Shown in pieces: positions 1-64,000 of a stretch of 64,000 nucleotides of DNA. The number at the start of each line of letters is the position of its first letter. The first letter of the stretch is position 1. Both the position numbers and the translations under genes were made by a program. The notes beneath the pieces were generated by a model. The model searched no databases and was not told where the DNA came from. It was given only the letters and a program-made list of their open reading frames with translations. This stretch comes from an uncultured Holophagaceae bacterium (lineage in GTDB: Bacteria; Acidobacteriota; Holophagae; Holophagales; Holophagaceae), in assembly GCA_903884655.1 (NCBI GenBank), contig CAISFO010000017.1:21149-85148 (forward strand). Reading direction: 5' to 3'.

Positions 1-1
1 G

Positions 2-1195
2 GCGCTCCAGCAGGCACTGGCCTTGAACGGGCAGGATCCCAAGGCCCTTGAGCTGGCCGGTCTCGTGCAGCTGCACATGAACCATCCACCGGAAGCCAAG
101 GCCTGGCTGCTCAAGGCGCTCAGCCTCAACCCGAAAGATCCGCGGACCCTCCGGCTGCTGGCCATTGCCCTGGAACAACTCGGCGACCCCGGTGGCGCTG
201 AAACCCAGCTCGTGGCGGCTCTCAAGGCAGAGGAATGCTACTACTGGGGTTGGCACGCCCTGGGCGAACTCCTCTTGAAACGGGGTGAGCTGGCCGAGGG
301 CTTGCGCTGCATCCAGCGGGCCCGGACCTTGCACGTTTGCGATCCTGCCAGCTACTTCATCCTTGCGGAAATCTTCAGCGAGCAGGGCCACCTCGAATTG
401 GCCCAGGGGCAGCTCCACACGCTCATGCTGCTGGCACCACCCGCCCCGGTGCTCGCCGAAGCCCAGGCCCTGCTGGGCGAACTGAAGCGGGACATGGGCG
501 ACCGCGATGGTGCCGTGTCGTATTTCAGTCTGGCCACGGAAACCGATCCGGATGCCGCGAACCCTTGGGCCGCCCTGGGTGACATGGCCCGGGAGGAATG
601 CCGTTGGGAGGATGCGCTCCGCTGCTACCGCGAAGCCCTGATGCGCGAACCCGACGCTGCGGACCTGCAGGTCCAGCTTGGCTATGTGCTGGTGGAGACC
701 CGGCAGGGCCAGGCTGCCGAGCAGGCCTTCCTTCAGGCCCTGGAGCTGGATCCGGGCGAGTACAGCGCCTACCTCGGGCTTTCCGAGGTCTACCGGTTCG
801 CCAACCGGCGGGAAGATCAGATGAGCATGGTGGAGCAGGCCATGGCCCTGGCACCTCAAGATGCGGACGTCTGGAACGCCAAGGGCGTGGCTCTTGAAGT
901 CACCAATCGTTGGCGGGAAGCTACCGAGGCCTACGAGAAGGCTCTGGATCTGGAGCCCCAGCACCGGAAGGCCGCCAACAACCTGGGCTTCGTCCTCGAG
1001 AAGCGCATGTACCAGGGGGAACCGGAACTGCGCGATCGTGCCACCGAAGCCTGGAAACAGAGGCTGCTGATTTGTCGCGACGAAGGCCAGAGCTTCAAGA
1101 TGGCCACGGAGCACCTGGCGGCCCTGGGCGTGGACGATGACACCATTCGCGAGTGGCTCCGGCCGGGTTTCCTGGCGGACGAGCTGGCCGAGTGA
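2..1195 (+). CDS. TPR repeat protein (5' partial; frame open to window edge)
   Basis: The ORF frame is open from nt 2 (ALQQALALNGQD...). The track start at 23 is a TTG. There are repeated 34-aa TPR-like helices (AWLLKALSLNPKDPRTL, AYEKALDLEPQHRKAANNLG). Third codon positions are GC-rich. Confidence 0.75.
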   Translation, partial: ALQQALALNGQDPKALELAGLVQLHMNHPPEAKAWLLKALSLNPKDPRTLRLLAIALEQLGDPGGAETQLVAALKAEECYYWGWHALGELLLKRGELAEGLRCIQRARTLHVCDPASYFILAEIFSEQGHLELAQGQLHTLMLLAPPAPVLAEAQALLGELKRDMGDRDGAVSYFSLATETDPDAANPWAALGDMAREECRWEDALRCYREALMREPDAADLQVQLGYVLVETRQGQAAEQAFLQALELDPGEYSAYLGLSEVYRFANRREDQMSMVEQAMALAPQDADVWNAKGVALEVTNRWREATEAYEKALDLEPQHRKAANNLGFVLEKRMYQGEPELRDRATEAWKQRLLICRDEGQSFKMATEHLAALGVDDDTIREWLRPGFLADELAE

Positions 1196-1531
1196 CGAGG
1201 CCGTTACAGGATCGTCACACCATTATTTCCAGCTAGTTACGTGGGGTAGAGGCGAGACTGTGGAAAAGCCTGCGGATTGGGCACATTTGGGTAGGCTAAA
1301 CCCTGTCCAGTGACGAAGTTCAATGCTGATGTTATGAAAAATCAATCTATGTTAATCATTTGTTTCCAATACTTACTTTGTTGACATGCGCGGAATTTGC
1401 TGGTCTGACCAAACCCAGGGTTATCCACATTTTTCGCTTTGTTTCGCGTTGACAGGGAAAACCCCCTGAACTCCAGGTAACCAGAGGCGAAACCGGCCCT
1501 GTCAACACACCCTCGTCACAGTCTCGTGACG

Positions 1532-4500
1532 TCAAACCAGCGCTTCGGCTTCCCGCAACTGGACACTCACCAGACGGGAACATCCAGCCTCCTCCATGGT
1601 CACGCCATACAAGGTGTCGGCCGCCACCATCGTCGGTTTCTGGTGGGTGATGACGATGAACTGGGTATCAGCTTTCATCTTCTGAACCATGGCAGCGAAT
1701 CGCCCCACATTGGCTTCATCCAGAGGCGCATCCACCTCGTCCAGGACACAGAAGGGGCTGGGCTTGAAGTGGAAGATGGCGAAGAGCAGGGAAATGGCCG
1801 TCAAGGCCTTTTCACCACCGCTCAGCAGCGTCAGCGCCTTGGCGGTCTTGCCTGGCGGTTGCGCGGTGATCTCGATGCCACATTCCAGGAGGTTCTTGGG
1901 ATCCTCGAGGCTCAGGTGGGCACTGCCACCCCCGAAGGCCTCGCGGAACACCTCCTGGAAGCGGGCGTTCACATAGTCGAAGGCCTCCCGGAAGCGCTCC
2001 TCGCTGGTGATGTTGATCTCCTGGATGGTGGCTTCGAGGTTGCCGATGGCGGCTGTGACATCGGCCCTCTGCTCGTCCATGAAGGCCAGGCGAGTCTCGG
2101 CCTCCTCCAGTTCCTGAATGGCCAGGGGGTTCACGCCTCCCAGTTCCATCCGCCGACCCTGCAGCTCGTTCAGTCGCGTCTGGTGGACCAGTTCACCCTC
2201 TTCCCAGGCCAGCCGTTCCGCTTCTCCGAGACCGGCCAGGAAAGCCGGAATCTCCAGCCCCAGGGCCAGCTCGACCTCCTTCGCCAGAGCCTCCTGGCTG
2301 CCCTGGACCTGGGCACCATGGATCAGCACTTCCTGGTGCTGGGCACGGGCGTTTTCGAGTGCCTCCTGGAATTCCCGGGTGGCCCGTTCCTGCACTCGCA
2401 GGGCCTCCTGATCCAACTCCAACCTTGGCTGGGCCTCCCGCGCCAGACTCTGGACGGCATCCCGCTCCTGCAGCAGACCTTGGGCTTCAGCCTCCAGCTC
2501 TGCCAGTCTCTGGACGCAGCCTTCGCGCCGGCTGACGTGTTCGGAAGCCTCCGCCTCCATGCGCTGGCGCTCGGTCTCCAGGTCGAAACGGCCACGCTGG
2601 GCCAGCTGCATGTGGCGCTCATGACCATCCCGCTCCGCCCAGGCGGCATCCCGGCTGCGCGCCACCTCCAGCCGCTGCTCGCGCCGTTCATCCAATCGCT
2701 GGCGGGCCTCCCGGACGAGGGTTTCGGCCTGCAGGATGGCTTCCTCCAGGGCCGAATCGTGGGCCTCTTCGGGATGCTCATCCAACTCCCGCAGGAGGAC
2801 CTGGAGGCGCTTGATCTCGGTCTCCAGCTGTTCCCACAAGGTGTCAGCCCGTTCGCTCGCGGACCGGATCTCCGCAAGCTGCCCCTGAAGGGAAGCCTGC
2901 TGGGCCTTGTGGGTATCGGTACGGTTCCGCAGGGTCCGGAGGTCCCCATCGATTTCCAGTGACCGTTCGCGGGCGGCTCGGGCTTCGTCGCCACCCCGGC
3001 CCCGCTGGATTTCCAGCTCTTCGAGACGATCCAGGAGGGCCTCCCGGGTGGCCCGGGCCTCTTCCTGTTCGGCTCTCAGCTTGATGGGCGAGGCCGCGGG
3101 AGCGGAGATGCCCAGCTGCAGCGGACCATAGGGAAGGCGGATGAAGGCTGGGGATACCAGGGCCAGATCGGGATGAGCCAGGGCGAGCCCCGGCAGGGCC
3201 TCGTCGGAGCACCGGAAGGCTCGATCAATGAGGGTCTGCAGAGGGCGTTCCGGACCCATCCAGCGCACATGCTCGCGAAGGGGCTCACATCCCTCCGGCA
3301 CCTCCGGAACAAGGCCTCCATCTCCCAGCGCCAGGAGCAAGTGCCCGGGCGCCGCCGTGGCCTGACCCACCAGGCCTGGCTCCAGGGAGAGGGACTGGAG
3401 CCAACCACCAAGCAGCCGTTCCAGATCGGGCCGCAGGGCCTCGTCCACGGTCAGCGACTCGACCAACGCCAGGGGGCGAAGGCCCTGTTCCCGCAGCCAG
3501 GTGATGCCCTTCCGCAGTTCCTCGTCCCCGAAGCTCTGGGCCAGCAGGTCGGAGATCTGCCGCAGACGACGCTCGGCCGCATCCAGCTCAGCCTCCGCCC
3601 GGTGGTGGTCCTGGGACAAGGTGCGCTGGGCCTCCTCGAGGGTCTCCGCCCGGCGGCGTTCGGACAAGGCGCCTTCCTCGGCCTGTTCCAGTTGCAGCAG
3701 CAGGCCCTCCAGGGTGCGGTCGACCTGGATGGCCTCGGCCTGCAGGCTTTCCAGCCGCGGCGCACGAACGGATTCCTCATGGTTCAAACCATCCAGCCGG
3801 CCTTCGAGCTGGGCGATCTGGCTGTGGAATCCCAACCGTTGTTTCTGGCGGGCCAGGGCCTCCTTCTGGCCTTCAGCCTTCCGCTCCCGAAGGGCCTGGA
3901 GCCCCGCTTCTTCGTGACGAAGGGCGCCTTGTGCCATGGCCACGGACTCCTCAGCCCTGGCCAGATCCGCCTCCCGCAGCCCAAGGCGTTCCGATGCCTC
4001 CTGCAACAACCCTTCCAGGGCCGAGAAGGCATCCCCGGATTCCATCAGCCGCTCAGCCAGGGCCTGAATGCGCTCCTGCAAGCGGCCTCGCTGTTCTTCG
4101 GCCTCAGTCCGACGTTCCTCCTGGAAACCGCGCTCCTGGTCCGCGAGCTGCAGACGCTGGTCCAGTGCCTGCATGGCGGCTGCCCGTCTGGCCTGGGTCT
4201 GCTGCTGTTCGTCCACCGAAAGGCGAAGCGCCTCGACTGCGGAGGCCTTTTCCGACACCTGTGCGGTAAGTTCGGCCACCCTGCGTTCCGTCTGATCCAG
4301 CTGGTCGAGGATGCGCAGCTTGGCCGCCTCCAGTTCTACGGCCTTCCCCGCCAGCAGGATTCGCTGAGTCGCCTTGATGTCCGTGTCGAGCTCTTTCGCT
4401 TTGCGGGCCCGCGAGGCCTGGCGCCGGAGGGAATCCATCTGCTTGTTCAGCTCGAACAGGATGTCATCGAGACGCAGCAGGTTGCTGCGGGTCTCGTCCA

Positions 4501-5089
4501 GCCGCTTCTCGGCGTCGGCGCGGCGCAGCTTGTAGCGGGTGATCCCGGCGGCCTCTTCAAGCAGGACCCGGCGGTCCTTGGGCTTGCTGCTCAGGATCAG
4601 GTCGATCTGTCCCTGCTGGATGAAGCTGTAGGCCCGGGTGCCCATCCCTGTGTCCAGCAGGAGATCCTGGACATCCTTGAGCCTGGCCTCGCGACCGTTG
4701 ATGCGGTACTCGCTCCCGGTATCCCGGTAGAGGCGGCGCGAGATGGTGACATCACGCGTGGCACCCGGCAGCGCCGGATCGGGCATCTCCAGAACCAGCT
4801 TCACTTCCGCCAAGCCCATGGGCCGCCGCTGGGCCGTGCCCGCGAAGATCACATCCGCCATTTCGGAGCCACGGAGCATGGAGGGGCGTTGTTCTCCGAG
4901 CACCCAGGCCAGGCTGTCGGAGATGTTCGATTTGCCGCAGCCATTGGGTCCCACCACGGCCGTCATCCCGCCCGGAAAGCTCAGCTTCTGAGCCTCGGCG
5001 AAGGATTTGAATCCATGAAGTTCGAGGGAGATCAGGCGCACGCGGACAGCGCTCCAGGCGAAGAGATTGGGAACATCTCCCTCCATCAT
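1532..5089 (-). CDS. smc: Chromosome partition protein Smc
   Basis: The N-terminus has LELHGFKSF...VVGPNGCGKSNISDSLAWVLGEQ (Walker A). Long coiled coils follow. The C-terminus has LSGGEKALTAISLLFAIF and Walker B FCVLDEVDAPLD. The true start is possibly the GTG at 5041 (VRLISLELHGFKSF). Confidence 0.95.
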   Translation of the reverse strand: MMEGDVPNLFAWSAVRVRLISLELHGFKSFAEAQKLSFPGGMTAVVGPNGCGKSNISDSLAWVLGEQRPSMLRGSEMADVIFAGTAQRRPMGLAEVKLVLEMPDPALPGATRDVTISRRLYRDTGSEYRINGREARLKDVQDLLLDTGMGTRAYSFIQQGQIDLILSSKPKDRRVLLEEAAGITRYKLRRADAEKRLDETRSNLLRLDDILFELNKQMDSLRRQASRARKAKELDTDIKATQRILLAGKAVELEAAKLRILDQLDQTERRVAELTAQVSEKASAVEALRLSVDEQQQTQARRAAAMQALDQRLQLADQERGFQEERRTEAEEQRGRLQERIQALAERLMESGDAFSALEGLLQEASERLGLREADLARAEESVAMAQGALRHEEAGLQALRERKAEGQKEALARQKQRLGFHSQIAQLEGRLDGLNHEESVRAPRLESLQAEAIQVDRTLEGLLLQLEQAEEGALSERRRAETLEEAQRTLSQDHHRAEAELDAAERRLRQISDLLAQSFGDEELRKGITWLREQGLRPLALVESLTVDEALRPDLERLLGGWLQSLSLEPGLVGQATAAPGHLLLALGDGGLVPEVPEGCEPLREHVRWMGPERPLQTLIDRAFRCSDEALPGLALAHPDLALVSPAFIRLPYGPLQLGISAPAASPIKLRAEQEEARATREALLDRLEELEIQRGRGGDEARAARERSLEIDGDLRTLRNRTDTHKAQQASLQGQLAEIRSASERADTLWEQLETEIKRLQVLLRELDEHPEEAHDSALEEAILQAETLVREARQRLDERREQRLEVARSRDAAWAERDGHERHMQLAQRGRFDLETERQRMEAEASEHVSRREGCVQRLAELEAEAQGLLQERDAVQSLAREAQPRLELDQEALRVQERATREFQEALENARAQHQEVLIHGAQVQGSQEALAKEVELALGLEIPAFLAGLGEAERLAWEEGELVHQTRLNELQGRRMELGGVNPLAIQELEEAETRLAFMDEQRADVTAAIGNLEATIQEINITSEERFREAFDYVNARFQEVFREAFGGGSAHLSLEDPKNLLECGIEITAQPPGKTAKALTLLSGGEKALTAISLLFAIFHFKPSPFCVLDEVDAPLDEANVGRFAAMVQKMKADTQFIVITHQKPTMVAADTLYGVTMEEAGCSRLVSVQLREAEALV

Positions 5090-5296
5090 TCCACACCATG
5101 CGTAGGATCCGATGGCTGCTTACGGGCAGCCCCCTTGGGAAACGACTGGAAGCCCGCTAGACTTGGGTTTTCAAGGCCAGCCAGGAGCACCTGTGTCGCC
5201 CATTCCCGTTTTCTCGCGCCACCCGGCGACCATCGACCGGCCGGGGGCAGGTCTGGGCGTTGGCTTGGCTCCGGGACTCCTGACAGAGGCCAGGCC

Positions 5297-6028
5297 GTGA
5301 AGCTCCGCCTGCTGGCTCCACCCGAGGCCTCCCTGCTCTGGCTGGAAGGCCACCGGATCATTGCTGGCAACCACCGGCGCCCCCTGAGTGGACTGCCCAC
5401 CGAGGATCAGCTGGCGCAGGCCCTGAGCGCCCTGCCCCCGGGGCCGACTCGTTGGGTGGTGGAGGACCTGTGGACCCCTTCTGTGCTGCTCCGGGAACTC
5501 ACCGAACTGCCCAAGGGAGCCGAGGCCCAGGAGGCCTTTTTCCGATGGCGGTTCATGCAGGCCATGGCCCTGGATTCGCCCCATTTCGTCCAGGCTCTGG
5601 AAGTGGAGCCAGGTACCTGGCTCGCTTCAGGCATCCGGGATGATTTCAGGGAATCCGTGCTCCAGTTGGGGCTGCGGCTCGACCGCAGCCTCCATGCCCT
5701 CACCCCCCGGTGGCTGCACCTGTACAACCTGCTGGCGCCTTCCCTTAACCTGCCGGGCATGCTGCTGTCCCTGAGCCCAACTGAATCCGGCCAGTATTCA
5801 GGCACCCTGGTGGCCTGGGGGCGCACCCTCTGCCTGTTGCGGCAGTGGTCCGAGCCCCTCGCACCCGAGGCCTGGATCGAGGAGCGCATCGCTCCCAGCG
5901 CCGCCTTCCTCCAGCGGGAATCCCGTACACCCCAGCAGCTCTTCATCTATGGGGCGGCCTCCTGGCCAGAGGGCACCTTGCCGGTGCGCATCCTCGATGA
6001 CCGGCTGGTGCTGGGGGAGACGCCCTGA
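5297..6028 (+). CDS. Short PilM/GspL-like pilus assembly protein (hypothetical)
   Basis: This is the only coding-looking part of track ORF 3173..6028; the rest is antisense to smc. It starts at an in-frame GTG at 5297. The segment AEAQEAFFRWRFMQAMALDSPHFVQALEVE resembles the PilM motif (E-A-I-R-x-E-A-x-x-x-P-x-x). Its stop overlaps the pilN-like start (TGATG). Confidence 0.5.
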   Translation: MKLRLLAPPEASLLWLEGHRIIAGNHRRPLSGLPTEDQLAQALSALPPGPTRWVVEDLWTPSVLLRELTELPKGAEAQEAFFRWRFMQAMALDSPHFVQALEVEPGTWLASGIRDDFRESVLQLGLRLDRSLHALTPRWLHLYNLLAPSLNLPGMLLSLSPTESGQYSGTLVAWGRTLCLLRQWSEPLAPEAWIEERIAPSAAFLQRESRTPQQLFIYGAASWPEGTLPVRILDDRLVLGETP

Positions 6029-6828
6029 TGGCGGTACCGGTCCTCCACCTGAACCTGGCTCCCCGCCCCAGCCTCTGGCGGCAGAGGCACCATGCCGTCG
6101 GCTGGATTTCCCTGGGGGTCGGCTGCCTGGTCCTTCTGGGGACAATTGGTTTCACCTGGCGCGCCTACCATCAGGCGAGTCGTGCGGGACGGGAAGCGAT
6201 CAGCCTTGGCGATGAAACCCGCCGCGCCGCGCGGCAGGAACAACAGCTCCAGGCCTCACTCCAGGACATGGACGCCAGCCGGGAGCAGTCCCGCTGGAAG
6301 CTCGCGGAACGGATCCTCCAGGAACGGAGCCTGCCCTGGTCCCGGCTCACCACGGAACTCGAGCAGGATCTGGTGCCGGACATGCGCCTGAAGGGGCTGC
6401 AGCGGGCCCGCAGCAACGCCCAGCAGGTGGTGATGAAACTCAAGGGCGAGGCCAGGACCCGCGAGGCCGAGGCCGCGTTCGTGGAAGCCCTGCGTGCCAC
6501 CCCGGTCTTCGCCCAGGTCATCCTGGAACGGGAATCCGAACGGACCGGCGGAGGCTGGGATTTCGAGATCAGCCTACCCACCGCGGCAGTGCCGCCCCCC
6601 TTCAAGGCCAAGGCCATCAGGCAGGCTCAGGCGGCCCCCGCCCCGGTGGCCATGCCTGCGACTCGACCCACGACCCCTGTCCGGCCCCAGCAGCCGCATC
6701 CCGTGGCGGTCGCCGCACCCGCTCCCGTTCCAGTCGCCAACCCGGCAGCCGTTGACACCGAAGCCGCGCCCAGGCGCCGTCCAGGGCGAACGCGCGTTCG
6801 GCCGAATACCCCGGGGGATCCCGAATGA
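6028..6828 (+). CDS. PilN-like fimbrial assembly protein
   Basis: It has a short cytoplasmic N-terminus, one TM helix (VGWISLGVGCLVLLGTIGFTW), a coiled coil, then a PilN-type periplasmic domain (RSLPWSRLTTELEQDLVPDMRLKGL...VVMKLKGEA) and a Pro/Ala-rich tail. Confidence 0.7.
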   Translation: MAVPVLHLNLAPRPSLWRQRHHAVGWISLGVGCLVLLGTIGFTWRAYHQASRAGREAISLGDETRRAARQEQQLQASLQDMDASREQSRWKLAERILQERSLPWSRLTTELEQDLVPDMRLKGLQRARSNAQQVVMKLKGEARTREAEAAFVEALRATPVFAQVILERESERTGGGWDFEISLPTAAVPPPFKAKAIRQAQAAPAPVAMPATRPTTPVRPQQPHPVAVAAPAPVPVANPAAVDTEAAPRRRPGRTRVRPNTPGDPE

Positions 6829-7406
6829 GCAGCCCCCTCCGCGCAAGCCGCCTTCGACTGGCTCTGGGCCTCTCCGGAGCCGTTGCCGGGCTTGCGGTGG
6901 CCTTCTTCCTGCTCCCGGACGCCTCCCAGCAGCTGGCGCAGAAGCTGAAAGCTAAGCGGGAGGCTGAACTCAACCGTAACCAGCAGGTGCAGCGGCTTCA
7001 GGAACTCCAGCAACTGGCCGATCGGATCCAACGCGGCCGGGAGACCCTGGCCGACCTGGAGGCACGCCTGCCCAAAGGTTCCGCTGGAGAACTGCAATGG
7101 AACCTCAGCAACACGCTTCATGCTCTGGCAAAGAAGCACAACCTTCGTCTGCAGTCCGTGAAGTACGGCCTGCCCAGCCGGGAAGGTGGGCGGGGTACAA
7201 ATTTGGAGGCCGTGGACGTTGAGTTTGTGGCGCTTGGCGTCTATGCGAACCACAAGGCCTTCATGCACGATCTGGAGGGCTCCGGCTTGCCCTTCGCAGT
7301 GCGGGACGGTCGTCTGGAGGAGAGCCCAGAAGGGGCCAGGCTGAATATCGTCCTGCGTGCCTTCCGCAAGGCCACCGCCCCCGAGCGCGAGGAGGGCGAG
7401 GCATGA
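6825..7406 (+). CDS. PilO-like pilus assembly protein
   Basis: The start overlaps the upstream stop (ATGA). It has an N-terminal TM helix (LALGLSGAVAGLAVAFFLL), a coiled coil (QRLQELQQLADRIQRGRETLADLEARLP) and a C-terminal ferredoxin-like region typical of PilO. Confidence 0.65.
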   Translation: MSSPLRASRLRLALGLSGAVAGLAVAFFLLPDASQQLAQKLKAKREAELNRNQQVQRLQELQQLADRIQRGRETLADLEARLPKGSAGELQWNLSNTLHALAKKHNLRLQSVKYGLPSREGGRGTNLEAVDVEFVALGVYANHKAFMHDLEGSGLPFAVRDGRLEESPEGARLNIVLRAFRKATAPEREEGEA

Positions 7407-8050
7407 GCGCTGCGTCCGCCAGTTTCGATTGGAAGGCCATGGGCCAGGAGCTCCGGTCCAATCCCAAAACCCAGATCGCCCTCGCCGCCTTTGCCTTGGT
7501 GATGCTCTACGCCCTCTACACCTTTTTCGCCTCCGATGCGTCCAAAGGCCGGCGGGCAGTGGCTGCGGGGGCCGGAGCCAACCTGGATCCGAGACAGCTG
7601 CAGGGCCTTCGGCGTCTGCCGGATCTTGCCGCGCTGGGCAAGGCCGGGGAACTGCCCCCGCTTGCCAAGGTGTCGCGGGATCTCTTCCTGTTCGAGGCAC
7701 CTGCGCCTCCGCCGGTGAAAGTCGCACCGCCTCCGCCCCCCCCACCGCCCTCGGCCGAGGAAGTCGAAGCCCAGCGCAAGGCCGCGGAAAAGGCAGCCGA
7801 ATATGCGGGTCGGCCCCAGGACCTTAGGTACCTGGGGTTCTTCAAGGGCAGCCCCTCCGGAGCGGTGGGAGCCTTCATGAAGGGCGAGGAGCCCGTCACC
7901 TTGACTTCCGGCACTTTGCTCAAGGAGCGCTGGAAGCTCGTCGCGATTCTCGATACTCGTGCCGAGTTCCAGAACACCAAATACCCCGACATGAAGCTGG
8001 TCCTGGAGGTCCGAGAGGCCTCTGGCGGCGGGCCCACGAACCAATTCTGA
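7403..8050 (+). CDS. PilP/GspC-HR-like protein
   Basis: The start overlaps the upstream stop (ATGA). It has a TM helix (IALAAFALVMLYALYTFF), a poly-Pro linker (PPPPPPPP) and a C-terminal beta domain (LRYLGFFKGSPSGAVGAFMKGEEPVTLTSGTLLKERWKLVAI) like the PilP or GspC secretin-binding domain. Confidence 0.5.
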   Translation: MSAASASFDWKAMGQELRSNPKTQIALAAFALVMLYALYTFFASDASKGRRAVAAGAGANLDPRQLQGLRRLPDLAALGKAGELPPLAKVSRDLFLFEAPAPPPVKVAPPPPPPPPSAEEVEAQRKAAEKAAEYAGRPQDLRYLGFFKGSPSGAVGAFMKGEEPVTLTSGTLLKERWKLVAILDTRAEFQNTKYPDMKLVLEVREASGGGPTNQF

Positions 8051-8067
8051 CCCGAAGGACGCCCCCG

Positions 8068-10422
8068 ATGCCGATCCCATCCTTCGCCCGCCTCCGCCGC
8101 CTCTTGATGGTTGCCATGGTCCTGCTCATGGCCCTTGGATGCAGCCTGCACAAGGCCAACAAGGCCTTCGATGAAGGCCGCTACGACGAAGCCGTGGCCG
8201 AATACCGGGCCGTGCTCAGGCGCGATCCCACCAACCCAAAGGCGAGGATCGGCATCAAGCGTGCCTCCCTGCGGGCCGCGGAATACCACATGTCCCTGGC
8301 CCGGAAGGCCGAGTTGCGCGGCTATTCGGATACGGTGCTCTCGGAGCTTCGCAAGGCTCTGGTGCTGGACCCCGACAATCAAATTGCGGGGGAATGGCTC
8401 ATTCGGCTGGAGCAGAAGGCTGCCAAGGACAAGGCGGAGGCCGATGCACTGGACGACCTGGATGCCCTGAAGATCAAGGCAGACAGCCTGAATGCCGTGC
8501 AGCTCAACCCGAGGTCCATCGAAGGCATCGACCTCAATTTCAGCCGGAAGACCAGCCTCCGGGAGATCTTCGCCACCCTCAGCCGGGCCTCCGGCGTGAA
8601 CATCATCGCCCACACCTCTTTCCAGGATCAGACCATCTCCATCGATCTCCGTGGCCTGCCGTTCCAGCGGGTGCTGGACACCCTGATGCTGCAGAACGAC
8701 CTGTTCTACAAGGTCATCGACAAGAACACCATCATGGTCTTCAAGGCCACACCCCAGAACCGGGAACAGTTCGAGAACCAGATCATCAAGACCTATTACT
8801 TGTCCCACGCGGATCCCAACGAACTGCGATCAACCCTCACCACGATCAATCCGCAGCTGCGCGTCTTCACGGACAAGCGCGTGAACGCGCTGATCGTGAA
8901 GGCGAAACCCCTGGAGCTATCCATCGTGGACCAGGTGATCCGCACCCTGGACAAGCCCAAGGCCGAAGTCATGATCTACCTCGAGCTCATGGAGGTCACC
9001 GAAACCAGCCTGGAGAATGTGGGCCTGCTGCCCGTGCTGAACGCTACGGATACATCGGGCACTTACCGCATGGGCGCAACCACCGTGAACAACACGTCAG
9101 GCTTGAACACCAATTCCGGGTTCACCAAAATCCACACCGCCGACATCCGGGTGCTGTTCCCGAACCTCGCCCTCGACTTCCTCAAGAGCAACGGCGACGC
9201 CCGACTGGTGGCCAGTCCCAATGTGCGGGTGCTCTCCGGCGAAGTCGGCGAAGTGAACATCGGCTCGAAGATCTCCACAACCCAGAGCCAGCTCTCGCTG
9301 CCCAACACCGGGAGCACCGGAACCTCGGCCAGTGCCTCATCACTCCTGGGGGGTGTGGGGCAGACCTCCTATTCCTACGAGGACATCGGCGTGAAGATCA
9401 AGGTCGAGCCTCGCGTCAACAACAATGGCGAGATCACCCTGAAGATCGAAAGCGATGTCACGACTCTGATCGCGGGATCAGCGTCAGGCCGACCCGACAT
9501 CGGCAAGCGCAGCATCAAGACCATCGCCCGGCTGCGTGATGGCGAGACTGCGGTCTTCGGTGGCCTGCTCAAGGACGAAGAGCAGAAAAGCCTCCAGGGC
9601 ATCTGGGGCCTGGCCGACATTCCCCTGGTCGGCGGACTGCTGGGCAATCACAACAACAGCAAGGCCAAGACCGATGTCCTCCTAACCATCCGGGCTGTCC
9701 TGGTCCGGAAGCCCGTGATGACCGAGCAAGACATGGCTCCCTTCAACCCTGAGGACGCCACCTCCAAGGCGGGCCCTTTTGCTCCGGTGGCCGCCAAGAA
9801 ACCCGCGATACCCGTTCCGCCTCAGGCCACGGCCACGGTGCCTCCGCCGGCAGCCCCACCCATGGTCCCAGCCACCCAGCCCACCTTTCCGGTTCCTCCC
9901 CCTGGTCCCGCGCCCTCCACCATGCCACAGCCCACTCAGGACCAACCTCCGGTCACCCCGCCTGCGGCACCCCTGGATGCCATTCAGGAGAAAAAGCCCG
10001 CTGCCCCGGCCGATCAGCCCCCAGCCCCCTCTGACCTGGTGTTCTTCATGTCGCCAGTGGCCTCGGAAATCAAGGTAGGCGAAAAGGTTCGCATCAGCCT
10101 CACTGTGAGTGGTGGAGGCGGCTTGAGCTCGGGCACCGTGGAGTTGCGCCTGCCTCCGGGCGTGAAGCTGCTGGGGCTCACTCCAGGTGAGTTCATCACC
10201 AGTGAAGGGGGCAGCCTGGAACAGTTTCCAGGCAAGGATGGGATTCTGAAGCTGGTATTCAGGCGCAGCCCCACCAGCACTGATGCGGGACCCTTTGCCT
10301 CCCTGGATCTGGAGGGGCTCAGCCCAGGGAATGCACCCGTCCTCATCCAGAGCGGGCAGTTCCTGGTGGGTACCACACCCATCTCGGGGCGCTGGTCCAA
10401 CGCCCTCGTGACGGTGCAGTGA
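8068..10422 (+). CDS. Secretin (PilQ/GspD family) with N-terminal TPR lipoprotein module and C-terminal Pro-rich plus beta-sandwich extension
   Basis: A lipoprotein-like signal is present (LLMALGCS), followed by TPR-like helices (YDEAVAEYRAVLRRDPTNPKA). N-domains follow, then a secretin core ending GGLLKDEEQKSLQGIWGLADIPLVGGLLGNHNNSKAKTDVLLTIRA. A roughly 90-aa Pro-rich linker and a roughly 130-aa C-terminal domain complete the protein. Confidence 0.9.
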   Translation: MPIPSFARLRRLLMVAMVLLMALGCSLHKANKAFDEGRYDEAVAEYRAVLRRDPTNPKARIGIKRASLRAAEYHMSLARKAELRGYSDTVLSELRKALVLDPDNQIAGEWLIRLEQKAAKDKAEADALDDLDALKIKADSLNAVQLNPRSIEGIDLNFSRKTSLREIFATLSRASGVNIIAHTSFQDQTISIDLRGLPFQRVLDTLMLQNDLFYKVIDKNTIMVFKATPQNREQFENQIIKTYYLSHADPNELRSTLTTINPQLRVFTDKRVNALIVKAKPLELSIVDQVIRTLDKPKAEVMIYLELMEVTETSLENVGLLPVLNATDTSGTYRMGATTVNNTSGLNTNSGFTKIHTADIRVLFPNLALDFLKSNGDARLVASPNVRVLSGEVGEVNIGSKISTTQSQLSLPNTGSTGTSASASSLLGGVGQTSYSYEDIGVKIKVEPRVNNNGEITLKIESDVTTLIAGSASGRPDIGKRSIKTIARLRDGETAVFGGLLKDEEQKSLQGIWGLADIPLVGGLLGNHNNSKAKTDVLLTIRAVLVRKPVMTEQDMAPFNPEDATSKAGPFAPVAAKKPAIPVPPQATATVPPPAAPPMVPATQPTFPVPPPGPAPSTMPQPTQDQPPVTPPAAPLDAIQEKKPAAPADQPPAPSDLVFFMSPVASEIKVGEKVRISLTVSGGGGLSSGTVELRLPPGVKLLGLTPGEFITSEGGSLEQFPGKDGILKLVFRRSPTSTDAGPFASLDLEGLSPGNAPVLIQSGQFLVGTTPISGRWSNALVTVQ

Positions 10423-10877
10423 GCCGCCAGCCTGGATTCACCCTGCTGGAGCTGGTGGTGACCGCCACGGTCCTGCTCATCCTGGCCTCGGTTACCGTGC
10501 CCCTGGTCAAGAACGGGCTCAAGCGACAGCAGGAGCTGGAGCTGCGCCGGGACCTCCGGGAGCTGCGTTCGGCCATCGACGATTACAAAAAACAGGCTGA
10601 GCAGCAGAAGATCAAGGCGCCACCCCCCGAAGCGAACTTCTATCCGGCCAGCCTGGATCTCCTGGTGGAAGGCGTCCCCGCTGCAGGATCCGTCAGCCGC
10701 AAAGTGCGGTTCCTCCGCCGCATCCCGGTGGATCCCTTCACTGGCAAGGCTGAGTGGGGCATGCGGAATACCAGCGATGATGCCAACAGCACCAGCTGGG
10801 GCGGGGGGCACGTCTACGATGTCTATAGCCTCTCTCATGGCACCGGCATGAACGGGGTCCCCTACGGCCAGTGGTGA
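10419..10877 (+). CDS. Prepilin-type N-terminal cleavage/methylation domain protein (GspG-like pseudopilin)
   Basis: The N-terminus QPGFTLLELVVTATVLLILASVTVP is the classic G-FTLxE prepilin motif. The GTG start overlaps the secretin stop (GTGA). Confidence 0.85.
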   Translation: MSRQPGFTLLELVVTATVLLILASVTVPLVKNGLKRQQELELRRDLRELRSAIDDYKKQAEQQKIKAPPPEANFYPASLDLLVEGVPAAGSVSRKVRFLRRIPVDPFTGKAEWGMRNTSDDANSTSWGGGHVYDVYSLSHGTGMNGVPYGQW

Positions 10878-10963
10878 GAAACGGTGTTGCCTCAAGCGGC
10901 CTGCTGCGATAGGCTTGGAGTTCGGCACATCCGAACCCTGCGGGGCTCGGTTTGCTCTTTCAA

Positions 10964-11049
10964 GCGGATATGGCGGAATTGGTAGACGCGCTAGTTTCAG
11001 GTACTAGTGTTCACAAGACGTGGGGGTTCGAGTCCCTCTATCCGCACCA
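10964..11049 (+). tRNA. tRNA-Leu (anticodon CAG)
   Basis: The acceptor stem GCGGATA/TATCCGC is followed by A-CCA. The anticodon stem CTAGT/ACTAG flanks the loop TTCAGGT. A long variable arm is present. The sequence is near-identical in the D and anticodon regions to E. coli tRNA-Leu(CAG). Confidence 0.95.
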
Positions 11050-11194
11050 TTTTTTTGCCGGCTTTGCCTCCAAATAATGGTGAGTAGGAAAACAACCCTT
11101 TTTGACAAAGGCACCTGGCCTTCACCAGGTTCGACCCCTTCTTGGTACGGGACTGAGAATTGGGTGACGGGCGATCCCCCGAAAAGGAGCCGAC

Positions 11195-11464
11195 ATGGCC
11201 CTGAACATGGAACAGAAGAAGATCATCATCGACGACTACAAGCAGCACGAGTCGGATACGGGTTCGCCTGAGGTCCAGGTCGCAATCCTCACCAAGCGCA
11301 TCAATGACCTGACCGAGCACTTCAAGACCCACACCAAGGACTACCACAGCCGCCGCGGCCTCATGATCATGGTCGGCCAGCGCCGCCGCCTCCTTGATTA
11401 CCTCAAGAAGAAGAGCAAGGACCGCTACGCCGTTTTGATTGAAAGACTCGGCCTCCGCCGCTAA
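11195..11464 (+). CDS. rpsO: 30S ribosomal protein S15
   Basis: The 89-aa product contains [49 protein letters not shown], the canonical S15 sequence. Confidence 0.97.
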
Positions 11465-11487
11465 GACATCCCACTCCCGACGCAAAT

Positions 11488-11509
11488 CGCCCGCAACCGC
11501 GGGCGTTTT
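11488..11509 (+). terminator. Rho-independent terminator after rpsO
   Basis: Stem CGCCCGC, loop AACC, stem GCGGGCG, followed by TTTT. Confidence 0.6.
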
Positions 11510-11520
11510 GCTATGTTCGA

Positions 11521-12192
11521 ATGATGGACCTGAAGCCTCTGCCCTGCCCGGATAGCCCCGATCCCTACACAGTCCTCGACCGCCGGATGGTCTACGACTC
11601 TCCCTGGATCCGGGTCCGGGAGGACCGCTACCAGCACCGAAGGGGCGCCCAGGGCCGCTACGCCGTCTGCGGCTTTCAGCGCATGGCCTGTGGCGTACTG
11701 GCCCTGGACGAACAGGACCGCGTGGTGCTGGTGGGCCAGTGGCGCTATCCCCTGGAGGCCTACTCCTGGGAGCTCCCCGAAGGGGGAGGCGACGAAACGG
11801 AAAGCCCCTTCGAGGCCATCCGCCGGGAGTTGGCCGAGGAAGCCGGCCTAAGCGCGAAGGTCTGGGAGCCGCTGTGCTACTTCCATCCCAGCAACTCCTC
11901 CACCGATGAAGAAGCATTCCTGTTCCTCGCCTCGGATCTGGAGCCTACCGATGCCCATGAAGCCGAGGACAATGAAGAGCTGATGCTCCATCGCGAGCCC
12001 TATGCCGATTGCCTGAAGCGCGTCCTGATGGGAGACATCTCAGACAGTCTCACCGTCATGGCCCTGCTCACTCTGCAGGCCAGGCGAAGCGGTGTGGCGG
12101 CGGAACTGGCGCCCGCACTGGCGGAGCGGTTCTTCCAGCGGCCGGGGGAGCACCCTTCCGCCGGACGCGCCCGCTGGAAGACACTGCCATGA
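11521..12192 (+). CDS. NUDIX hydrolase (ADP-ribose pyrophosphatase-like)
   Basis: The Nudix box is present: ELPEGGGDETESPFEAIRRELAEEAGL (GX5EX7REUXEEXGU). Confidence 0.85.
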   Translation: MMDLKPLPCPDSPDPYTVLDRRMVYDSPWIRVREDRYQHRRGAQGRYAVCGFQRMACGVLALDEQDRVVLVGQWRYPLEAYSWELPEGGGDETESPFEAIRRELAEEAGLSAKVWEPLCYFHPSNSSTDEEAFLFLASDLEPTDAHEAEDNEELMLHREPYADCLKRVLMGDISDSLTVMALLTLQARRSGVAAELAPALAERFFQRPGEHPSAGRARWKTLP

Positions 12193-12791
12193 TCCTCACC
12201 CTGCATCCCGAGACTCCCCAATTGCGCCACCTTGAGCGCATCGCGGAGCTGCTGCGCCGGGACGGGGTCATCGCCTATCCCACGGACACCCTCTTCGGTC
12301 TGGGTTGCCTTGCCTCGAGAAAGAAGGCCGTGGACCGCATCCAGCAGATCAAGGGCCGGGATCCGAAGAAGCCCATGTCCATCCTGTGCGCCGACATGGA
12401 GATGTTCTGCCGGTACACCCGGCACCTGGAGACCCCAACCTTCCGCCTCCTGAAGCAGATGCTTCCAGGCCCCTACACGGTCCTGCTGCCAGCGAGCCGG
12501 GAAGTGCCCCGCTACCTTCAGAACAAACAGGTGGTTGGGCTGCGCATCCCCGACCACCGGTTTTGCCACGCTCTGGTCGCCTTGCTGGGAGAGCCCATCA
12601 TCACCACCAGCGCGGTCGTGCCCGACCAGCCGATCCTGAATACTGCTTGGGAACTGGAGGAGGAGCTGGGCCATGCCCTCGATCTGGTGGTGGACTGCGG
12701 CCAGCCACTGGGGGAGCACAGCACCATCGTGGATCTCAGCGGCGATGAGCCCTTGTTGGTGAGGGAAGGTGCCGGGCCCTGGCCGCTCTGA
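12189..12791 (+). CDS. tsaC: L-threonylcarbamoyladenylate synthase (YrdC/TsaC family)
   Basis: The ATG at 12189 overlaps the NUDIX stop (ATGA). It carries the YrdC motifs VIAYPTDTLFGLGC, KGRDPKKPMSIL, LPGPYTVLL and VGLRIPDH. Confidence 0.85.
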   Translation: MILTLHPETPQLRHLERIAELLRRDGVIAYPTDTLFGLGCLASRKKAVDRIQQIKGRDPKKPMSILCADMEMFCRYTRHLETPTFRLLKQMLPGPYTVLLPASREVPRYLQNKQVVGLRIPDHRFCHALVALLGEPIITTSAVVPDQPILNTAWELEEELGHALDLVVDCGQPLGEHSTIVDLSGDEPLLVREGAGPWPL

Positions 12792-12812
12792 GCATGGATG
12801 ACTGTCGGAGGG

Positions 12813-14213
12813 TCAGCACTCCGGCAGGTTCACAGTGAAGTCCAGAGGCGCTTCAAGCACATTGACCGCCAGGCCGCCACGGGCGGTTTCTTTGTACTTG
12901 GTCTTCATGTCGGCCCCCGTGTCCCGCATCGTCCGGATGACCTTGTCGAGGCTCACGAAGTGCTGGCCGTCACCATAGAGCGACATGCGCGCCGCGTTGA
13001 TGGCCTTCACCGAGGCCATGGCATTGCGCTCGATGCAGGGCACCTGCACCAGGCCGCCGATGGGATCGCAGGTGAGGCCCAGGTTGTGCTCCATGCCGAT
13101 CTCGGCGGCGTTCTCCACCTGGTCTGGCGTGCCCCCAAGCACCTCCGACAAGGCGCCTGCGGCCATGGAACAGGCCACGCCTACCTCCCCCTGGCAGCCC
13201 ACCTCGGCCCCGCTGATGGAGGCGTTCTCCTTGTAGAGGGCGCCGATGGCCCCGGCCGTGAGCAGGAAGCGCACCACGCCATCATCCGTGGCGCCGGGCA
13301 CGAAGCGGCGGTAGTAGTGCAGCACTGCAGGAATGATCCCGGCGGCGCCATTGGTGGGGGCCGTCACCACCCGGCCGCCGGCCGCGTTCTCCTCGTTCAC
13401 CGCCAGAGCGTAGAGGCTCACGAAGTCGAGGGGCGTGAGGGGATCCTTCAGGCCGGCCTCGGGGGATTCCGTAAGGCGTCGGAAGAGGCCCGGCGCCCGG
13501 CGCGGCACCTTGAGGCCACCCGGCAGCAGGCCTTCAGTGGTGCAGCCCCGCCGCACGCAGGCCTGCATGACGGACCAGATGTCCAGGAGTCCTTCGCGGA
13601 TGACCGGCTCTGGGCGCCAGGTCTGCTCGTTCTCCAGCATGAGCTGGCTCACGCTCAGGCCCCCTTCCCGGCATCGCACGAGCAGGTCCAGACCCGTGTG
13701 GAAGGGGTGGGGCGGCTCGGGGCCCGGCTGGGCCGGGGGGCGGGCGCCATCCTCCACCACGAAGCCGCCGCCGATGGAGTAGTAGACCTGGGTCCGCAGC
13801 ACAGTCCCATTGGCATCCAGGGCGGTGAAGCGCAGCCCATTGGGATGGAAGGGCAGGCTCTTTCTCAGGAGGAGCAGGTGCTCCGCCTCCCGGAAGGGAA
13901 CCTCCTGACGGCCCAGAAGAGACAGCCGACCCACCTCCCGAACCCGCGCCACCAGCCCTTCCACTGCATCCACATCGACGCCCTCCGGGGTCTGACCCAG
14001 GAGCCCCAGGAGCACCGCCCGGTCGCTGCCATGGCCGAGGCCCGTGGCCCCGAGACTGCCGAAAAGCTCCACACGCACATTCACCACGGAACCCAGAAGG
14101 CCCGACGCCTCCAGGGCCACGGCGAAGCTGCGGGCCGCCCGCATGGGCCCCACCGTGTGCGAGGAACTGGGCCCGATGCCCACGCGGAAGAGGTCGAAGA
14201 CGGAGAGCGTCAT
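12813..14213 (-). CDS. sdaA: L-serine ammonia-lyase (iron-sulfur type, single chain)
   Basis: The N-terminus [21 protein letters not shown] and the C-terminal [21 protein letters not shown] are typical of SdaA. Confidence 0.95.
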
Positions 14214-14278
14214 GGCCCATTGTCACCCCAATTGGCCTTTGGCTGGATTCAACTAGGATGTCTGGAGGCCGTCCGTGG

Positions 14279-15919
14279 CTAGGATCCTGGCCGCGTCAAT
14301 TCCGCCAGCACCTCCCTGGCGCAGTCGGGGCAGATACCGTGGCTGAAGGTGGCCTCGGAGCGGTTCTGGATGTAGCACTCCATCTGATTCCAGAAGCCCT
14401 GGTCATCACGGATCTTCTTGCAGTGGGCGCAGATGGGGATGAGGCCCTGGAGAGTCTTCACCTCGGTGAGCGCGGTCTGCAGATCGGCGATGAGCGTGAG
14501 GTTGCGGCCGTGGAGGTCCTTTAGCTCGTGGTGGGCCTTCTGCAGACGGCGCCGGCTCAGCACCAGCACGCCGGCAATGGAGAAGCCCAGCACGCCCAGG
14601 GCGGCCCAGAGCCCCAGCAGCCGGGCCTGGAAGCGCCGCTCCCGCTGCAGTCCCTCGATCTGCATCTGCTTCTTGTCCGCCTCGAAGGCTGCGCTGGCTT
14701 CCGCAACGCGCCTCCTGTCCTCTGCCTGCACCAATGCGTCGCTGAGGGCCTTGAACTCCCCGTGGGCCAGGTAGGCCCGGTGGAAGTCCCCGGCGAAGGC
14801 GAGTTCTTCCGCCAGGTTTCCCGCCACCTCGGCCGACTCGTTGGTGGCGTGGGCCTCCTTCAAGTGCTGGAATCCCTCCTCGAGCAGTCGGAGCCCTTCG
14901 CTGTTGCGGCCCAGGCGGTTGAGGGCAATCCCCTTGTTCACTTGGGACACAGCCACGAAGGAGGGATAGCGGGCGATATCGGGGTGCCGAAGGGTGGCCT
15001 CGGCGTCCCGAAGCGCCGCCGTGTAATTCCTCTCCCGCAGGTGGGCATCGGCCAGGTTCATGGAGGCCAAGAGCTGGATGTAGACATCCTCCGCCTGGGC
15101 CGCAAGAGATGCCGCCCGCGTCAACTCCGCCAATTGTTCCCCGGTCCGGCCCTGATGCCCCCAGGTGTTGGCCAGGGAGAGGCGGCAGGTGGCTTCCAGG
15201 CCTGCGTCCGACAGCCGCTGGGACAGGGCGATGGCCTGCCGATGGGAGTCCAGTGCCTCACCGAAGCGGGCGAGGAAGGTGTAGAGGTTGCCCATGTTGT
15301 CCAGCACCTGGGCCTGACCGTGCAGATCCCCGATGTCCCTCGCGACGGCCTGGGCCTTCTGGTTGGCCTGGACGGCCTCCTGGAACTTCCCGTTGGTCTG
15401 GAGGCCATAGGCCAGCAACCGGTAGCCCCGTCCCAGAACACGGGCCAGCTCGAAGTCTCCGGGGTGGGACCGGCGGAAGGATTCCATGGCTGGGAGGACC
15501 GACCCCAGGATGCCCCTTGCCTCGACGTACTTCTCCGTGTTGTTGAAGAGGGCCGCCGCCTCAAGTTCCAGCAGCAGGCGGATGCGCTCGTCGCCGGTCC
15601 TTGCGACCAGCTTCCGGCCCCGCTCCAGGTAGACGCCAGCCTTGGGGAATTCGCCCAGCGTATTGAGGTCCCGGCTCAGGCCGTGCAGAAACCAGGCCTC
15701 GGCTTCCGGATCGGGAGCCCCTGCCAGCAGGCCCAGGGCCTCCTCGGCCCAGGCGATGGCGGCGGCGGGGTGGGCACGGTTGTCGGCCGCGACCCGGCTC
15801 CGCAGTTCCGCAATACGGCGAGGCGCATCACCGGACGGAGAAGCCACCTGTCCCCCGAAACCGGGACCAGCCCAGAGTCCAAGGAGGACACATAGCAGGG
15901 CAGACATGAGCAAACGCAT
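14279..15919 (-). CDS. Membrane-anchored TPR sensor-like protein with C-terminal Cys/His-rich module
   Basis: It has a signal peptide (LLMSALLCVLLGLWAGPGFG), about 380 aa of TPR-like repeats, a TM helix (LLGLWAALGVLGFSIAGVLVL), a coiled coil, then PICAHCKKIRDDQGFWNQMECYIQNRSEATFSHGICPDC. Confidence 0.75.
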   Translation of the reverse strand: MRLLMSALLCVLLGLWAGPGFGGQVASPSGDAPRRIAELRSRVAADNRAHPAAAIAWAEEALGLLAGAPDPEAEAWFLHGLSRDLNTLGEFPKAGVYLERGRKLVARTGDERIRLLLELEAAALFNNTEKYVEARGILGSVLPAMESFRRSHPGDFELARVLGRGYRLLAYGLQTNGKFQEAVQANQKAQAVARDIGDLHGQAQVLDNMGNLYTFLARFGEALDSHRQAIALSQRLSDAGLEATCRLSLANTWGHQGRTGEQLAELTRAASLAAQAEDVYIQLLASMNLADAHLRERNYTAALRDAEATLRHPDIARYPSFVAVSQVNKGIALNRLGRNSEGLRLLEEGFQHLKEAHATNESAEVAGNLAEELAFAGDFHRAYLAHGEFKALSDALVQAEDRRRVAEASAAFEADKKQMQIEGLQRERRFQARLLGLWAALGVLGFSIAGVLVLSRRRLQKAHHELKDLHGRNLTLIADLQTALTEVKTLQGLIPICAHCKKIRDDQGFWNQMECYIQNRSEATFSHGICPDCAREVLAELTRPGS

Positions 15920-15961
15920 GGAACGAGGCTCCGTGCTCGTCGTATCGGTGGGGGTTGTCGT

Positions 15962-17536
15962 TCAATCTACTCGATAGTGGCAACCCCGGCTTTCAGGATT
16001 CTGCAAGGCGGCATTGAGGATGAGCCTGGCACAAAGAATCCCGCTGCGGAGTTCCAGCAGCTCCCGGCTCAGCGAGGCCTCGTGGTAGAAGCGTTCGATG
16101 CGGTGGGCGAGGTAGTGGAGATCCGCCTTGGCGCGCACCAGCCGGGCCCCCGTGCGCACAATTCCAGCGTAGTTCCAGAGGGTGCTTCGAATGAGTCCCC
16201 AGTCCTGGTCGATGAGCAAGGGATCCGTTGGCTCTGGTTCTTCGGGCTTCCGCCATTGCGCCAGAAGCCCGGGCTCGGGGAGAGCGGTCGCGCGCAACTC
16301 CCGGACGGCGGCTTCGGCTCCCCGGAAGCCCCAGACAAGACCCTCCAGCAGGCTGGTGGAGGCCAGCCGGTTGGCGCCGTGCACACCCGTGCAGGCCACT
16401 TCGCCTGCGGCAAAGAGACCCGGAAGGCTGGTGCGGCCGTCGAGGTCCACCAGGACGCCGCCGCAGAAGTAGTGAGCGGCGGGAACCACCGGAATGGCCT
16501 GACGATGAGGATCCAGCCCCTCGGCCCGGCAGGCGGCCAAGACCGTGGGGAAGTGCTGGTCCAGGTCCAGCCTGGCGGCCAAGGGGGACAGGTCCAGGTA
16601 GACGCAGGCCTCGCCGCTGGCGGCCATTTCCTGGAAGATGGCGCGGCTCACCACGTCGCGGGGAGCGAGTTCCATCTGATCGGGCGCGAACCTGGTCATG
16701 AAGCGCTCGCCCTTCCGGTTGACCAACTGCGCGCCTTCCCCTCGCAGCGCCTCAGTGAGCAGGGTTCTCGGCTTGCCTGGTACGTAGAGCGCCGTGGGAT
16801 GGAACTGCACATACTCACAGTTCACGATGCGGGCGCTGGCCCGGTAGGCCGCGGCCAGACCATCCCCCGTGGCGCTGGGCGGGTTGGTGGTGTGCAGGTA
16901 GAGGTAGCCCAGACCGCCGGTGGCGAGCATGGTCCGCTTGGCCAGGGCTCCCTCGACTTCACCCGTGTCGGGATCGAACAGGAAGGCGCCATGCACCTGG
17001 ATGGGATCGTAGACCCGCACGGGGTCGACGCAGTGGTGGGGGCTGGTGATGAGGTCCACCAGACAGAGGCGCTCCCGCACTCGGATGTTGGGATGCTTGC
17101 GCACCGCCTCGCTGAGGGCGGTCTGGATGGCCAGTCCGGTCGCATCCTTGGCGTGGTAGATGCGGCGGGCGCTGTGGGCGGCTTCCGCGGTGGGCGCAGG
17201 CGTGCCGTTCGTGCCCAGATCGAAGGGAACCGCCAGGCGTTCCCATAGGAAGGTGCGACAGAGCCTGGGACCTTCCTCCGCCAGCAGGCGCACCGCCTCG
17301 GTCCGGCAGAGACCCGCCCCGGCGCCCTCGATGTCCGAGGCCAGCAGGTTCGAGGAATCGCCCTCTTCGGGAGGGGCCAGGCCGATGATGCCGCCCTGGG
17401 CCCAGGAGGTATTGGTGGCGCCAAGGTCATCCTTCGCCACCAGCATGACGCTGGCCCCCAGGTCCGCCGCCCGCAGGGCTGCCGAGCAGCCGGCGATCCC
17501 GCTTCCCAGCACCAGCAGATCGACCGATCGGTTCAT
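15962..17536 (-). CDS. nadB: L-aspartate oxidase
   Basis: The FAD-binding N-terminus is DLLVLGSGIAGCSAALRAA. It also has WAQGGI, a flavoprotein core and the C-terminal ESRGCHYR motif. Confidence 0.95.
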   Translation of the reverse strand: MNRSVDLLVLGSGIAGCSAALRAADLGASVMLVAKDDLGATNTSWAQGGIIGLAPPEEGDSSNLLASDIEGAGAGLCRTEAVRLLAEEGPRLCRTFLWERLAVPFDLGTNGTPAPTAEAAHSARRIYHAKDATGLAIQTALSEAVRKHPNIRVRERLCLVDLITSPHHCVDPVRVYDPIQVHGAFLFDPDTGEVEGALAKRTMLATGGLGYLYLHTTNPPSATGDGLAAAYRASARIVNCEYVQFHPTALYVPGKPRTLLTEALRGEGAQLVNRKGERFMTRFAPDQMELAPRDVVSRAIFQEMAASGEACVYLDLSPLAARLDLDQHFPTVLAACRAEGLDPHRQAIPVVPAAHYFCGGVLVDLDGRTSLPGLFAAGEVACTGVHGANRLASTSLLEGLVWGFRGAEAAVRELRATALPEPGLLAQWRKPEEPEPTDPLLIDQDWGLIRSTLWNYAGIVRTGARLVRAKADLHYLAHRIERFYHEASLSRELLELRSGILCARLILNAALQNPESRGCHYRVD

Positions 17537-18321
17537 GCCAGCTCCCAGACAGGGCGATCCAGGGCCCAGAGGGGCCCGAAGATCGCATCCTCTTCCGTGT
17601 CATCCGTCCTGCGCTTCCCATGTTCCAGCCTCTGGATCGTCAGGTCCAGAGCGACCGAGGCCCGAACCTCGCCCCAGGGAGTGGAAATCCTTCCACCGCT
17701 GGGTGCCAGCCTTTGTATGGCCTCCGCCCAGAGGCTGTTCATACCGGCTAGTTGATGTTGCTGCAGGTGGTGGTAGCCCCCCGCCAGCAGGATGAGGCCC
17801 TGCAAGGCGTGCTTCAGCTCACTCTCGGCGGTGGACCAGAGCGGCTCCAGGGCATCGTGGCACTCGTGGTAGAGGCCGTGATTGAACAGGGACACGCCAC
17901 AGGCAAGGGGGTAGCACTCATCGAGGGGCAGCGGCGTGAGTGCCGCCAGCCGCCAGCCACTGCGGAGACTCACCAGAGGTCCCCAGGCACCCCAAAGTGA
18001 CGCGGGTCGCCAGCCCTCTGGCCCGCCCTCAGCCGTTTCCGGCCAAGCCAGGCGGTGCCGGCGCCAGGCCGCTGCAGGATCGTCCACAGCCAGCGCCCCC
18101 AGCATCCGGGCCGCGTGGTTCAGCAAGGCCTCCTCTGGAAGCCCGTCAGGATGGGCCTTCCGCAGCCCCGGCGCCCCCAGGATGGTGGGCCAGACCAGGA
18201 CCTGCCGTTCCGTCGCGTCCTGCAGCGCGGCCTCCATCCGGTCCTGCAGGAAGCGGTGGATCTCAATGGGCAGGCGGGGTTGCCGCTGCCAGAAGGGGGT
18301 TTGGTTGCAGGTGTCGCTCAT
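17533..18321 (-). CDS. DUF309 domain-containing protein
   Basis: The motif GVSLFNHGLYHECHDALEPLW...LQGLILLAGGYHH matches DUF309. I prefer the ATG at 18321 (MSDTCNQ) because it gives a 4-nt overlap with the yaaA stop. The gene's own stop overlaps the nadB start. Confidence 0.6.
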   Translation of the reverse strand: MSDTCNQTPFWQRQPRLPIEIHRFLQDRMEAALQDATERQVLVWPTILGAPGLRKAHPDGLPEEALLNHAARMLGALAVDDPAAAWRRHRLAWPETAEGGPEGWRPASLWGAWGPLVSLRSGWRLAALTPLPLDECYPLACGVSLFNHGLYHECHDALEPLWSTAESELKHALQGLILLAGGYHHLQQHQLAGMNSLWAEAIQRLAPSGGRISTPWGEVRASVALDLTIQRLEHGKRRTDDTEEDAIFGPLWALDRPVWELA

Positions 18322-19040
18322 CGTGTCACCACCAGCCGAAGCGCCATGCCGCCCAGGTCGTTCTCGGCCACGCCCGCCCACTGGCAGCCCGGGATGCGAC
18401 CCCTCAGAACCTGCCGGGGATCCCCCTGCCCATGGATGAGAATCCAGCGCGCAACCAGTCCCCGGAACTTCTTCGAGAAGTGGCTGACGGCTTTCCCACT
18501 TTCATCGAAGATGTCCACCGTGTGCCTGGGGCGAGTCCAGGCCTTCAGCAGGTCTGCGGCATCCCCCGGCAGCAGTTCCCAGAGCGGGCCGACGGGCAGG
18601 GCTTCCAGTTGCGGCGGCAATTCGTGCCGCCAGTGGGCTTTCAGCCCCCTGAGTGCGCCCAGGTTCAGCTTGTAGGGCGGGACCAGGGCGTCGCCACGCA
18701 CCACACCCCGGAGGTTGGACAGGATGTACACCTGCCTCCAGGCTTCCACAGGCAGGGAGGCTGGATCCAAAGCCTGGAAGGCCACGCCGGAATAGCGTGC
18801 GAGGGCGGGCAGCAGCGGCACGGGGCCGGCCAATGCCAGTGCTTCGCTGCGCGCCTTGTCCAGGGCCAGGCCCTTCACTCCGAAGGCCTTCTGCAGCTCA
18901 TCCGGGGACCCGGACTTTGCCAACGCCGCCAGCTGTTCCCGCACCCAGCGCTGGGCAGGGTTCTCCGGCAGGCGAGCTTTCCGGCCACCCGAGGCCTTGT
19001 CTTCGGAAGGAGCCAGGAGGATGAGGGGCATCGTGTTCAT
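18318..19040 (-). CDS. yaaA: YaaA-family (DUF328/UPF0246) peroxide stress protein
   Basis: The internal start MNTMPLILLAPSEDK is at 19040. The motifs YILSNLRGVVRGDALVPPYKLNLG and VSHFSKKFRGLVARWIL parallel E. coli YaaA ([39 protein letters not shown]). Confidence 0.8.
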   Translation of the reverse strand: MNTMPLILLAPSEDKASGGRKARLPENPAQRWVREQLAALAKSGSPDELQKAFGVKGLALDKARSEALALAGPVPLLPALARYSGVAFQALDPASLPVEAWRQVYILSNLRGVVRGDALVPPYKLNLGALRGLKAHWRHELPPQLEALPVGPLWELLPGDAADLLKAWTRPRHTVDIFDESGKAVSHFSKKFRGLVARWILIHGQGDPRQVLRGRIPGCQWAGVAENDLGGMALRLVVTR

Positions 19041-19855
19041 TGACCCTCCACCCAGGTTTCCAGGCTGACGAGCGCAATGCCGGCCAGGAGGTCCCGGAGA
19101 TGGCTCCCGTAACCCCGCAACCCTGCGCTGTGAGCGAAACGATGTCCGAAGCTGGCTCCAGGCAGCGCCGGCTGGCCTTCGTCCAGCTCCCAGGGATGCA
19201 GCACCAGCGGCGTCCCTGCATCCTCCAGGGCCAAGGTCTCCAGGGCCCGTCGCACCAGACTGAAGGGCAGCACGCGGGGTCCCCAGCCCCAGAGCGGCGA
19301 CCGGGGCGGGCCGGACCAGAGCACCGGGGGCGGCAATTCCCACAGACCTGGGTTCAACCGATGGGGACGCCGGAGCCAGCTTGGGTTGCCAATGATGGCC
19401 AGTGGCACGCGACTGGAATCGTAGCGAAAACCCAGTTCTGGAAGGTCCTGCCACCAGTCGGCGGCAGCCTCGCGAAGGCTCCATTCAGGAGCGCGGTAGC
19501 CCACGACGGGTTGGCCCGAAAGATCCTCCAGCAGCGCCTTGCCCTCCTGCAAGGAGGCCCTCCAGGTGCCTCGATCCGTCTCAAAGGCCCTCTGGTGGGT
19601 CAGGCCATGCAGACCAATGGAATGGCCACTCGCGACGATGCGACGCAGCAGCTCTGGGTGGCGCCTGGCCTGGTCCCCCAGACAGAACCAGGTGGCCGTG
19701 GCTCCAAGGTCCGCGCAGAGCTCCAGGGAACGTTCCGTGGCCAGGGGCAACCGACATTCGAAACGATCCAGAGCCTCTGGCTGGTCATAGGGCGGGCAGC
19801 AGAGCTGGAACCAGTCCTCCCAGTCCAGGGAGAGGGGGAGGCGATGGGATTTCAG
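19037..19855 (-). CDS. Polysaccharide deacetylase (NodB fold, DUF3473-type)
   Basis: It carries ATWFCLGDQARRHPELLRRIVASGHSIGLHGLTH, VVGYRAPEWS and the C-terminal HPWELD. The conserved N-terminal LSLDWEDWFQ motif lies upstream of the first canonical start (TTG at 19750). I therefore extended the gene to the CTG at 19855, which overlaps the tolQ stop. Confidence 0.7.
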   Translation of the reverse strand: MKSHRLPLSLDWEDWFQLCCPPYDQPEALDRFECRLPLATERSLELCADLGATATWFCLGDQARRHPELLRRIVASGHSIGLHGLTHQRAFETDRGTWRASLQEGKALLEDLSGQPVVGYRAPEWSLREAAADWWQDLPELGFRYDSSRVPLAIIGNPSWLRRPHRLNPGLWELPPPVLWSGPPRSPLWGWGPRVLPFSLVRRALETLALEDAGTPLVLHPWELDEGQPALPGASFGHRFAHSAGLRGYGSHLRDLLAGIALVSLETWVEGQ

Positions 19856-20547
19856 GTGAAGTTCCGCTCGGAAAGGCTGATGAACTCCAGCGAGAAATCA
19901 TCCAGCTCCGTCTGGAACTGCTTGAGTTGGCCCTGGAAGAAGTTGTAGGCCATGAGCGCGGGGATGGCTGCCACCAGGCCGATGGCCGTGGCCACAAGGG
20001 CCTCTGAGATACCAGGGGCCACGGTGGCGAGGTTGGCATTGCCCGTGGCGCCGATGCCCCGGAAGGCATCGATGATGCCCCACACCGTGCCGAAGAGACC
20101 AATGAATGGACTCACAGCCGCGACGGTGGCCAAGCCACCCAAAGAGCGCTCGAGGCGGCCCATCTCCACCACACTGGCCCGCTGAAGGGCCCTTTCCACG
20201 GCTTCCATGCTGCGTAACTGGGCGCGGCTGTCCTGCCCCAGACCACGCAGCTGGTAGGTCACTTCGCTGTAGCCCGCCACAAAAAGGCCCACGAGGGGAC
20301 TGATGGCGAATTTTTCAACCTGCTGCTTGAGCTCCCGCCAGTCGGTGGCCCGCTTGAAGGCTGCCCGGAACTGCTCGGACATCGCCCGGCTGCGGCGATA
20401 GAGCAGTGCCTTGCGAATGATCACCACCCAGCTGAGCAGCGAGAAGGTCAGGAGGATCAACAGCACCAGCTTGGATACAGGACCCGCATGGAGCATGACC
20501 TCCAGCAGGTTGACTTCGTTGCCTGTAGGTGCTGCCAGGATCACCAT
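19852..20547 (-). CDS. MotA/TolQ/ExbB proton-channel family protein
   Basis: This is the C-terminal 231 aa of track ORF 19852..21510. It has TM helices and the family motif PFIGLFGTVWGIIDAFRGIG...GISEALVATAIGLVAAIPALMAYNFF. Start is the ATG at 20547; everything upstream is antisense to ugd. Confidence 0.85.
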   Translation of the reverse strand: MVILAAPTGNEVNLLEVMLHAGPVSKLVLLILLTFSLLSWVVIIRKALLYRRSRAMSEQFRAAFKRATDWRELKQQVEKFAISPLVGLFVAGYSEVTYQLRGLGQDSRAQLRSMEAVERALQRASVVEMGRLERSLGGLATVAAVSPFIGLFGTVWGIIDAFRGIGATGNANLATVAPGISEALVATAIGLVAAIPALMAYNFFQGQLKQFQTELDDFSLEFISLSERNFT

Positions 20548-20604
20548 GCCATCTCCATGCCCGCATGATAGCAAGCTACACTGGTTCCTTTGTGCGAGGA
20601 CAAC

Positions 20605-21960
20605 ATGCAAGCGCTGGTCATTGGTTCGGGATACGTGGGGCTGGTGGCCGCCGCCTGTTTCGCGGAGGCGGGGCACCGCATCCTCGGCGTGGATGTGGAC
20701 GCCGCGAAGGTAGCCACCCTCTCCCGCGGCGAGTCGCCGATCTTCGAGCCGGGCCTGGAGGACCTCCTCCGGAAACACCTGTCCTCCGGCGAACTCCGGT
20801 TCACTACGGATCTCAAAGCAGGCATCGCCGAAGCAGACGCCGCCTTCATCTGCGTGGGAACCCCCCAGAGCGAGGACGGCAGCGCGGACATGAAGTACGT
20901 GCTGGCCGTGGCTGGGGAGATTGGGGAGGCCATGGCTCTGCGCAGCAAGGAGTCCAAACCCCTTATCGTCGTCGACAAGAGTACCGTGCCCGTGGGCACC
21001 GCCGCGCGAGTCCACGCCGAGATCGCTACCCACACGGATCGCGCCTTTGAAGTCGTGAGCAATCCGGAATTCCTGCGGGAAGGTTGCGCCATTGGCGATT
21101 TCATGGAGCCGGATCGCGTCGTGATCGGCTGCAGGACGGACCACGCCGAGGTCATCATGAAGGCCCTCTACCAGCCCTTCCTCGACCGAAGCGGTGGCAA
21201 ATGGTTCCGCATGGATCCCCCCAGTGCCGAACTCACCAAGTACGCGGCCAATGCGATGCTGGCCTTGCGCATAAGCTTCATCAATGAAATCGCCAATCTG
21301 GCGGAAGACGTGGGCGCCGATATCGAACACGTCAAGGCTGCCATCGGCGCGGATCATCGGATCGGCCCGGCCTTCCTGAATCCAGGGCCTGGCTTCGGCG
21401 GTTCCTGCTTCCCGAAGGACCTGCAGGCCCTCCTGAAGGTCGGCCGCGAGCACGGGCATCCCATGATGACGCTGGCAACCACCGTGGAGGCCAATCGGCA
21501 CCAGAAACAAGTATTGCTCCGCAAAGTGCGCCAGTATTTCGAAGTGAAATCCGGAGTGCCCGCTCCCCTGAGGGGACGCCGCTTTGCCATCTGGGGTCTC
21601 GCCTTCAAGGCCAACACGGACGACATCCGCGAAAGCATGGCTCTTGAATTGATTGAGGGCCTGGTGAACCTAGGCGCCGAGGTAGTTGTCCACGACTTTG
21701 CCGCCATGGACGCCGTAAAGGCCAAAATCGGCAACAAGGTGCGGTACGCCACCACGCCGCTGGCGGCCTGCGAAGGTGCTGATGCCCTGCTCATCGCCAC
21801 GGAGTGGACTCAATACCGCCAGGCTGATCTGGAAGCCGTGGCCGGGGCCCTCAAGGCCCGCTGCATTTTCGACGGCCGCAACCTCTTCCGCCCCGAGGAC
21901 ATGGAAGCCAAGGGCTGGACCTACCATTCCCTCGGCCGCAGGGCGGTGGGACCGTCATGA
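20605..21960 (+). CDS. ugd: UDP-glucose 6-dehydrogenase
   Basis: It begins MQALVIGSGYVGLVAAACFAEAGH (Rossmann fold) and has the catalytic region GFGGSCFPKDL and C-terminal WGLAFKANTDDIRES. Confidence 0.93.
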   Translation: MQALVIGSGYVGLVAAACFAEAGHRILGVDVDAAKVATLSRGESPIFEPGLEDLLRKHLSSGELRFTTDLKAGIAEADAAFICVGTPQSEDGSADMKYVLAVAGEIGEAMALRSKESKPLIVVDKSTVPVGTAARVHAEIATHTDRAFEVVSNPEFLREGCAIGDFMEPDRVVIGCRTDHAEVIMKALYQPFLDRSGGKWFRMDPPSAELTKYAANAMLALRISFINEIANLAEDVGADIEHVKAAIGADHRIGPAFLNPGPGFGGSCFPKDLQALLKVGREHGHPMMTLATTVEANRHQKQVLLRKVRQYFEVKSGVPAPLRGRRFAIWGLAFKANTDDIRESMALELIEGLVNLGAEVVVHDFAAMDAVKAKIGNKVRYATTPLAACEGADALLIATEWTQYRQADLEAVAGALKARCIFDGRNLFRPEDMEAKGWTYHSLGRRAVGPS

Positions 21961-22304
21961 CGCGGATCCGGCTGGGGGACATCGCCCACGCCCGGAGCGG
22001 CGACAAGGGCGACGGCTCGAACGTGGGTGTCATTGCCTACACAGAGGCAGGATTCCGCCTGCTGAGACAGGAACTCACGGCCGCGCGCGTGAAACACCAC
22101 TTCTCAGCCATCTGTCTGGGCGCTGTGGATCGGTTCGAAGTGCCCAATCTCAAGGCCCTCAACTTCATTCTCCACGACTCCCTGGGCGGGGGGGGCAGCG
22201 AAAGCGTGAAATCCGACGCTCAGGGGAAGACGCACGGTCAGGCTCTGCTTAGAATGGAACTGGACCTGCCCGGTGATATTTCGCTGGCGGACCTCACACC
22301 CTGA
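21957..22304 (+). CDS. Stand-alone AtuA C-terminal (ferredoxin-like) domain protein
   Basis: RLGDIAHARSGDKGDGSNVGVIA...LNFILHDSLGGGGSESVKSDAQGK resembles the C-terminal domain of AtuA/DUF1446 proteins, recognised from memory. The start overlaps the ugd stop (ATGA). Confidence 0.55.
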   Translation: MTRIRLGDIAHARSGDKGDGSNVGVIAYTEAGFRLLRQELTAARVKHHFSAICLGAVDRFEVPNLKALNFILHDSLGGGGSESVKSDAQGKTHGQALLRMELDLPGDISLADLTP

Positions 22305-22332
22305 ACACGAGCATCCAGAAACGGAGTACCCC

Positions 22333-22515
22333 ATGAACCTCGGCCCTGGCCATCTCCTGCTTATCGGCATCGCCCTCCTCATCTTCTTCGGCCCTTCCCG
22401 CCTGCCTGAACTCGGGAAGAGTCTCGGCAAGGGCATCCAGGAGTTCAAGAAGGCCAGCAAGGAACTTACGGATTCCGCCAGCGGAGAAATCGCCAGCGAC
22501 AAGGACAAGAAGTAG
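22333..22515 (+). CDS. tatA: Twin-arginine translocase subunit TatA/E
   Basis: The 60-aa product is MNLGPGHLLLIGIALLIFFGPSRLPELGKSLGKGIQEFKKA, the canonical TatA TM helix plus amphipathic helix. Confidence 0.9.
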   Translation: MNLGPGHLLLIGIALLIFFGPSRLPELGKSLGKGIQEFKKASKELTDSASGEIASDKDKK

Positions 22516-22569
22516 TCCGCGGCATCCCAATGGCCCGGCCTCCCCGCGGGGGCCGGGCCCTTTCCCCGC

Positions 22570-23379
22570 TTGAGGACCATGGCGCTACCTAGCACGCCGC
22601 CTGACAAGATGAGCTTCTGGGAACACCTGCAGGAACTGCGGGTGCGCATCGTCCGTTCCCTTCTCATCGTACTGGGTGTGTTCACCTTCACCTACGGCTT
22701 CCCTTTCGGCTACCACGACCTCCCGTCCTTCCGGTTCAAGCTCTGGGCCTGGTCCCAGCAGCCCTTCCTGAAGGCCATGGCCAAGCAGACCGGCAAGGCC
22801 ATCTCCGAACTCCAGCCATTCGCCTTCACGGACCTCACCGAGCCCTTCTTCAGCATGATGCGGTTGTCCCTCTGGACCGCCGGGTTCCTTGCGGCGCCTT
22901 TCCTCTTCTACCAGCTGTGGGCCTTCATCCGCCCCGGGCTGATGCCGAAGGAACGCCGGCTCGTCGTCCCCTTTGTCTTCGTCACCTCGGCCTGCTTTCT
23001 CGGCGGGGCCATCTTCGCCTACTACCAGGCCATCGGCTTCCTGGGGGACATCCTCTTCCAGGAGGCCGCCGCCGCGGGACTCCGGGCCAACCTGCACGCC
23101 TCCGAGTACCTCGATCTCTTCATCTGGACCATCGTCATCACCGGCATCATGTTCGAGCTGCCGGTGCTGTTCTACTTCCTTGCCCGGTTCCGCCTGGTCA
23201 CCGCCCGGTGGATGCTGAAGTACTGGCGCCACGCCACCCTCATCATCGTCATCTTCAGCGCCTTCTTCACGCCGGGCGACGTGATCATCACCGCCATCTT
23301 CTTCAGCGTCCTGCTGCTGGGTCTCTACTTCATCTCCATCCTGGTGGCCTGGCTCGCCGAGCCCCGTCAACCCAGGTAG
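22570..23379 (+). CDS. tatC: Twin-arginine translocase subunit TatC
   Basis: It has FWEHLQELRVRIVRSLL, six predicted TM helices, and FALTPGDV-like FFTPGDVI. Confidence 0.93.
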   Translation: MRTMALPSTPPDKMSFWEHLQELRVRIVRSLLIVLGVFTFTYGFPFGYHDLPSFRFKLWAWSQQPFLKAMAKQTGKAISELQPFAFTDLTEPFFSMMRLSLWTAGFLAAPFLFYQLWAFIRPGLMPKERRLVVPFVFVTSACFLGGAIFAYYQAIGFLGDILFQEAAAAGLRANLHASEYLDLFIWTIVITGIMFELPVLFYFLARFRLVTARWMLKYWRHATLIIVIFSAFFTPGDVIITAIFFSVLLLGLYFISILVAWLAEPRQPR

Positions 23380-24455
23380 TCAGCCAGATCCTCCAGGCAG
23401 AGCCGAACGGCCTGGTTGGGCTCTGGAGGCCGGGACAGGGCTTGACGGGAGGCCGGGTCCTCCATCAAGGGCTGCAGCGCCGTCTGCAGACGCTTCGCCA
23501 GTCCATCCGCCTGCTCAATGACAAGGGCCCGTCCTTCCCTGGCCATGGCCAGGGCGTTCCTGCGCTGATGATCCCCCGCGCTGGTGGGCAGAGGCACCAG
23601 GAGCGCCCCTCGGCCGGCTGCTTTCAACTCGGCGCAGGTGCTCGCTCCGGAACGACTCACCACCAGGCTTGCCGCTTCCATTGCCTCATCAACACCTGTG
23701 ATGAAGGGGACCAGGATGTGGCGGGGGTGTCTGGACCGGCCTTGAAGCCGCTCTACCTCCAAGGGCCCAGCCTGGTGCTGGAGTTCCCATTCGGGCAGGC
23801 GCTCCAACAGGGCCGGAGCCAGTTCCAGCATCGCCTCATTGATGGCGCGGGCTCCCCCGCTGCCCCCCAGGACCAGAAGCCGATAAGGGGGCAGCAGGGA
23901 TTCGACCGGGCGGAAATCCCGGAGGAAGACCTCCCGCACGGGGGTCCCGACGACCCGGCAATCTGCCCCAGGCAGCAGGGTCCGAGCCGCCTCCATGCCG
24001 CACCACACGCGCCGCGCCTTCCGCGCCACCAGTTTCACCAAGGCACCGGGGGCGGCGTTGCTTTCGTGCAGGAAATAAGGAATGCCCAGGGCACGGGCTG
24101 CCAGCAAGGCTGGAGCGGCTCCATAACCACCGGTGCCAACCACCACCCGGGGTCGTTCCCTGCGCCAGATGATTTTCAGCTGAGCTACAGCCCGCCAGAG
24201 CTTCCAGGCAGAAGTCGCCACTCGCAGGGGTGAACGCCCCACCATCCCTTCCACATCCAGCAAGGTGTACGGCCATGGACCGGCCGGAAGTTCACGTGCC
24301 TCGATGCCCCGCCGAGCCCCGACGAAACAGATGGGCTGGTCAGACCAGCGCCTCCTGGCCCCTTCTGCCAATGCGATGGCAGGGAAAAAATGCCCCCCTG
24401 TTCCTCCACCAGTGAGAACGAGGGCACCCCTGAAACTCGGCAGGTCATCGCGCAT
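23367..24455 (-). CDS. murG: Undecaprenyldiphospho-muramoylpentapeptide beta-N-acetylglucosaminyltransferase
   Basis: It has LTGGGTGGHFFPAIALAE, a GT28 C-terminal domain (SRSGASTCAELKAAGRGALLVPLP) and AGDHQRRNA. Confidence 0.92.
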   Translation of the reverse strand: MRDDLPSFRGALVLTGGGTGGHFFPAIALAEGARRRWSDQPICFVGARRGIEARELPAGPWPYTLLDVEGMVGRSPLRVATSAWKLWRAVAQLKIIWRRERPRVVVGTGGYGAAPALLAARALGIPYFLHESNAAPGALVKLVARKARRVWCGMEAARTLLPGADCRVVGTPVREVFLRDFRPVESLLPPYRLLVLGGSGGARAINEAMLELAPALLERLPEWELQHQAGPLEVERLQGRSRHPRHILVPFITGVDEAMEAASLVVSRSGASTCAELKAAGRGALLVPLPTSAGDHQRRNALAMAREGRALVIEQADGLAKRLQTALQPLMEDPASRQALSRPPEPNQAVRLCLEDLADYLG

Positions 24456-24675
24456 GATCCGTCCACCATATCTGGAAGTTCACTGAACTTACCTGGAGAC
24501 AGTTTCGAAGCTGAGTTGAGGGTGCCTGCCACCTACCCGGGGGCAACGGTAAATCCTGGAAAAGGCAACACAACTTACCGAGGGATAGGTGGGATAAATA
24601 GGCATTCCTCAGGCTAAACTCTTCCTTTGGGTCTGCTATCGGCCGGCCCGCGAATGACGTATCAGTGGAGCGCTC

Positions 24676-25425
24676 ATGAAGATCCTCGTCGCCATCAAAC
24701 AGGTTCCCGACACTGAAAGCAGGATCAAGGTCGCGGCCGATGGTCGCAGCCTCGATCCGGTGGACGTCAAGTGGATCACCAGTCCCTATGACGAATACGC
24801 CCTGGAGGAAGCCATCCGCATCAAGGAGGGCAAGGGCGCGGAAGTCGTGGCCATTTCCGTCGGCGGGGATACCACCAAGGAAGTGCTCAAGAACGCGCTG
24901 GCCCTCGGCGCCGACAGTGCCGTGCTCTTGAGGGGCGACGGCCAGGGCGATGCCTTCGCGGTGGCCCAGATGATCGCCGCTTATGCCAAGGACAAGGGCT
25001 TCGACCTGATCCTCTGCGGCAACATGGGGCTCGGTGGGGACAACTCCGCCATGGGGCCCATGCTCGCGGAACTCCTGGGTGTGGGACAGGCCAACGTGGT
25101 GGTGAAACTCGAACTCGGAGAAGGCACTTTCAAGGCCGAGCGCGAAATCGAAGTGGGCTCTGAGATCGTGGAGGGCTCCCTGCCGGCGGTGATCACGGCC
25201 CAGAAGGGCCTGAATGAGCCCCGCTACGCGAGCCTGAAGGGCATCATGGCCGCCAAGAAGAAGACCATCGAAGAACTGGAAGGCACGCCGGTCGTCGCCG
25301 GTGCCCTGGTCAGCACCCTGGCCCTGCCCCCGGAGCGTCCCGCAGGACGCCGGCTGGAAGGCGAGCCGGCCGCCCAGGCTCAGGCCCTGATCCAGGCCCT
25401 CAAGGATGAAGCCAAGGTCTTCTAG
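24676..25425 (+). CDS. etfB: Electron transfer flavoprotein beta subunit
   Basis: MKILVAIKQVPDTESRIKV... and DLILCGNMGLGGDNSAMGPMLAELLG are typical EtfB. Confidence 0.93.
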   Translation: MKILVAIKQVPDTESRIKVAADGRSLDPVDVKWITSPYDEYALEEAIRIKEGKGAEVVAISVGGDTTKEVLKNALALGADSAVLLRGDGQGDAFAVAQMIAAYAKDKGFDLILCGNMGLGGDNSAMGPMLAELLGVGQANVVVKLELGEGTFKAEREIEVGSEIVEGSLPAVITAQKGLNEPRYASLKGIMAAKKKTIEELEGTPVVAGALVSTLALPPERPAGRRLEGEPAAQAQALIQALKDEAKVF

Positions 25426-25463
25426 GCCACCCTCCACAGACTTCCGATTCGAAAGGATGATTC

Positions 25464-26435
25464 ATGATTCTCGTGTTCTGTGAACTGAAGGACGGCCAGC
25501 TCCGCAAACCCAGTGCCGAGGCGCTGAGCGAGGGCCGCCGACTGGCAGATGCCTCGGGCAAGAAGCTCGGCGCCATCTTCGCAGGCGCCTCCTGCGCGGG
25601 CTCCGCCGAGGCCGCCAAATACGGCGCCGATGTGATCCTCTGCGCCGAAAGCCCCACCCTGGCCTCCTACTCCAGCGATGCCTTCGCCGGCCTCCTCGCG
25701 GATGCCGTCACCGCCAAGGGCGCCACGGTCCTGCTGGCCGCAGCCACCTCCGTCGGGAAGGATGTGACTCCCCGTACGGCAGCGCGTCTTGGCGCGGGGT
25801 ACGCGTCGGACGTGACCGCCCTGTCCATGGTGGAAGGCAAGCTCGTGGCCGTTCGTCCTGTCTACGCCGGCAAGGCCTTCGCCACCACCAGCTTCGCCAG
25901 CCCGGTCCAGGTGGCCACCACCCGTCCCAACGTGTTCCCCGCCGCCGAGAAGGCAGGCGCCGGCGCGGCGGAAGCCCTCGCGGCTCCCGCTGGCGGCTTC
26001 AAGGCCGTGGTGAAGGAAATCCTGGCCAAGGCCAGCGGCAAGGTGGATCTCAGTGAGGCCAATGTCATCGTCAGTGGCGGCCGTGGCATGAAGGACGGCG
26101 CCAACTTCAAGATCCTCGAAGAGCTGGCGGATGCCCTCGGGGGCGTTGTTGGCGCCTCCCGCGCCGCCGTGGACGCAGGCTGGGGCCTGCCTCACAGCAT
26201 GCAAGTGGGCCAGACCGGCAAAGTGGTGAGCCCCACCCTCTACATCGCCTGCGGCATCAGTGGTGCCATCCAGCACATTGCCGGCATGAGCGGATCGAAG
26301 TTCATCGTCGCCATCAACAAGGATTCCGAGGCGCCCATCTTCAAGCTTGCGAACTACGGCATCGTCGGGGACTTGTTCGAAGTGGTGCCTGAACTGACCA
26401 AAGCCGCCAAGGCGTTGGGCATCGGTTCCAACTAA
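25464..26435 (+). CDS. etfA: Electron transfer flavoprotein alpha subunit
   Basis: The FAD-binding C-terminus [46 protein letters not shown] is the EtfA signature. Confidence 0.93.
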
Positions 26436-26533
26436 CTCGCTGCGGGGGTCCCGCGCTTCGCGCACACCCCCGCGCCCCCGCGCTCGGTGCGGGCTAAGCC
26501 CGCTCCTCGCTTTACCTTCCCCATCCTGACTGC

Positions 26534-26563
26534 AAAAAAGCCCGGCAACCGCCGGGCTTTTTT
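26534..26563. terminator. Bidirectional rho-independent terminator (etfA / DUF1569 gene)
   Basis: AAAAAA, stem GCCCGGC, loop AACC, stem GCCGGGC, TTTTTT. The A-run and T-run flank the hairpin, which sits between convergent genes. Confidence 0.75.
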
Positions 26564-26578
26564 GCAGAATCGACCGAT

Positions 26579-27028
26579 TCAGACTCCGAACTGCCTCAAG
26601 TGATGGTCAATGTGCTTGTACATGAGGCGGCCCCACTCGTCTCCCGTGAGCCGGCCGAAGAAGGCGTGCGTGCACCTCCCGGCGGATTCGGGGCCCCGCT
26701 GGACGAAGCGGTCGATCATGGTCGCCAGGCGTGAGCATTCCCGGTCGAAATCCCGCTGGTCGGAAACAACGAAGTCGGGGTGTGTGGGGCCGTTCCGGCT
26801 GAACGGCCTTCGTCCAAAGGCCAGTCCACGGATGAACGGGGAAATCAGCTTCCCCAGGAAGACCTGTTCCATGGGGCGATCCCCCGTGGCCGCCTCCAGA
26901 CCAAGGGCACAGTGCCGAAGCATCTGGGCTGGGTCCATCTTGCCCCAGCGCCGTGCCGAGCTGGATTCGAGGGCAGCCAGCCGCAGCGACAAGGCTTCCC
27001 GGTCCGCCGGGTTGAAGAGGGATGTCAT
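26579..27028 (-). CDS. DUF1569 / DinB-superfamily protein
   Basis: The 149-aa product has WGKMDPAQMLRHC...HAFFGRLTGDEWGRLMYKHIDHHLRQFG, matching the DUF1569 pattern as I recall it. Confidence 0.7.
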   Translation of the reverse strand: MTSLFNPADREALSLRLAALESSSARRWGKMDPAQMLRHCALGLEAATGDRPMEQVFLGKLISPFIRGLAFGRRPFSRNGPTHPDFVVSDQRDFDRECSRLATMIDRFVQRGPESAGRCTHAFFGRLTGDEWGRLMYKHIDHHLRQFGV

Positions 27029-27078
27029 CGTGTGCCTCCGGGCACTGCCACTCTATCTCAAGCCGCCTATGCCATTCC

Positions 27079-27330
27079 TCACAGGTTGGTCAACATTGGC
27101 TCGAACCCGTCGTCCCGCAAGAAATCACGGGCATCTTCAGGATCCCCGAACCGGGCGATGACGGTATCCCCCTCGTTGACGTCCCCATCCAGTGCATCCA
27201 GGTTGTTCCGCTCACGGATGACGCAGGCCCCGCCGATTTCATCCAGCCCGAACTGCACCAGCTCGCGGAGGCAGCCATGCTCGTCCCGCCAGAGTTCCAC
27301 GTGCAAGTCGGTTCCCATTCTTTTCACCAC
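27079..27330 (-). CDS. Small acidic hypothetical protein
   Basis: This is a 79-83-aa ORF with strongly GC-rich third codon positions, which argues for real coding. Start is the GTG at 27330 or the ATG at 27318. I recognise no family. Confidence 0.5.
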   Translation of the reverse strand: MVKRMGTDLHVELWRDEHGCLRELVQFGLDEIGGACVIRERNNLDALDGDVNEGDTVIARFGDPEDARDFLRDDGFEPMLTNL

Positions 27331-27355
27331 CAGCTATTCCGCGCAACGGTAGTGC

Positions 27356-28078
27356 TCAGGTCTTCTCGAAGAAGAGCACCACCATGCCGAAGCCCACCCG
27401 ATCACCATGCTTCAGTTCCCGGGGTTCACCCGGCTGGATGCGCTCGCCGCGCACAAACGTGCCATTGGCCACGCCCGGCTCTTCGAGCAGGAAGTAGCGG
27501 CCGTGCTCACAGAGGATGCGCGCATGGCGGCGGGAGACGCTCAGGTTGTGGTCCTCCTCCGTCAGGTCAATGTCCGGATGGACGCCAGTGGTGGGATCGA
27601 AGCGGCCGATGAGGGAGCCATGGGACAAGATGGGATGGGGCTTGCCACTGAGTACGGAAACGAGGTTGGCCACCGGCGCGGCAGGGCCCTTGACGGGCCG
27701 GTTGCTCTCGATGGCCTCGATGCGCTCGCCCAGTTCCCGGTGCCGCTGCGCCAGGCGCTGCATCATCTTCACCGAGACTTCGGGATTCTGCCGGATCATG
27801 CGGAGGAAGGTGCCCCGGTTGATGGCGATGAGATCCGAATCCTCGAGCACGATGGCGGTGTGCTGCCGAGGCAGGGCCTCCAGCAGGCTCCCTTCTCCAA
27901 AAAAATCTCCCTTGGCGAGTTCCTCAGCCCATTCGCCATGCGGTTCCTCGGTGACGTACAGGCGCACCCTGCCGGACAGGATAATGTACATCTGCTGGGC
28001 CATCTCTCCCTTGCGGAAGAGAATCTCCCCTTCGCGAAAGCGCAGCTTGCTCTGTTCAATGAAGCTGGGTTCGGCCAT
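27356..28078 (-). CDS. Cyclic nucleotide-binding domain / FHA domain protein
   Basis: The N-terminal cNMP-binding fold has LFRKGEMAQQMYIILSGRVRL...GDFFGEGSLL. The C-terminal FHA domain has SLIGRFD...DHNLSVSRRHARILCEHGRYFLLEEPGVANGTFVRGERI. Confidence 0.85.
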   Translation of the reverse strand: MAEPSFIEQSKLRFREGEILFRKGEMAQQMYIILSGRVRLYVTEEPHGEWAEELAKGDFFGEGSLLEALPRQHTAIVLEDSDLIAINRGTFLRMIRQNPEVSVKMMQRLAQRHRELGERIEAIESNRPVKGPAAPVANLVSVLSGKPHPILSHGSLIGRFDPTTGVHPDIDLTEEDHNLSVSRRHARILCEHGRYFLLEEPGVANGTFVRGERIQPGEPRELKHGDRVGFGMVVLFFEKT

Positions 28079-28131
28079 GAAGGTCCCGGGGAGAACCCTA
28101 GGTTAACCCAGGGCGGAGGACAGTAGGAATA

Positions 28132-28653
28132 TCAGCGACCCAGGGGCTGGGAGAAGCACCTGGCCAAGAGAGCCTCCAGAATCAGGGTTTCGGCCAACGA
28201 GAACCCATCCGGATGCGGGCAATCCAGGTCCAGCACCGCCACCAGCCGTCCTCCCACCCGGACCGGGATGACCAACTCGCTGCGGGTGGCATCGTCGCAG
28301 GCGATGTGGCCAGGGAAGCTGCGGACGTCCGGTACGAGCTGCGTGGTGCCCGTCCGCGCGCAGGCCCCGCAGACGCCCTTTTCGAAGGGAATGCGCAGAC
28401 ACCCCATGCCGCCCTGGTAGGGCCCGACCGCCAGCATCCGCTCGCCCACCCGGCGGTAGAAACCGCACCAGTTGGCCTGGGGCAGCGTGTCCCATAGCAG
28501 GCAAGCCAATGTGGCCTGGAGGGCCACTTCATCGGTTTCGCCTGCCACGGCGGCTTCGATCTGTGGCAGGGCCTCCCGCAGCCGCGCCACCCGCTCCGGC
28601 TCGGACAACAGGGTGCCCCGGGCCACCTTCGCCAGCAGGATGCCCTCGCTCAT
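28132..28653 (-). CDS. GAF domain protein (free methionine-R-sulfoxide reductase-like)
   Basis: WCGFYRR...LAVGPYQGGMGCLRIPFEKGVCGACARTG...HIACDDATRSELVIPV matches the YebR/fRMsr-type GAF domain. Confidence 0.8.
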   Translation of the reverse strand: MSEGILLAKVARGTLLSEPERVARLREALPQIEAAVAGETDEVALQATLACLLWDTLPQANWCGFYRRVGERMLAVGPYQGGMGCLRIPFEKGVCGACARTGTTQLVPDVRSFPGHIACDDATRSELVIPVRVGGRLVAVLDLDCPHPDGFSLAETLILEALLARCFSQPLGR

Positions 28654-28678
28654 GTCGAACCTCCGCTAACCTGTACTC

Positions 28679-29722
28679 ATGTCCATTCTGCGCTATTTGG
28701 CGGCTCCACTGGCTCCCCTCTACGGGGCCGTGGTACGCGCTCGCAACAGGGGGTTCGACGCCCACCCAGAGCGGGCCGCACACCTGCCCGTGCCGGTGGT
28801 GTCAGTGGGCAACCTCAGCACGGGCGGCACCGGAAAGACCCCCCTGACTCTATTCCTCGCGGAAGGGCTGGAGAAGGCGGGCTGGCTCAATGCTGTGTTG
28901 TCCCGGGGCTACGGTGGACGCAGGGATGTGGATCCCATGAGCGTCGAGGCAACCTCGAATCCGCGGCAGACTGGTGACGAGCCTCTCCTCCTTGCGCAGC
29001 GCCTGGGTCCGCATCGGGTGGTGGTGGGGCGGAAGCGCCACGCCGCCTCACTGCGGGCCCTTGCCCAGCGACCTGAGCTGCGTTGCCTGCTATTGGATGA
29101 TGGCTTCCAGCACCGCGCCCTGCACCGCGACATCGACCTTCTGGTGCTGGACGGCGTCCGCCGCTGGGGCAATGGCCGGATGCTGCCCTTGGGGGACCTG
29201 CGCGAACCCATGGACAGTGCCGCCCGCGCCCATGCCCTGGTGGTGACCCGTGCGAGCCGGGTGCCGAACCGCTCAGAGGTCGAGGCCTGGTGGATCCAGC
29301 ATGGCTCCGGCGGCCCCATCTTCTGGGTGGATTTCAAGCTGGGCGGCCTGCGTCGCTGGACTCTGGCTGACTCCGCTCCGCAGTCCCAGCCTGGGCCAGG
29401 CCCCGCCTTTGCCTGGTGCGGGCTGGGGCACCCCGAGGCCTTCTACGCCGATCTGCTGCTGGCGGGGCACACCTGGGTCGGCACCCACAGCTTTCCTGAC
29501 CATCTCGGTCCCTCTCCTGCAGACCTAAGGCGCTTGCAGGTTCAAGCCCGGTCTGAGGGCGCCACCTGGCTCGTCTGCACCGAAAAGGACGCGGTGAAAC
29601 TGAACCACACGCATGCCTCTGTGCTGGAACTGCCGCTCTATGCAGCGGAGCAGCGCGTATCCGCCGGAGAGCCTCTCCTTACCTGGGTTTTGGACCAACT
29701 GGCTTCCACCCAAAAAGGGTAA
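28679..29722 (+). CDS. lpxK: Tetraacyldisaccharide 4'-kinase
   Basis: It has the P-loop VVSVGNLSTGGTGKTPLTLFLAE plus SRGYGG and LLDDGFQH. Confidence 0.9.
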   Translation: MSILRYLAAPLAPLYGAVVRARNRGFDAHPERAAHLPVPVVSVGNLSTGGTGKTPLTLFLAEGLEKAGWLNAVLSRGYGGRRDVDPMSVEATSNPRQTGDEPLLLAQRLGPHRVVVGRKRHAASLRALAQRPELRCLLLDDGFQHRALHRDIDLLVLDGVRRWGNGRMLPLGDLREPMDSAARAHALVVTRASRVPNRSEVEAWWIQHGSGGPIFWVDFKLGGLRRWTLADSAPQSQPGPGPAFAWCGLGHPEAFYADLLLAGHTWVGTHSFPDHLGPSPADLRRLQVQARSEGATWLVCTEKDAVKLNHTHASVLELPLYAAEQRVSAGEPLLTWVLDQLASTQKG

Positions 29723-29811
29723 GGAATCTGCCCACCTTCCACCAGAAGCCTCAAACCGCTATGCTTGCGGCCACCGATCCACTCCAACCGATCTCTTTCA
29801 AGGAGAACCCG

Positions 29812-31071
29812 ATGTTCCGACCAAGCGTGTATGGATCTCTACTGTTCGCGGCCCTGGGCCTGCATGCCGGGGACACCGTCAAGATCGCCCTCACGGGACC
29901 CTTTTCGGGCGGTTCCGCGCCCATGGGCACCTCGGCCCGGGACGGCTCCAAGCTGGCCATCGCCGAGATCAATGCCGCGGGCGGCATCCAGGTGGGTGGC
30001 AAGAAAATGAAGATCGAGATCATCGAGAGGGACGACGAAGCCAAGAACGAGCGGGGGGCCCTCATCGCCCAAGAACTGGCAGCCATGGGCGACCTGACGG
30101 GGGTCATCGGCACCGTGAACACCGGCGTCTGCATGGCGGGCGACAAGCACCTCCAGGAGAAGGGCATCACCAAGATCATCTGCCCCGCCGCCGGTTCCAA
30201 GTCCATGACGCAGTGGAGCGAGGCCGGTGTGAAGGACTGCTCGATCTTCCGCTTCGCGGCCTATGACGGCATCCAGGCGGCCATGGTGGTGGAGGAGGCC
30301 ACCAATCGCAAGTTCACCAAGGTGGCCGTGATCTACGACTCCACCAACTACGGCATCTCCGGCCGGAATGACATGCTGGACCAGATCAAGAAGCAGGGCA
30401 ACAAGCTCACGGTGGTGGCCGAGGAGAAGTTCAACATCGGCGACAAGGACATGACCGCCCAGCTGCTGCGGGCCAAGTCTGCGGGCGCCCAGGCCATTCT
30501 CATCTGGGCCATCGGGCCCGAGCTGGCGGCCATCTCCAACGGCGAGGCCAAGATCGGCATGAAGGCCCCCCTCATCGGCGGCTGGACGCTCTCCATGTCC
30601 AACTACATCGACAACGCCGGCAAGAACGGCAACGGCACCCTCATGCCCCAGACCTTCATCGAGGATCCCATCACTCCCAAGGCCAAGGCCTTCATCAACG
30701 GCTACCACCTGACTTTCAAGGTGGGCCGAATCCCCTCTGCCGTGGCCGCCGCCCAGGGGTATGACGCCGTCTACCTTTTAGCCGCCGCCGTCAAGCAGGC
30801 CGGCAGCACGGACACCCGCAAGGTCAAGCTGGCCCTGGAGGACTTGAAGGAGCCCGTGCAGGGCGTCATCGCCACCTGGAACCACCCCTACACCAAGTGG
30901 GATCCCGCGGACGTGACCACCCACGAGGCCTTCCGGCGCGAACAGGTGGTCATGGGCATGGTGAAGGACGGCCGCGTGGTATTCGGCAACGAGGCCGACC
31001 GGGCCCGCCTCATCAAGTCCGCCACCAGTGCCACGCCCGCCAAGGTCAAGGCCAAGACCAAGGCCAAGTAG
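29812..31071 (+). CDS. ABC transporter substrate-binding protein (Leu/Ile/Val-binding family)
   Basis: The ATG at 29812 is preceded by AAGGAG. A signal peptide (MFRPSVYGSLLFAALGLHA) is followed by a type-I periplasmic binding fold (IKIALTGPFSGGSAPMG...EINAAGGI). Confidence 0.88.
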   Translation: MFRPSVYGSLLFAALGLHAGDTVKIALTGPFSGGSAPMGTSARDGSKLAIAEINAAGGIQVGGKKMKIEIIERDDEAKNERGALIAQELAAMGDLTGVIGTVNTGVCMAGDKHLQEKGITKIICPAAGSKSMTQWSEAGVKDCSIFRFAAYDGIQAAMVVEEATNRKFTKVAVIYDSTNYGISGRNDMLDQIKKQGNKLTVVAEEKFNIGDKDMTAQLLRAKSAGAQAILIWAIGPELAAISNGEAKIGMKAPLIGGWTLSMSNYIDNAGKNGNGTLMPQTFIEDPITPKAKAFINGYHLTFKVGRIPSAVAAAQGYDAVYLLAAAVKQAGSTDTRKVKLALEDLKEPVQGVIATWNHPYTKWDPADVTTHEAFRREQVVMGMVKDGRVVFGNEADRARLIKSATSATPAKVKAKTKAK

Positions 31072-31141
31072 GCGCCGCACCTGCGATTCCGGGGGGCTTC
31101 GGCCCCCCGGTTCATCCCTTACTTTCCGAAATGGGCCGGCC

Positions 31142-32020
31142 ATGAATCCTTCGATCATCGGACAGATGGCGGTGAGCGGCGCCTTGATGGGGCTGGTCTA
31201 TGCCCTCATCGCCTACGGCTTCCAGCTCACCTACGCCACCAGCAAGAGCATCAACTTCGGCCAGGGCGAGCTGGTGATGATCTCGGCCTTCTTCAGCCTG
31301 ACCCTCACGAATCTGGGACTGCCCTACTGGGCGATGGTGCCAGGGGGCCTGCTTTTCGGGGCCGTGATGGGCCTGGTAGTCGAGCGCGCGGGCGTGCGGC
31401 TGGCCCTGGAGCAGAAGAGCGAGGGCTGGATCCTGCTCACGATCATCATTGGCCTCTTCTTCTTCTCCACCGCCGAGAACATCTGGGGCCGCGACGACCG
31501 CCCGTTTCCCACCCCCATCTCCGCCGATCCCATCCACATTTTCGGCGTCGACGTGACCCGGCTGGAACTCGCCGTGGCGGTGGGCGTGCTTGGCATCATG
31601 GGCCTCATCGAGCTGTTCAAGCGCCGCACCCTGCTGGGCAAGGCTTTCGAGGCCGTGTCTGCGGACCGCGACGCGGCCGAGCTCATGGGCATCTCCGCCA
31701 CCCGCACGGTGATGCTGTCCTATGGGCTGTCCGGCGCCGTGGCCGCCCTGGCCGGCATCCTGGTCTCACCCATCACAACCGTCGGTCCCACCATGGCCTC
31801 GGCCATCATCCTCAAGGCCTTCTCCGTGGCCGTGGTGGCGGGCCTGGACTCGGGCTTCGGCGTGGTGCTCATCGGCATGTTCCTGGGCGCCCTGGAAAGC
31901 CTGTCCAGCTTCTACCTGGGCAGCGGCTGGCGTGAAGCCCCGGGCCTCATCCTGCTGATCCTCGCCCTGGCCGTTCGGCCCACGGGCGTGTTCGGCAAAG
32001 CCGTCATCAGGAAGGTGTGA
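31142..32020 (+). CDS. Branched-chain amino acid ABC transporter permease (LivH-like)
   Basis: Start is the ATG at 31142. GLVYALIAYGFQLTYATSKSINFGQGELVM is the typical LivH N-terminus. The product is multi-TM. Confidence 0.88.
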   Translation: MNPSIIGQMAVSGALMGLVYALIAYGFQLTYATSKSINFGQGELVMISAFFSLTLTNLGLPYWAMVPGGLLFGAVMGLVVERAGVRLALEQKSEGWILLTIIIGLFFFSTAENIWGRDDRPFPTPISADPIHIFGVDVTRLELAVAVGVLGIMGLIELFKRRTLLGKAFEAVSADRDAAELMGISATRTVMLSYGLSGAVAALAGILVSPITTVGPTMASAIILKAFSVAVVAGLDSGFGVVLIGMFLGALESLSSFYLGSGWREAPGLILLILALAVRPTGVFGKAVIRKV

Positions 32021-32021
32021 G

Positions 32022-33977
32022 ATGAAGCGCATCCTCCTCCTCCGCGGGGCCGAGCTCATTGTCTTCGCCTTCCTCGCCACCATCCCCCTGCTGGTGGTGA
32101 ATCCCTACGCCTTGGGCCTGCTCACCCTGCTGGCCATCTACGGCATCCTGCTCATCGGCCTCGACGTGACCGTGGGCTACCTGGGCCAGGTGAACCTCGC
32201 CCACGTGGCCTTCCTCGGCCTGGGCGCCTACACCGCCGGCCTGGCCGTCACCCGGTTTGGCCTGGGCATGGCCCCGGCGCTGCTGGCGGCCATGCTTGTG
32301 GGCCTGCTGCTGGGCGGCCTGTTGGCCCTGCCGGCTCTGCGGTTGGAAGGCCCCCAGTTCGCCCTCGCCACCCTCAGCTTCGCCGCCCTCAGCACCACGG
32401 CCCTCAACGAGCTGGAGGGCCTCACGGGCGGTGCCCAGGGCCTCAGCCTCAGCCGGCCGCCGGTCTGGGGCCACGTACTGACCCCGCCCCTCTTCTACTG
32501 GCTCTGCATGGCCCTGCTGGCGGTGGTGTGGATGCTCATGCGCAACCTGCTGGCCTCGCAGTGGGGCCGGGCCTTCGAGGCCCTGCGCGACAGCCCCATC
32601 GCCACGGACGCCATGGGCGTGGGCACCTACCAGCACAAGGTCGCCGCCTTCGCCCTGGGCTCGAGCCTGGGTGGCCTGGCCGGTGGGCTCTATGCCTTCA
32701 ACTTCCAGTACCTCCAGCCCCAGAGCTACACCTACGACCTGATGATCATCCCGCTCCTCGGCGTGGTGCTGGGGGGGCGCAAGAGCCTGTGGGGCGCCTT
32801 CGTGGGAGCCTCGGTCATCGTCCTCCTGCCCAACCTGCTGTCGAACCGCCACCTCTTCCAGATCTTCTCGGGCCTGGGCTTCGCCATGGCTCTGGCGGCC
32901 GGACTGCGCGGCCTCGTGAAGAAGACCACCCGTCCCTTCCAGGCTCTGGCGCCCGTGGTGGCCATGGGCATGCTGGTGGTGGGCGGCTTCTTCGTGGAGA
33001 ACACCGAGGATTGGCGCAAGGCCATCTTCGCCCTCATGCTCTTTTCCGTGGTGGTGGGCCTGCCCGAAGGCCTCATGGGCTTCCTGTCCATCTTCCTGGC
33101 CAAGCTCTTCCGGGTGCCCCAGGCGCCCCTGCCCGAACCCTCCGATATTGAAACCATCCTGCCCCCGAGGGCCGCCGATGGCGCGCCCCTCCTCGTGCTG
33201 GAGGATCTCAAGCGGTACTTTGGCGGTGTGAAGGCCGTGGACGGCCTGTCCATGACCATCCATTCCGGCTCCATCCACGGCCTCATCGGACCCAATGGCT
33301 CGGGCAAGAGCACCGTGGTGAACGTCATTTCGGGCCTCTACACCCCCAGCTCGGGCCGCATCCTGCTGCGGGGCGCGGTGCTGCCCTCCGGCAGCCTGTA
33401 CCAGGTGTCGAAGTCCGGCGTGGCGCGGACCTTCCAGAACCTCCAGCTCTTCGGCGAGCTCACGGCCCTGGAGAACGTCATGGTGGCGCTAAAGGGCGTC
33501 TACCGCAGCCCCCTGCCCCTGGTGCTGCTGGGCCTGGCACGGCTGGAAGAACGGCGAGCCCAGGCGGACGCCCTCTGCCTGCTGGATAGGATCGGCCTCA
33601 AGGACCAGGCCCTCACCAAGGCCAAGGACCTCACCTACGGGGCCCAGCGCTTCCTGGAAGTGGCTCGTGCATTGGCCCGCAAGCCTGACCTGCTGATCCT
33701 GGACGAGCCCGCCGCTGGCCTGGCCCACCCGGACGTGGTCCAGTTGATCGAGATCATCCGGCGGGTCCACAAACGCGGCATCAGCATCCTCCTCATCGAG
33801 CACCACATGGATGTCGTAAGCGAGCTCTGCGACACCGTGACCGTGCTGGATGGCGGCAAGGTCATCGCCGAAGGCCCCCCCGAGGAGGTGAAGCGCCATC
33901 CAAAGGTGATCGAGGCCTACCTGGGCCAGCCCGTACAAACTGAAGTCCCTGGCGGCCCTGAGCCGCTTCCCGCCTGA
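32022..33977 (+). CDS. Fused branched-chain amino acid ABC permease (LivM-like) and ATP-binding protein (LivG-like)
   Basis: The N-terminal roughly 390 aa are a multi-TM LivM-like permease (GLDVTVGYLGQVNLAHVAFLGLGAY). The C-terminal ATPase has GLIGPNGSGKST, YGAQRFLEVARAL and LLILDEPAAG. Confidence 0.88.
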   Translation: MKRILLLRGAELIVFAFLATIPLLVVNPYALGLLTLLAIYGILLIGLDVTVGYLGQVNLAHVAFLGLGAYTAGLAVTRFGLGMAPALLAAMLVGLLLGGLLALPALRLEGPQFALATLSFAALSTTALNELEGLTGGAQGLSLSRPPVWGHVLTPPLFYWLCMALLAVVWMLMRNLLASQWGRAFEALRDSPIATDAMGVGTYQHKVAAFALGSSLGGLAGGLYAFNFQYLQPQSYTYDLMIIPLLGVVLGGRKSLWGAFVGASVIVLLPNLLSNRHLFQIFSGLGFAMALAAGLRGLVKKTTRPFQALAPVVAMGMLVVGGFFVENTEDWRKAIFALMLFSVVVGLPEGLMGFLSIFLAKLFRVPQAPLPEPSDIETILPPRAADGAPLLVLEDLKRYFGGVKAVDGLSMTIHSGSIHGLIGPNGSGKSTVVNVISGLYTPSSGRILLRGAVLPSGSLYQVSKSGVARTFQNLQLFGELTALENVMVALKGVYRSPLPLVLLGLARLEERRAQADALCLLDRIGLKDQALTKAKDLTYGAQRFLEVARALARKPDLLILDEPAAGLAHPDVVQLIEIIRRVHKRGISILLIEHHMDVVSELCDTVTVLDGGKVIAEGPPEEVKRHPKVIEAYLGQPVQTEVPGGPEPLPA

Positions 33978-33988
33978 AGGAGAGACTC

Positions 33989-34705
33989 ATGCTGCAGGTG
34001 GAGGATCTCTATGCGGGCTACGGCGCCAGCGAGGTGCTGACGGGCACCACCCTGTCCGTGAAGAAGGGCACCCTGGTGGCTCTCATCGGTGCCAATGGAG
34101 CCGGGAAGACCACCACCATGCGCGCCATATCCGGGGGCCTCAAGCCCAGCAAGGGCAAAGTGGTACTTGACGGGAAAGAGGTCCAGGGTCTCGACGCGTC
34201 GCGCATCGCCCGCCTGGGCCTGGCGCACTCCCCGGAAGGACGCAAGGTCTTCGGGCCCCTGTCCGTGGAAGACAACCTGTTGCTAGGGGCCTACTCCCGG
34301 CTGCCCCGGTTCTTCGGCTTTCATGCCAAGGCGCAGGCCGACCTGGACCGGGTCTATGACCTCTTCCCCAAGCTCAAGGAACGCCACAAGCAGGCCGCCG
34401 GTACGCTGTCCGGAGGCGAGCAGCAGATGCTGGCCATTGGCCGCGCCCTCATGGCCCGGCCCAAGGTCATGCTGCTGGACGAGCCTTCCATGGGCCTGGC
34501 CCCGGTCATCGTGCAGGAAGTCTTCCGCACCATCCGGCGCCTGAAGGAGGAAGGCATCACCCTCCTGCTGGTGGAGCAGTTCGCCAAGAGTGCCCTGGAG
34601 GTGGCCGACTACGCCTACGTCATGGAGCGGGGGCGCATCGCCGTCGAAGGCACCCCCGCCGAACTGAGCCGTAACGAGCGCGTCATCGCCGCCTATCTGG
34701 GCTGA
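33989..34705 (+). CDS. Branched-chain amino acid ABC transporter ATP-binding protein (LivF-like)
   Basis: It has Walker A GANGAGKTTT, the signature LSGGEQQMLAIGRAL and Walker B VMLLDEPSMGL. Confidence 0.9.
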   Translation: MLQVEDLYAGYGASEVLTGTTLSVKKGTLVALIGANGAGKTTTMRAISGGLKPSKGKVVLDGKEVQGLDASRIARLGLAHSPEGRKVFGPLSVEDNLLLGAYSRLPRFFGFHAKAQADLDRVYDLFPKLKERHKQAAGTLSGGEQQMLAIGRALMARPKVMLLDEPSMGLAPVIVQEVFRTIRRLKEEGITLLLVEQFAKSALEVADYAYVMERGRIAVEGTPAELSRNERVIAAYLG

Positions 34706-34753
34706 CCCTGACACTTGGCTCGCGGTCGCCTCTGGGTTAGCATGGACCCTGCC

Positions 34754-34828
34754 GCGGGCGTAGTTCAGTGGTAGAACGTCAGCTTCCCAAGCTGAATGTC
34801 GCCAGTTCAATCCTGGTCGCCCGCTCCA
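34754..34828 (+). tRNA. tRNA-Gly (anticodon CCC)
   Basis: The acceptor stem GCGGGCG/CGCCCGC is followed by T-CCA. The anticodon stem CAGC/GCTG flanks the loop TTCCCAA. The sequence closely resembles E. coli tRNA-Gly(CCC). Confidence 0.95.
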
Positions 34829-34844
34829 ATAGAACAAGCACCTG

Positions 34845-34873
34845 CAGGGCCTTTCGCACCACGGAAGGCCCTG
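34845..34873. terminator. Stem-loop between tRNA-Gly and convergent hemerythrin gene (possible terminator)
   Basis: CAGGGCCTT, an 11-nt loop, then AAGGCCCTG: a perfect 9-bp stem. The flanking U-tract is weak, so termination is only inferred. Confidence 0.4.
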
Positions 34874-34965
34874 TGTGCTTGCAGGGGACCATCGACCGCC
34901 GGCAGGTCCTTAGCCCCTTCCTCACTGCTGCAATAGGCTCCCTTCACAGCCGATGACCCTGGTGC

Positions 34966-35397
34966 TCACCCATCCCCCAGAGGCCTCTCCTTGACGAACT
35001 GGACGTAGCCCATGTCCGCCTCGTTGATGTGATGGGCCAGCCAGTCCGCGGCGAAATTGGCCATGTGGGCGGCGAAATCGGCCCCATGAATGGGAACCAG
35101 AAAACCCTCATCCAGCTTTGCTTTCATGTCCAGGATCCTGGCCATGAGGTCGGCGTGCTCCTTCTGGTGGAACTCGAGCATGGGGTAGCCGATGTTCCGC
35201 ATCAGGGCCTCCTCTGTCTCGAAGTGCTCCAGGGTGTACCTCGCGAGAAACGCCAGGCTTTCCTGCGCCTCGGCCTCTTCCGTGCCCGCCAGGTAGGCCT
35301 CCTCCATGCGATTGATGGCCTGGAAGAGCCGCCGGTGCTGGGCGTCGATGGTGTCAATCCCGGTCGCGTACTTCTCACTCCATACCGCCAGGGTCAT
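34966..35397 (-). CDS. Bacteriohemerythrin
   Basis: W-x-x-x-Y-x-TGIDTIDAQHRRLF, EHFETEE, FHQKEHADL and WLAHHINEAD are hemerythrin His/Glu/Asp iron ligand motifs. Confidence 0.85.
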   Translation of the reverse strand: MTLAVWSEKYATGIDTIDAQHRRLFQAINRMEEAYLAGTEEAEAQESLAFLARYTLEHFETEEALMRNIGYPMLEFHQKEHADLMARILDMKAKLDEGFLVPIHGADFAAHMANFAADWLAHHINEADMGYVQFVKERPLGDG

Positions 35398-35529
35398 GGG
35401 TACCTCCCTCCGATCGGCCTTTGCATGTGCACCATCTTAGGTGCGTGACCTTGGCTCGGCCATCCATCTTCGGAAGCGGGCAGATGCTGCAGTTCGCGGA
35501 GCGGGGTAACCTTCTCTTCGGAGGAATGC

Positions 35530-36042
35530 ATGACCTTCAAGCCCATGACCTATCTCGTCAGCTTCACGATGTTCGTCCTCCTGTTCATGGGCCTGGGCGG
35601 CTATGTGGGGTACGGCAAGCTGGCGGACCACTTCCTGATCCAAGCCTACCTTGAGGCCATTCCCATCCACGCCCAGGTTCAGACGGACCCGCAGGGTCCG
35701 ATGCTGCGCTGGGACGAGAAGCTGCCCCTGCAGCGGGGCTTGGTCGCCAGGATCAGTGCGGTCAACCGGCCGCAACCCGTCACCGTCCAGTACTCCGACG
35801 AGGCCGGGTCATCGATGCCGCAGCCCTCTCCACCAGTGGGCATCCCCCTGGCTGTCAACGAACGGACGGAGGATGTCCGAGTGGATCGGGCAGGCCGTTG
35901 CCTCTATGTCCGAGTGTTCGCCCCTCCCGAGCTCAAGCTGAAAGAAACCACCTGGCTGTACCGGTTTGATCTCCAGGGACGCAAGGTGTCCCGCCGAACC
36001 TCCGTCAATCCGATCCTTCTTCCGGCCCCCTTCCGGCCCTGA
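35530..36042 (+). CDS. Hypothetical membrane-anchored protein
   Basis: Third codon positions are GC-rich. It has an N-terminal TM helix (YLVSFTMFVLLFMGLGGYVGY) and a roughly 130-aa soluble domain. I recognise no family. Confidence 0.55.
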   Translation: MTFKPMTYLVSFTMFVLLFMGLGGYVGYGKLADHFLIQAYLEAIPIHAQVQTDPQGPMLRWDEKLPLQRGLVARISAVNRPQPVTVQYSDEAGSSMPQPSPPVGIPLAVNERTEDVRVDRAGRCLYVRVFAPPELKLKETTWLYRFDLQGRKVSRRTSVNPILLPAPFRP

Positions 36043-36075
36043 CCGGAAGCAGCGAGGGTCCCCTGTGGTCCAGCC

Positions 36076-37185
36076 CTAGCCCTTGCCCCGCGCCTTCATG
36101 TCCACGAGCCGCTTGGCTTCGCGCCGGAGCAGTTCGGCCACGTTCCGATCCTTCATGAGCAGCTTCATATCACTCTCGTAGAGCCGCTTGAAGTGGGTCA
36201 TGGCCACCGGGAGAGGCGTGCGGGGATTCATGACCAGGGACTTGGTGATGGGGTACTTCTTCATCCACTCGCGGCTGTTCGAAATGATGCGGAGCACTTC
36301 CTCGTTCACGGTGCGCATGTTGGCGATGTAGGCCACCTCACCCTCGCTGATGCGCCCGTTCCGGATGACGTTCACCTGGATGAGGCGGTTGGCTTCGCGG
36401 ATGAGCAGGGTGCGCTCCTCCTTGCCGCCCTTGATGGCGAGCATGATCTTCTGGTTGGTGCTGAGCTTCATCACGCGCTGGGACAGGGTGAGCGTGATCT
36501 CGTTGCCCTCGTCATCCACCACGGGCTTCTGGGCCAGAAGGCGCCGTTCGGCGGCCATCTCCTCAGACTCGATCTCGGCATCGGCCTCTTCCCTGGATTT
36601 CTCCTTGGGCAAGGGCAGCTCCGACCAGGCGCGATCCAGGTGGCCCGCCTCCACCTCATCGATGATCTCGAGGCGCTGGTTCTTCACATCCTCGGGGATC
36701 AGGCGCAGGACATCGAATCGGAATTCATTGACGCGCCGCTTGATGACGTACTCGCCTTCGGGATGCTCTTCCAGCAGATCGAGGATTCGCGGGCGCTCGA
36801 GCCACAGCACCTGGTTGTTCAGCACGATCTCGAGCACAGACCCGGGCAGACTGGGCACCGAGGCTTCGACGATCCTCGAAGTGAGCGACTTGTTCAGAAG
36901 GGCCTGTTCCAGCAGCGCGGGTTCCTTGCGGTGGCAGAGCACCAGCTGGAGGGGCCAGGGGGGATTGATCGGTTCGGCGACCAGGCCCGCCAGGAGGGAT
37001 TCGGGCATGGTGGCGAAGAAGGCAAGGGCCCGCTGGGTGAAGCGTGTCTCGGTAAGGCCCACATGAGCCAGGGCCTGGAGCAGATCCACCGCCGGCACCG
37101 GCAGGCTGCCCCCCACCAGGGCCATCGCCATGGGCTCAGGCAGCCCCCCTTGGAGGAACCGATCAACGATGGGGTGCATGGTCAT
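36076..37185 (-). CDS. Hypothetical alpha-helical repeat protein
   Basis: The 369-aa product has an acidic central linker (EKSREEADAEIESEEMAAE) and helical repeats with NPRTP-type turns (VMNPRTPLPVAMTHFKRL). Its start overlaps the RodZ-like stop by 4 nt. I recognise no family with confidence. Confidence 0.6.
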   Translation of the reverse strand: MTMHPIVDRFLQGGLPEPMAMALVGGSLPVPAVDLLQALAHVGLTETRFTQRALAFFATMPESLLAGLVAEPINPPWPLQLVLCHRKEPALLEQALLNKSLTSRIVEASVPSLPGSVLEIVLNNQVLWLERPRILDLLEEHPEGEYVIKRRVNEFRFDVLRLIPEDVKNQRLEIIDEVEAGHLDRAWSELPLPKEKSREEADAEIESEEMAAERRLLAQKPVVDDEGNEITLTLSQRVMKLSTNQKIMLAIKGGKEERTLLIREANRLIQVNVIRNGRISEGEVAYIANMRTVNEEVLRIISNSREWMKKYPITKSLVMNPRTPLPVAMTHFKRLYESDMKLLMKDRNVAELLRREAKRLVDMKARGKG

Positions 37186-38003
37186 TTCCTTGGTTCATCT
37201 TCATCATCATCGGGCAGGGGCGTTCCACCTGGAAGCTCCGGCGGGGCTGGCTGGAGCCAGCGCCCCTTGTCATCAAAGCGGCCCAGCCAGGATTCGCCGA
37301 TGTTCTGCCCATGGGGAATGTGCCGGCCAGCCACTTCCAGGTTGACCACCCCGGCATTGTCGAGGGTGAGTGTAAATGGGCCCTTGACCCTGAGCCGCCA
37401 AGGATCCGAGACCTGGAGGCTGTGCATGAGCGGCTGCCGGCCCGGTTCCCCCGGGAATTCGATCTGCGCCTGGCAGGCATCCAGGCTCCGGAGGCTCACG
37501 AGCACGCCCTGCTCATTCAACGGCGCTTCCGGCAGGAACTCGCCCAGCACCGGATAAGGTGTTTCGGACGGTTTCGGAGGCGGGGGCAAGGCGCGCCTGG
37601 TGAAGCCGGTCAGATAGCTCGGCAGAGGTTTCCGGCCAAGGCTTGGGCCAGGCACCACCAGCCAGAGCACCACCAGACCCGAGGCGATGGTCAGCACGCC
37701 CATCACCGTGCGCTCGAGCCGCTCCTGCCGCGGATCCGGGGGTTCCAGTTCCTGGACGCCGGGCACGATCTGGAAAGCACCCGTGTGGAAATCCAGGTCC
37801 ACTTCCAGACGGCTGGCCAGCTGGCGGGCCAGGGGCCTTGGGCGTCCAGGAGGCAGCGATTCCCAGTGATCCCCTTCAATGGCCTCCAGGTGTCGCAGCG
37901 GCAGCTTGAGTTCCTTGGCCAGATCTTCCAGCGTGAGGCCACTGGCCTCCCTCGCCTGCCGGATCAGCTGACCAACGGAGGGCTCCTCGGTCATCCGGCC
38001 CAT
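37182..38003 (-). CDS. RodZ-like cytoskeleton protein (HTH - TM - DUF4115)
   Basis: The start is internal, at 38003 (MGRMTEEPS) or 37994. It has an XRE-type HTH (VGQLIRQAREASGLTLEDLAKELKLPLRHLEAIE), a TM helix (VMGVLTIASGLVVLWLVV), a Pro-rich linker and a C-terminal DUF4115-like beta domain (WRLRVKGPFTLTLDNAGVVNLEVAG). Confidence 0.75.
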   Translation of the reverse strand: MGRMTEEPSVGQLIRQAREASGLTLEDLAKELKLPLRHLEAIEGDHWESLPPGRPRPLARQLASRLEVDLDFHTGAFQIVPGVQELEPPDPRQERLERTVMGVLTIASGLVVLWLVVPGPSLGRKPLPSYLTGFTRRALPPPPKPSETPYPVLGEFLPEAPLNEQGVLVSLRSLDACQAQIEFPGEPGRQPLMHSLQVSDPWRLRVKGPFTLTLDNAGVVNLEVAGRHIPHGQNIGESWLGRFDDKGRWLQPAPPELPGGTPLPDDDEDEPRK

Positions 38004-38962
38004 CCCACCGGCAGTTCCTTCAGGAGCTTGGCCAGCTGTTCTCGGCGTTCGCCGCGGTTCAGGCGGCGGTCGTCCAGGCTGCCGCGGTGAGCCATGGTGT
38101 CCGTGAGCGTATTCTGCAGATCGTCCGGAGTGATGAACCCGCGGCCTTCGATCCAGGCCTCGGCCTGGGCAAGTGCCAGCCAATGCTTGGCGGCCCGAGT
38201 GGAGCAGAAACCCCCGCCGGAACGGATGCGCTCCACCATGCGCTCGACGTAATCCAGCACAGCTTCCGAGACCTTCACTTGCCGGACAGCCTCTCGGGCT
38301 TGACGCCATCCCTCCAGATCCAAGACGGGTGAAAGTGTGTCCAGCCGTTCGGAGCCTGCCTCGCCGACGAGAATCCGCCGCTCGGCCGCGCGATCGGGGT
38401 AGCCCAGATGGATGGTGCACGAGAAACGATCCAATTGGCTTTCGGGCAGGGGGAAGGTCCCTGCATGATCCAGCGGATTCTGGGTGGCGATGACGAAGAA
38501 TGGCTCCGGCAGCTTGTGAGTGCTGCGGTCCAGGGTGACCTGGCCCTCGACCATGGCCTCGAGCATGGCGCTCTGGGTCTTGGGGCCGATGCGGTTCAGC
38601 TCATCCAGAAGCAGGACGTGGCAGAACACGGGACCGGGCTGGAAGCGGAAGCCCTGCTCCTTGGCATCCCAGAGGTGGACCCCCAGGAGGTCTGAAGGCA
38701 GCAGGTCGTTGGTGCCCTGCACGCGCTGGAAACTGCCCCCGAGGATGCGGGACAGCCCCTTGGCCAGGGTAGTCTTCCCCACGCCCGGCAGGTCTTCCAG
38801 CAGCACATGGCCACCCGCCAGCATGGCCGCGAAGGCGCGCCGGACCTGGGCCTCCTTGCCCACCACCACGGACTGCAGCGCGGCGAGCCCCGCCCGCGCC
38901 GCGGGACGGATCCCCTCCGGCCTGCGAACCGGAGGAACGAGAACGGGGGGGACCAGGGTCAT
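37991..38962 (-). CDS. MoxR-family AAA+ ATPase
   Basis: It has Walker A LLEDLPGVGKTTLAKGL, Walker B VLLLDELNRIGPKTQSAMLEAM, VIATQNP and DRF. Confidence 0.92.
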   Translation of the reverse strand: MTLVPPVLVPPVRRPEGIRPAARAGLAALQSVVVGKEAQVRRAFAAMLAGGHVLLEDLPGVGKTTLAKGLSRILGGSFQRVQGTNDLLPSDLLGVHLWDAKEQGFRFQPGPVFCHVLLLDELNRIGPKTQSAMLEAMVEGQVTLDRSTHKLPEPFFVIATQNPLDHAGTFPLPESQLDRFSCTIHLGYPDRAAERRILVGEAGSERLDTLSPVLDLEGWRQAREAVRQVKVSEAVLDYVERMVERIRSGGGFCSTRAAKHWLALAQAEAWIEGRGFITPDDLQNTLTDTMAHRGSLDDRRLNRGERREQLAKLLKELPVGWAG

Positions 38963-40215
38963 GGGGCCTTCCTCGGCTGATTGCCTTCTCTATCTTCCAG
39001 AGGGATGCCATGTTCCCGCAAGCGCTGGGCAAGGGTGCGGAGGGTCAGGCCCAGGGCTTCGGCCGCCCTGGGCAGGTCGTCTGCGGCCTCGGTCATGGCC
39101 CGTTGCAGCAGTTTCGCTTCCGCGGATCGCGCCACTGCCTTGAGCATCCCGTCGAGGCCGCCTGCTTCGGGCCAGGGCAGGCAAAGGGGGGCGGCCTCCC
39201 CCAGGCGCAGATCAGGGAAGGAACGAATGGCCTGCCCTTCGGAGAGGAGGAGAGTCCTTCCCACAAGCACCTCGAGCTCTCGAACGTTTCCAGGCCAGGA
39301 ATACTCCAGGAGTTGCTTTTCGGCGCTGCGCTCCAGCCAAGGGACCGGTCGCCCATCCCGTTTGGCGGCCAGTTCGAGCAGCTGGCGGGTCAGGGCCAGC
39401 AAGTCCTCGCGACGCTCCCTCAGCGGGGGCACCTGCAGTTCCAGAGCACCCAGGCGCTGGGCGATGCCGGGGGCCAGGATGCCCTCCGGATCCACACTTC
39501 CCATCCAAGCGATACGGGTGCCTGGCCCGCTGTCCATGGCCCGGGCCAGTGGCGCCACCGCTTCAGGAGACAGGAGCTCAAGCCCCGAGATGAACAGGCT
39601 GCCGCCCTCCAGCAGAAGCAGCAGGCTGGGATCAGGGCCCTCTGGGCCCAAGGTCGCCGCCGCCACGCTGAGGTAGGGTGCCGCCGGATGCCGCAGCCCA
39701 TGGAGGCGCCTCGCACTGCGTTCCCGACCCGCGCCCCTTTCACCCCGGAACAGCACAGGCAGGGCGGAATCCGCGGCCTGTCGCAGGGCCATCTCCAGCC
39801 CCTGCGAAGCTGGGCTGTGGGCGACCCAGGGCTCGGCCGGATCCGGCGGGGGGGCGCCCACCAGGGCCCGCAGGCGGTCCAGCAGGGCCAGGAAGGCATC
39901 GAGATCGAAGGGCTTGGGCAGGAAGTCGTCGGCGCCGAGCCGCATGGCCTCCACGATGTCCTTGGCCTCACCGAAGGCGGACATCAGCACCACCCGCAGC
40001 CCCGGCTGCAACCGCCTCGCCCGGCGGATCAGCTCCAGGCCGCTCATGCCCGGCAGCCTCAGGTCCGTCACCAGCACCTGGAAGGTTTGGGTTTCGAGAG
40101 CCAGCAGGGCTTCCTGGGGGTCTGCCACGGCTAACGCGTTCCAGGCAGTACCCTCCAGGGCCTGGCTCAGGAGGCGGCGGAAGCTGTCCTTGTCTTCGAC
40201 CAGAAGGAGGTCCAT
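38959..40215 (-). CDS. NtrC-family response regulator with degenerate AAA+ domain (REC - pseudo-AAA+ - Fis HTH)
   Basis: The REC domain is intact (LLVEDKD, VLVTDLRLPGMSG, LPKPF). In the central domain the Walker A reads GERGAGRE (Lys to Arg), the Walker B position reads LFISGL (no DE), and there is no GAFTGA loop. PLRERREDL and WPGNVRELE are retained. The C-terminal HTH is AAEALGLTLRTLAQRLREHGI. Confidence 0.85.
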   Translation of the reverse strand: MDLLLVEDKDSFRRLLSQALEGTAWNALAVADPQEALLALETQTFQVLVTDLRLPGMSGLELIRRARRLQPGLRVVLMSAFGEAKDIVEAMRLGADDFLPKPFDLDAFLALLDRLRALVGAPPPDPAEPWVAHSPASQGLEMALRQAADSALPVLFRGERGAGRERSARRLHGLRHPAAPYLSVAAATLGPEGPDPSLLLLLEGGSLFISGLELLSPEAVAPLARAMDSGPGTRIAWMGSVDPEGILAPGIAQRLGALELQVPPLRERREDLLALTRQLLELAAKRDGRPVPWLERSAEKQLLEYSWPGNVRELEVLVGRTLLLSEGQAIRSFPDLRLGEAAPLCLPWPEAGGLDGMLKAVARSAEAKLLQRAMTEAADDLPRAAEALGLTLRTLAQRLREHGIPLEDREGNQPRKAP

Positions 40216-40241
40216 GGGAAGAAACTAGCAGCTATCGGCCT

Positions 40242-41627
40242 TCAGTTGGCGCCACCGCAATCCTCGATGAACCGCCGGCTCTGCGCCTCGGCCTGGGCGT
40301 CGAAGAGGGTCCTGCCTTCGATGAGTTGGAGTCCCGCCTCCCGGGCCCAGAGGGCAAAGGCGGTGTCCTCCTTGTAGATCCATTCCACCGCCCAGCGGGC
40401 GCTGGTCCTGGCGGCTTCCAGCAGTTCCTTGAAGGGGGCGGGATCCTCCACCGACATGCCCAGACTGGTGGCCTGCACAATGCCGACCGGCGCCAGGGCC
40501 GCCACGGCTTCGGGGGTCGATGGAGAGCGGCGCGAGACCTGGTGAAGACTCCGGCCGGCCCCTTCCAGCAGCAAGCGGCTGGTCCGGGCCACGCCGCCCT
40601 CGCCCAGCAGCAGGACCGGGCCAGGCTCAAGCTTGGACAGCGATTGTCCGAAGGCCTCGGCGTCCGTGTTGGCCCCGTGCCAGGGAACGCCCAGGTCTCG
40701 CCGCCAGAGGGTGTTCAGGGGGCCCTTCAGTCCCAGAGCTTCAGGGAGGGCCAGCTTCAAGGGCGCCGTGATGCTCAAGCCCAGGATGCCGAGGGCGTCC
40801 AGAGCCTCCACGGCCTCCTCGGCATCGCCGCAGAGGAAGGGCAGGTAGATCAGGTCCTTCAGGGCGCGCTGAAGCCGCGGATTGTGAAAGGCCGGCCCGC
40901 GGGAATGCAGGACGGGATCGCCGATGACACCGCAGAGGCCGAAGCCGGGATGGAGTCGGGCCGCCCGCCAGGCGCGCAGGGTCGCGAGGGGCAGCTGGCC
41001 TGGCGCGGCCGCAGGACCGTCATCGGGCGCGGCATAGGTGAAGGCCCCGCCCCAGACCGCCTGCAGGGCCCGGCTGGGCAGCCCCTTGGGGCCCATAAGG
41101 AAGGCGGCCAGCCGGATGCCATGGTCCTTGGCCCAACCCAGGGGTCCCCGCAGGCGGCCGTTGTCCCCCAGCCGTCCGGCCCAGCCCACCCACTTGAAGG
41201 CCTCGCCCTCGGGAAGGGACGCGAGGCGCGCCTCCAGATCGAAGACACCCGGAGCCACATGGATGGACCGCAGCAGCCGGACATGGGTGCGGGCCACCTG
41301 GATTTCATGAGGGATGGCTAGATCCCACTCCAGGTCCATCCAGAGAGGCTTGCCCTTCAGGGCCTTCACAAGATGCGCCAGTCGGCCAGCCTCGTCCGCC
41401 TCGGGCCAGCGACCGCCTTCGGAGGCCCGGCGACAGGTCACCAGGCAGCGGCGCTTCAGGGCATCCACCAGGGCCTCGGGATCCGCTTCCGGAAAAAGAT
41501 CCAGCCGCAGTTCGGGCAAGGCATCCTCGCCCAGCCGCCGGGCACAGGCCAAGGCCTGCTCCCAGTCCGGGTGGGTCAAGGTCACGATATGGAAGGGCAG
41601 GGAGTTCAAGGGCGGCATCCAGTCCAA
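40242..41627 (-). CDS. Bifunctional 3-dehydroquinate dehydratase (type I) / shikimate dehydrogenase
   Basis: The N-terminal DHQase-I-like half has RSIHV, FKWVGWA and FLMGPKGLPSRAL...GGAFTYA. The C-terminal AroE-like half has GVIGDPVLHSRGPAFHN, LSITAPLK, GANTDA and LLLGEGGVARTS. Confidence 0.8.
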   Translation of the reverse strand: MDWMPPLNSLPFHIVTLTHPDWEQALACARRLGEDALPELRLDLFPEADPEALVDALKRRCLVTCRRASEGGRWPEADEAGRLAHLVKALKGKPLWMDLEWDLAIPHEIQVARTHVRLLRSIHVAPGVFDLEARLASLPEGEAFKWVGWAGRLGDNGRLRGPLGWAKDHGIRLAAFLMGPKGLPSRALQAVWGGAFTYAAPDDGPAAAPGQLPLATLRAWRAARLHPGFGLCGVIGDPVLHSRGPAFHNPRLQRALKDLIYLPFLCGDAEEAVEALDALGILGLSITAPLKLALPEALGLKGPLNTLWRRDLGVPWHGANTDAEAFGQSLSKLEPGPVLLLGEGGVARTSRLLLEGAGRSLHQVSRRSPSTPEAVAALAPVGIVQATSLGMSVEDPAPFKELLEAARTSARWAVEWIYKEDTAFALWAREAGLQLIEGRTLFDAQAEAQSRRFIEDCGGAN

Positions 41628-41686
41628 GCCATCCTAACCTGCCCTGAGCCTTGCTCTCCGGGTTTCCCGGGCGCCGGGGCTCGCCG

Positions 41687-42211
41687 TCAACTGGGCCGGA
41701 TGGCCCCTGGTCCCATGGGCGGCAAGGACCCTGCTGGCTGCATACCCCCCAGCGGCTGCGGAAGCCGAGCCATGAGGGTTTTGGCCGCCTTGCCCCGCAG
41801 GCGGATCAGCCGTCCCCCCTTGCCCAGGCGGAACTCCGCCGGACTGAGAAAAGCCCACCAGGATTGACCGGGAGCCTTCTCCAGGTGGACCTCATCCCAG
41901 GGAATGGACGCGGGTCCCTTCCAATACAGGGGCTGAAAGGGGAAGGGCTGCTTCAGGTGCAGGCAGCGGCGCCCGAACCGGATGGACATGGGGCAGTGGC
42001 CTCGAAAGGACCCGAACTCGACCTGCTGCCAGCCCAGGTTCCGCTCGATGGGATCCTCCCGGTCGGCTGGCCAATCCTGGTACATGGCATAGATTCCCAT
42101 CAGCTTGTTCGTGAGCCAGGTGGTGCCCAGGAACACCACGGGCACCAGCAGAAGGATCCAGGGCGGAGGAGGAGGGGCGCCAGGCCGGGCCAGCAGGAGC
42201 ATGAGTTCCAT
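41687..42211 (-). CDS. Hypothetical membrane protein
   Basis: Its start overlaps the mazG stop (TGATG). It has a TM helix (PWILLLVPVVFLGTTWL) followed by a roughly 130-aa domain. I recognise no family. Confidence 0.5.
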   Translation of the reverse strand: MELMLLLARPGAPPPPPWILLLVPVVFLGTTWLTNKLMGIYAMYQDWPADREDPIERNLGWQQVEFGSFRGHCPMSIRFGRRCLHLKQPFPFQPLYWKGPASIPWDEVHLEKAPGQSWWAFLSPAEFRLGKGGRLIRLRGKAAKTLMARLPQPLGGMQPAGSLPPMGPGAIRPS

Positions 42212-43002
42212 CAGGGCCTCGCCTTCTTCTTCGCGGCCTGCCAGGCCGCCTCCATGTCATCAAGGGTGCGGTGCTCCCAGCCTCCGTGGGTGCGGGCATC
42301 ATCCTCCACGGACGTGAAACGCCCCTTGAAGCGCACCATCTGTCGCCGCAGCGCCGCGTCTGGATCCACACCCTTCTTGCGGGCCCACTGCATGAGGCTG
42401 AACAGCACATCGCCGAATTCCTCTTCCACACGCACGGGGTCGGATTCCGCCTGCAACTCACCCACTTCTTCCTTCACCTTGTCGAGGACTCCTTCCAGAT
42501 CGGGCCACTCGAAGCCCACCTTGGCACAGCGACGCCCGATCTCCAGGGCCTCGTCCATGGGCGACAAGGTGGCCGGGATGCCCTCCAGCAGCCGTGGTTC
42601 CGTTTCCGGTGTCAGACCCTTCTCCTCGCGCTTGATGGCGGCCCAGTTGGTGAGCACTTCGTCAGCCCCCTCCACCGCGATTTCCGCGAACACATGGGGA
42701 TGGCGGCGCACCAGCTTTTCGACCACAACCCGTTCCACCTCATGGAGGTCCCAGGCACCCCGGTCGGCGGCCAGCTGGGCATGGAAGGCGACCTGCAGCC
42801 AGAGATCCCCCAGTTCCTCGCAGAGGTGGGCCTCTTTGGCCGGATCACCGGGACGATGGGCGGCAATCGCCTCCAGCACTTCCGCCGCTTCCTCACGCAG
42901 GTAGCGGGCCAGGGTCTGGTGGTCCTGCTTCAGATCCCAGGGGCAGCCGGTCTCCGGCTTGCGGAGCGCAGCCATGACAGCACGGAGGGTCGAAGGGTAC
43001 AT
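42211..43002 (-). CDS. mazG: Nucleoside triphosphate pyrophosphohydrolase MazG
   Basis: It has GCPWDLKQDHQTLARYLREEAAEVLEAI and tandem MazG EExxE motifs (EELGDLWLQV, EEFGDVLFSL). Confidence 0.9.
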   Translation of the reverse strand: MYPSTLRAVMAALRKPETGCPWDLKQDHQTLARYLREEAAEVLEAIAAHRPGDPAKEAHLCEELGDLWLQVAFHAQLAADRGAWDLHEVERVVVEKLVRRHPHVFAEIAVEGADEVLTNWAAIKREEKGLTPETEPRLLEGIPATLSPMDEALEIGRRCAKVGFEWPDLEGVLDKVKEEVGELQAESDPVRVEEEFGDVLFSLMQWARKKGVDPDAALRRQMVRFKGRFTSVEDDARTHGGWEHRTLDDMEAAWQAAKKKARP

Positions 43003-43238
43003 GCCTAGAGGTTATCTAAGAACGACCGCCCCAGGTGGGAGCTCTCCTGCGGTTTTTCTGGACTCCCACTTCCTTCCAGGCAGTCGAAGTCCGAAAGCCC
43101 CTGCCTGATCTGGGCCAGGGAGCGTAGGCTGCAGCCCCCCGCGCCAGCTGAAGTCACCAGGACAGAGGAATCCGAAGCAGATGTTCGCCTTGATCGCAAG
43201 AATGTTGGAACAGGTCCAATCCTAGTGCTGAAGTCCTT

Positions 43239-45179
43239 TCAGGACCGCCCCACTTGGACCAGTACCGCCTTTGCCAGATCCGTAAGTGAAGGATCACGGG
43301 CACCCATCACGAGGATGAGGTCACCGTCTCTGGCTTCGGCCGCCAGCCGACCCACCAGTTCTTCGCGCGAGGGCGCCAGCTCTGCGGCCACGCCACGCTC
43401 CGCGATCTCCTGGATCACTTCAGCGCTGCCAATGTCCCGGTTGGCCGTGCCCCCGGCATAGAACACATCGAGGAACCAGAGGCGGTCCAGGGGTTGTAAC
43501 TCCTTGGCGAAGGTCTCTACGAATTCCGAACGAAGGAACTTGAGGGGGCCGAAGCCGTGGGGCTGGAAGACCGCCATTACCCGGCCGCCCGTGGCCTGGA
43601 CCCGGAGGTGGGCCGCCCGGATCGAGGCTGCCACCTTCGCGGGATTGTGGCCGAAGTCGTCCACCACCGTCACGCCCCGGTGCGTGCCCAGTACCTGGAA
43701 GCGCCTGGCAACCCCCTGGAACGCCTGGAGAGGTGCCACCATGGCCGCGAGGGGCACACCCAGGGCCTCGCAGGCAGCCATGGCCGCCAAGGCGTTCTCC
43801 ACGTTGTGCCGGCCCGGCACCGGCAGCTGGAAAACCTGGTCCTTCACCCGAAAGGTGGAACCCTCCGCATGCAGACACACATCTTCGGCCCGAAGATCCG
43901 CCTGCTCGCCAAAACCGAAGACCACCGCGGCGGGGGCGAACTCCCGCAGGTTGTCGGCTTCGCCCACCACCAGGGTCTCTCGGATCTGGGCCCGGAAGAC
44001 GCGGAACATCTCCGCCACGGCGTCCATCTCCTTGTGGTCCCGCTGCAGGTTCAGCAGCACGCCCACAGCGGGATGGTAGCGCACGACGGTGCCATCGCTT
44101 TCATCGGCCTCCACGACCAGCAGGTCAGAGGCCCCCGCCCAGGCATTGCCCCAGCGGCCCTCCCGCTGCAGCGCAACCAGCTCGCCACCGGTGATGACAG
44201 AGGGGTCCAGCCCCACGCCGCGCAGGATCTCGAAGGCCATGGCCACCGTGGTGGACTTGCCACTGGTGCCCGTCACCGCCACGGTGCGGTACCGGGCCAC
44301 GAGGTGGGCCAGGAGGTCCGAGCGATGCAGCACCGGGATGCCGAGGAGCCTGGCAGTCGCCACATCCGGCACGTCCTCTTCCACCGCAGTGGACACGATC
44401 AGGGCTGAGCAGTCGCCCTTCAGGCCAGCACCATCCTGGGGATGAATGACCACTCCCAAGGCTGCCAGCATGGCTCTGGCCTCGAGCCGCTGGCCCCGGT
44501 CGAAGCTGCGGTCGCTGCCGCTGGCACGACCCCCCTTCATGGCCACGAACTGGGCCAGGGCGCTCATGCCGCTGCCCGCCACCCCCGCGAAGTGCAGGCG
44601 CCCCAGGCCAAGACTGTCATTTCCCAGATCCCCCGCGATGAGGACGGCATCCCCCTCGGCGACGCGGTCAAAGAGATCAGCCACCGCAGTGTTAGCCAGA
44701 CGCACGCAGCCATGGGACACCGGCTGGCCAAGCAGGCTTTCCTGGTTGGTGCCGTGCAGGTAGATGAAGCGCGCCAGGGAGTCCCGCCCGGGACCGCGGT
44801 TCCAGCCTGTCTCCAAGCCATCCAGCGTCAGCACGCGAGTCAGGATGAGGTCCTCATCGCGGGGTTCGCCGTGCCAGACATCTCCCGTGGCCACACGGTT
44901 GCGAAAGACGGTTCCCCCCTCCGCACCGGCACCGATGCGCTCGTGAATGCGGTGCCAGCCCGTGGGCGTGCGATACGAATTCTCTTCACAACCCAGACCG
45001 TTCCGGGCGGTGGAGATGACAGCCTCGAATTGCAGGCGTCCGTCCTCCATCAGGCCCAGGCGCTGGGCCACCGTGTCCACCACCAGGACTCTGGAACTGC
45101 GATCCAGCGAGGGTGAGCCCTCGCGGGCCGCATTGGCGAGCAAGAGGGCGCGATACCTGGCGGCGTGCATGGGATCCAT
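43239..45179 (-). CDS. Fusion protein: YkuD (L,D-transpeptidase catalytic fold) domain + MurC-like Mur ligase
   Basis: The N-terminal roughly 185 aa carry the YkuD signature YLHGTNQESLLGQPVSHGCVRLANTAV (Cys codon at 44706..44708). The rest is a Mur ligase: FAGVAGSGMSALAQ, VAVTGTSGKSTT, EADESDGT, GRHNVENALAA, DDFGHNP. No N-terminal signal peptide or TM helix is visible. The ATG at 45179 overlaps the upstream stop (ATGA). Confidence 0.85.
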   Translation of the reverse strand: MDPMHAARYRALLLANAAREGSPSLDRSSRVLVVDTVAQRLGLMEDGRLQFEAVISTARNGLGCEENSYRTPTGWHRIHERIGAGAEGGTVFRNRVATGDVWHGEPRDEDLILTRVLTLDGLETGWNRGPGRDSLARFIYLHGTNQESLLGQPVSHGCVRLANTAVADLFDRVAEGDAVLIAGDLGNDSLGLGRLHFAGVAGSGMSALAQFVAMKGGRASGSDRSFDRGQRLEARAMLAALGVVIHPQDGAGLKGDCSALIVSTAVEEDVPDVATARLLGIPVLHRSDLLAHLVARYRTVAVTGTSGKSTTVAMAFEILRGVGLDPSVITGGELVALQREGRWGNAWAGASDLLVVEADESDGTVVRYHPAVGVLLNLQRDHKEMDAVAEMFRVFRAQIRETLVVGEADNLREFAPAAVVFGFGEQADLRAEDVCLHAEGSTFRVKDQVFQLPVPGRHNVENALAAMAACEALGVPLAAMVAPLQAFQGVARRFQVLGTHRGVTVVDDFGHNPAKVAASIRAAHLRVQATGGRVMAVFQPHGFGPLKFLRSEFVETFAKELQPLDRLWFLDVFYAGGTANRDIGSAEVIQEIAERGVAAELAPSREELVGRLAAEARDGDLILVMGARDPSLTDLAKAVLVQVGRS

Positions 45180-47125
45180 CAGGCCCCCACGATCCGCCCC
45201 GCCAAGGCGCTGGCAGCAACGGTGGCGGGACTGGCCAGCCATACCTGGCCGGGGCCGCTGCGGCCGGGGAAATTCCGGTTGATGGCGCTGATGGTCACCT
45301 GATCAGGACGGGTGGACACCCCCGGCCCGGCATTGATGCAGACCCCGCAGGAGCTCCCGAGAACCACCGCGCCCACGGCCTCGAAGGCCGCCATCCAGCC
45401 CTGCTCTGCCGCGAAGCGCCGCACGTCCTCACTGCCGCACTGCACGAAGAACTGCAAGCCTTCCGGAACACGCCGACCCTGATCGGCGGCCGGTTTCACC
45501 ACCTCGTAGGCCCGCCGCAGATCCTCGCGCTTGCCGCCGGTGCAGCTGCCCAGGTAGGCGATATCGATGGACACGGCCACACCCAGGTCCGCCAGGGCCA
45601 CGCCATGGCCCGGATCCCCAGGCCGGGCCAGCATGGGTCCCAGGGTCCCGCAATCCACCTCCAGCTTGTGAGCGTAGTCGGCACCCTCGTCCCCCCGCAT
45701 CCAGGGCTCCAGGTCCACAGCCACGCCACGCCGCTCCCGGACGAACCGCACCGTTTCTTCGTCCGGCGCGACCAGGCCCGTGAAACCGCCGATTTCCGCG
45801 GCCATGTTGGTGAGGGTGGCGCGTTCGTCGGTATCCAGGTCGAGCAGTCCTTCGCCCTGGTACTCGATGACATGGCCGATGGCGCCACCTTCGCGGATGA
45901 GGGGCTGGGCCAGCAGGTGCAGGACCAGGTCCTTGGCCGATACCCCGGACCGCAGGCGGCCCCGCAGGAGCACCCGCAAGGTGGGGGGCACGGTGACGCG
46001 CACATCCCCGGTCACCCAGGCGCAGGCGATGTCGGTGGTGCCCACGCCGAAGGCCAGGCAGCCCAGGGCCCCCGCGTGAGGCGTATGAGAATCCGTGCCC
46101 ACGATCACCTGGCCCGGGCAGGCGTAGCGCTCGGCCATGATCGCGTGGCAGATGCCTTCGCTGCCGGAACCATCCAGGAGTTCACCGTGGAGCCGGATGC
46201 CGTGCTTCGCGCAGAAGTCCTCCTGGGCGGGCTTCAACCGTTCGGCCACGGTCAGCAGGCCCAGCGCCCGGTGCTCCGCCTTCATGCTGTGGTGCAGGAA
46301 GGTGAGGTGGTCCCGGAAGGCCAGGATGCTTCCGGGATCCCGGAGCACGGTGGCCGGCCCCAGAGCCTTCTCGAGGAAGCTCGCGGCCATGGGCGTGACG
46401 TATTCGTGGCTGAAGCGCCAATCAGCCTGCACGAATAGGCCGTCACCGGGCCTGACCACGGGAAGCCCGATGACTCGGTCGGCCGCATTCACGACCGTGT
46501 GGCGGGCCAGCAGTTTTTCCGCATAGGTCATGGGGCGCGGCCCATGCTCCGGCAGGGGCGGCACCACCTCGCCTCTGAGCCGGGCCGCGTTGTAGGCGAA
46601 GAGGCCGCCCCGGCGCACGATCTCGGCGGTGACAGGATCCAGGCCAGCGGTGAACTCGACCAGGGGTATGGCTTCGCCCCGCCGGAGCCGCGGGATCAGG
46701 CCGAAGTCCGTGCTGGTAAGCAGCCCCAGGTTCTGGGCGTTCTGGCGGTAGATGCGCTCGAAGCTCTCGGCGATCACCAGCCGGATCCCCGCGCATTGTT
46801 CCGCGTAGGGACTCGCTTCCCGGCTGCTGCCCTTGCCCCGGCGCCTGCCCGCCACGCTGACGGAGAATCCACCGGCGCGGACGGAGCCTGCTGTGATCGG
46901 AAAAGCCTCACCGCACTTCAGCCCCAGGTAGGGGAAGTCCCCCAGTTTCTCGTCAAAGTGGTAGCAGATGTAGGCCGGCGTGATCTCGTCCGTGCTGATC
47001 TGGTCCCGGAGGGGCAAGGTCTGATCCAGCCCAAGGTCCTCGCCCGCAAGCTGACGGCTCATGTGGTCCGCATCCGCGGAAAGGAAGAGAACTCGGCCAT
47101 CGAAGCGGACAGGGTCAGACTGCAT
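45179..47125 (-). CDS. Aconitase/3-isopropylmalate dehydratase family protein, swivel (LeuD-like) domain N-terminal to catalytic (LeuC-like) domains
   Basis: The N-terminal swivel domain has GRRRGKGSSREASPYAEQCAGIRLVIAESFERIYRQNAQNLGLL. The catalytic part follows with VGTDSHTPHAGALG, YLGSCTGGKRED, SSCGVCINAG and NRNFPGRSG. Confidence 0.85.
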   Translation of the reverse strand: MQSDPVRFDGRVLFLSADADHMSRQLAGEDLGLDQTLPLRDQISTDEITPAYICYHFDEKLGDFPYLGLKCGEAFPITAGSVRAGGFSVSVAGRRRGKGSSREASPYAEQCAGIRLVIAESFERIYRQNAQNLGLLTSTDFGLIPRLRRGEAIPLVEFTAGLDPVTAEIVRRGGLFAYNAARLRGEVVPPLPEHGPRPMTYAEKLLARHTVVNAADRVIGLPVVRPGDGLFVQADWRFSHEYVTPMAASFLEKALGPATVLRDPGSILAFRDHLTFLHHSMKAEHRALGLLTVAERLKPAQEDFCAKHGIRLHGELLDGSGSEGICHAIMAERYACPGQVIVGTDSHTPHAGALGCLAFGVGTTDIACAWVTGDVRVTVPPTLRVLLRGRLRSGVSAKDLVLHLLAQPLIREGGAIGHVIEYQGEGLLDLDTDERATLTNMAAEIGGFTGLVAPDEETVRFVRERRGVAVDLEPWMRGDEGADYAHKLEVDCGTLGPMLARPGDPGHGVALADLGVAVSIDIAYLGSCTGGKREDLRRAYEVVKPAADQGRRVPEGLQFFVQCGSEDVRRFAAEQGWMAAFEAVGAVVLGSSCGVCINAGPGVSTRPDQVTISAINRNFPGRSGPGQVWLASPATVAASALAGRIVGA

Positions 47126-47263
47126 GGCTCCAGGGTACGACAGGAACCGGCCCCTTGCCGGAACTGCGGACCAGCCGGGCGGCCCGAATGAACGGATTTT
47201 CCTGAGTCAGCTTCAACCATTTGCGCTATAAAGGTCCGCAAACAAAGACCCACAGGAGGCGTC

Positions 47264-49234
47264 ATGCACGCCCGGTCCTTTTTCATCGGCCTGGCCTGGC
47301 TGGCCCTGACTCTGTGCCGGGCCCAGGAGGCACCCCCCGTGGCTCCACCACCAGCCCCCTCCCAGGACCACCTGGATGGAGGGCTGCTGCAGCCTCAGTG
47401 GTTCGGCCCGGGCCCCGTCTGGACCCGGGACTGGCAGGCGGACTTTTTCTGGGCGAAGCCCGGCGTGCGCCTGGACCCGCCCGCCATCTACCTCCACCCC
47501 TGGGAAGAGCCGAAGTTTCTGACTCGGAAGGATCCCCTGGACTACGCCTCGGGCTGGGAGGGTGCGGAGTTCCTTCAGACCATGCTCCGAACGCGTCTGA
47601 GCGGGCTCCCTGGATTGCGGGTTGTCGCCTCGCCGTCCGAGACGCCCTACCACGCCATGGGGCGGATCGTGGAGGCCACCCACATCCGCCAGGGAGCCGT
47701 CGCCACCTTCGGCCCCCTCGCGGGCCTCCCCACCTTCACCTGGGACTTCAAGGTGGTGGATGTCCGCACGGGTGACGTGCTGCTGGGCTCCCATCACCGC
47801 AGCGTCTGGGCCCCGGCATCTGCCTGGATCTCGGTCCTCGAGCAGCCGATGCGCCAGATGGTCGGGTTGCCACCCACCCCGGAGTGGAAACAGCCTCCTG
47901 GAGCCCAGGAGGAGGAGGACGGCAGCTGGACCTGGGTGGCGCCAGATCTGCTCCTTTCACCAGGTTGCCTGGAAGCCGGGCCATGGTCGGCTGAAACGGA
48001 CCGGTCGGCGAAGTTCAATCTCGGCTTCGCAACCGGCAATGCCCTGCGTGCGGAGCAGTGCCTCCGGGTCAGGCTGGCCCGCTCGAGGCTGGGCAGGCGC
48101 GGTGAAGGCGTGCCGGCCTTCCTGCTCACGGGAAGAACCTTCAGCTCGATGAAGTACCTTTTGCTTCGCTACCGGGCCCAGGTGACCGAAGTGGCCACAG
48201 GCCGGGTCGTTGTCCAGCTCGAGCTCCGCCAGCCGTTCGGCTTCTCGCCAGCATCGATCTCGGAGCAGGTGGCCGAGCGGATTGTCGCCCGCCTGGAGGT
48301 GTTGCAGGAGGGCGTGGTCAAGCCCCCTGCCTCAGGGCCAGAGGCCAGCATGGCCAGGGCTCAAACCGTGCCAGAGCCAGGACCCACGGGACAAGGCAGC
48401 CTCCTGACCTTGAATTCCGTGGGCAATCAAGGTGAGGCGGGTCGTCTTCCTGCGACTCCAACGCCGGATAAGAGCATGGAGAATCCTCAGCCGGGGCGTC
48501 CAGTGCCAGACCTAGGCGCAACTGTGTCTGAGTCGGTGAGCGCTGATGTGGAGAAGCGCGTTCCGAGTGATCCATCCCGAAGTCCTTTGACCGACAGGGT
48601 GGTGACGGCCGCTGCAGCCCAGGCCCCAGCGCGTCCCTGGGAGGGATTGGACCGCCTCGCTCCCGCAGCTGGAGGGGTGGACAAGGCCTGGGTGAGCCCT
48701 CTGCTGGAGCTGTCTGGGCGGACCCTCCTGGTGGGTGAGTGGAGCGAGCCCACGCTGAAACCCGAAGCCGACAGCTATGATCGCCAGGTGGCCAGCTCCA
48801 TCTCAGCGCGGGCGCCAGCCTGGCTTTATGGCGCGCTGGCAGCGCACCCAGATCGCGGCTTCAAGATCAACCGGCAGGAAGGCGATCTGCGATTGGAGGG
48901 CCGCGTGGTGCACCTCTACCAGCCGGACCGGTCCAAGATTTCGACGATGATGGGCCAGGCATTCACGTTAGGCCTGTCTACCAAAGCCGAGGGAATACTC
49001 CAACTGCGTGTTGTGGACATGGCCACCGGTACGACCCTCGCCTTGGTCGAAGAGAACCTGGGCAGCTTCCAGATGGCCTCCACGGGCATTCCCTACAAGG
49101 CCTTCAAGTGGCTGGCCCAGGACCTGGTGCCCTGGCTCCTCAGGGAAGGCCTTCGCCCGGATCAGCCAAAATCCGCTCCGGCAGAGGTACCTCAGGTCGA
49201 CCCGAAGGGAACCCCGGCTCAGCCCAGCTCGTGA
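47264..49234 (+). CDS. Secreted hypothetical protein with three related small beta domains
   Basis: It has a signal peptide (FFIGLAWLALTLCRAQEA). Three segments share the pattern G-R-V...VVD-x-x-TG (GRIVEATH...FKVVDVRTGDVLL; QVTEVATGRVVVQLEL; LEGRVVHLYQ...LRVVDMATGTTLAL). A Pro/Ser-rich linker is also present. Confidence 0.65.
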   Translation: MHARSFFIGLAWLALTLCRAQEAPPVAPPPAPSQDHLDGGLLQPQWFGPGPVWTRDWQADFFWAKPGVRLDPPAIYLHPWEEPKFLTRKDPLDYASGWEGAEFLQTMLRTRLSGLPGLRVVASPSETPYHAMGRIVEATHIRQGAVATFGPLAGLPTFTWDFKVVDVRTGDVLLGSHHRSVWAPASAWISVLEQPMRQMVGLPPTPEWKQPPGAQEEEDGSWTWVAPDLLLSPGCLEAGPWSAETDRSAKFNLGFATGNALRAEQCLRVRLARSRLGRRGEGVPAFLLTGRTFSSMKYLLLRYRAQVTEVATGRVVVQLELRQPFGFSPASISEQVAERIVARLEVLQEGVVKPPASGPEASMARAQTVPEPGPTGQGSLLTLNSVGNQGEAGRLPATPTPDKSMENPQPGRPVPDLGATVSESVSADVEKRVPSDPSRSPLTDRVVTAAAAQAPARPWEGLDRLAPAAGGVDKAWVSPLLELSGRTLLVGEWSEPTLKPEADSYDRQVASSISARAPAWLYGALAAHPDRGFKINRQEGDLRLEGRVVHLYQPDRSKISTMMGQAFTLGLSTKAEGILQLRVVDMATGTTLALVEENLGSFQMASTGIPYKAFKWLAQDLVPWLLREGLRPDQPKSAPAEVPQVDPKGTPAQPSS

Positions 49235-49410
49235 AGGACCCGCCATCCAGCAGCCTGTCCTTGGGTAATGACGTTCGGGTCCCCGGTGGCTGCCGCACCT
49301 TGCAGATGCGCAGCAACTTACCTGTAGTCAGGGCCAGAAAAGGTGCGCACTGCAAGCGGCACAAGGGTTAGGATCGCCAGGAATGCACCTCCAAACGACA
49401 GGAGTGAACC

Positions 49411-51669
49411 ATGAATGCCTTCGAGGCCGATCTCCAGGCCACCCAGTCCTACTTCGACCGCCCACGGTTCACCGGAATCCGGCGGCTCTTCTCTCCGCGG
49501 CAGGTGGTCGAGCAGCGGGGCCTCATCGCCCAGGACTACACCGTGGCGCGAGAGGCCGCCGAAGCCTTCCATGCCAGGCTCCGGGAGCTGTTCTCATCCC
49601 AAAAGTCCATCACCACCTTCGGGCCCTATTCACCGGGCCAGGCCGTGGCCATGAAGCGCAAGGGCATTGAGGGGATCTACCTGGGAGGCTGGGCCACGTC
49701 GGCCAAGGGATCCGTGTCTGAGGATCCCGGGCCGGATCTGGCCAGCTACCCGCTCTCCCAGGTTCCCGACGAAGCCTCTGGGCTGGTCAGGGCCCTGCTC
49801 ACCGCGGACCGCAACCAGCGTTTCCTCCGCGCCCGGATGTCCCCCGATGTGGCCGCCGCCACACCCGAAATCGACTTCCGCCCCTTCATCATCGCGGACG
49901 CCGACACCGGGCACGGCGGGGATCCCCATGTCCGCAACCTGGTCCGCCGCTTCGTCGAGGCAGGCGTCCCTGGCTACCACATCGAGGACCAGCGTCCGGG
50001 CACCAAGAAGTGCGGCCACCAGGGCGGCAAGGTGCTGGTGCCCTCTGACGAGCAGATCAAGCGGCTCAATGCGGCCCGCTTCCAGCTCGACGTCATGCGG
50101 GTGCCCGGCATCATCGTGGCCCGCACGGATGCGGAAGCGGCCAACCTCCTGGAAAGCCGGAGTGATGAGCGGGACCAGCCCTTCATCCTCGGGGCGACCA
50201 ATCCCTTCGTGCCTTCCTACAAGACCTGCATCCTCGCCCTGCACCGCCGGTTCTACGCCCTGGGTGTCACCGAGCTCAACGGGCACCTGCTCTACGAGAT
50301 CCCCGAGTTCCAGTGCGCCGCCGCCGACGCCTGGCTGGAGCGGTCCGGGCTGGAATCCGTCATCGCGGAGCATGCCGCCGCCTGGCAGAAGGGTGCCTTC
50401 GTCCATCTCGACGCCATGTTCGACAAGGTCGAGTCCCGCTTCATCGAGGCCTGGGAGGCCGATGCTGGGCTGGAGACCTACGGCGACGCCGTGGCCGAGG
50501 TCCTGGCCTTCAGGATCTCCGAGGGCGAGACCTTCCCGATCACCCTGGAAGCCTGGAATGCCTTCGCCCACACCGCTTCCCTGGGGGCCGCCCAGGAGCG
50601 GGCCGAGCGGCTTGGACTCTTCGTGACCTGGGACTGCGAAACCGCCAAGACCGCCGAGGGCTACTACCAGGTCCGCGGCGGCATCCCCTACGCCATCGCA
50701 AAGTCCCTGGCGGCCGCCCCCTTCGCGGACATCCTCTGGATGGAGACCAAGACGGCGGATCTGGCCGACGCCAAGGTCTTTGCGGACGCCATCCATGCGG
50801 TCTTCCCGGACAAGATGCTCGCCTACAACCTGTCTCCCTCCTTCAGCTGGGATTCCACGGGCATGAGCGAGGACGACATGCGCCGCTTCCCTGAAGAACT
50901 CGGGAAGCTGGGCTTCGTCTTCAACTTCATCACCTATGGCGGCCACCAGGTCGACGGCCTGGCGGCGGAGGACTTCGCCACCGCCCTGCAGCAGGACGGC
51001 ATGCTGGCCCTGGCCACCCTCCAGCGGAAGTTCCGGATGCTGGAGTCCCCCTACCGGACCCCCCAGACCCTGGTGGGCGGCCCCCGGCTGGATGCGGCCC
51101 TGGCCGCCTCCTCGGGCCGGACCTCGACCACCAAGGCCATGGGCAAGGGCTCGACCCAGCACCAGCACCTGATCCAGACCGAGGTCCCGAAAAAGGTTCT
51201 GGAGGACTGGCTGGGCATCTGGAAGGAACACTACGGGATCCAGGACGGCCTGGGTGTCACCCTGCTGCCGCATCGGGCTGGTTCAGAGCTGCTGGAGCTC
51301 AGTGTCATCGGCAAGGGCGGGGAGAAGCACGCCAACCTGATCTTCGCCCCGATCCGGGACCGCCGGGGCCGCAGCATCCTGTCCGTCCGGGACCAGAACA
51401 CCTTCTCAGAGCTGCTTCGCAAAAAGCGGCTCATGACCCTGGTCCATCTCTACCTGATCCACCGCTACAAGGTGGATTCTGTCCACTACGTCACTCCCAC
51501 CGAGGACAACCAGTACCAGGCGGGCAAGATGCGGGAACAGGGGCTCTTCACCGAAGTGGGTCAGGAGGTCGGGCAGATCATCGTCGCCGACGTCAATCCG
51601 GAGCGGGTCAAGGCCCTGCTCGATCCTGGGAAGGACGCCCTCCGGAAGCTCATCAGGAAGGAGAGCTGA
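49411..51669 (+). CDS. aceA: Isocitrate lyase, long (ICL2-type) form
   Basis: It has [11 protein letters not shown] and the catalytic loop [22 protein letters not shown]. At 752 aa it carries the extra domains characteristic of long ICL isoforms. Confidence 0.93.
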
Positions 51670-51709
51670 GGCTTGGATTGAAAGGTCCGATTCCTGGTCC
51701 AAAGGAAAA

Positions 51710-51739
51710 GCAGAAGGCCCCCGGGCGGGGGCCTTCTGC
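51710..51739. terminator. Bidirectional stem-loop terminator between aceA and DUF1292 gene
   Basis: Stem GCAGAAGGCCCCC, loop GGGC, stem GGGGGCCTTCTGC: a perfect 13-bp stem between convergent genes. Confidence 0.7.
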
Positions 51740-51757
51740 TTGGCTGAACAAACCAGA

Positions 51758-52105
51758 TTAGTCCTTTTCTTCTTCGGCTTTGAGCTTGGCTTCCTGCTCA
51801 TCAAGGTGCTTCATGAGGCGCTCGGCCAGTTCCTCGTCGTCCAGGGGGGTGAACATGTCGTCCTTCACCTCGAAGATCTCCAGGCTCAAGCCCTCCTCGG
51901 GGTCGGCCTTTCCTTCCTCCTGCGCCTGCAACTCGGCCAGAGGCGCGAGGATGGCGAAGTTGCGGCCCTCGAACGCGAGCTCTTCCAGGATCGCGAACTC
52001 CTCCTTCTCGCCGTTCTCGTCTTCTAGCTCAACGACTTCGATCTCGAAGGAATCGTCGTGGTCGTGGTTGCAGTCCGGTCCGTGTTCGTGACCCTCGTGA
52101 GCCAT
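51758..52105 (-). CDS. DUF1292 family protein with His/Asp-rich N-terminus
   Basis: The ATG at 52105 is preceded by AAGGAGGAG. The acidic protein has ENGEKEEFAILEELAFEGRNFAILAP...EIFEVKDDMFTPLDDEE, typical of DUF1292. The N-terminus is HEGHEHGPDCNHDHDD. Confidence 0.75.
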   Translation of the reverse strand: MAHEGHEHGPDCNHDHDDSFEIEVVELEDENGEKEEFAILEELAFEGRNFAILAPLAELQAQEEGKADPEEGLSLEIFEVKDDMFTPLDDEELAERLMKHLDEQEAKLKAEEEKD

Positions 52106-52180
52106 GGGCTCCTCCTTGCGCAAGGGTCAAGAATAAGGTCGAATTGCCCTCCGGCCAAGGAAAGAAACGCGAAGCACCGG

Positions 52181-52858
52181 CTACTGGAGACGCGCTTCAC
52201 CGGGCCCCGTGACGATGGCTGTGACCGGCCGGCGGCCCCCGGGCGTTTCCAGGTGGACACGATCACCAAGTCCCGCCTTGCTCTTGGCCGTGGTGTCCAC
52301 GGTGATCGTCAGGGCTTCGCGGGTGGCCGTCAGGCGGACCTTGTCGCCCGACTGCACCAGGGGAATGGATTCCAGATCCGCCCGGGTCAGGATCTTGCCC
52401 GAGGCCACGGAGCGCATGAGCCGCTGACCCTCGGGAATGACTGTCAGGAATCCCTGCGGTGGTACGCCTTCGAATGGACTCGTCTCGACCTGGTCCGCGG
52501 TCAGCTCGGTTTGACGGGTCAGGTCGCCCTTGGCCCGCAGCACTGTGCCCACCCAGCTGCCCTCCAGGTCCACTCGGGTCATGCCGATCCTTTCGCCGTC
52601 CACCTTGATGTTCATCACCACGAAGAACCGGCCCAGCGGATCATGCTTGCTCAAGTGCGAGGGTTCGAAGGTCAAGTTGCCCTGGCGGGTTCGGGGCACC
52701 CGGGGGGGCTGTGCCACTTTGAAGGTATGCAGGCCACCCAGCTTCTCGGCTTCCGACTTGGCGAAGGTCAAGGCCACATCGGCCATGCGTTCGGCCGAGG
52801 AGACCGGTGCCTGTGCCACGAGGGTCGGCGCAAGGAGGAGCAGGGCGAGGGCACGCAT
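52181..52858 (-). CDS. flgA: Flagellar basal body P-ring formation protein FlgA
   Basis: It has a signal peptide and a C-terminal SAF domain (RSVASGKILTRADLESIPLVQSGDKVRLTA...GDRVHLETPGGRRPVTAIVTGPGEA). Confidence 0.8.
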   Translation of the reverse strand: MRALALLLLAPTLVAQAPVSSAERMADVALTFAKSEAEKLGGLHTFKVAQPPRVPRTRQGNLTFEPSHLSKHDPLGRFFVVMNIKVDGERIGMTRVDLEGSWVGTVLRAKGDLTRQTELTADQVETSPFEGVPPQGFLTVIPEGQRLMRSVASGKILTRADLESIPLVQSGDKVRLTATREALTITVDTTAKSKAGLGDRVHLETPGGRRPVTAIVTGPGEARLQ

Positions 52859-52859
52859 G

Positions 52860-53651
52860 CTAGGACCGCTTCAGGTTGTTCACGAGGCTGAGCATGGTGT
52901 CCACGGTCTGGATGGTCTTCGAGTTCGCCTCATAGGCCCGCTGGCCGATGATCATGTTGACCATCTCTTCGGCCACGTCCACGTTGGAGACCTCAAGGGA
53001 ACCCTGGTTGATGGTGCCCAGTCCGTCCGTCCCGGGAACGCCATCGAGGGCATCGCCGCTGGCCAACGTGGGCTGCAGCAGGTTCTTGCCCAGCTGGTTG
53101 AGGCCCGAGGGGTTGATGAAGTGGGAAATGGTGATCTGGCCCACGGTCTGGGGCTGGGTCTGTCCTGTCTGCGTGACGCTCACCGTGCCATCCGGGGCGA
53201 TGGTCGAGCTGAGGGTGTCCTGCGGGATCGTGATCTGGGGGTCCAGCAGGTACCCCGCGGAGTTCACCAGGGCTCCATTCTGGTCCGTGGTGAAGCTGCC
53301 ATCGCGGGTGTAGGCCAGGGTTCCATCCGGCAGGGTGACGCGGAAGAAGCCATCGCCCTCGATGGCCATGTCAAAACGGTTCCCCGTCTGCTGCAGGTTG
53401 CCACTGGTGTACTGGTGCTGGAGGCTCTGCAGCTTGGCGCCATGTCCCATCTGGATGCCCGAGGGAATGGTGGTGCTGTTGCTGGAGCCCGTGCCCGCAA
53501 GGTTCACCGTCTGGTAGAGCAGATCCTGGAACTGGGCCTTGGCCTTCTTGAACCCGGTGGTATTCACGTTCGCCAGGTTGTTGGAGATGGTGTCCATGTT
53601 GAGCTGCTGGACGTTCATGCCAGCCGCCGCGGACCACATTGCACGCATCAT
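52860..53651 (-). CDS. flgG: Flagellar basal-body rod protein FlgG
   Basis: The N-terminus is MWSAAAGMNVQQLNMDTISNNLANVNTTGFKK and the C-terminus is GSLEVSNVDVAEEMVNMIIGQRAYEANSK. Confidence 0.93.
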   Translation of the reverse strand: MMRAMWSAAAGMNVQQLNMDTISNNLANVNTTGFKKAKAQFQDLLYQTVNLAGTGSSNSTTIPSGIQMGHGAKLQSLQHQYTSGNLQQTGNRFDMAIEGDGFFRVTLPDGTLAYTRDGSFTTDQNGALVNSAGYLLDPQITIPQDTLSSTIAPDGTVSVTQTGQTQPQTVGQITISHFINPSGLNQLGKNLLQPTLASGDALDGVPGTDGLGTINQGSLEVSNVDVAEEMVNMIIGQRAYEANSKTIQTVDTMLSLVNNLKRS

Positions 53652-53686
53652 GAGAACCTCCTTGTCACTGCCAGAAAAATAGAGAG

Positions 53687-54430
53687 CTAGCGGCTGATGG
53701 CCACATCGTTGATGGAACGGGAATCGAGATCGTTGGTGAGGGTGGAAGCCACCTTCAGGCTCATCTCGTAGAGCCGGTTCAGGCGGATCATCTCAACCAT
53801 GGTCGAGGCCGAATCCACGGCACTCTGTTCCAGATGGCCCTGAGTGATGCTGGCCTTTACCGGGGCCTCGGTGGCGCCGGTGGGATCGAAGCGCAACGCG
53901 CCCGTTCGCTTGAGAGAACCAGCCTTTTCATACGCCTTCAAGTCCAGCTGGCCCAAGGCCTGGTCCTTCTGGGAGACCGTGCCATCCGGAGCCACCGAGA
54001 CATTCCCGTTCTTGGGATCCACCTTGATGGGCTGGCCATTTTTGCCGACTAGCGGGCTGCCATCCATGGCCTGGAGCTGGCCGTCCACTCCCATCTGGAG
54101 GCGGCCGTCGCGGGTGACCCGGTCTCCGGCCGGGGTCCGGACCACCAGAAAGGCATTGCCTTCCACGGCCAGGTCCAGAGGCCGTCCCGTGGCTTTCAAG
54201 GCGCCTTGTTCGGTGACCACGCCGGTCTCAGCGAACACCACCCCATCATTGAGGTACCCGGTCAGAGGGAGCTTCCGACCACTGCCAGCAGCCTTGTTGA
54301 AGACGGCGAAAAAGGGCATGTCCGGCTTGTAGCCCACGGTCGCCGCGTTGGCCAGGTTGTTCGCCACCACTTCCAGTTGGAAGGCACGGGCTTTCAAACT
54401 GCCAGCAGAAACATAGTAGCCAGGATCCAT
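53687..54430 (-). CDS. flgF: Flagellar basal-body rod protein FlgF
   Basis: It has LEVVANNLANAATVGYK and the C-terminal GHLEQSAVDSASTMVEMIRLNRLYEMSLK. Confidence 0.88.
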   Translation of the reverse strand: MDPGYYVSAGSLKARAFQLEVVANNLANAATVGYKPDMPFFAVFNKAAGSGRKLPLTGYLNDGVVFAETGVVTEQGALKATGRPLDLAVEGNAFLVVRTPAGDRVTRDGRLQMGVDGQLQAMDGSPLVGKNGQPIKVDPKNGNVSVAPDGTVSQKDQALGQLDLKAYEKAGSLKRTGALRFDPTGATEAPVKASITQGHLEQSAVDSASTMVEMIRLNRLYEMSLKVASTLTNDLDSRSINDVAISR

Positions 54431-54536
54431 TGGGCACCTCTCGCCCAGCCAGCAGCCGGGACAAAAGGACTACCGCCAAAGGAGTGCCAAAAAAGCCCCG
54501 GGGGTATGTGAGCAGCGCGGGGCCACCGGACAACAT

Positions 54537-54565
54537 AAAATCGGCCCCCCGGTTGGGAGGCCGAT
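54537..54565 (-). terminator. Rho-independent terminator after cspA
   Basis: On the minus strand: stem ATCGGCC, a loop, stem GGCCGAT, followed by TTTT. Confidence 0.6.
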
Positions 54566-54582
54566 CAGTTGAACGGTAGGGG

Positions 54583-54786
54583 TCAGATCTTGGTGACGTT
54601 GGTCGCCTGGGGGCCCTTCTGGCCCTGTCCCACGTTGAAGCTGACGCGCTGATTCTCGTCCAGGGTGCGGAAACCCGTGGTCTCGATCGCGGAATGATGA
54701 ACGAAAAGATCGGCACCACCCTCATCGGGGGTGATGAATCCGAAACCCTTTTCGGCGTTGAACCACTTGACGGTGCCTTGAGCCAT
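54583..54786 (-). CDS. cspA: Cold-shock protein (CspA family)
   Basis: The 67-aa product is [34 protein letters not shown], carrying the RNP1 and RNP2 motifs. The upstream part of the track ORF is 5' UTR. Confidence 0.95.
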
Positions 54787-54982
54787 GATTTTTCCTGCTT
54801 TCTTCGTCCTGGATATGAATGCGATGTCCCTTCCAGGCGAGGCAGCAGCGCTTTTTTCTGCCCGCACAACAGACGGGCAACTGCCAGTGTAGGATCTTTC
54901 GCTCCCTGATTTTCAAAAAATCGATGGCAGCCGACAAATAATGGAGCCAGGATCCATGAAATCTCGGCCCGTCGGCGCAAAC

Positions 54983-55909
54983 TCAGTGGAATAAGTGCTT
55001 TTTCAGCAGCAGCCCCACAGCCCCCTGGACTCGAGCCTGCTGAGCGGAGGTCGTCACGGAGAGGAACAGTTCCAGGAAGTTGGGGTGGGTGACCCCGCTT
55101 TCAATGAAACTGTGGCGCTTCGCCTTCAGCAAGCCTACCAGGATCTCCTGCCGCTCCTGGTCGGTGAAGGTGCGATCCAGGTGCCTCCCAAGGTTCGCAA
55201 AATCGAGAATCACCTGCTGTTCCAGGAGGCCATCGATGGCGGCCAGCAGCCAGATGAAGTCCTCAATGGCCTCCTCCCGCTCCTTGGCGGTCATGTCCCT
55301 GAAAAGGCGGATGGCCTCCAGGTGATCGAGACGCGCATGCTGGGCTTCCTCCATCCAGTGGCAACGGAAGATCTCCCGAGTCAGGGGATCCAGTTCATCG
55401 CAGTGGTTCATGGAACTGACATAATGGTGCTGGGTGAACCACTCGATGGCTGCGGTCAGGAGCAGCACCGCCCCCCGGTTCTTGCTGAGGACCGCATGGG
55501 CCACCTCGCTCTGCCCGTCGATGAGTTCCAGCGGGAAGCCGAGCTTCCCGTCCACGCGCCGACCAACCTCCCTGAACAGGTGCATGTGCTTGACTTCTTC
55601 TGAAGCAAAGTTCGTCAAGGCCTCGAAGGCCTGTGGGTTCTGTCCATCCGAGTCCAGGGCCAAGTCCACCATCAGCGGGGCAATGAAGGTCTCCACAAAC
55701 CCGAACAGATGGGCATAGGCCCCCATCTCCACCTGGGTCAGCTTCCGTTTTTCCTCTGGATTCAGGCAGAAGATGCCTCCTCCCCCCGAGAGCGCCGGGG
55801 GAAGCCAAGGCCGGGCGAGGTCAAAGTCCACGGTCCCAAACACATCCTTGATCTTCCAGTTGACCCGGTAGGCCTGCTCAATGCATCCGCCATAGGAATA
55901 GGTGGCCAT
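54983..55909 (-). CDS. Ferritin-like diiron oxygenase family protein (AurF-like)
   Basis: Two E-x-x-H motifs sit in helical context (ASEEVKHMHLF; WMEEAQHARLDH), with additional Glu/His candidates (QVEMGAYAHLFGFVE, FTQHH). The pattern resembles diiron N-oxygenase/desaturase-like proteins. Confidence 0.6.
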   Translation of the reverse strand: MATYSYGGCIEQAYRVNWKIKDVFGTVDFDLARPWLPPALSGGGGIFCLNPEEKRKLTQVEMGAYAHLFGFVETFIAPLMVDLALDSDGQNPQAFEALTNFASEEVKHMHLFREVGRRVDGKLGFPLELIDGQSEVAHAVLSKNRGAVLLLTAAIEWFTQHHYVSSMNHCDELDPLTREIFRCHWMEEAQHARLDHLEAIRLFRDMTAKEREEAIEDFIWLLAAIDGLLEQQVILDFANLGRHLDRTFTDQERQEILVGLLKAKRHSFIESGVTHPNFLELFLSVTTSAQQARVQGAVGLLLKKHLFH

Positions 55910-56023
55910 GCCAACACCTCCGCACCAAATTCCTCTGAGAATCCTGCGATCAGCATCTGAATATGAGTCTCAATTCTCGACTCGTCAATTAACAGAATAC
56001 CCGAAAGGTCTTGAAAGTTCCGA

Positions 56024-56821
56024 TCAGAGGTAGGACCTGGCCCCAAGGAAAGCCCTCTTGTAATACCGCTCAGAGAGGTCGTCCTGACGGATGCGTTGGC
56101 CGGACCGGGGAGCATGGATGAAAGCACCTTGCCCCAGGTACAAGCCCACATGGCTGACGCGCCCACCCCCCTTCGTCGCGAAGAAGAGCAGATCCCCCGC
56201 CCTGGCTTGGTCGACATCCACCGGACTGCCCGCCTCGAACTGAGCCAGGGAGGACCGAGGCAACCTCAGTCCATTCAACCTGTAGACGGCACCGGTGAGG
56301 CCACTGCAATCGAAGCCACGCTCAGTGGTGCCGCCGAACAGGTAGGGAACCCCCAGGTAGCCCCGGGCGGACTCCACCAGGCTGGCCCGCAAGCCCCGTT
56401 CATCGGAGGGGCGGATGCGGACTGATCCGGGGGCCGCGGGGGCTGATCCGTCTGGAGCCACAACCCAAAAGGCATCGATCACGCCTGCTGCCTTCAGCGC
56501 CTCGCCCCGGGCCCGGGCCTTCTCCTTGGTGGTGAAGTCCCCGAAGCGCACCCGGTAGAGGCCGTCCCCTGAGCCGTAGTAGGCAGCCTCCAGGCCCTGG
56601 GCCTGCAAGGCTTCTGAGAACCGGGCCGCGTTCTCCACCTTCGCGAAGGCCCCGGCTTGCAACGTGAAGCCAAGGCGCGGGAGGGGGCTTGCTGACCGCA
56701 GCTCCACGGAAGTGCGTGGCGGCAGAGATCGCGGAGCCTTTGAACAGGCCGTGGCCAGAAGCAACCCCGTCGCCATGACGAGAACCAACTTGGCGCAGGA
56801 TTCGACCTTGGTGAGGAACAT
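56024..56821 (-). CDS. Lipoprotein with SPOR domain and NlpC/P60 peptidase domain
   Basis: It has a lipobox-like LLLATAC, a SPOR-like region (FTLQAGAFAKVENAARFSEAL...YRVRFGDFTTKEKA) and an NlpC/P60 domain (YLGVPYLFGGTTERGFDCSGL...SHVGLYLGQGAFIHA). Confidence 0.85.
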   Translation of the reverse strand: MFLTKVESCAKLVLVMATGLLLATACSKAPRSLPPRTSVELRSASPLPRLGFTLQAGAFAKVENAARFSEALQAQGLEAAYYGSGDGLYRVRFGDFTTKEKARARGEALKAAGVIDAFWVVAPDGSAPAAPGSVRIRPSDERGLRASLVESARGYLGVPYLFGGTTERGFDCSGLTGAVYRLNGLRLPRSSLAQFEAGSPVDVDQARAGDLLFFATKGGGRVSHVGLYLGQGAFIHAPRSGQRIRQDDLSERYYKRAFLGARSYL

Positions 56822-56929
56822 GCAGAGATCCTAGCAAGGGGAGACTCGCGGAACCGGCTTACCCGCGCACCATGTGTCTCAATCCAGACACCCGGTCACG
56901 TTCAATGAGCAGGGGGTCCTCGCGTTGGC

Positions 56930-57658
56930 CTAATCCTTCACGAACGGACTGAAGTTGGTCCCCTCGTCGAATACATCCACGCCTTCGGCTTTCTTGAGGC
57001 CGTTTACCACCAGATAGGTGAGCGGCGTCACGGCGGCCTCGTAGATCACTTTGGCCAGGTAGCCCGAACCCGCCATGATCAGGATCGTCTTGACCGGCAG
57101 GGTGCCCGCGAAAAGACCAAAGGACACGATGAGGCTGTCCACCGCCTGCCCCGCCACCGTGGAACCGATGGTGCGCGTCCAGAGCAGGCGCCCCCTGGTC
57201 CACAGTTTCATCTTGGCCATCACGTAGCTGTTGACGAACTCGCCCACCCAGAACGCCGCCAGGCTCGCCACAATGCCTCGGGCAGCGGTGGTGAAGACGA
57301 TTTCGAAGGCTCGCTGGTGGTCCGCGGGCCAGCCGGGTGCCGGGGGGATCCAGACCATGAAGAGACCCATGGCCCCCATGAGCAGGCTGGCGAAGAAGCC
57401 CAGCCAGATGGCCCGGCGGCTGGCGCCATAGCCGTAGACCTCCGTGAACACGTCCCCGAAGATGTAGGTGATGGGGAAGAGCAGTTGGGCGCCACTGAAG
57501 ATGAAGGGCCCGATGGCCGTGGGCTTCTGCCCCACCAGGTTGCTGATGAGCAGCACGACGACGAAGGCGTGAGCCATCAGTTCATACCATTTGAACCGGG
57601 CTAGGGCATGGTCTTTGGCCTGGATGCGGGGCAGTTGGATTCGCATGGTGCCCATCAT
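56930..57658 (-). CDS. yhhQ: Queuosine precursor transporter (YhhQ/VUT family)
   Basis: FVVVLLISNLVGQK...LLFPITYIFGDVFTEVYGYGASRR is the VUT/DUF165 signature. The start is uncertain, lying between 57646 and 57700. Confidence 0.85.
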   Translation of the reverse strand: MMGTMRIQLPRIQAKDHALARFKWYELMAHAFVVVLLISNLVGQKPTAIGPFIFSGAQLLFPITYIFGDVFTEVYGYGASRRAIWLGFFASLLMGAMGLFMVWIPPAPGWPADHQRAFEIVFTTAARGIVASLAAFWVGEFVNSYVMAKMKLWTRGRLLWTRTIGSTVAGQAVDSLIVSFGLFAGTLPVKTILIMAGSGYLAKVIYEAAVTPLTYLVVNGLKKAEGVDVFDEGTNFSPFVKD

Positions 57659-57710
57659 GGCCGCAGGGCGCAGCAGGAGGAAAGCACTGCCTTCGGGCAA
57701 AGGTTGGACA

Positions 57711-60650
57711 TCATGTCACCTCCAGCACCGCCAGCCCGTCCTGCCGGGTGGATCTGCCACTGACACAGACGATCTCCCCCACGCGGAAGGGGCGCTGGCG
57801 CTTGCGGATGGCGTCGGGGAAGGCCACGGCCTCGCAGAGGCCGGTCTCGTCCTCGAAGGTGATGAACTGCATGCGCTCGCCCTTTTCGGTGGCCACATCC
57901 TTGTCCGCCACCACGAGGGCCCAGAATTTGAGGTGCTTGTTCGGAGTCACCACCTCCGCGGCCCGGTGGGGCCCGCTGCCCTTCCGCACCCGGGCCAGGG
58001 CCGCGGGGTGCAGGTCGAGGGTCAGGCCCATGGTGGCCATCTCCAGGTCGGCGCGGTCGAAGAGGTCCGTGGGGCGCGGGCGCACGCCGGCGGGCACGCC
58101 GCCCAGGCGCGCCCACATGAGGCGCGTGCGGTCGCCGTCCGGGGCCCAGCGGTCGAAGGTCCCGGCGGCGCAGAGCGCCTCCGCCGTGGTGACGCTGAGC
58201 TTCACCCGGCCCAGCAGGTCGTCCAGGTGCGCGAAGGGGCCTTGCTTGTCGCGTTCCTCCAGCAGCGCGCGGACCTCCTTCTCCTGGGCGCCGTGCACCT
58301 GCATGAGGCCCACCCGCACGGCCTGCTCGCCCTCGGCGCTGAAGGGCCACAGGGATTCATTCGCATCGGGGCCGCGCACGACGAGGCGGTGGCGCCGCGC
58401 ATCGCCCAGATAGGCGATGGCGGGGTAGTAGCCGCCCTGGTTGGTGATCACCGACGCGAAGAAGATGGCCGGATGGTGGGTCTTGATCCAGGCGCTCTCG
58501 AAGCTCACCTGGGCGTAGCTCGCCGAGTGGGGCTTGCAGAAGGAGTAGCCCGTGAAGGTGCGGATCATGTCCCAGGCCTCGTCCACGGTGGCCTGCCGCA
58601 CGCCGCGGGCCGCGGCGCCGCTGCGGAAGCGGGCCTCGAAGAAGGGCAGCTTGGCCTCGCAGTCGGGCTTGCCCAGCAGCTTGCGCAGCTGGTCGGCCTC
58701 GAAGTGGCTCCAGCCCGCCAGCGCCACGCAGACCTTGAGGACATCCTCCTGGTAGACCAGCACGCCGAAGCTTTCGGAGAGCAGCTCGCTGAAGACGGGA
58801 TCACTGGGCTCCCAGGCCTCCTCGCCCCGGGAGCGCTTCACGTAGCGGTCCACCCAGCGGTAGGCGGCGGGGCGGATGAGGCTGCTGTGGATCACCAGGG
58901 TCTCGAAGTCCCCCTTCCCCACCCGCTGCTGGAGCTGACGCGTGGCGGGGCTCTCGACGTAGAAGACGCCGATGCTGTCGCCGCGCTTCAGCAGGTCCTG
59001 GGTGGCGGGGTCGTGGCGGGAGTGGGTGCCGGGATCCCGGGGCACGCGGTCCCCCAGGATGTTGTAGGCATCGCGGATGACGGCGAGGCTGCGGTTGCCC
59101 AGCAGGTCGATCTTCACCAGCCCGTAGTTCTCCACGCCGTCCTTGTCCCAGGTGGTGGTGGACACGCTCTCCTTCGCGGGCGCGGGCTGGAAGGCCGCGT
59201 GCTCCCACAGGGGCCCGGGCGTGACGATGGTGCCGCCGGGGTGCACGGAGAACTGGTGGAAGTGCCCCTTCAGGGCCAGGGCCTGGCGCAGGATCGTGTC
59301 CCAGGCGGGATTCTCCGAGGCCCGCTCCAGGCCCCCCTCCCAGCCGCGCACGAAGCGGGCCAGCTGCTTCAGCTCGCTGTCGGGGCGCCCGTGGGCCTGG
59401 GCCACGGCCCGCAGCGCGCCCTTGGCCTTGAAGAAGGCGTGGTTGGACACCATGGCCACCCGGGCCCGGCCGTAGCGCTCGAAGACCGCCTGGATGACCT
59501 TGTCGCGCTCGTCCCAGGCGAAGTCGATGTCCATGTCCGGCGGATCCTTCCGCTCCTTCGTGAGGAAGCGCTCGAACATGAGGTTGGTGTCCACGGGATC
59601 CACATTGCTGAGGTGCAGGGCGTAGCTCACCAGGGAAGCGGCGCCGCTGCCCCGGCCGCAGATGCGCGTGGGCAGGCCCTCGCGGCTGAGGGCCAGCACG
59701 ATGTCCTGCACCAGCAGGAAGTAGCGGGCGAAGCCCTTGAAGGCGATGAGCGCCAGCTCCTGCTCCATGCGGGCCAGCAGCTCGCCCCGCAGCACCGGGA
59801 ACCGCGCCCGCACGCCCGACCACACCCGCTCCCGCAGGAGCTCGTCGAGGTCGGCGTCGTCCTCGCGCGGCGGGTGGCCGAAGGGCCGCGCCACCTCCCA
59901 CTTCCCCCAGTGGATCTGCCAGCCCGCGACGCGCTCCAGCACCGCGGCCGTGGCCCTTTCCACGGCGGGATCGCAGGAGGGGAAGCGGGCCTCCCAGTCC
60001 GCCCGCGGCACGGCGGCTTCGCTGGCATCCCACAGGGCTTCGGTGCGCACGAGGGTCGACTGCCGGGCGATGGCCCGCTTGAGCCGGTGCATCTCCAGGC
60101 CCTCGGCGGTGCGGAAGCGCAGCACCTGGGGCGCCACCACGGGAAGGCCCGCCGCCAGGGCCTTGCGAGCCTCCTGGGCGCGCCGGGGATGGGCCAGCAG
60201 GGCGGCGTAGAGGCCCTCCCGCAGCAGGGCGTCCAGGCCCCCCAGGTCGTCGGCCAGCAGCACGCAGTCCGCGGGCGGCTCCGCCTCGCCGAGGCCGGGA
60301 ATGGTGATGGGCGGATCGTGGTCGGCGTGGGCCTGGGCCGTGAGCAGGCGGTTGAGGGCCGCGTAGCCTGTGTCACTGAAGGGCAGCGCACCGACCTCGT
60401 GGCCCCGCCAGGTGAAGCGGCAGCCCAGGTGGAGGCGGAAGCCCGCCCAGCGCGGGTCCGGCGGCAGGCCCTCCAGCTCCCGGGACCTGTGGATCCACTC
60501 CAGGCTGTCCCGCAGCTTCGGGTAGCCCGCCAGGCCCCGGTCCCAGCAGACCAGGTCCCGGTAGCCCAGGCCCCGGGCCAGCCGCAGCAGCTGGGCCGCC
60601 GGGTAGACGCCTTCACCAAGGCTGAAATCGGAGATGCCGAGGGCGAACAT
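57711..60650 (-). CDS. dnaE2: Error-prone DNA polymerase (DnaE2/ImuC)
   Basis: The 979-aa product has a Pol III alpha core (GRGSGAASLVSYALHLSNVDPV, PDMDIDF, GLVKIDLLGNRSL, FCKPHSASYA). It lacks the tau/beta C-terminal extensions and lies downstream of imuB. Confidence 0.92.
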   Translation of the reverse strand: MFALGISDFSLGEGVYPAAQLLRLARGLGYRDLVCWDRGLAGYPKLRDSLEWIHRSRELEGLPPDPRWAGFRLHLGCRFTWRGHEVGALPFSDTGYAALNRLLTAQAHADHDPPITIPGLGEAEPPADCVLLADDLGGLDALLREGLYAALLAHPRRAQEARKALAAGLPVVAPQVLRFRTAEGLEMHRLKRAIARQSTLVRTEALWDASEAAVPRADWEARFPSCDPAVERATAAVLERVAGWQIHWGKWEVARPFGHPPREDDADLDELLRERVWSGVRARFPVLRGELLARMEQELALIAFKGFARYFLLVQDIVLALSREGLPTRICGRGSGAASLVSYALHLSNVDPVDTNLMFERFLTKERKDPPDMDIDFAWDERDKVIQAVFERYGRARVAMVSNHAFFKAKGALRAVAQAHGRPDSELKQLARFVRGWEGGLERASENPAWDTILRQALALKGHFHQFSVHPGGTIVTPGPLWEHAAFQPAPAKESVSTTTWDKDGVENYGLVKIDLLGNRSLAVIRDAYNILGDRVPRDPGTHSRHDPATQDLLKRGDSIGVFYVESPATRQLQQRVGKGDFETLVIHSSLIRPAAYRWVDRYVKRSRGEEAWEPSDPVFSELLSESFGVLVYQEDVLKVCVALAGWSHFEADQLRKLLGKPDCEAKLPFFEARFRSGAAARGVRQATVDEAWDMIRTFTGYSFCKPHSASYAQVSFESAWIKTHHPAIFFASVITNQGGYYPAIAYLGDARRHRLVVRGPDANESLWPFSAEGEQAVRVGLMQVHGAQEKEVRALLEERDKQGPFAHLDDLLGRVKLSVTTAEALCAAGTFDRWAPDGDRTRLMWARLGGVPAGVRPRPTDLFDRADLEMATMGLTLDLHPAALARVRKGSGPHRAAEVVTPNKHLKFWALVVADKDVATEKGERMQFITFEDETGLCEAVAFPDAIRKRQRPFRVGEIVCVSGRSTRQDGLAVLEVT

Positions 60651-60719
60651 GGGGAATCAATCGGAGGCTGCTCGCGGTCGCCTGCGGCGATCGCGAGACG
60701 GAACAACAGGGCGGTGATC

Positions 60720-61175
60720 TTAGGGTTGCCAGTCGCTGGGCAGGCCGCAGGCCTCGAGAACGGCGCGGAGGTAGGGGGTTCCAATGCGCAGGGCGCCCCG
60801 TTCGGCCAGGCTCACCAAGGCCTGGGAGCGGCCCATCCGTTCAGCGAGTTGAGTCTGGGTGAGACCCGCTTGGCGGCGGGCCGCGCGCAGATGCGGAGCC
60901 AGGACCTTGGCCCGGGCATCCGCTGCTGGCGCGCGGCGGCCCTCCAGCAGCCCCTGGATGGATAGATCCTCGTCCAGGCGGGGCCAGTGGATGCCGGTGC
61001 CGCGTCCGGTGAAGCGCCAGTCGGCGAGATCTCCGGCGGGGGCCGCCGCCAGCCTCGGGAAAAAGGCTAGCGGACAGGCCAGCTCCCGGCCGTCCTGGAG
61101 TTGGACGACCAGGCGCCCCCGCTCGAACCAGAGGTGCGCGGCGCGGGGAGGCTCAGGGTTCGCCAAAGTGCTCAT
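60720..61175 (-). CDS. DUF2442-like domain fused to XRE-family helix-turn-helix
   Basis: The N-terminal half (VVQLQDGRELACPLAFFPRLAAA...DWRFTGRGTGIHWPRLDEDLSIQGLL) matches the DUF2442 pattern. The C-terminal half has LRAARRQAGLTQTQLAERMGRSQALVSLAERG, an XRE HTH. The gene overlaps the DUF4160 gene by 23 nt. Confidence 0.75.
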   Translation of the reverse strand: MSTLANPEPPRAAHLWFERGRLVVQLQDGRELACPLAFFPRLAAAPAGDLADWRFTGRGTGIHWPRLDEDLSIQGLLEGRRAPAADARAKVLAPHLRAARRQAGLTQTQLAERMGRSQALVSLAERGALRIGTPYLRAVLEACGLPSDWQP

Positions 61176-61395
61176 GCCAGGCCTCGATGAAGCTCTCTCG
61201 ATGGGTCACGACGATGCCCGCCACCCGCTGGAGGTCCCGGGGCGTAAGGCCTCCCGGGTCCGCGACGGCGCCATCGTGCAGCCAGATTTTGGCGATGGCG
61301 TCGTCGCGCTCGACATGGACATGGGGCGGCTCGCGGGGTTTGTGGCTGTAGAAGAAGAACCGGTAGGGCCCTTCCCGGTGAATGGTGGGGGTCAT
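61153..61395 (-). CDS. DUF4160 domain protein
   Basis: The 80-aa product has YRFFFYSHKPREPPHVHVERDDAIAKIWL, the hallmark DUF4160 motif. Its start overlaps the imuB stop by 4 nt. Confidence 0.75.
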   Translation of the reverse strand: MTPTIHREGPYRFFFYSHKPREPPHVHVERDDAIAKIWLHDGAVADPGGLTPRDLQRVAGIVVTHRESFIEAWHEHFGEP

Positions 61396-62552
61396 CGGGC
61401 CTCCATGAATATTAGGCTTTTATTGGCTTGTTTCAAGCTTGATTCCACCCACCCCGGCAGGATGGCCTGGTCCGGGAAGCGGCGGCGGAGGCGGGCCAGC
61501 ACGGGCTCCAGGCGGTCCAGGCGGGCGTGGAGGGGATCCTGGAAGAGGCCCCGCTCCCGGCCCAGGCCCCAGGCCAGGCGCAGTTCCACCTCCCGCACCA
61601 GGAGGCGCCGGGTGGCCCCCGCCAGGAAGGCCTGCTGCATCCGCCGGGCCAGGGCCAGGGGCGGCGTGGTCAGGTCCTCGGGTGCGGCCCGCCAGGTGTG
61701 GGGCTCGCCGTCCACATCCCACCAGCGCAGCACCAGCTTCCGGGGGCTGCGGGGATCGGACCAGAGCCACTCCAGGCAGCGGGCGGCCAGGGCCACTTCT
61801 TCGGGCAGGCGGGGGGGCTGGAGGCGCCAGCCGTGGCGGGCGTGGCCGGGCCGCTCCGTGAGCAGGGGCAGCTTCGGCCGGTCCTCGCCCCGCACCCGGG
61901 CCCGCAGGTCCGGCGCGAGCTTGGGGTGGGTCAGCTCCGCCAGCACCGGCAGGGGCACGAGCTGCAGGTCGCCGAAGAAGCGCAGGCCCAGGCGGTGGAA
62001 GCGCTCGTGGAGGCGCGGCGCCAGGTCCGGCAGGCGGCGCAAAGGCTGGGGGGCAAGGAAGGTGCTCTCGGAGCCATCCGCCACCAGCTCCAGCTGGTGC
62101 TCGACATGGGCGGCCAGCTGGGCGGCGGTGGCGCTCAGGGACAGGCCCCCGTGGCTGGCCCAGCCGTGCCGCTCGGTCAGCTCCCGGCGCATGCGCTGGG
62201 CCGTGTCCGCCAGGGGTCCGTAGATGCGCTGGGTGCCCTGGAGCTCCACCAGGGCCTCGCCCATGCGCATGAGCTGGCCCTGGGGCGTCCAGTGCTGGAG
62301 GAAGTCGCCCAGGCTGACCTGGGCCTCCCACCAGACCTGGGGCGAGGGGTCCAGCACCCGCAGACCCGGCGCGATCCGCAGGGCCTGGTCCAGGGGCAGC
62401 CCCGGCCCCAGCCCCTCAGCCCGGCCCAGGCGGTTCACGAACCAGAGGCTGGGGGAGCGCGGGCTCTCGGGGTTCAGGAAGGCCAGGGGCCGGTCCCGCA
62501 GGGCCCCGTCCCGGCCACAGGCCAGCTGGAACGGCAGCTCGGGAACCCACAT
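61392..62552 (-). CDS. imuB: ImuB (Y-family polymerase-like, catalytically inactive type)
   Basis: MWVPELPFQLA...RDRPLAF...GLRVL is a Y-family palm/fingers-like N-terminus without the canonical acidic catalytic triad context. It lies upstream of dnaE2. I prefer the start at 62552 (MWVPELPF) over the track start at 62624. Confidence 0.85.
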   Translation of the reverse strand: MWVPELPFQLACGRDGALRDRPLAFLNPESPRSPSLWFVNRLGRAEGLGPGLPLDQALRIAPGLRVLDPSPQVWWEAQVSLGDFLQHWTPQGQLMRMGEALVELQGTQRIYGPLADTAQRMRRELTERHGWASHGGLSLSATAAQLAAHVEHQLELVADGSESTFLAPQPLRRLPDLAPRLHERFHRLGLRFFGDLQLVPLPVLAELTHPKLAPDLRARVRGEDRPKLPLLTERPGHARHGWRLQPPRLPEEVALAARCLEWLWSDPRSPRKLVLRWWDVDGEPHTWRAAPEDLTTPPLALARRMQQAFLAGATRRLLVREVELRLAWGLGRERGLFQDPLHARLDRLEPVLARLRRRFPDQAILPGWVESSLKQANKSLIFMEAR

Positions 62553-62763
62553 CGCCAGCACCGGAACCTCCAGGGGGATCCAAGTATGGCGAAATTTTAG
62601 CGAAATACAAGTCTTCAGGCCCAACCAAGGCGCGTGGGCTTCGCCCGCGCACCAGGTGGATAGCGGGGTCCGGGTTCTTCGTCAGGCCGGGATCAACCGA
62701 ATGCCGCCTCCATTCGTAGCTCCCCCTGGGGTCGGTCGGTGGGCCCCCTATCGAGAGGGGACC

Positions 62764-63414
62764 ATGGGACGTGCCCAGTTCGGGGAAACGGTGGAGGGCT
62801 ATGCGGTACCAGTCCTCAACGAGCGGGAGATCCGCGCGGCGGCGGGGATCCTCTTCCTCGCCACCTTCCTCTCCTTGATGTTCATCCTCTTCCGCGGGAA
62901 CTTCGTCCCCATCAAGGTGGTCATTCCCTTCTTCCTCGGCGACTTCCTGGTCCGGGTCTTCGTCAGCCCCCGATTCGGGCCCACCCTGATCCTGGGCCGG
63001 CTCATCGTCGGCCGGCAGGCGCCGGAATGGGTCGCCGCCGGACCCAAGCAGCTGGCCTGGAGCATCGGCGTGGCCCTGTCGGCGATCATGTTCATCCTGA
63101 TGGTGGTCCTGAACACCTACGGCCCGATCAGCGGCATCACCTGTCTCGTCTGCCTTGTGTTCCTGTTCTTCGAGGCCGCCTTCGGGATCTGCCTCGGCTG
63201 CAAGTTCTACAGCCTAGTGTACCGCGAGAAACCCACCCTCTGCCCCGGCGAGGTGTGCGAAGCCAAGGCCCGTGTGGATGCCCAGAAGACCTCCCTGGCC
63301 CAGCTTCTGGTCCTCCTGGCCGCGGCTGGTCTCGTGATGGCCGGAACGGTGTCCCTCAAGGGAAGGCTTTCCGTACAGCCGCGGCCATTGTTCGCGCCGG
63401 AACAAGGCAGATAA
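62764..63414 (+). CDS. DUF4395 domain membrane protein
   Basis: Start is the ATG at 62764. GYAVPVLNEREIRAAAGILFL..., four TM helices and a C-terminal FGICLGCKFY motif are typical of DUF4395. The upstream part of the track ORF is antisense to imuB. Confidence 0.7.
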   Translation: MGRAQFGETVEGYAVPVLNEREIRAAAGILFLATFLSLMFILFRGNFVPIKVVIPFFLGDFLVRVFVSPRFGPTLILGRLIVGRQAPEWVAAGPKQLAWSIGVALSAIMFILMVVLNTYGPISGITCLVCLVFLFFEAAFGICLGCKFYSLVYREKPTLCPGEVCEAKARVDAQKTSLAQLLVLLAAAGLVMAGTVSLKGRLSVQPRPLFAPEQGR

Positions 63415-63609
63415 GGGCTTCGATGCCGGATTTGAGGTCGGTTACGGCCCTCGGCCTTGATCGTGGCGGACTCGTCACCCCAGGCATCTGCAGGGGATGG
63501 TGGCTTGGGGCCGATCCTGCCTGACCACGTGCCGTGGCCGACTGCGCGTCTCGCCTCTTGTCGATGGCCAGACCTTGCTGCAGGATGGGCCATCCCGAGG
63601 GAGGTGGCG

Positions 63610-64000
63610 ATGTTCGATGCATCCGTGAAAACGCCCTGGCATGTCTGGCTGGTGGGTGTGTTCGCCCTGCTGTTCAACGCCATCGGGGTGTTCGACTTCG
63701 TGATGAACCTGTGGCAGGGCCCAGCCTACCTGGCCAGCACCGGTATGACGCCGGAACAGATCGCCCACTACCGGGCCATGCCGGCATGGATGATGGTGGT
63801 CTGGGCCGTCGGCGTCTTCGGTGCCTTCGGGGCATCGGTCCTGCTGCTGCTGCGCCGCAAGCTGGCAGTGCCGGTCTTCGTGGTGTCGCTGGTGGCGTTC
63901 CTGATCAGCCTGCTCTACACCTACGTGCTGACCAACGGGGGCGCCGTGATGGGTCGGCAGATGGCGATCACCAGCACCGTGATCGCCGTCCTGCTGGTCC
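63610..64000 (+). CDS. Hypothetical multi-TM membrane protein (3' partial, runs off window)
   Basis: This gene is not in the ORF track because no stop falls in the window. The ATG at 63610 is preceded by GGGAGGTGG. My translation MFDASVKTPWHVWLVGVFALLFNAIGVFDFVMNLW...AVPVFVVSLVAFLISLLYTYVL is open to the window end and has GC-rich third codon positions. Confidence 0.55.
   Translation, partial: MFDASVKTPWHVWLVGVFALLFNAIGVFDFVMNLWQGPAYLASTGMTPEQIAHYRAMPAWMMVVWAVGVFGAFGASVLLLLRRKLAVPVFVVSLVAFLISLLYTYVLTNGGAVMGRQMAITSTVIAVLLV

Follow-up and report, generated by a model that had tools for sequence, protein, structure and literature searches.

Direct reuse of cell-wall peptides, in which LdcA or ElsL trims the peptide and Mpl religates it, has been established chiefly in Gamma- and Betaproteobacteria. 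Many bacteria have neither LdcA nor Mpl, and the assumption is that they degrade the peptides to amino acids (PMC13046382). A 64-kb stretch of DNA from an uncultured Holophagaceae bacterium, referred to here as the window, contains a gene in which a YkuD domain is fused to a Mur ligase, and this raises the question of what such a two-part protein does and on which substrates its halves would act.

Results and discussion

Gene structure and the fusion junction

The full open reading frame occupies positions 43239..45242 on the minus strand, and an upstream ATG at 45242 would give a protein of 667 aa. Started from the ATG at 45179 the protein has 646 aa, a length that agrees with an identical 646-aa protein present in the database and with homologues of 640–654 aa. 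The start ATG overlaps the stop of an upstream aconitase-family gene by one base (TGATG); a functional link to that gene was considered and rejected, the synteny being limited to Geothrix and Holophagaceae. Pfam recognizes four domains, each above its gathering score (YkuD, Mur_ligase, Mur_ligase_M, and Mur_ligase_C), with the YkuD match at residues 51–202 when numbered from the ATG at 45242, or residues 30–182 in the 646-aa form. The features are as follows.

43239..45179, minus strand: whole coding sequence, 646 aa plus stop, with an ElsL-like YkuD domain and a MurC-like ligase in one chain (open reading frame list, Pfam)
45093..45179, minus strand: N-terminal ~29 residues with a predicted helix at residues 3–16, not a signal peptide (sequence, hydropathy, alignment of N-termini, AF2 secondary structure)
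44634..45092, minus strand: YkuD domain, predicted ElsL-like L,D-carboxypeptidase, residues 30–182 (Pfam YkuD, NF040925, identity to ElsL)
44754..44756, minus strand: codon of catalytic His142, in IYLHGT (invariant in 26 homologues)
44706..44708, minus strand: codon of catalytic Cys158, in SHGC (invariant in 26 homologues; aligns with the SHGC cysteine of ElsL)
44601..44633, minus strand: linker GDLGNDSLGLG between the two halves, residues 183–193 (alignment of fused and split proteins; AF2 pLDDT of 93 for the block of residues 181–190; indel-free contigs)
44286..44597, minus strand: Mur ligase N-terminal (UDP-MurNAc-binding) domain, including GSGMSALA (Pfam PF01225, 58.3 bits)
43770..44276, minus strand: Mur ligase middle (ATP-binding) domain (Pfam PF08245; P-loop GTSGKSTT at 44247..44270, EADESDGT at 44088..44111)
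43296..43706, minus strand: Mur ligase C-terminal domain, for the incoming amino acid or peptide (Pfam PF02875, 71.4 bits; family-specific alignment signatures)
43641..43661, minus strand: DDFGHNP, in place of MurC DDY(G/A)HHP (HiMurC Tyr346 to Phe509, second His to Asn512; residue roles from PMC3060825)
43545..43565, minus strand: QPHGFGP, in place of MurC QPHR(F/Y)(T/S)R (HiMurC Arg377 to Gly542, Arg380 to Pro545; residue roles from PMC3060825)

The motifs quoted in an earlier note on this DNA, namely HGTNQESLLGQPVSHGCVRL (residues 142–161), GSGMSALA, GTSGKSTT, EADESDGT, and DDFGHNP, were all located as given, and the cysteine codon that it placed at 44706..44708 is that of Cys158. The in-frame fusion of YkuD to a complete Mur ligase that it described also stood up: besides the four Pfam domains in the window protein, the same four-domain architecture occurs in all of the best 120 database matches (at least 120 Geothrix protein clusters) and the fusion recurs in other phyla, and two Logan contigs from a lake metagenome, representing two strain variants, span the junction without indels (44553–44763 and 44302–44763). 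The fusion is genuine and conserved. The annotation of Methyloceanibacter stevinii divides the two parts between two genes with a 77 nt overlap, so the junction is breakable, but the clusters, the other phyla, and the spanning contigs refute an assembly or frameshift artefact. The companion idea, that the protein is an exported L,D-transpeptidase, runs against an N-terminus that is not hydrophobic and a fused ligase that needs ATP and a UDP-sugar and cannot function in the periplasm; artefact and export together we regard as vanishingly improbable. As the earlier note had also claimed, no signal peptide or transmembrane segment is evident by hydropathy: the Kyte-Doolittle maximum in the first 60 residues is 1.29 (10-residue window) and lies on a β-strand of the YkuD domain, and the remaining domains are all those of a Mur ligase. 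From the character of the N-terminus and the fusion to an ATP-dependent ligase, the protein is therefore placed in the cytoplasm.

The YkuD half resembles a cytoplasmic L,D-carboxypeptidase

The YkuD half scores 69.8 bits against Pfam YkuD (PF03734; gathering score 23.4) and covers profile positions 2–146 of 146. Its best NCBIfam model is that of ElsL, NF040925, at 124.8–128.7 bits, compared with about 24 bits for the models of periplasmic L,D-transpeptidases. This is below the curated cut-off of 270 bits of this exception-level model, on which authentic Acinetobacter baumannii ElsL scores 328 bits, yet it is the best model by about 100 bits. Over residues 11–162 of the 167 of A. baumannii ElsL (also called LdtK) the identity is 40% (E 9e-43), and the two share the blocks STxxNGxG...TPxGWHR and LDGLExGxNxGxG, the catalytic histidine, the SHGC cysteine, and the lack of an export signal. 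Judged by these scores and alignments, the YkuD half is a homologue of ElsL, not an equivalog. His142 and Cys158 lie in an HG(T/S)...SHGC motif and are invariant across 26 fused and split homologues. In the AF2 model this half is mostly β-strand, with means of 93–98 over 10-residue blocks, and structure matches to the whole model are dominated by Mur ligases. A search with the YkuD half of 7.3 Gb of plasmid-labelled records matched only four A. baumannii sequences and one from Caballeronia, and the one inspected is ElsL.

A. baumannii ElsL is a proven, selective cytoplasmic L,D-carboxypeptidase that acts upstream of Mpl; its catalytic cysteine (C138 in the numbering of that paper) is essential, and its loss is suppressed by null mutations in mpl or ampG (PMC8649774). 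The suggestion that the window's YkuD domain is of the cytoplasmic L,D-carboxypeptidase type thus gains from the best-scoring model and the identity to ElsL, and we retain it as a prediction. The fusion differs from ElsL, a stand-alone protein of ~167 aa whose gene does not adjoin mpl, in having an N-terminal helix of ~30 residues and a Mur ligase that is fused or, in relatives, coupled in an operon. The ortholog survey of Dai et al. 2021 used a single-domain criterion of 105–200 aa and left out proteins longer than 200 aa (PMC8649774); the fusion has 646 aa and its split relatives 179–232 aa, and the fusions were missed by that survey because of the length limit.

The ligase half belongs to a separate MurC-like family

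By family model and by fold, MurC is much the best match of the ligase half. On TIGR01082 (murC) the window protein scores 301.6 bits and nine other ligases of its family 283–331 bits, all below the curated cut-off of 335.1; on TIGR01081 (mpl) the window protein scores 115.7 bits against a cut-off of 388.7. AF2 modelled the whole protein with a mean pLDDT of 97.2 and a pTM of 0.94, from an alignment that included stand-alone YkuD homologues from the protein search. Superposed on the closed H. influenzae MurC structure 1p3d, the model gives a target-normalised TM-score of 0.88 and an rmsd of 2.2 Å, and it shares with MurC the three-domain architecture and the catalytic residues. The Mpl comparison structure, 3hn7, ranks only 22nd by fold (target-normalised TM-score 0.68). 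Within the ligase family the residues of the P-loop and of EADESD, DH, and RR do not vary, and neither do G304, G307, K308, E357, E360, and S361.

A phylogeny, proposed earlier as a check, separates this family as a monophyletic MurC-like group from six canonical, dcw-located MurCs, with 32% identity between the groups and 46–47% within each. The canonical MurCs retrieved from PLSDB served as reference MurCs. That database holds no member of the family, its matches being canonical MurCs of at most 37% identity, and plasmid carriage was discarded as proof of accessory status. The alphaproteobacterial fusions cluster with those of Holophagae and not with alphaproteobacterial MurC, and by this placement they are paralogues, not orthologues, of the dcw MurC; the gene is therefore accessory at least there. 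Database names for the family are inconsistent (MurC, 'Mur ligase domain-containing protein', 'L,D-transpeptidase family protein'). Of the earlier description as a 'MurC/Mpl-like ligase', the complete and MurC-like part holds; by scores, phylogeny, and motifs the enzyme is neither Mpl nor a canonical MurC.

A changed amino-acid site

In H. influenzae MurC, L-alanine is bound by Tyr346, His348, His376, Arg377, and Arg380 (PMC3060825). Among the aligned members of the ElsL-linked clade, the position of Tyr346 is phenylalanine in 27 of 27, that of Arg377 glycine in 26 of 26, and that of Arg380 proline in 26 of 26, while both histidines are retained (H511 and H541). The motifs of the family, DDF(A/G)HNP..K, QPHG(F/Y)GP, AGGT, and MGARDP, contrast with DDY(G/A)HHP..E, QPHR(F/Y)(T/S)R, AGE, and GAG(D/N/S/T) in MurC. 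The tree and these motifs together place the ligase half in a large MurC-like family of its own, whose amino-acid site is altered. E. coli Mpl likewise has phenylalanine at the Tyr346 position (DDFAH..P) and lacks the MurC arginines. The Mpl-specific motif (S/T)AFFDKRSK that follows EADE(Y)D is absent from the window protein, which reads EADESDGT and then VVRY where E. coli Mpl reads EADEYDCAFFD. If the family does share its function with Mpl, that function would have arisen independently from a MurC-like ancestor.

Both arginines are missing across the whole family, also from the members in Elusimicrobia, some of which adjoin dapA-asd-dapB and murD-murE and might be housekeeping MurCs; this loss alone is therefore no proof of a peptide substrate. 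Such neighbours give substance to a rival reading, in which the ligase truly joins L-alanine to UDP-MurNAc, as a divergent housekeeping MurC or as a second one, and the ElsL domain only brings trimming next to the first committed step. The dominant family and fold match to MurC, the retention of every catalytic residue for UDP-MurNAc activation, and the name MurC that NCBI gives to some Bacteroidota members all fit that reading, which the sub-threshold murC scores, the accessory status in Alphaproteobacteria, and the replacement throughout the ElsL-linked clade of the residues that hold the L-alanine carboxylate argue against. An ElsL domain attached to an L-alanine ligase might, for example, clear UDP-MurNAc-tetrapeptide.

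Recurrence and genome context

The pairing of an ElsL-like domain with the ligase, as fused or as overlapping or adjacent genes, occurs in several phyla. Among 80 family loci, 20 are fused and five have a YkuD gene that overlaps or abuts the ligase gene; these fused or adjacent loci come from Holophagae, Alphaproteobacteria, Nitrospirota, Eisenbacteria, Krumholzibacteriia, and Fibrobacteraceae. Within the MurC-like family it is one clade that is fused to, or lies directly downstream of, an ElsL-like gene, and both of the two stand-alone YkuD homologues inspected have the ligase immediately downstream.

Neighbours from the dcw cluster are absent in the window and at 77 of the 80 family loci, the exceptions being three Elusimicrobia loci with murD and/or murE, a distribution that weighs against an L-alanine ligase even as those three weigh for one. 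The same rival draws on the observation that a second murC was not seen within the 64-kb window, where tblastn with E. coli dcw proteins returned only this gene and murG. The latter (23367..24455) does lie apart from other dcw genes in the window, as had been remarked, and its isolation has no visible bearing on the fusion gene. The recycling genes ampG, ampD, and nagZ were not found among the scanned open reading frames of the window or the commonest neighbour families at related loci. No recurrent partner emerged from Pfam censuses of neighbouring genes (99 in Bacteroidota, 115 around fused or split loci) or from all-against-all clustering of open reading frames from the retrieved loci, in which every shared family was a promiscuous one (response regulators, ECF sigma factors, ABC ATPases, and kinases).

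Fusions that unite consecutive cytoplasmic steps of precursor synthesis are known, as in MurC-Ddl (NF011171), MurE-MurF (NF008896), and MurB/C of Verrucomicrobium. Those join biosynthetic enzymes, whereas in the fusion described here the partner of the ligase is a degradative or recycling peptidase, and our literature search found no published report of an ElsL-ligase fusion or of such a MurC paralogue. Fusing consecutive steps makes sense; fusing a tetrapeptide carboxypeptidase to an L-alanine ligase has no obvious metabolic logic, and with the evidence on both sides taken together we consider the L-alanine ligase rather unlikely.

Proposed function

We suggest, with confidence about midway between doubt and conviction, that the fusion is a self-contained module for tetrapeptide trimming and tripeptide religation, comparable to LdcA plus Mpl. 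In this proposal the protein would be a cytoplasmic two-step salvage enzyme for peptidoglycan peptides. Its N-terminal, ElsL-like domain would trim the stem tetrapeptide to a tripeptide, acting on the free peptide, on the peptide attached to (anhydro)MurNAc, or on that attached to UDP-MurNAc, and its C-terminal ligase would then activate UDP-MurNAc with ATP and join the tripeptide to it, yielding UDP-MurNAc-tripeptide, the substrate of MurF. The ligase would be a MurC-derived paralogue whose site for the L-alanine carboxylate has been opened up, and the two halves would together fill the role that LdcA (or ElsL) and Mpl have in E. coli and A. baumannii. The first domain would thus correspond to E. 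coli LdcA (peptidase S66) in reaction and pathway position, although LdcA has an unrelated fold, a serine catalytic mechanism, and no ligase fusion; the second would correspond to Mpl in religating a stem peptide to UDP-MurNAc directly after an L,D-carboxypeptidase step. What we infer here is that the ligase takes a peptide, which of the two steps comes first, and what the protein does for the cell. A coupled trim-and-religate route predicts that the two functions be fused or adjacent, and the recurrence of the pairing agrees with this. The one-polypeptide recycling route put forward in the earlier note is thereby upheld as regards the carboxypeptidase-type half, the conserved fusion, and the recurrent pairing; its ligase is not Mpl, and a peptide would be the ligase's substrate by inference only.

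In both sequence and fold the ligase lies much nearer to MurC than to Mpl, and it lacks the Mpl motif, which counts against recycling; so do the name MurC that NCBI gives to some Bacteroidota members and the failure to find ampG, ampD, or nagZ among the scanned open reading frames and commonest neighbour families.

Another reading has the module build or edit a non-canonical precursor, with the cytoplasmic YkuD domain as a possible exchange transpeptidase on UDP-MurNAc-tetrapeptide. YkuD enzymes are capable of exchange reactions (PMC8649774), the amino-acid site of the ligase is unlike that of both MurC and Mpl, and the family has stand-alone members with no assigned function. Against this, the YkuD half is ElsL-like over its full length, ElsL is a selective carboxypeptidase (PMC8649774), and no conserved tailoring genes lie nearby, and we think this reading improbable.

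Under the salvage proposal, the fusion would let only trimmed peptides be religated, so that toxic UDP-MurNAc-tetrapeptide, which occurs in ldcA and elsL mutants, would be avoided. In the fused form the peptide, once trimmed, may go straight from one active site to the other. Losing ElsL or LdcA does harm only through the religation of untrimmed peptides by Mpl; for that reason a fusion that fixes which step comes first would be an instructive pathway design.

Significance

For the family as a whole we tentatively propose, at a little short of an even chance, that a large and unrecognised group of MurC-derived proteins includes one clade of murein-peptide ligases independent of Mpl, which with an ElsL-type partner forms a portable recycling module in Holophagae, Nitrospirota, Eisenbacteria, and some Alphaproteobacteria. 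The fused ElsL-ligase would provide a ready-made functional link and offers a first testable function for a large family of MurC-like proteins, in a protein that is simple to assay in vitro. The fusion is likely to serve wall-peptide recycling in bacteria for which no such route has been known. If this is true, there is a second, independently evolved peptide ligase, the religation of peptides is commoner than has been thought, and recycling takes place in lineages without a described LdcA/Mpl peptide-religation route.

A genuine fusion of a YkuD domain to a Mur ligase

The ORF list of the window includes a minus-strand ORF at 43239..45242 with two candidate start ATGs, and two adjoining genes concern us here:

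43239..45179, minus strand: fusion gene, ElsL-like YkuD half and MurC-like ligase half, 646 aa
45179-47125, minus strand: upstream aconitase-family gene, with the Aconitase_C swivel domain N-terminal (residues 91-137), before the main domain

The ATG at 45179, which has one base in common with the TGA of the aconitase-family gene (TGATG), gives a 646-aa product; this is the length of an identical database entry, and nearly all homologues have 640-654 aa. The overlap of the aconitase-family stop with the fusion gene start is syntenic only in Geothrix and Holophagaceae. Pfam recognizes YkuD, Mur_ligase, Mur_ligase_M, and Mur_ligase_C in the protein, each well above its gathering score, and every motif cited in the earlier note was located where it had been placed, with the Cys158 codon at 44706..44708. 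The same four-domain architecture occurs in all 120 best database matches, from many named Geothrix species and metagenomes, and remoter full-length fusions also occur, with identity down to 60% and, in a Chitinispirillaceae genome, 46%. A lake metagenome supplied two Logan contigs that span the junction without indels, one of them identical to the window. Taken together, these observations exclude an assembly artefact at the junction and confirm the fusion reported by the earlier note as genuine. The other Logan contig comes from a strain variant co-occurring in that metagenome and differs by 40 substitutions, with no indels, over 462 bases (44302-44763).

The YkuD half resembles the recycling enzyme ElsL

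The top NCBIfam model for the N-terminal half is NF040925 (cell-wall-recycling L,D-carboxypeptidase ElsL), at 124.8-128.7 bits; periplasmic L,D-transpeptidase models reach about 24 bits on the same half. When plasmid-labelled records totalling 7.3 Gb were searched by tblastn with the YkuD domain, five matched, four from A. baumannii and one from Caballeronia, and the one A. baumannii match inspected (167 aa) scores 328 bits on NF040925 and is therefore ElsL itself. Identity between the window domain and A. baumannii ElsL is 40% (residues 11-162, E 9e-43). When 26 relatives are aligned, some fused and some split into separate but adjoining YkuD and ligase genes, 28 positions are invariant, including His142 and Cys158. 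ElsL is cytoplasmic, requires its catalytic cysteine, and converts disaccharide-tetrapeptide to tripeptide, leaving pentapeptide untouched (PMC8649774). Fusions would escape the published survey of ElsL orthologs, because it dropped proteins longer than 200 aa (PMC8649774).

The N-terminal ~30 residues of the fusion protein are not hydrophobic, vary among relatives, and are modelled as a helix by AF2, and outside the cytoplasm the fused ATP- and UDP-sugar-dependent ligase would find no substrates. An exported L,D-transpeptidase is excluded on both grounds, and the cytoplasmic location is a secure prediction. The AF2 model, computed from an alignment to which 65 homologues that were YkuD-only or truncated contributed, has a mean pLDDT of 97.2, a pTM of 0.94, and no residue below 70, which suggests a defined packing of one half against the other and not a loose tether.

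The ligase half belongs to a separate MurC-like family

The C-terminal half, a complete three-domain Mur ligase that retains all catalytic residues, is far closer to MurC than to Mpl. It scores 301.6 bits on TIGR01082 versus 115.7 bits on TIGR01081, its closest solved relatives are MurCs (E about 1e-57), and superposition of the model on 1p3d, the H. influenzae MurC product complex in its closed state, gives a target-normalised TM-score of 0.88, the Mpl structure 3hn7 being only 22nd among the structural matches.

Even so, this half is no canonical MurC. The family alignment holds 141 of the 150 best matches (at least 400 aa) from 1.84 billion cluster representatives, and all 24 members sampled across its range carry GT(S/N/A)GK(S/T)(T/S), DD(F/Y)AHNP, and (Q/H/R)(P/L)HG(F/Y)(G/A/S/K/F)P, where E. 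coli MurC has GTHGKTT, DDYGHHP, and QPHRFTR. Nine other family ligases score 283-331 bits on TIGR01082, all below the curated 335.1. Compared with six canonical MurCs (E. coli, Sinorhizobium, Sphingomonas, and Paracoccus, in dcw gene order, and Streptomyces and Paenibacillus, not in that order), 82 family sequences are monophyletic; identity is 47% within the family and 46% among the canonical MurCs, but 32% between the two. Further family-specific changes lie in the C-terminal domain (HNP..K, AGGT, MGARDP).

In H. influenzae MurC the incoming L-Ala is reported to be bound by Tyr346, His348, His376, Arg377, and Arg380 (PMC3060825). The equivalents in the window protein are F509, H511, H541, G542, and P545, and Phe, His, His, Gly, and Pro occupy these positions in every aligning member of the ElsL-linked clade. 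E. coli Mpl resembles the clade in having Phe for Tyr and neither of the two arginines. A ligase half that still adds L-Ala, the main rival to a recycling role, would do so with Gly and Pro in place of these arginines, and we consider it rather unlikely; it draws support from the loss of the arginines throughout the family, including Elusimicrobia members with a biosynthetic context, from the NCBI label MurC on some Bacteroidota members, and from the window itself, where E. coli dcw proteins match nothing but the fusion gene and murG. Other genes observed in the window are:

23367-24455, minus strand: murG, with both GT28 domains (N- and C-terminal), isolated from other dcw genes in the window, as already remarked
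22585-23370, 24445-25437, and 25422-26465, all minus strand: ORFs beside murG, no Pfam match
56024-56821, minus strand: SPOR and NlpC/P60 protein, a probable endopeptidase of septal peptidoglycan, the sole cell-wall enzyme noticed in the window besides murG
32022-33977, plus strand: branched-chain amino-acid ABC transporter, permease (BPD_transp_2) and ATPase (ABC_tran) fused, 651 aa
49411-51669, plus strand: isocitrate lyase family protein of unusual length, 752 aa
47264-49234, plus strand (656 aa), and 36076-37185, minus strand (369 aa): long ORFs, no Pfam match

Distribution and gene neighbourhood

A scan with two family motifs, one genome per GTDB species, gave at least 600 matches, and the best 80 loci were analysed (L-numbers below). 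They fall in Holophagae (including Holophaga foetida DSM 6591), Alphaproteobacteria (Methyloceanibacter), Eisenbacteria, Krumholzibacteriia, Nitrospirota, Elusimicrobia, Fibrobacter, Planctomycetota, and many Bacteroidota. By an HMM of the YkuD half, 20 of the 80 loci carry a fusion of this domain to the ligase, 5 more have it as a separate ORF overlapping or abutting the ligase start, and at one locus it lies 6 kb from the ligase. In a neighbour-joining tree, all fused and split forms are confined to one part of the family; separate clades of stand-alone ligases comprise Bacteroidota with Fibrobacter, and most Elusimicrobia.

A search from the YkuD side returned mostly proteins shorter than about 230 aa, and both YkuD-only proteins looked up, one from the isolate Methyloceanibacter stevinii, have an overlapping Mur ligase gene directly downstream. 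In this isolate (L086, 6001-7939) the YkuD gene (232 aa) and ligase gene (438 aa) overlap by 77 nt where related MAGs have a single fused ORF; the split could be a frameshift, genuine or a sequencing error. JGI gives many YkuD-only proteins (among entries P0285-P0404), in which there is no Mur ligase domain, the name 'UDP-N-acetylmuramate--alanine ligase', which looks like annotation transferred from fused proteins.

No further conserved neighbour was found beside family ligase genes at the examined loci, and no dcw genes near them except at three Elusimicrobia loci. The alphaproteobacterial fusions group with those of Holophagae (59-63% identity), apart from the alphaproteobacterial dcw MurC. 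In that class the gene is accordingly accessory, either a paralogue or a xenologue. Methyloceanibacter-like Alphaproteobacteria have a large opposite-strand gene directly downstream of the ElsL-ligase gene (L086 7949-11299; L010 11391-13337; L012 11398-13188; L013 11384-13222; L017 11379-14585; L060 11390-12982); the L086 copy is a YcbB-type L,D-transpeptidase (Pfam Scaffold and YkuD), and the L013 copy has an SHGC motif.

At the three Elusimicrobia loci (L027, 7555-14416; L039; L054) a stand-alone family ligase has murD in its vicinity, joined by murE in L027 and L054, and dapA-asd-dapB directly upstream in L027 and, by ORF clustering, in L054. Its motif is QPHAF(T/A)S in place of QPHGFGP. 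Elusimicrobia may use this ligase as their housekeeping MurC; alternatively, it may be a DAP-linked variant. The large stand-alone branch of Bacteroidota (L035, L043, L047, L050-L057, L061-L084) and Fibrobacter (L046, L058, L070-L073, L083, L085) has variable non-dcw contexts and no YkuD gene nearby.

Proposed role

Fusion or operon coupling is common for enzymes that act one after the other. ElsL and Mpl catalyse consecutive steps, ElsL acting first, and are genetically coupled in A. baumannii, where null alleles of mpl or ampG suppress the elsL/ldtAb synthetic lethality (PMC8649774). The simplest reading, to which we give about an even chance, is that the fusion is a trim-and-religate enzyme. 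The ElsL-like domain would cut the stem tetrapeptide to tripeptide, and the MurC-derived ligase, which lacks the side chains used to hold the carboxylate of L-Ala, would attach the tripeptide to UDP-MurNAc. Such coupling would keep UDP-MurNAc-tetrapeptide, the toxic product of failed trimming (PMC8649774, PMC13046382), from being formed. Production of non-canonical precursors is a possible but unsupported alternative.

The kinds of protein to which both halves belong are known already, and database names for the Geothrix protein are "L,D-transpeptidase family protein" or "UDP-N-acetylmuramate--alanine ligase." Literature searches found no paper on a YkuD-Mur ligase fusion or on the MurC-like family. 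What is new is the combination, its recurrent pairing across phyla, and the recognition of the ligase as a separate family, and the key predictions for the fusion protein are testable by standard assays.

Follow-up and report, generated by a model that had tools for sequence, protein, structure and literature searches.

Genes and features at the locus

The DNA that we analysed, a 64,000-nt stretch of a Holophagaceae contig (the window), carries four consecutive genes on its reverse strand: an inactive Y-family polymerase homologue (iPolY), a DUF4160 gene, a gene joining DUF2442 to an XRE helix-turn-helix (HTH) domain, and a DnaE2-like polymerase gene (Table 1). Direct reading of the sequence gave a 4-nt ATGA overlap between the stop of the Y-family gene and the DUF4160 start, and showed that the two small genes share 23 nt. 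The window is contained in a public contig (ENA ERZ27313602 k141_453764) for which an independent gene call returned the identical four genes; coordinates, sequence and public gene call thus agree on the small-gene pair and its overlaps, as an earlier sequence-only reading had described them. That reading had also placed yhhQ within 10–50 nt of dnaE2. The order holds, with yhhQ/Vut_1 lying 3′ of dnaE2 at a distance of 10 nt (longest ORF) or 52 nt (public gene call), and the neighbourhood is a rare one, found otherwise only at locus L077, at 1.1 kb. For comparison we used 80 Holophagaceae loci, approximately 1 Mb in total, at 72 of which the state of the iPolY–dnaE2 junction could be scored.

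Table 1. Coordinates of genes and sequence elements, in window positions, with the basis of each assignment
Feature	Position	Strand	Basis or context
DnaE2-like C-family polymerase, 979 aa	57711..60650	-	Pfam DNA_pol3_alpha, finger, HHH_6, OB
Inserted module, about 0.78 kb, edges approximate (+/- about 6 nt)	60651..61444	-	Comparison with empty site of L001
Hairpin, 12-bp stem, 3-nt loop (CTCGCGATCGCC GCA GGCGACCGCGAG)	60671..60697	-	21 nt upstream of dnaE2 ATG
DUF2442 (DhiA-family) putative antitoxin with C-terminal XRE HTH, 151 aa	60720..61175	-	PF10387, HTH_31
DUF4160 (DhiT-family) putative toxin, 80 aa, PPHVHVE motif	61153..61395	-	PF13711; function by analogy with DhiTA
Inactive Y-family polymerase homologue (iPolY; 'imuB' of the earlier reading), 389 aa	61392..62561	-	Pfam IMS, E = 8e-9
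GGAGG (Shine-Dalgarno) of toxin gene	61400..61404	-	3′ of module promoter
Predicted module promoter, sigma-70-like: TTGAAA, 16 nt, TAATAT	61409..61436	-	Consensus match
Predicted cassette promoter/operator: TTGTAT, 17-nt spacer, ATACTT	62582..62611	-	Conservation
Direct repeat TTTCGC-N5-TTTCGC in promoter spacer	62589..62605	-	Within cassette promoter

The domain assignments proposed for the two small proteins both lie above the Pfam gathering cut-offs. The 80-aa product matches PF13711 (DUF4160) over profile positions 2–65 of 65 (E = 6.6e-19; 68.3 bits against a cut-off of 23) and scores 23.7 bits, below the cut-off of 100, against the NCBIfam toxin_DhiT equivalog NF048015. Judged by these profiles, it is a member of the DhiT Pfam family and not a DhiT orthologue. 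The 151-aa product matches PF10387 (DUF2442) at residues 14–81 (E = 3.6e-17), HTH_31 (E = 9e-11) and HTH_3 (E = 2e-8) at residues 92–149, and the DUF2442 structure PDB 3k8r (E = 3e-8). By sequence, the DUF4160 protein has no relative in the PDB, nor is any confident structural homologue of DUF4160 on record (PMC12065111).

Pairs of this kind had been described to us as modules of unknown function, a statement that is out of date, as they belong to a validated family: for the DUF4160/DUF2442 pair DhiTA of Dickeya dadantii 3937, with its toxin gene first and an overlapping antitoxin gene, toxicity, neutralisation and autoregulation have been demonstrated (PMC8198452). The pair in the window shares with DhiTA its Pfam domains, a toxin of about 80 aa, a patchy phylogenetic distribution, a gene order in which the toxin comes first and is overlapped at its end by the antitoxin gene, and a promoter immediately before the toxin gene, which is predicted in our case. 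It differs from Dickeya DhiTA in the extra C-terminal XRE HTH (DhiA is listed with DUF2442 only), in its gene overlap of 23 nt as opposed to 3–4 nt, in its low equivalog score, in its position inside a polymerase operon and in being known from sequence alone. The suggested toxin-antitoxin-like organisation was borne out by the toxin-first bicistron, the overlapping genes and the presence of a promoter-like site (a prediction) and Shine-Dalgarno sequence in all carriers. By domain content and layout, we classify the pair as a type II toxin-antitoxin (TA) module of the DhiT/DhiA family, a variant through its fused HTH domain. If it works as DhiTA and other type II modules do, the 80-aa protein would inhibit growth, the DUF2442 domain would bind and neutralise it, and the HTH domain would repress the module promoter with the toxin as co-repressor. 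For annotation, this argues for reading DUF4160/DUF2442 pairs as DhiTA-type TA modules.

The polymerase cassette and the missing imuA

The Y-family gene most likely starts at the GTG at 62561, which is preceded by GGAGG and chosen in the public gene call as well. The catalytic residue D103 of DinB aligns to a glycine in its product and the D8 region reads MWVPELPF, and by this alignment the protein is catalytically dead. In a large protein search, which returned only close Holophagaceae relatives, the iPolY family comprised proteins of 372–396 aa with PF00817 as their sole domain; those without the insert-derived tail described below measure 372–376 aa and end directly after a ...VLPGW motif. 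We rejected canonical ImuB as an identity for iPolY: the protein falls about 100 aa short of the length of ImuB (about 470–530 aa), lacks the ImuB-C region, and has no detectable similarity to Burkholderia ImuB, for which tblastn returned 0 HSPs in the window and all fetched loci. Among 72,556 plasmids, iPolY had no match at E <= 1e-8, and no ImuB was recovered. By comparison, tblastn with a 376-aa protein encoded in an imuA-less cluster of Desulfosarcina gave 37 matches in the window and the approximately 1 Mb of relatives' loci.

The downstream polymerase scored 453 bits against the NCBIfam error-prone model NF004225 (cut-off 939) and 450 bits against the DnaE model NF004226, and no PHP domain was matched by Pfam. 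It is about 30% identical to canonical, ImuA-associated DnaE2 proteins, and its best plasmid match (39% identity) lies in Desulfosarcina ovata, in an imuA-less cluster of lexA, a DUF72 gene, a hypothetical gene and the polymerase gene. The two cassette genes are adjacent wherever a contig of the comparison set holds both. Neither imuA nor lexA appears in the gene table within 10 kb on either side, and tblastn with Burkholderia and Sphingobium ImuA and Desulfosarcina LexA found nothing in either the 64-kb window or the fetched loci. The earlier description of an imuA-less imuB-dnaE2 cassette therefore stands as regards imuA, missing both within 10 kb and in the window, whereas its 'imuB' is not canonical and its polymerase is only DnaE2-like. 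The suggested survey of relatives' loci gave a patchy distribution for the small-gene pair and 0 matches for imuA. We suggest that the Holophagaceae 'imuB-dnaE2' locus is better named an imuA-less iPolY-DnaE2 cassette.

Systems with DnaE2B or DnaE2X polymerases are known from genomes without imuA and imuB, and their predicted recruiter of RecA is an inactive PolY that bears a RecA-NT motif (PMC6511836, PMC12926913). The Holophagaceae cassette resembles these DnaE2B/DnaE2X-iPolY (gbDinB2-like)-RecA systems in having a dead Y-family gene directly upstream of a DnaE2-type gene, in the absence of imuA, in a short Y-family protein without ImuB-C, and in a C-terminal clamp-motif-like (R/G)(G/S)LF followed by a helix-strand element in the register of RecA residues 5–29, the last of these at non-significant scores. 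More precisely, hhalign placed iPolY LDRLEPVLARLRRRFPDQAILP on RecA residues 5–29 and iPolY RGLF on the LNLF clamp motif of UmuC, each in the expected register and neither significantly (P = 0.064 and 0.38, respectively). A RecA-NT (DUF4113-type) motif found no Pfam match at the iPolY C-terminus even at E <= 10, and an HMM of the C-terminus of the family retrieved neither E. coli RecA nor UmuC. The published DnaE2B/X survey tables do not include Geothrix or Holophaga, and the likeness for Holophagaceae is drawn outside that survey. With the canonical (lexA-)imuA-imuB-dnaE2 cassette the locus shares an inactive Y-family gene followed by a C-family gene of error-prone type, along with a conserved, putatively operator-bearing promoter upstream; unlike that cassette, it has no ImuA or ImuA′ and its polymerase is distant in sequence, with PHP undetected.

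The cassette promoter was recognised by its conservation. Most of the 80 loci have a block cTTGtwTTTCGcTAAAAwTTCGCCATACTTGGATCC..GGAGG..GTG in front of the Y-family gene, whether or not they carry a TA insert, and in locus L078, where 2.7 kb separate the two cassette genes, this block is duplicated just upstream of dnaE2. The direct repeat in its spacer is a putative damage-response (LexA-type) operator, or SOS box; no TTTCG-N6-TTTCG motif lies upstream of other genes in the window, in which the cassette block is the single match.

These observations bear on the proposal that the two small proteins are accessories of the mutasome, replacing the missing ImuA or acting as a LexA-type repressor of the iPolY-DnaE2 cassette. 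Its attractions are the position of the pair, which lies within the operon in the same orientation and overlaps the iPolY stop, the lack of imuA and lexA nearby, the DNA-binding HTH domain of the second protein, and the long persistence of the pair in the Geothrix clade. Since the upstream protein is an iPolY that fits the published imuA-less DnaE2-iPolY(-RecA) systems, however, ImuA needs no substitute: its absence is a property of the cassette type for which the pair does not compensate, and in the published systems the predicted recruitment of RecA already accounts for it. The cassette promoter and operator, moreover, are conserved regardless of the pair. The distribution of the pair, given below, weighs further against this role.

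The inserted module

The closest relative, L001, has the same cassette (iPolY 96%, DnaE2 93% identical), likewise with a DUF4395 gene upstream, and an empty junction. Its sequence reads ...CCGGGCTGGGTGGGGCGAGGTGCGTGAACCCATG(dnaE2), with iPolY ending in GWVGRGA* 4 nt before the dnaE2 ATG; at the equivalent point the window reads ...CCGGGGTGGGTGG, and the insert follows. Within the insert, a predicted promoter and a Shine-Dalgarno sequence precede the genes for toxin and antitoxin, and a hairpin lies in the spacer on the 3′ side. Comparison of the iPolY tails revealed that the inserted promoter supplies the codons for the last 17 residues in the window (ESSLKQANKSLIFMEAR), and it is because the upstream ORF reads through this promoter that the ATGA overlap exists. 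The overlap is found in 8 of the 12 loci with an intact pair, while in the other 4 the iPolY stop lies 27 nt upstream. The view that the pair is translationally coupled to the Y-family gene rather than an independent insertion is thus misleading, the overlap being a by-product of read-through. An integron-cassette reading of the junction was rejected, with no integrase nearby (gene table, 10 kb on either side) and no attC-like core sites.

The predicted module promoter is the sole promoter-like site in 2.4 kb, where 0.0 +/- 0.2 were expected. Every DUF4160-type insert opens with the conserved block CTTGAAACAAGCCAATAAAAGCCTAATAT, the promoter block is present in 18 of 18 carriers, and locus L022 retains a 23-nt promoter remnant, or scar, fused to the dnaE2 ATG. 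We consider it likely, with a probability of about 0.8, that the pair is a TA module of the DhiTA family which inserted as a self-contained unit between the iPolY stop and the dnaE2 start, and that it is a passenger and not part of the mutasome. By layout and consensus matches, the module would be transcribed from two predicted promoters, that of the cassette upstream of iPolY and its own. Because a sequence scan found no intrinsic terminator in the stretch from the antitoxin gene to dnaE2, both transcripts would be expected to continue into dnaE2, in the manner of E. coli yafNO behind dinB. The insertion would also abolish the tight stop-to-start coupling (4–7 nt) of iPolY and dnaE2.

The E. 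coli operon dinB-yafN-yafO-yafP, in which an SOS promoter precedes dinB and an autoregulated TA promoter precedes yafN (PMC2814082), offers the closest parallel in layout, as a TA module again lies directly 3′ of a Y-family gene on the same strand and an operon promoter is combined with a TA promoter (in the window, two predicted promoter-like elements). The YafO/YafN family is unrelated, however, and the E. coli polymerase is active. Its TA module follows the polymerase gene, whereas the one described here lies between two subunit genes and splits a stop/start-coupled pair, and the occupant of the Holophagaceae site differs between close relatives. Translesion-polymerase operons seem to attract TA modules, dinB-yafNO being the known example, and position in a repair operon is by itself insufficient for annotating a small-gene pair as a missing subunit.

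The hairpin in the 3′ spacer has no T-tract and is unique in the window. It recurs in 11 loci at 20–21 nt from the dnaE2 ATG, behind inserts of either the DhiTA type or the BrnTA type, with compensatory changes at two base pairs, and was not found elsewhere on the cassette strand, the strand scanned, of the 80 relatives' loci; folding of the single sequence gave z = -1.3. Three candidate roles were set aside: a terminator is unlikely in the absence of a T-tract, a genome-wide REP element is not supported given uniqueness in the window, and an operator for the HTH domain is disfavoured by its occurrence with BrnTA inserts, so that it is not specific to the DUF2442-HTH protein.

Junction occupancy and selection among relatives

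Among the 72 assessable junctions, at least 33 are free of any insert and 39 carry inserts. In the Geothrix clade, 18 junctions hold DhiTA-type inserts (12 intact, 6 toxin-deleted), 11 hold a BrnT/BrnA-like pair unrelated to DhiTA at the identical insertion point, and at least 13 are empty. The three states are interleaved among nearest neighbours, as in L018/L019/L020 or in L023, which is nested within L024–L037. Of the cultured Geothrix isolates, G. oryzisoli SG189 (L015) and G. paludis SG195 (L019) carry the pair, G. fermentans DSM 14018 and G. fuzhouensis SG12 have BrnTA, and the site is empty in G. terrae SG184, G. campi SG10 and G. limicola. Further occupants were found in the Holophaga-side/deeper-branching group, where the junction of L078 holds a HigB/HigA-like pair and a ParE-like gene and those of L044 and L047 hold PD-(D/E)XK GxxExxY genes; in L005, of the Geothrix clade, a Uma2 nuclease gene adjoins the BrnA gene. 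Among species of one genus, inserts have been gained, exchanged, stripped of their toxin and excised with a scar. The gap between iPolY and dnaE2 has been colonised repeatedly, with at least 3–4 unrelated TA families at one junction.

Homologues of the pair at 50–65% identity retain a 23–26-nt gene overlap and adjoin a relaxase, integrases or IS transposases or stand in phage-like gene strings; homologous pairs occur on plasmids, in islands and in IS-flanked DNA, and none of the 50–65% homologues lies beside a polymerase gene. With a validated TA family, empty sites, a promoter-like block of its own, swaps with unrelated TA modules and homologues in mobile contexts, the second option of the sequence-only reading, capture of an addiction-like module by the operon, is well supported. 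Its first option, substitution for ImuA and/or a LexA-type regulator, is not supported. Neither the closest relative nor the majority of orthologous cassettes has the pair, an unrelated BrnTA-like pair can take its place, the toxin-like partner is deleted in six loci and homologous pairs lie on mobile DNA; to this is added the pair-independent cassette promoter, which L078 duplicates before dnaE2, and the precedent of imuA-less systems. A mutasome role for the small proteins is, in our estimate, very improbable and close to refuted.

A role in defence was also weighed. DUF4160 has been interpreted as the effector domain of the Menshen defence system (PMC12065111), and the junction also accepts nucleases (PD-(D/E)XK GxxExxY and Uma2) and TA modules typical of defence islands, which would suit an anti-phage (abortive-infection) TA module whose position in the operon is incidental. 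Among the PADLOC models, however, the toxin had no match and the antitoxin only generic HTH matches, and the gene table, covering 10 kb on either side, lists no further defence genes. We regard this reading as improbable, and it is a sub-case of the TA explanation and not an alternative to it. For a Thermus DUF4160, a TA function in plasmid persistence has been proposed.

The age of the insertion was assessed from divergence. Synonymous divergence (dS) of the module is 0.47–0.54 as compared with 0.32–0.35 for the flanking genes, and the module tree is partly congruent with the trees of these genes. By these measures the insertion is old and the module is unlike a short-lived selfish insertion; rather than being specific to one strain, the pair has long resided in the Geothrix clade. 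Both small genes are under purifying selection, with dN/dS of 0.21 for the toxin and 0.13 for the antitoxin, whose gene is the most strongly constrained at this locus (iPolY 0.31, DnaE2 0.28).

Two independent in-frame deletions of the toxin gene, with different junctions, were identified, one in L007/L025 and the other in L031/L035/L043/L073. In both, toxin residues ~29–78 are lost, and the module promoter and the complete antitoxin ORF are preserved together with a 30-aa stub. In the toxin-less lineage the constraint on the DUF2442 half is relaxed about 3-fold (0.30 as compared with 0.10) and that on the HTH half hardly at all (0.17 as compared with 0.12), both being estimates from 6–7 sequence pairs. 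The survival of the antitoxin after these deletions hints at a toxin-independent role.

Such a role would fit partial domestication, in which the HTH antitoxin and the module promoter are retained to control dnaE2, either through a second, damage-independent promoter or by buffering read-through. Besides the strong constraint on the antitoxin and the two deletions that spare it together with the promoter, this reading draws on the uneven relaxation of its halves after toxin loss, on the lack of a terminator from the antitoxin gene to dnaE2 and on the hairpin, fixed in its distance to the dnaE2 ATG and confined to insert-carrying loci. However, the Geothrix-clade cassettes that are insert-free (at least 13) or carry BrnTA (11) indicate that a regulator of this kind is not required, orphan antitoxins are also retained against related toxins elsewhere in the genome, and the selection estimates for toxin-less loci come from few sequence pairs. 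The hairpin, moreover, is shared with BrnTA inserts, and no operator common to the module promoter and the dnaE2-proximal sequence was found. On balance we find domestication unlikely, and the passenger TA module remains our preferred account.

A bolder version joins the two themes, holding that the junction is a selected docking site, as its at least 3–4 unrelated TA families may suggest, and that the HTH antitoxin has been co-opted as a second, damage-independent regulator and promoter of DnaE2. We rate this combination as unlikely; were it true, the locus would represent a natural case of TA domestication that tunes stress-induced mutagenesis. Cultured Geothrix isolates are found among both carriers and non-carriers of the insert, which makes the effect of the insertion on the expression and stoichiometry of the mutagenic polymerase directly testable.

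Gene array and identity of the small pair

The minus strand of the window carries five consecutive genes, and the same genes were found in independent gene calls on a public 117-kb metagenome contig that is identical to the window in this region. Open reading frames, Pfam matches (all well above threshold for the small pair) and these gene calls bear out the two small genes, their domains, the ATGA overlap with the upstream stop and the 23-nt mutual overlap described in the sequence-only reading. Its observation that no imuA precedes the Y-family gene also held: the contig's gene calls include neither imuA nor lexA within 10 kb of the cassette, and the upstream neighbor of the Y-family gene is a divergent DUF4395 gene. 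We also noted that the cassette has a G+C content of 0.69-0.78 (window 57600-62600) versus 0.55-0.65 in the DNA on both sides, and that its neighbors vary among relatives, with the upstream DUF4395 gene present only in the Candidatus Geothrix skivensis locus (L001) and the downstream yhhQ only in another relative (L077); the cassette itself may thus be mobile or lie in a variable region.

Features of the mutagenesis cassette and its inserted gene pair in the window
Feature	Position	Strand	Remarks
Cassette promoter	62582..62611	-	embedded direct repeat TTTCGC-N5-TTTCGC at 62589..62605
Y-family polymerase homologue	61392..62561	-	
DUF4160 gene	61153..61395	-	80 aa; Pfam DUF4160 E 6.6e-19
DUF2442+XRE-HTH gene	60720..61175	-	151 aa; Pfam DUF2442 E 3.6e-17, HTH_31 E 9e-11
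Hairpin	60671-60697	-	12-bp stem; fixed 20-21 nt upstream of dnaE2 ATG
DnaE2-like polymerase	57711..60650	-	979 aa
Vut_1/YhhQ transporter	56930..57700	-	

The view that DUF4160/DUF2442 pairs are of unknown function is outdated. A Thermus plasmid study linked a pair of this type to plasmid persistence, and a comparative study regarded DUF4160 as an effector domain that usually precedes DUF2442 and found no confident structural homologue for it (PMC12065111). In Dickeya dadantii, the pair is the characterized type II toxin-antitoxin system DhiT/DhiA, in which the toxin gene comes first and the genes overlap, DhiT stops growth in both Dickeya and E. coli, DhiA neutralizes it, and DhiA alone represses the promoter, though less strongly than the toxin-antitoxin complex does (PMC8198452). 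The pair in the window is an HTH-fused form of the DhiTA-family toxin-antitoxin module and lies within an iPolY-DnaE2 operon that lacks imuA (iPolY being the inactive Y-family homologue). Because the 80-aa protein scores only 23.7 bits against the curated DhiT model (cut-off 100), it is a family member rather than a DhiT orthologue, and the antitoxin differs from that of Dickeya by its fused XRE HTH domain, an architecture common to about 60 protein clusters; weaker matches were mostly stand-alone DUF2442 or HTH proteins.

Occupancy and anatomy of the iPolY-dnaE2 junction

Scanning one genome per species, we collected 80 Holophagaceae loci with an orthologous cassette, in which 72 junctions between the two polymerase genes were assessable: 33 without an insert and 39 with inserts of 0.3-2.7 kb. 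Every insert falls within the few nucleotides between a conserved ...VLPGW motif and the dnaE2 ATG, the sole spot in the operon where insertion spares both genes. In the Y-family protein tree of the Geothrix clade, three junction states are interleaved among nearest neighbors: at least 13 junctions are empty, the DhiTA-type module is intact in 12 loci and toxin-deleted in 6, and 11 loci hold a BrnT/BrnA-like pair that has a TTGACA...TACATT promoter of its own and, in several cases, a decayed toxin. Sister loci L018, L019 and L020, for example, are BrnTA-type, DhiTA-type and empty. Other cargo comprises a HigB/HigA-like pair with a ParE-like gene (L078), repeat-flanked PD-(D/E)XK GxxExxY genes (L044, L047) and a Uma2 nuclease (L005). 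One locus of the Geothrix clade, with a Y-family protein 75% identical to the Geothrix one, lies on a "Bacillota bacterium" MAG contig (L040, JAJTBC010000014.1) that is probably mis-binned. Short CTTCGTGTCCTTCGTGGAG-type repeats, which translate as ...STKDTKK... when read in the opposite orientation, also fill the junction in many loci, as do other tandem repeat units (L016, L019, L025, L031, L043, L063, L073, L015, 70 nt before dnaE2; L044-L047, L051), and repeats flank the GxxExxY genes in L044 and L047; these junction repeats resemble a family of REP-like or miniature mobile elements.

The nearest locus, that of Candidatus Geothrix skivensis (Y-family protein 96% and polymerase 93% identical), shares the upstream DUF4395 gene but lacks the pair; its Y-family ORF ends in ...ILPGWVGRGA*, 4 nt before the dnaE2 ATG. 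The window departs from it directly after ...CCGGGGTGGGTGG, entering an AT-rich block, CTTGAAAcaagccaataaaagccTAATATtcatGGAGGcccgATG, that holds the sole sigma-70-like site in 2.4 kb (0.0 expected); a Shine-Dalgarno sequence and the toxin ATG come next. Reading on through this block, the upstream ORF gains a foreign 17-residue tail, ESSLKQANKSLIFMEAR, and ends at a TGA overlapping the toxin ATG, and the insertion turns a 4-7-nt stop/start junction into 741 nt. While the promoter block is kept at the head of every DUF4160-type insert, the ATGA overlap occurs in only 8 of the 12 intact-pair loci; in the other four the upstream ORF reaches the block in a different frame and ends 27 nt earlier, and all toxin-deleted loci with a detectable toxin start likewise lack the overlap, the upstream ORF ending 24-27 nt earlier in another frame. 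Since the upstream ORF reads through the block and only part of the carriers have the overlap, what looks like translational coupling is a by-product of landing position, and the proposal that the pair is coupled to imuB rather than independently inserted is misleading for a module with its own promoter-like block and Shine-Dalgarno sequence. In a further relative (L022, ~6318-6360), 23 nt of the promoter block (CTTGAAACAAGCCAATAAAAGCC) are fused straight to the dnaE2 ATG, which is a deletion scar.

Antitoxin homologues at 50-65% identity retain the DUF4160 partner and a 23-26-nt overlap, and none of their contexts (L085-L088, L092-L095) includes a polymerase: they adjoin a relaxase (L092), integrases (L086, L087) or IS transposases (L088, L095), belong to a phage-like run of small genes (L093, L094), or lie beside unrelated housekeeping genes (L085). 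Within Geothrix, synonymous divergence is 0.47-0.54 for the module versus 0.32-0.35 for flanking genes, both genes are under purifying selection (dN/dS 0.21 for the toxin and 0.13 for the antitoxin versus 0.31 and 0.28 for the polymerase genes), and the module and Y-family gene trees agree in part. Judged by these comparisons, the module is no recent strain-specific arrival in Geothrix but mobile elsewhere and old here. The simplest history is that the module inserted once, early in the Geothrix lineage, and that losses, toxin decay and BrnTA-type replacement came afterwards, the latter probably through recombination between conserved flanking genes. The suggestion of a captured addiction module was thus right, given the DhiTA-family identity, promoter-like block, empty L001 site, interleaved states and mobile contexts of homologues. 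The finding is real and mostly ordinary; what is mildly new is the evolutionary picture of one inter-cistronic junction in a mutagenesis operon as a recurrent landing pad for unrelated toxin-antitoxin modules. A single genus displays module swaps, scars and precise deletions of the toxin, and the picture is an echo of dinB-yafNO.

An imuA-less cassette and its promoter

The upstream Y-family protein is catalytically dead, with Gly at the position of DinB D103 and MWVPELPF in the D8 region. It is not a canonical ImuB, because the family is 372-396 aa throughout with the IMS domain alone, stops directly after a ...LEPxLARLRRRFPxxxVLPGW segment, and has no BLAST similarity to Burkholderia ImuB or any plasmid ImuB. 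The closest annotated relative of the cassette, also without imuA, is on Desulfosarcina ovata plasmid Do28_1 (L082, 2871-8646), arranged as lexA-DUF72-hypothetical (376 aa, Y-family-like)-"DNA polymerase III alpha"; its hypothetical protein was the only seed that detected the Holophagaceae Y-family proteins, and its polymerase is 39% identical to the one here, compared with ~30% for canonical ImuA-associated DnaE2. The PHP domain of the DnaE2-like protein is probably degenerate, since residues 1-270 (window 59840-60650, minus strand) have no Pfam PHP match and MFALGISDFSLGEG stands in place of the usual His-rich start.

A single group published two surveys, neither of which sampled Holophagaceae, that found DnaE2B and DnaE2X polymerases in genomes without imuA or imuB. 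Their Y-family partners, some active and some inactive, carry a C-terminal RecA-NT motif predicted to bring in RecA instead of ImuA (PMC6511836, PMC12926913). At the Y-family C-terminus of the cassette here, a clamp-motif-like (R/G)(G/S)LF precedes a segment that aligns in register with RecA residues 5-29, and the arrangement also aligns with the LNLF-plus-tail of UmuC, although neither hhalign score is significant. By analogy, the cassette would work like the imuA-less iPolY-DnaE2(-RecA) type, and the missing imuA needs no substitute.

The cassette promoter/operator, which precedes the GGAGG and GTG start of the Y-family gene, is kept in most of the 80 loci, insert or not. In L078, where 2.7 kb of toxin-antitoxin genes split the cassette, it is duplicated straight before dnaE2 (9282 and 10008), which argues that the TTTCGC-repeat promoter controls the cassette and that, once the genes are split apart, there is pressure to bring dnaE2 back under control. 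It is a candidate SOS-type operator of Holophagaceae, of which we found no earlier description, and we infer a LexA-type repressor acting on it. No operator shared by the cassette and toxin-antitoxin promoters was evident, so nothing ties the cassette operator to the HTH antitoxin. A role for the pair as ImuA or LexA substitute is therefore not supported, given the empty junctions (33 of 72), the known imuA-less DnaE2 systems and a cassette promoter kept regardless of insert. In some Geothrix loci (L019 and L007), the cassette promoter is directly preceded by tandem GGACTGA/GAGGACTGA repeats, ~130 nt from the Y-family gene on its upstream side.

Predicted transcription and loss of the toxin

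The anatomy and evolutionary pattern of the module are observed directly; its operation is modeled on DhiTA and other type II systems. The 80-aa protein would inhibit growth, the DUF2442 domain would bind it, and an HTH dimer would repress the TTGAAA...TAATAT promoter with the toxin as co-repressor. As no intrinsic terminator follows the antitoxin gene, transcripts from both promoters are predicted from the layout to run on into dnaE2. E. coli yafNO, which is transcribed both from the SOS promoter of dinB and from an autoregulated promoter of its own (PMC2814082), is a model for such dual transcription. The hairpin before dnaE2 is present in 11 loci (the window and 10 others), all carriers of DhiTA- or BrnTA-type inserts; two of its pairs show compensatory changes, a conserved GCAACCTTCGATTGG comes after it, and it has no T-tract.

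A functional toxin is missing from six loci, and two different deletion junctions in the alignment (L007/L025 versus L031/L035/L043/L073) indicate at least two events. Both deletions have their junctions at short microhomologies (CATG; GTCGA/GCGAA) and preserve the reading frame while taking out toxin residues ~29-78. What is left is the module promoter, a 30-codon stub (MTPT...PPHVHVEP*) terminated by the original stop, and an antitoxin ORF that is intact but has a rebuilt start. Constraint on the antitoxin persists in the larger toxin-less group (dN/dS 0.11-0.29 over six sequence pairs, a small sample), with ~3-fold relaxation of the DUF2442 half (0.30 versus 0.10) and slight relaxation of the HTH half (0.17 versus 0.12); the single L007/L025 pair gives 0.12. 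Partial domestication, a much less likely rival reading in which the HTH antitoxin and module promoter were kept for dnaE2 control or read-through buffering, would fit an antitoxin that is now more than a plain passenger, and its retention with a constrained HTH half after toxin loss is the sole evidence pointing that way; in this small sample, retention fits either a DNA-binding role or an orphan antitoxin kept against related toxins.
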